Assembly (NCBI GenBank): GCA_002633005.1
Contig: NMRA01000393.1
Span: forward strand, 6,437-55,268
DNA length: 48,832 nt
Source of the DNA: Phoronis australis
Taxonomy: Eukaryota > Animalia > Phoronida
Reading direction: 5' to 3'
Position numbers and translations under genes: made by a program. The notes below the pieces were generated by a model. That model did not search any database and was not told where the DNA came from. It worked only from the letters and a program-made list of their open reading frames with translations. How positions within the stretch are numbered: position 1 is the stretch's first letter; the number at the start of each line of letters is the position of its first letter. This document shows positions 1-48,832 of this stretch, piece after piece.

Positions 1-50
1 TAACATTTTACGAATGTCTCATGTTACAGAATGCTGCCCTGTGTTCTTAC

Positions 51-32517
<32,467 letters not shown>

Positions 32518-34387
32518 CTGAAAAGTTTAAAAATAAGTAGCACTAAGTTTTATGCAAAGTCATCTCTGAATAAAGGTATAGTTATCACAGAAACTGTCCG
32601 TTTCATGCACTGCCAATGCTACAGATTTTGCGATAGAGTGTCTGAGATAACAATTTATTTAGAAGCATTTACAACACAGATAGGCAAACACTCCATTCAC
32701 AAACCGGATAAAACACTGTTACTTTGCTAGTGATTCAAGTTAGCCCAAAATTGATATTATTTCCGCTAGCATTTTTACAGCCAGACCACTTACTACAAAA
32801 GAGATCGAGCTCAGTAGAGGGGAAAGGTGCTTGTGACTTCCGAAAGGATTGTTTTTGCCAGTGAGGGTCAATCGCCTTTCCCTGCCCTGGACACTAGGCT
32901 TCGAAATGATCGAATGAATCTTGCAATACTGGGTATGCAATACTGGGCATATTATTATTTTGCACCAACTTTTACATACTCATGACATCTTTAAATGTGC
33001 TTAAGTTACACAATTTTGAAATCATGACCATAAAATACACTAATTCTGGACGCAAGAGTTCTCTGCACTCCCATTTCCAGGACATCCACCTTGACTGAAA
33101 AGCATTGTGAGAATTCCGCTAAGGACACCAATGGAGAATTATTACCATAATCTTTGATTTGAGATACAGTTGGCACAAACTAGCGCAGGATTAAGCAAAC
33201 AACTCTAATCCAACTTGAGTGTGGACATAACAGCCTTACCTCTGTGTGCTATGTGTGTGCATGTGTGTGAATGATGGAATACCCTACAACAGTGTTGAAT
33301 TAAGAACCATACATTCCAGACGGGGGAGGGGGGGTATTTGACAACATTTTTGACGGATACATCCGGAAAATTAGGACATCCACTCAGTTGAAGTGTCCCA
33401 TTTTAGGAAGATACTGTGCAAATTAAAGAAAATATTTTGTTCTAAACATCAACCTTTTCTAGGGGTTGATTCTATGAGCCTTAACCATTCGTTAGGATTC
33501 TTGAATTTTAACTGAGGAATCTTAATTAAAACACTTTTAGAAAACAAAGATGACACGTTGTTAAGTAAAAGTGTCTTTGGCAGCCATATTAAAGCCGATA
33601 TGTAGATTTGTGTAGTTGGAAAATGGAAATTTGTGTAGATTTTCAAACTCCCAAAGTGAATCTTTTGAAGTAAATTTTGATGGAAAAGACACCACTTAAA
33701 GAAAATTTGAGTAAGCAAAGGAACCCTTTTGTAGGGGAACCAGTCATGAAAAAGGCACCCTACTCAGTGACACAACAAACCAAATACTGAAAATCATTGC
33801 TGGTAAATCATCATTAACTCTTCCTGTGATGTTAAACATGGCAATTGTTGGAAAGTTGCATGTGTGGTAGTCACTATTTGCATCCCATTCACCCTACTTT
33901 TAAGAAAAGATTGTACAACAGTTATTGTCAATCATAGTTTATGAATTTTTTTTAAAACCATGCATTAATCTCGATACACTTAGATGACCAAATATCATTG
34001 ATTTGAAGCAAAACATGATACATTCTAACATCAAGTTCCGACAAGCCATGCCAAAGATTAGAACCCTCAGATGTGTCATGTTGAATATTGCGTAGAACAT
34101 GTTTGTCAGGGAACAGAACGCAATTTACTATAAAATTGATTCATTCGAGATCTTTTGTCAACAAAAGAAATGGATACAACTGTGAATGGAGCAAATAAAA
34201 TTACCCTTGATTGTCCACTGCAGTATTTTGAGGCTGAAATTTGCTGGAATTCACTAGTAGAAGTCTTACGACATCTTTTCTATACTTTCTAAAGCCTGGA
34301 AATAATAAATTCTTTGAAATGCTATTGTTTGCATTGTAATGGTCAAGGTTAGGTAGTATCAGGCTAGTAAACAAACGATCAGACAGC

Positions 34388-34477
34388 GAGGGGACACTGT
34401 ACTCATGATGGACCAGCCAGTGAGGGGACACTGTACTCATGATGGATCAGCCAGTGAGGGGACACTGTACTCATGAT
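34388..34477. repeat. 34-bp tandem repeat, ~2.6 copies
   Basis: GAGGGGACACTGTACTCATGATGGA(C/T)CAGCCAGT. Confidence 0.9.
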
Positions 34478-35040
34478 GATTCTTCAAGCTTTTGGTCATT
34501 CAATACATGTAATCAACCTTTTTACCCCTTTCATAAAAAATAGCCAGGATGGGGGCTTGTCACCTATGCAAACAATGTCTAAAACATAAAACACTGATAG
34601 CTATAATCATTTTGTCCTCTTGTTACTCGCCAGCAATATCGTTTAATGAATTGTGTGCAGGCAGATGTTTGGTTTATAGTCTATTCTTGTTTCACAGGTC
34701 AGAGGTCTAAGGTAACTGTAACTAATTTGATTATCAAGAAACCTTCATTTTCTTAAATAAGTTGTTCAGCAGCAGAAACTGATCTAAATTATTAAATTAC
34801 AAGAGGTCATTGTTCACAACTACAGAAAATTCAAACCCAATGGTAAAAAACATTATAGGTAACCGTATACTGTGGGTGTCTGTATCTAAAATCTAGGAAT
34901 CAAACACTGATGAAAACTGGCACCAAATTTTTAAACTGTCCTGTTTGACACATGACTAATTTCCCATGATCTTAAACTCAAACTGTTTTTCAAACTCGAC
35001 ACATGTGAGCCAAGCTCAACACGGCAAAATCCAAACTTGT

Positions 35041-35776
35041 CTAGGCTCACGCTAGCCACTCGCCAGCTCACCATTGGTGAATTCTGAGCGGCATTGGCAA
35101 TGGTACAGCTAAGTCCATTCACTAACTTAGCGAATGCTTTTGCAACTTGACAATAAAAATTGATTTCGGGGAAACCTACTCGCATGTCGACTCACAGTCA
35201 ATCGCGACACAAACAACATTTTTACTTAGATTCCGAGTCCTAAAAATAGCAAGTGAATATTCCATTTCAAGTCCATCACTCCCCTGAAATAATTCTTTTA
35301 CCACAACAAAATGTTTGACTGTGTAGGGAGAGGATGCCCCTTGTCATCTGCAAGTGGCAGTGTCAGGATTATTTCGTGTGGCAGCCAAAAAAGAACGCAA
35401 GGAAGTAAAGCAAATATCAATTTGCTTCACTACTCTTCATGATTTTGCTTTTATTTTTTAAGACACAAGTTATGTTAATTTAATGTTCTTTGGCCTAAAT
35501 GTCTTGCTCATCAAAATGCCCACCAGGCTTCCGTATAGGGGGGAGTAACCAAATTTTTAGTTCACAATCACTGAAATGCGTAATCCGGGGATAGGGGCAA
35601 CTACTGCCTAATTTTTTGGGTCAACATCAATGAAATGCCCATGTGGCCAGCATACCCCCGCCGTAACCTGGGGATAGGGGGAAAGTGTTTGGCTAATTGA
35701 TTTTGAAAGTGGGTAAAAGTTTTCGGATGCTTTGGCCATTTTGGCTACTACCATTAAAATCCTAGTGCGAGCCTAG
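35041..35776. mobile_element. MITE with 15-bp TIR and 5-bp TSD
   Basis: CTAGGCTCACGCTAG ... CTAGTGCGAGCCTAG (2 mismatches), flanked by CTTGT on both sides. Confidence 0.72.
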
Positions 35777-36299
35777 CTTGTAACTGCAACGAGTCAAAAC
35801 AGGTTGTAGAGGTGCTTATTTTTTGTGCTCTAAATATTTCCATATTACAGAAGGCACACTGTATTTCAATTAAAATTTGAGGTTCATGTGACCTTGGGGT
35901 AATTGTCAATAGGTACACACCTAGTACTGTTCATCGCCAGATTTTTATTAGAAGATGTACATTCATTTAAAAGTTCACAAAAATGAGTTTAATTATAACA
36001 TTATTCAAGACTTTTCTTTTGAAAAGCATGAAAGTCTAATATAATAATCCAAAAATAGTTCTCAGGATATAAATGGACACTAAAAGCTTAACAAAAACAT
36101 TTTCAATCTCAAATCACTTTCATAAACACACACTTGCCTTACAGCATAGGACTAGTATCCAGGGAGTCACTCATACTGACGAGGTGCCCGCTGGCCTGTA
36201 CCAAAAATTGCAGGTTTAAGCAAGTTTTGCAATTAGACCCACGTGAGGTCCAATAGGCTGCTTAATTTCCACTACAATGGAGTGAGGCAGAAAATCTTC

Positions 36300-37600
36300 A
36301 CTCGCAAAAGGGGGTAAGGTTACTGTTTACAATCCGACTCCATTAACGCACATGCTTGTTATTAATATTTTCTGAATCCTCTCGCCGTGGTGAGTGACCC
36401 CCCGGGATTATGAAACTATCAATTTTCCATGAGTTGTCAAGTAGTGGTGAGAACTGTGGATAGCGTAAGTAGAAACTTCTCGCAAGAAATCAGATATTAA
36501 GCACTCGCCTATCCGACTATTACCCTCTATCTTGAACGCCGAACGTCGGATTATGCCAAGAGATGAACATGCATGCAGGCAAGTAGGCCTACAAACAATC
36601 TTACATGGGACATGTGCGCCCTAGCGGCTAGCCAGTCACGGAGTGCTATTGCACCGCAACCGGGATCGCAGTGTCGTGGCAGTAGCTCTCAAGTCTTCCG
36701 TTCGCAAGCTATTTGGTTCATTTGTACAATATACAATCACTAACCCAAAATTTTCCACCACATATGTCTTCAAATGTCCACTGCAGCTTTACTTGAAACC
36801 ACTCCATGTTCCAACTAACGCTCTTCCTTCCCTCACGCTAAACTTCTCAACTAGGAATGTCACGCTTGTTGACACGGTTATTCTTCTATATAAAAACGGG
36901 ATTCCCTGGATTCAGTTCAGTACGGTTTCGCCAGTTATACATTTGAGCCCCAAAACATGAATGTCTACAGATAAAATTAAAACGTTTCGAATAGGTGATT
37001 TCTATTGGTCCTCACGCCAGTTTCCAAAGGTTGTGACCCATTATTTGTCCAATCGAATTCTCACCACGTGTGCACAATCAAAACCGCCGAACCAGACAGC
37101 TTATTCGCTCAGAGACGGAAATCTCTTTTGCCGGGACTTGCTGAAGTTGGCATTTTCGACTATCACCGTATGAGTCATAGCAAATACGGACTCTGGTCAT
37201 AGAAATAAATAGAAAAGTACTCATAACTACAAAAGCCAACACTTGCGTGTATACGCGGAGCACGATGCAGTGTTACCTTGACAGCCAAGAGCTCGGCGGC
37301 GCTACCGAAAATAGCGGCCAGTGGCACTGCATGCGAACAAGCCTAGGACCAATATGTATATTACTCCCAGGACCAAGTAAACCCACGTCGCATTTTAAAA
37401 ATCCACCTCGAATACATAAATGCTAGATTAAAAATTTTCCCGCCATTTTACGAGCCAGAACTGATTTTTAGTTAGTCGAGAAAATGTTTGGATTATATAT
37501 GCTCTAATACCTGCGGCGTTCACGAATCATTCGCGTACCCCGGCCAGCCTAAAAACTCAGGGGCTCCAATTCTTGAGAATGTGGACCTTTTACCAAAATT
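36300..37600 (-). promoter_or_regulatory. CpG-enriched candidate promoter / 5' UTR region of the ABCC gene
   Basis: Visibly more CpG than the introns; minus-strand donor AAG|GTAACA at 37277; YY1-like AAAATGGCGG at 37440-37449. The same word also occurs in the MITE near 15201, so it may be repeat-derived. Limits approximate. Confidence 0.4.
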
Positions 37601-39587
37601 CGGGGCATACTTTCAGAGCTATGAATTTACCGTACATTTTTCCAGTGGCCCCACTCTGGTATTGTATTAACAGAGACAACTACCGCTCTGTTTTTTAGTT
37701 TTTCTTTTTTATTTCTCGAAATTGTATATCACGGTTAGCATCAATTGCTGCGCATTCCTGATTTTTGAAAACTAATATAGATCTTTTCATAGTTAGGGGT
37801 GCAGCCCGCCTTGAAGGGAGCCATTGATGACATTCAAGTTGGAACCCTTTTTGTGTTTTCTATTGACAAATTCATAAGGGGCCACTCACGGAGAGAGGAC
37901 CCAATGTTGAAATAGATTACCTCTATTTTCATTTTTTGTGAATTCGTACGTACAACCGGTTCATGTTGAGGAAGGTCATTTCTTTGCAGGGTCACACGTC
38001 TATATGAAGTGAAGTGTCACTCTGTTCCGAGCCTTTCATCTTACGGTGTCCCATTTCAGATGGGACCCTCTCTCGTTGGGGCGGTTTGGGGGAATTGTCC
38101 CTTTGTCTCTCTATATATAAAAACCCGACATTGCCAAGTACTCAGGAGGGGAAGCTCAGATTCCAAATTCATCAAAAAAATTCGTGCACAACACATCAGT
38201 ATCAAGACATTCGATTAAAACAACCATAACATATGAAAATACAATAGGACTGAACGCTATGGAACGGAGTTGAAAATAGTTACTATGAGTTGTTTCTTAG
38301 GAAATCGTACAAGTCGAAAAGATTGTGGAGGCTACGGGGTTTTTGATCGAACGACGTACTAAAAGTACTGGAAACCATAAACAAAGATTCCAGCGTTTTT
38401 TATTGGAGTTCAACTTTATGTCAGTCTTGAACGATAATAGGTACCTTAATACGAGTATCAGTTTCTCCCGGTTACCTGTCAAAAATCTGCGACCTAATCT
38501 AGAAACTAATCTTGTAAGAATTGGTGATGTTTTAGTGAATTTAGTTGCATCGTGAAATTGAAAAACTCTATAATCCGATCCCCAAATGGGTGCACCTTGG
38601 ACAATATTTCCTATCCAAAATAACAAGGCATTGAAGACATTCGGACAGTTCCAAAATATAAACTCACAATTCAAATGACAATAAATGCAATACTTTTTGA
38701 CTTAGGCACGAGATTTGTAAACACACAAACAGGAGACCATGGAGTCGGTTGTTGGTTTCTGATTTAGCCTACATGTTTATGCATCTACAAAAATGTAATG
38801 ATTGATAGTTGATTTTTTTACAATAAGAGGTTATGATGCTTCACTGAACTTAGTTGTAAGTTGAAAGTGAGAAAATTCGATCTATCATCAGATCCTCACA
38901 TAGCAAAGTATACTAAACGATTTTTGTTTATCTGAAATAAGTCTCAAGGATATTCATGAATGTCCAACAGTCTACAAAGTGTCCCAAAATGACAAGTCCC
39001 GAACTTTGGAACTAGATTACTTGTTTAATTTAAAAAACACGGTAAACTGAAAAAGGAGTTTAAATCTTTAAATAAATCAAATTAAACTCATTACTCATGA
39101 ACTTGGAAAGGTTCAATGGTCTTGATGTTTCTAGTTCCCAGTGCGCCGCAATGAGTCTTCTCAGTCTTCAAAACTGAAGCGTTTGCTTGCCGTCAGTGGA
39201 CGCACCCACGGTAAAAGTAAATTATGTAACCACATACATAAACCAGCAAGGCCGCGCAGAATCTCGGTGATTCAGGGAACTGAATTTGAACTCAGTCCAA
39301 GGCAAGTGTGGGACACACTCAGGCATCATTTTTCCCAGCCAGAAACCTGATAACTGAGAAAGTGACCGTGTTTCAACAAGGGCCTTGAACTATACCAGGG
39401 ACCTCGGGACCTCACCATTTCAAATTCCTTCAAAGAATAACCGTGAATGAAATGAGCATTCCCGAAACTGCATCATTGATAACGGCGTCGGATGGGTACG
39501 AACTAATACTTGTCTCAAGTGAAGAAAAAGATCATAGTTGAGCTGACCAGAGAATAGCCTGGTTCATCGAATTTCGGGGGGGGGGGG

Positions 39588-39604
39588 NNNNNNNNNNNNN
39601 NNNN
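39588..39604. other. Assembly gap preceded by a poly-G run
   Basis: N run at the left edge of the TRIM array. Confidence 1.
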
Positions 39605-40800
39605 AGAGGCTCATATAATTCACCGGAAGCACATCTACAACATTCCCCCCTTTCCTACGGAACGGGCACGCGACAGGAAGGTGAACACCAGGATGTCTCG
39701 CATACAGGTCATCAACGTCCCTTGGTACCTTTACCACCACAACACAGGTGAACACAAGGTCGTCTCTCATACAGGTCCTTGACTCCTGGAACCTTCCACG
39801 CGCTCTGTCCCGAGGTCCGTGGGTACTAGTTGGCAGTGCTTCATCGGTAGATCATCCCTTTGCCGACTACGCCATTTGTAGTAATAGCCGAGATTACTCA
39901 ACCCGGGGATCGAACCCGCGACCCCCATAAAACCGGCAAGCGTGCTAACCATTCAGCTAATAGGCAATTGCCCGTTTGCGAGTAGCTAACAGAGGCTCAT
40001 ATAATTCACCGGAAGCACATCTACAACATTCCCCCCTTTCCTACGGAACGGGCACGCGACAGGAAGGTGAACACCAGGATGTCTCGCATACAGGTCATCA
40101 ACGTCCCTTGGTACCTTTACCACCACAACACAGGTGAACACAAGGTCGTCTCTCATACAGGTCCTTGACTCCTGGAACCTTCCACGCGCTCTGTCCCGAG
40201 GTCCGTGGGTACTAGTTGGCAGTGCTTCATCGGTAGATCATCCCTTTGCCGACTACGCCATTTGTAGTAATAGCCGAGATTACTCAACCCGGGGATCGAA
40301 CCCGCGACCCCCATAAAACCGGCAAGCGTGCTAACCATTCAGCTAATAGGCAATTGCCCGTTTGCGAGTAGCTAACAGAGGCTCATATAATTCACCGGAA
40401 GCACATCTACAACATTCCCCCCTTTCCTACGGAACGGGCACGCGACAGGAAGGTGAACACCAGGATGTCTCGCATACAGGTCATCAACGTCCCTTGGTAC
40501 CTTTACCACCACAACACAGGTGAACACAAGGTCGTCTCTCATACAGGTCCTTGACTCCTGGAACCTTCCACGCGCTCTGTCCCGAGGTCCGTGGGTACTA
40601 GTTGGCAGTGCTTCATCGGTAGATCATCCCTTTGCCGACTACGCCATTTGTAGTAATAGCCGAGATTACTCAACCCGGGGATCGAACCCGCGACCCCCAT
40701 AAAACCGGCAAGCGTGCTAACCATTCAGCTAATAGGCAATTGCCCGTTAGCGAGTAGCTAACAGAGGCTCATATAATTCACCGGAAGCACATCTACAACA
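39605..40800 (-). mobile_element. Tandem-array TRIM (non-autonomous miniature LTR retrotransposon) with tRNA-like Pol III promoter in its LTRs; 386-bp unit, at least 3 internal regions
   Basis: 152-bp LTRs at 39877-40028, 40263-40414, 40649-40800 (plus a partial one ending at 39642) with TG...CA ends; 234-bp internal regions; minus-strand PBS TGGCGTAGTCGGCA 2 nt after the LTR; PPT GGAAAGGGGGGAA directly before the next LTR; box A TAGCTGAATGG and box B GGTTCGATCC inside the LTR. Left end lost in an N gap. Confidence 0.9.
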
Positions 40801-40972
40801 CTAAGTTGCCTAGGCTTAGCTTAGACAGCACCACCGTCGGCACCGACACCGTTCTCAACTGGCTGCAGTAGAGACGATGGTCATCCCGGCATAGGTATCG
40901 TTGGTCAAATTGGTGAACGTTGCGCCGTTAAAGCACAGGCGTTCTCAGCTTCTGATCGTCCCCAATACACTA

Positions 40973-41128
40973 TGTAGTAATAGCCGAGAGTATCCGACCC
41001 GGGGATCGAACCAGCGACCCCCATAAGAGTGCTACCATTCACTCAGCTAAATAGCCTAAATAGGCAATTGCCCTTTAGCGAGTAGCCAACAGAGGCTCAT
41101 ATGATTCACCAGAAGCACAACTACAACA
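40973..41128 (-). mobile_element. Diverged solo LTR of the same TRIM family
   Basis: Alignable along the whole LTR (TGTAGTAATAGCCGAG...CTACAACA), box B retained, flanked by 4-bp TSD ACTA (40969-40972 and 41129-41132). Confidence 0.9.
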
Positions 41129-41185
41129 ACTATATGTAATACTACAAGGTATGACACTCCCGACCAGAAATTTCATGGGTGCATC

Positions 41186-41727
41186 ACTTCAACCGTCCAT
41201 ATCAAACACAAAACTCAATAAATTTACACAAAACAAGGTTTCAACAAACCATTAGCAGTTGTGCTTTCTTCTAATATCATTCACAGTGTCCTGCTCCAGC
41301 CAGATCACAACAAATTCACAGTCAAATCACTACAATGTTCCCAAAAAACCAACACATCGAGCCTCCTTGGAAGGCTCGAGATCAAGGACAGTACGGCAAT
41401 TGCCGATTTGTCACGGACTGTCACGACATCGAGAACTCCATACTTAGCCAGACCATTTCATAACCTCCCGTGAGGAACCGGCAATTGTCGTCCATCAGTA
41501 ACTTATCGGAAAATTCCTTACTGTCCTTGACCTCGAGCTGTCCAAGGAGGCTCGATGCATGGGCTTTTTGGGAACATTTTTGTGCTTTGATCGCAAATTT
41601 GTTGCGATCTCGCTGGAGCAGGACACCGTGAATGGTATCAAAAGAAAGAACAATTGCTAAATGGTTTGTTGAAACCTTGTTTTGTGTAAATTTATTGAGT
41701 TTTGTGTTTGATATGGACGACTGAAGT
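41186..41727. mobile_element. Foldback/MITE with >200-bp inverted arms
   Basis: 41186-~41410 is the reverse complement of ~41500-41727; the outer ~70 bp are nearly perfect; no ORF; TSD not evident. Confidence 0.8.
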
Positions 41728-43972
41728 AGAGCTTGTACAAAATTATTCCCTGTTCCATGCTGTCAATGGTTCTGATGCATGCCCGTGTAAGTAATAACTG
41801 TGATGTTTTTAAAGTATTAGCAACAGTACTTCAGTATCTTATTAAAACCAAGTGTGAATCATATGGTTTAGTAGACATCATCAAGTTTTGGCATTCATAT
41901 TTTGATTCAAATCACCCGTGCTATCTTCCAGTGTGAAAACACGACATTGTAAATTAATTGCATTTAGGATTATGATTTAGAAACATGTAGAGCTAACTTA
42001 TCAGATGCTGGTTTCTATTTAGTGATTAAAATGATTAGGTTTTCATCCTGGTCTTTAACTCATGCCTTCTTTTCAAATTTAAAGAGAGGTTTTAAATAAT
42101 GCCACATCACAGTACACGCAAGTACAATTATGAATTTCTTGATCCACAATGGCATTTATTTCGAGTTTCAGAGAATATTCCAGAAGATATTTATTCTTCT
42201 TCTGGTTGCGTCTGTTCTTCCCGTGGCCTCCAACAATTTCCTTTATCCTTTCCAAATGCGGTTTAATCTCCTCGAAGCTCATCAGAAAAAAAATAGTAGA
42301 CTAATTCTTAAAAAGATTGAAGGATCAAAAATATGTATTAAGATGAGACAATGTAATCATTTGCTATGAAATAATTTCATACAAGCCACCCAATGACCCA
42401 ATACACTGAAAAACTCAAAAAGAGTGCTTACAGCCATTGAGGGTGTGACAAAAATGCTTAATAAAATAGGTGACAGATTCCTACCACTTGAAAATTCTCA
42501 GTATCGGCTTTTTCAACAGAAAACACAGCATAGCAGGTCAGAGCAGAAATAACATGTTGATTCCAGTGCAATACTAACTTGACATGTATTCCTTTAGGTC
42601 TCTTGTTATTTGCATATGCTCTAGAGCACCATAGGATTTCTTTTGTATGAATACTTTTGCATCTTGAATTTCCCAAAAGCTCATTTCTTTACTAACACCA
42701 GGTACTAAACAGAAAAACAATAAGTTCATTAAATGTTTTTGTGATGGACCTACAGCACCATAATATCCAGGAGTTGACCTTTGACCCCAAGAGGCGAGTG
42801 ATGTGCCAAAGTTGAAATGTTATTTTTTTGTAAAGTTTGGGGTTCATGTGATTGCACAAATTTGATAGTGTAGTGATAACCCCGTAATTAGCTTTTTATG
42901 TCAATAATTAGCAACACACATGAAAACATGAAAATCGCGCTAATTTTTAGGGTCAAGTGACCCCCAAAAATGCGTCCATTTAGGCAAAAAATTGAAAGTT
43001 ATAGGACAGCCAAATATGGGTACTGAAACTAGAGGGAACGGGTTTTCAGATGAGACCAGAAATGTTAGTGTAGCCGCAATTTCAATTTTTTGTCTCGAGG
43101 TTGACCTTTTCACGGAATTGCCCATAAGGAAACTGCTTTAACCACATACCGGTAATATGTTAAAGTAAAGTCAAATCAGCTGATCTCAACTTCAGCGATA
43201 TCTGCCAAAACGCCATTGATGTGTAAAAACTTGTGATGTCAGATTTTTGAGATTTCAAATGCGTGGTATTTGTGAAAAAGGGTCAAACGAACGTCTTGTG
43301 TCATTACACAAAGTTCTTATCATTATGCCATCGGATAATATGTGATGAGTGTGACTCACATGCCAAAGGCGTGCTGTTTGCTCAGGACCCAAGTGAGTGT
43401 ACTGGCCACCCCGGACGGTCCACCGCAATCAAATAGTGTTATGCCTGGTATCCTAATATCAATTCGTTTCGGGGATAACATCTATAAAAAAACCGAAAGT
43501 AATCCCTTGCAACTCGCAATCTTATGTTACCTGTCTAAATAACTTCAAAGTATACAACAAGATTCTGAATAAACAATTGCTTTCACTGAGCAACCATACT
43601 ATCTTAGCATGTTTGAAAAAGTGAAATCTGACATGAATAAAACATGGTAGTACACAATTAAAACATCATGTTCTATGTTATTTTGTTAAAAGCATTTGTT
43701 TCGGTTGGATGAACAACATGATCAACTTTAGCAGTGAAGCCACGCCGAACTTATAAGCAAAATTCTAATTATGGGTGTATTTTTTGTTCAAGTGTGTGAT
43801 CTCTACCTCCTGCCCAGCTATATGATGTCTACCTCCTGTCCAGCTATGCTTCAATCATTCACCATTTGTTCTCCTAGAGAAAGTGGAGATATTGAACCAT
43901 TGTTCAGTCTGGTTAAGGCTGACACACTGACAGGTAAGTTATACAAACTAAGCTTTGTTAAATGTCTTGTCT

Positions 43973-45382
43973 CAGGGAAATACCCAGGTTTCTAAACCCT
44001 GCTCGCTAGCTGGGCCAGTGAGCCAGAAAATCTACTCGCCCAGCCCGAAGTTCAGTTGCCTGGCCGTTTGCATCTGTCACCAAACTTGCCGCCAGACGCC
44101 AGTGTCAATAAAAATCATTGTTTTGTGCGTTGATGTCACCATCTATTAGGGCTACCGTATTCGCCCAAAGTGCTTAGAAAAATTCGTTTCAGAAGGGGGC
44201 GCTTGTAGCCTAAGGCGGTTGTAACCCGGTGTGTGTTCAGTAGACGCTAGGACCTACCCTAGGACCTAGCTTAAACCTAGTCAAAGTCACGTGCTTTCAT
44301 TTAAAATACACGGCAATATCTCATGTAATCTCGCGAAGTCTTGCTTTTTAGCTAGGTCCTAGCGTTACGGAATGGGAGGCTGGTTTCCGACTAAATTGCG
44401 AAATCGGAAGCTAGGATTCATCGAATTTACGTATCTGTAACCAATGACAGACTCTACAAAACTGGTGCATCGCTATCAAACTTTGTTGTTAAATTACGAT
44501 CTTTTTTAAATGTGCTGAAATCCCAGGGCGAAAACTTTACGGACTGATGCGTCGCTGCCTCGCGATCGTCGATAGGGACGCTTGAATTCTTGAGTAAAAA
44601 TAGTTTCGACTCAACAAATTACCTGAAATCCTCCTTAAGTTTTCCAAATAGTGTCTCTTTGAAGCACTGCGGATGTTTGAAGTGTACAGTCACAGCTAAA
44701 TACCGACATAGCGGCGAAGCCTGTGGTCTAGAAATTCCACGCACAATAATTTTTCAGGACTGTCGGATATTATTGATAAATTGAAGACATTACTGTAGAA
44801 TTTTAGAACTGTACATAAGACCTTTTCGCATATGTACATGTCATGGACTGGGCACTTATTTTAGCTAAGTCTGAAAACGAGTTGGGGCGCGTATAGGGGC
44901 ATGGGCGCTTATTAGGACGAATGTTATTATTTATAAAATAATTTTGGCTAAAATGACATTGTACATTACAATAAGAAATCAGTTCCAAGAAATATTTCAC
45001 TTGCTGTGAACACATAGACCTGTCTTCTGCCGTTCTCCCCTTTTCTTCGTTTCGGACTAGTCCACGAATTCCTTTGTGCACGACTACACACTGTGATCTT
45101 TTGTCTAAACGAATCGCGTAACGGGTGACATCTACTGAATGGGTAGGATCGCACTGCGCCGATGTTTTTCACTGCCGGAGCATCGACATGCTGAACCTTA
45201 AATTCCTAATAAAAACAGCACAAGGAGGAGAAAATTTATTCATGTTCATCTGGGAAACGATATAGTGCATTTGTGCTCTGAAAATTCGCTCACCACCTGG
45301 GCGACCGGCAAGTCAACTTCTACGCGGCCAGCACCATTTTTACTCGCATTGGTGACTGGGTGAGTGGCTAAGTATATCCCTG
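43973..45382. mobile_element. Degenerate hAT-like MITE containing a nested insertion
   Basis: CAGGGAAATAC ... GTATATCCCTG termini; subterminal CTCGC/GCGAC motifs; flanks TGTCT / TGTCA. Confidence 0.55.
44153..44922. mobile_element. Degenerate Tc1/mariner (pogo/Tc2-like) MITE nested in the preceding element
   Basis: Left TACCGTATTCGCCC; right GGGCGCTTATTAGGACGAAT with the terminus eroded; same style as 19370-20682. Confidence 0.45.
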
Positions 45383-45654
45383 TGTCATGAATTTGGAAAT
45401 TGGAACTGCTTTATTTCTCATAGAGAAAATTGAGATATTAGACACTGTTCAATCTGGTTAAGGCTGACACACTGACAAGTAAGTTATTCATTAACAAACT
45501 GCCAAATATTTGAGTAAACAAAGAATTAAATTTGATGAGTGAAGGTTGACAGTATATATGACACAAGGTCCATTAATGGTTTGCTATCAAGTGATTAACT
45601 GAAAATTGCTAAGAATGGATACATTCAACTAAAATACATAACAACAAACCATGG

Positions 45655-45706
45655 AGACCTGCACCTCTAGAAGACCTGCACCTCTAGAAGACCTGCACCT
45701 TTAGAA
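45655..45706. repeat. 17-bp tandem repeat, 3 copies
   Basis: AGACCTGCACCTCTAGA. Confidence 0.85.
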
Positions 45707-46809
45707 ATGCATCTGCAAGAGGTTTTTACAAGCTAGTCAAAACATTTGAGGAAAAGACATTTTTCAAGAGGCGTGTTCATAGTAAGGGTGCAGACGCTTA
45801 ACAAGCATTGTAACTGGATGTCATTCATTTTGTCAATTGTGGTAATAGTGTTGTTTTTTTTCTTGGTTGGAGCACTACTCACATGTACATTGTCTAGCAC
45901 TACTCACATGTACATTGTTTAGCACTACTCAACAGTTATGTTGCCGGGGACCATTGCTCTCACTCATGTTCAGGATCTCCTTATGATAGTTTTCTCCCCT
46001 GTCCGTACTTTCTCTCTACCGAGACTGGAAGGCTAGTAGCTATTTTTTTATTTACGTATTATTGTTGAGGCTTGCTTACTTTTTGTTGCAGATATTGAAA
46101 TGACTGGAAAAATCAAGCAAATTAATATATTAATCTTTTGACAATAATTGTTTTTTGGCAAATAACAGTACAGATGAACACCAACATTTACATTTGAACA
46201 GTTTAACATACAACTTGCCATCAATATTGACATATGGAAACATCTGCATTGTGTGCATTAAGGCTGATGGGAGGGGTGGTGTTGGAATTGTGCTATTGTG
46301 AAAATGGCTATAATTGTAAACAGAACCTTATTGCTTAGCTTGTTGTTTTAGGTCTTGGAAATTTTCAAAAAGACTGGTTTGAAACTACATCTCTAGCCGT
46401 GTCTTGTGTGGTCCAGTCTGGTGGTGGTGAGGTGGCGCTCCATTCTGTTGGTGCTGAGGTGGCGCTCCAGTCTGTTGGTGGTGAGGAAACTCCAAGGGAA
46501 GCATTTCTACATTCTGGTACATGTAACTTTTATATTTAATATGTCTTAATTTCTGCGCATGATACAACATAGGGACGAAATGCAATGGAATATATCAATT
46601 TTTAAGCCAAATGTTGGAAATCCAGGCGAACAAAAAATATACAACTTTTCAGACAGGCACAAAAAGGGAATGAGTGGAAATTCCCTTTTTAAAATGTAAA
46701 GTGTTATGAGTGTTTGAGACTGTAAAGTCCCAGTGTGTATCACAATGCAAACCTGACACACATCCCCATGCAGAGGTATCAAGGCATGATCATATGATGT
46801 TATCCTCAC

Positions 46810-47076
46810 CCAGAGGGTACCTGAGCCTGGTATTGCAATTTCACTTGAGGTTACCAGGTCCCTTGTCTTGACTAATCAGCCAGGAGAACCAGGTCCTGAT
46901 CTTGGCCTTTGATAGAGGGTACTGCAGTGTGGTCTTGGCATCTTAGAGATGGTAGCATAGTCTGGTCTTGACCTCTCCTTGAGGGTACCAGAGTGTGGTC
47001 TTGTCCTCTCAGAGAGGGTACAGGAGTGTGATCTTGACCCATTATAGGAACTTAAGGTATCTGAGACTGGTGTTGG
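46810..47076. repeat. Degenerate ~33-bp tandem repeat
   Basis: GAGGGTAC...GTGTGGTCTTG core recurring at ~33-bp spacing. Confidence 0.7.
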
Positions 47077-48832
47077 CTCATTTGCCTGGAGTCACAGAAT
47101 TTGTGTCTGTTCTTATTTTATTTCATTCTGGATATGATGTCCCTATCAGTGGCAAAGATTCTCTATTTCAATTTTTATTGCAGATGCCACTGACCGATTT
47201 CATTTGGGAAAGATAAGGAAATTAGATTGCAATGAAACTGTGGTAAGTTTTTTTAATTACTGTACAGTAGTTTTAAAGAAGTTCACTCTTTTATCGAACT
47301 CCATCGAAATTGCGTGGAAAAGCATAAAGGAACTCACAATTAGAAGATTTCATGTTTGAATGTTGCAACAACTTTTTATGATTTTGGTGAAAATGTTAAG
47401 AAAGTTTCTGTCCTGTACGCAAGCAAAGAGAAACTAAATGCAATCAATGTGTATAGCATAATGCTGCTTCTTCTGCTATGCTAGTTTCTGTCTTTCATTT
47501 ATACTAGTGCTCGATTTGGCAACCTGCAGCTTGCTAATGCGACTTCAGATTGTGGTTGGCAACCATGGAAAAATCGCAAGTCACCACAGCGAGTGCCTTA
47601 GTCATACAACATTTCACTGTACATTCCAATCAAAGTTTGTGGTGACTTCTAAACTTTAGATTAGTAACACATTTTCTAGGTTCAGAACCTTAGGTTCACA
47701 GTATTGCTCTTTTATTTTGTGAAATCATATGGTAATTTTGTTCCAAGCAAAAGCATAGTATACATTCCATCAACTTGGACAGATGAAGACACCACCTGTC
47801 CATGTAATGCAGTATTTCCCCCCAAACATGTTGGGAGAGTTTTTTTTATTATTTTTTGTGAATCTGCCTGTGAGTTACAAACATGCTTTTATTTGAAATA
47901 ATAAAAATAATGTGTTCCCTAGAAATTTTCAAAATTGCCAGACGGGTCATCATTGCTTTATTAACTGAATTTCATGATTTCCTATAAGTGTCTTTCTGCT
48001 TCTGTGTTGGGTTAATTACGACTTTACTCAAGCGGTTGGGTATGGGATATCTTTTCTATAAACAGTGCAATGTTGGCCCACTGTATGCGATCTGACCACA
48101 TGATTTGGGAGCCTTACTGAATAATTGCAAGGTTCTGGAACATGGGGGTGACAAGTGAGAAATGGGCGGTTTCCTCTATATTTATTTCTGTGTCTTTGCC
48201 CACACAAAGGCTCCGACTTCCATCAACTTATTGCCTGAGACAGTCAATCATTCAATGAAGCACAAACCATTGCTGAGGTGAAGATATGGGATGGGAACCA
48301 GCCTATAGTTATCTCTTAAGTTGCCTGCATGATTTACATTTAGGCAAGATACAAACATTGACATCTTTTTCTACTTCTCAATTTGAGATCATCACCTGTT
48401 TAACTAAGTGAAGCTTCAAAACGCCCAAAGAGAGATTTCCCCCTCCTCCGACAAGTATTGCTTCACCACCTCATTCCTCTCAAAAGCCAGGGGAAACGCT
48501 TCATTTTTGCCCGTTCTGTGCCACTTAGTGGCAATTTTACTTTGAGGATCTTTTTGTGTTTCTATCGACAGAAACCTGGCTGATGCAGATTTTGGATAGT
48601 AACTGTTATCAATAAAGTTTGGAAGGTGTAGGCTGATAGAGGCAAGGGATATAGGTGAATAGAGTTTGAGGTGTAGTTTGGGAGAGTTTACATAGTGTAG
48701 GCTGACAGCTTGACATTCCATTTAACAGTTGACAATTTCAAGGACATATTGAAACATTTGAGATCTTAATTGATGGTTGGGTCACCTGCAGTCAGAAAAT
48801 GATTAAAGTAAAATATTTACTGCTGTACTTTT

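Follow-up and report, generated by a model that had tools for sequence, protein, structure and literature searches.

A short, gene-less LTR retrotransposon of the Helenus type in an apparent tandem array in Phoronis australis

Positions 39605-40800 of the 48,832-bp stretch of Phoronis australis DNA analysed here (the window) have the appearance of a short satellite, with a period of 386 bp, 3.1 copies and 99% matches (Tandem Repeats Finder). The locus raises the question of whether this is a satellite, a SINE, or a mobile element of another kind, and – if it is mobile – how it is transcribed and copied, and whether its tandem arrangement is genuine. The array is located within a nest of repeats approximately 7 kb upstream of the most upstream matched exon (~32270-32520) of an ABCC1/MRP1-like transporter gene (51-32523, minus strand; intron-rich, with at least 14 exons matched), and lies on the same strand as this gene. 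One ABCC intron contains, on the plus strand at 8024-8833, a 269-codon frame resembling the end of a non-LTR reverse transcriptase. Gene structure and primer tRNA mark the DNA as animal, and protein comparisons using an ABCC exon, an NBD exon and this reverse transcriptase fragment gave no close named relative.

Read on the minus strand, the tandem units each consist of an LTR and an internal part, with neighbouring units sharing LTRs, such that the array is composed of three LTRs, three internal parts and one stub. The outer (5′) LTR (40649-40800) is 152 bp long with TG...CA ends, and is followed by internal part 1 (40415-40648; 234 bp), which is non-coding and holds a 32-bp internal duplication (87.5%). 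Then come inner LTR 2 (40263-40414), internal part 2 (40029-40262), inner LTR 3 (39877-40028), internal part 3 (39643-39876) and the first 38 bp of a fourth LTR (39605-39642), all on the minus strand. The three internal parts are identical, as are the two inner LTRs, which depart from the outer LTR at position 52 of the LTR (40363 in inner LTR 2). The stub ends at an assembly gap (39588-39604; 17 N) with 12 G in front of it, and because these close the array, its 3′ end, its target site duplication (TSD) and its true copy number are hidden. At the other end, the four bases adjoining the outer LTR (40801-40804, plus strand) are predicted to be one copy of a 4-bp target duplication, the partner of which would lie behind the gap; between the array and the next repeat there are 133 bp of low-copy, GC-richer DNA (40801-40933).

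A single element measures 538 bp (152 + 234 + 152) and has no ORF, the longest stop-free frame being 83 codons and the longest frame from a methionine 61 codons. Behind each LTR, separated from it by two bases, is a primer-binding site (PBS; 40633-40646, 40247-40260 and 39861-39874, minus strand) with a 14/14 match to the complement of the tRNA-Ser(AGA/TGA) 3′ end with its CCA, and no chance matches were found in 100 shuffles of the window. The reference tRNAs are human rather than those of the host, the PBS pairing without a mismatch with the final 14 bases, CCA included, of tRNA-Ser-AGA-1-1 and TGA-2-1 (3′ ends printed in PMC10359600 and PMC3299991). A polypurine tract (PPT) of 13 purines directly abuts the next LTR in each unit (40415-40427, 40029-40041 and 39643-39655, minus strand). 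The preliminary description had resolved the apparent 386-bp satellite into LTR(152)-internal(234)-LTR units with common LTRs, denied it coding capacity, and placed a tRNA-Ser PBS at 39861-39874 and a PPT at 39643-39655; its lengths and coordinates all hold, and with the LTR tips, PBS, PPT, 538-bp length and absence of an ORF, so does its reading of the unit as a TRIM. Self-priming by the tRNA-like part of the LTR was also considered and is superfluous, since the PBS already fits tRNA-Ser.

A tRNA-like head and a 386-bp period suit a SINE or a satellite at first sight, in which case the TG...CA ends, PBS and PPT would be fortuitous. This is extremely improbable, and is refuted by the sharp LTR tips with varied flanks together with three 4-bp TSDs. 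Both tips are fixed independently of the assembly, because contigs stop there with unlike flanks: in four DNA runs from one sample, 31-40 contigs per run end at 40800 and 12-22 at 40649, with flank agreement of 0.38-0.43. Also against a SINE or satellite are the position of the PBS two bases behind the LTR, the PPT abutting the LTR, the absence of a poly-A or simple-repeat tail, and a solo LTR with empty sites. This diverged solo LTR (40973-41128, minus strand; 156 bp, 78.8% over 165 columns) is located 170 bp from the array within an abundant repeat that starts at 40934, and is flanked by the TSD ACTA (40969-40972 and 41129-41132, plus strand). Other copies of the host repeat contain the empty site, a joint from 40968 to 41129 that skips 160 bases and has a single ACTA, in 7-10 contigs per run (four DNA runs, one sample). 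Two further TSDs, CTTC and GGGC, were obtained from paired loose ends in RNA reads, which have four letters in common and not five, and which were assigned to one copy each by matching read numbers. The TSD is 4 bp long in 3/3 readable cases and 5 bp in none, each case representing LTR ends of family members. The preliminary description had suggested collecting TSDs of dispersed copies, and these three demonstrate a family that is dispersed and mobile; the DNA contigs are too short to span a dispersed two-LTR copy end to end. The host repeat of the solo LTR (40934-40972 and 41129-41185) is itself very abundant, with a sharp left end at 40934 where 84-103 contigs per run stop.

The family has both old and young members. 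Among 3325 contigs of DNA run X1 on the stretch – a number that includes neighbouring repeats – 420 match at 99% or more and 2215 at 90-99%. By summed contig depth, internal parts would number in the hundreds and LTR-like copies in the thousands, this sum of depth not being equivalent to a copy number. Internally deleted forms of the family are also present in RNA reads at 40540-40715, with skips of 38, 52 and 79 bases.

The sole mismatch at a lag of 386 across the array is between 40363 and 40749. A single substitution had been noted previously and assigned to the outer LTR (40749); it is indeed single, but the change sits in the inner LTRs. The letter of the outer LTR at 40749 is also present in the solo LTR at 40973-41128, and in a contig from run X5 (RNA by guess) that has no differences from 40673-40800. 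In the outer LTR the same letter completes a 6-bp stem with a 5-nt loop (40746-40762, minus strand) that is broken in the inner LTRs. Because the solo LTR and the X5 contig share this letter, and because it leaves the stem intact, we regard the outer LTR as carrying the older letter. One difference between outer and inner LTRs per 152 bases appears to mark a young insertion, regardless of whether the array is real.

Whether it is real bears on the earlier proposal that identical units reflect very recent amplification. The inner units are identical, but the argument from identity to recent amplification is weak, because a gap-filling loop looks the same and the family is mostly 90-99% alike. 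In such a loop, a single two-LTR copy with LTRs differing once would have been extended by gap filling, with the internal part and 3′ LTR repeated up to the gap; the array would then be an artefact of assembly and the element itself real. Inner LTRs that all carry the same derived letter, together with identical internal parts, are the output expected from a loop through 100 shared LTR bases; the array halts mid-LTR at the 17-N gap behind 12 G, and the window contains other gaps (861 N and a single N), as short-read assemblies do. Moreover, the joint from 40800 to 40415 (PPT to LTR) seen in contigs and reads exists in any two-LTR copy, and so does not prove that there are tandem units. Against an artefact, the remaining 17 N would fit a scaffold gap close to the 1.2-1.3 kb needed by four LTRs and three internal parts, if the assembler behaved as we suppose, and LTR-sharing TRIM arrays are common, with examples in LTR-11_DR of zebrafish, biv-TRIM, Cassandra and sugar beet, the last with 97 TRIM arrays in 38 families (PMC13570524). 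We consider the array to be probably genuine, and a gap-filling loop to be possible although rather doubtful. Unequal exchange between LTRs, following the change at position 52 of the 3′ LTR, is the most likely route by which a real array would have grown.

To which class does the element belong? The preliminary description offered the name Helenus, and every sequence feature of animal Helenus is present: two LTRs with TG...CA ends, a length below 1 kb, no ORF, promoter boxes, a PBS, a PPT, a 4-bp TSD, dispersed copies and solo LTRs. Animal Helenus (TRIMp3) was described by Kojima in 2024, with sizes of 311-1263 bp, and there too a 4-bp TSD was found and Gypsy inferred as the likely partner; most Helenus do not have a full tRNA fold, like the present element (PMC10886601). 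Several aspects of our element are already in print (PMC10886601), including the Helenus class itself, priming by tRNA-Ser (in five bivalve families) and a tandem array in a Helenus element, zebrafish LTR-11_DR. Nearest in size (LTR/internal) are tRNA-Ser families of mytilids, Helenus-2_MyGa (144/226), Helenus-2_MoPh (156/268) and Helenus-2_LimFor (141/251), and there is no 152/234 family in Table S1 or Fig. S2 of that report. The PBS word is absent from the searchable text of its supplement, in which a control word was found; words running across line breaks escape such a search, but a PBS that opens a record does not. The Ser primer sites that it reports end in letters other than those of the present PBS. 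The element is also set apart by a run of four T (T4) between the boxes and no T-run behind box B. In the later literature we found Kojima 2024 itself and mentions of it, and no further account of Helenus. The earlier suggestion of a possibly new family is consistent with the absence of the element, by lengths and PBS, from the families in the accessible parts of Kojima 2024, and we assign it as a putative new family of the already described animal Helenus, distinguished from those families by its lengths and PBS.

Two other groups of TRIMs provide useful comparisons. The Cassandra TRIM of plants (Kalendar 2020, PMC7215508) similarly has a Pol III promoter in its LTR and forms arrays with common LTRs, and its self-complementary LTRs are predicted to fold the RNA back on itself as one large hairpin; the present LTR is also self-complementary. 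Cassandra differs in having a 5S-derived type 1 promoter, plant hosts, and a transcript start and end that have been measured, whereas the present element has tRNA-type boxes and is known from sequence. An Rfam scan of the element gave no 5S match up to E 10, so it does not belong to Cassandra or Ajax; by analogy, its mode of action would be that of Cassandra-type TRIMs, with a promoter of the tRNA type. The biv-TRIM of bivalves (PMC6934838) likewise belongs to animals and occurs both as solo repeats and in long arrays of up to 58 tandem repeats, but has no canonical PBS and, in the accessible description, no LTR promoter boxes; the present element has a clear PBS.

Box A is located at LTR positions 70-80 (40721-40731, 40335-40345 and 39949-39959, minus strand) and box B at LTR positions 113-123 (40678-40688, 40292-40302 and 39906-39916, minus strand), the latter within a short T-arm-like stem. 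The search patterns were what we take to be the consensus of each box. The positions of the two tRNA-type boxes agree with those first proposed, and the three array LTRs contain the only pairs of A and B boxes in the window, with 2 hits in 40 simulated windows. The boxes are 43 bases apart, as in tRNAs, and both also match the core letters of Helenus (TRGCY, YGG and GGTTC, as given in PMC10886601). Apart from T4 (40701-40704, minus strand; LTR positions 97-100), the unit's sense strand has no stretch of at least three T, whereas shuffles average 4.8 such stretches (P about 0.02), and T4 is a candidate leaky Pol III stop. A functional tRNA is ruled out: ARAGORN finds no tRNA in the element, and the Rfam scan gives just a T-arm match to tmRNA with an E of 0.28. 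The acceptor and anticodon parts of the tRNA-like region have decayed while both boxes have been retained. In the diverged solo LTR at 40973-41128, box B is kept, box A is disturbed and partly duplicated, and T4 is deleted.

This configuration makes it likely that the element is transcribed by RNA polymerase III. Alternatively, the boxes could be a relic of an old SINE insertion, with the copied RNA coming from Pol II, either from an LTR promoter or by read-through from the host. The loss of the tRNA fold would agree with such a relic, as would a TATA word at LTR positions 26-29, and in no Helenus has Pol III function been proven (PMC10886601). The boxes, in contrast, match the Helenus core letters at tRNA spacing while the acceptor and anticodon parts have decayed, and the sense strand is poor in T-runs. 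Furthermore, the summed family contig depth over the LTR peaks at 40715-40774, the part comprising the 6-bp stem, a palindrome and box A, and no DNA variants of the family lie in box A or the palindrome among the best 40 of 67 listed.

RNA data bear on the same point. In three raw RNA runs (11-13 million records), 517, 517 and 531 reads are on the element, and 63-68% of the reads run on into unlike sequence. Reads of the LTR are dominated by a few solo copies within host transcripts, and such read-through without a defined start favours Pol II. There is no pile-up of read starts or ends in these three runs, the library type of which is unspecified, such that short Pol III RNAs may be lost; strand bias was left out of account, both for this reason and because passenger copies dominate. 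The X5 contig is 416 nt long and corresponds to one 386-nt unit closed to a loop plus 30 bases, is approximately 98.5% like the window, and has no upstream flank at the LTR tip. It is compatible with an RNA whose two termini lie inside LTRs, and could also come from an array or from collapsed LTRs. On balance we consider a Pol II origin of the copied RNA to be unlikely, and prefer transcription by Pol III. A young and abundant family in a species with RNA data, with a single T4 in its LTR, makes both the Pol III transcription of Helenus and the passage of the stop in the first LTR, with termination in the second, addressable by mapping RNA ends.

The whole reading – a gene-less 538-bp animal Helenus TRIM, likely transcribed by Pol III and likely copied in trans by Gypsy – is one that we hold to be very probable. 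The anatomy, primer match, dispersed copies and TSD length were observed directly, and for transcription and copying we infer the following steps. To begin, TFIIIC would probably bind boxes A and B of the 5′ LTR, with Pol III starting 10-20 bases upstream of box A. T4 could then act as a leaky stop that is passed in the first LTR and obeyed in the next, so that the RNA would measure about 430 nt and begin and end with identical stretches of 40-45 nt, as minus-strand transfer requires. Human Pol III needs at least four T to stop robustly and sometimes reads through, and stopping is aided by hairpins upstream (PMC13385618 and bioRxiv 10.1101/2021.08.27.457903). This second step is conceivable and somewhat doubtful; a T4 inside the transcript would lower the yield of full-length RNA, and T4 is missing from the solo LTR, both of which argue against it. 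No T4 variants are present among the family variants listed from DNA and RNA runs. The alternative to a stop at T4 would be read-through to a T-run in the flank, and arrays would additionally give longer RNAs.

A third step would involve a self-complementary module that runs into box A. The segment concerned (40728-40751, minus strand) is 24 nt long with 10/12 Watson-Crick pairs, a score reached at 4 of 47,928 window centres including this one. Its centre is a perfect 10-bp palindrome (40735-40744, minus strand; LTR positions 57-66), with the 6-bp stem upstream of it, and this is the only palindrome of eight or more bases in the unit. The palindrome is retained in the diverged solo LTR at 40973-41128. 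The LTR folds with a z of -3.2, with none of 200 shuffles being equally stable, and a model of the transcript, with its start and end assumed, folds with a z of -2.8 and pairs the 5′ and 3′ copies of the palindrome. The same 10-bp palindrome is found once in the window outside the LTRs, at 41395-41404, and probably by chance; this copy is within a MITE-like element (41186-41727) with inverted arms of about 230 bp that are 82-97% complementary.

Helenus LTRs in Data S1 of PMC10886601 commonly contain a comparable feature. A self-complementary core of 8-13 bases is positioned right before box A in 54/76 non-insect animal LTRs, including 18/18 from chordates, 33/51 from bivalves and 3/3 from nemerteans, with 0/3 in brachiopods and 0/1 in ctenophores; wasp, fungal and plant LTRs were left out, and this tally was scored by eye with G-U pairs accepted, includes related families that are non-independent, and has no background rate. 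The cores differ in their letters (for example GGGTTAACCC, GAAGTACTTC, GGAGATCTCC, GAGCCGGCTC and GTCCGGAC, with GGCAATTGCC in the present element), and pairing is retained. The accessible main text of PMC10886601 makes no mention of a palindrome, hairpin or dimer.

What might such a module do? Among its possible roles we rank RNA pairing first, end-to-end or as a dimer, with an aid to Pol III stopping second and a protein-binding word last. The centre of the palindrome shows what we take to be a resemblance to an E-box. A protein-binding word is ranked low because the centre varies among relatives while the pairing stays. RNA of Ty1 and Ty3 dimerises via palindromes near its 5′ end (PMC6844567 and PMC11381356), and in a similar manner the self-complementary segment, which would be present at both ends of the element's RNA, could pair these ends, or could pair two RNAs for packaging. 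We put this step forward tentatively, as a serious possibility short of a probable one.

The module may also carry information about ancestry. Kojima 2024 favours separate origins of fish and mollusc Helenus (PMC10886601). It is plausible, though we would not call it probable, that the Helenus elements of fish, coelacanth, many bivalves and ribbon worm form one old lineage with the present element, in which a pairing module fused to box A serves as an RNA signal for Gypsy packaging or reverse transcription. A single lineage would replace the published separate origins, and the present host may add a phylum to it; should the module hold, it would help to trace where animal Helenus came from and would be a candidate packaging signal. 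As a separate observation, when both Ajax LTRs in Data S1 (PMC10886601) are scored by eye, their 5S boxes are seen to be preceded by a short self-complementary stretch, a run of T and a look-alike of a tRNA-type box A; descent of Ajax from a Helenus-like LTR would be in keeping with this.

The fourth and final step, which we consider highly probable, would consist of priming by tRNA-Ser at the PBS, plus-strand priming at the PPT, and insertion of the cDNA by a Gypsy integrase. The preliminary description had suggested a search for autonomous LTR elements with the same PBS, and Gypsy elements with this PBS were found elsewhere, without the similarity outside the PBS that would identify a partner. 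The PBS is present behind an LTR-like end in at least 118 metagenome loci, of which 19/118 continue into the next letters of the tRNA, several of these being copies of one family; the other 99/118 do not extend as in the tRNA and were set aside as chance. Two long pol frames were examined, in loci L123 and L142, and both have the order RT-RNase H-integrase of Gypsy, with protease matches weak or absent. These loci and others share with the present element the PBS and an LTR ending in TACA, but are autonomous, with a full 18-nt PBS, gag and pol, and no pair of A and B boxes in the LTR.

Outside the PBS, blastn shows no resemblance between the element and any of the 19 Gypsy-type loci (best E 0.69), none of which is known from the present host, and none of the metagenome loci listed (at least 118) is like the element at E 0.1. 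Viral contigs contain at least 120 matches to the 14-nt PBS; among the matches listed, none resembles the element or has LTR-like surroundings. There is no Gypsy pol within the window, and none of 60 open frames between 32.6 and 48.8 kb has a Pfam match above the cut-off. Judged by these sequence comparisons, Gypsy elements use the tRNA-Ser primer site, and loci of the L123/L142 type are not the element's partner. The Gypsy-type LTRs of L123, L142 and L187 each contain, close to their end and within the 70 bases upstream of the PBS, a second, partial copy of the primer site.
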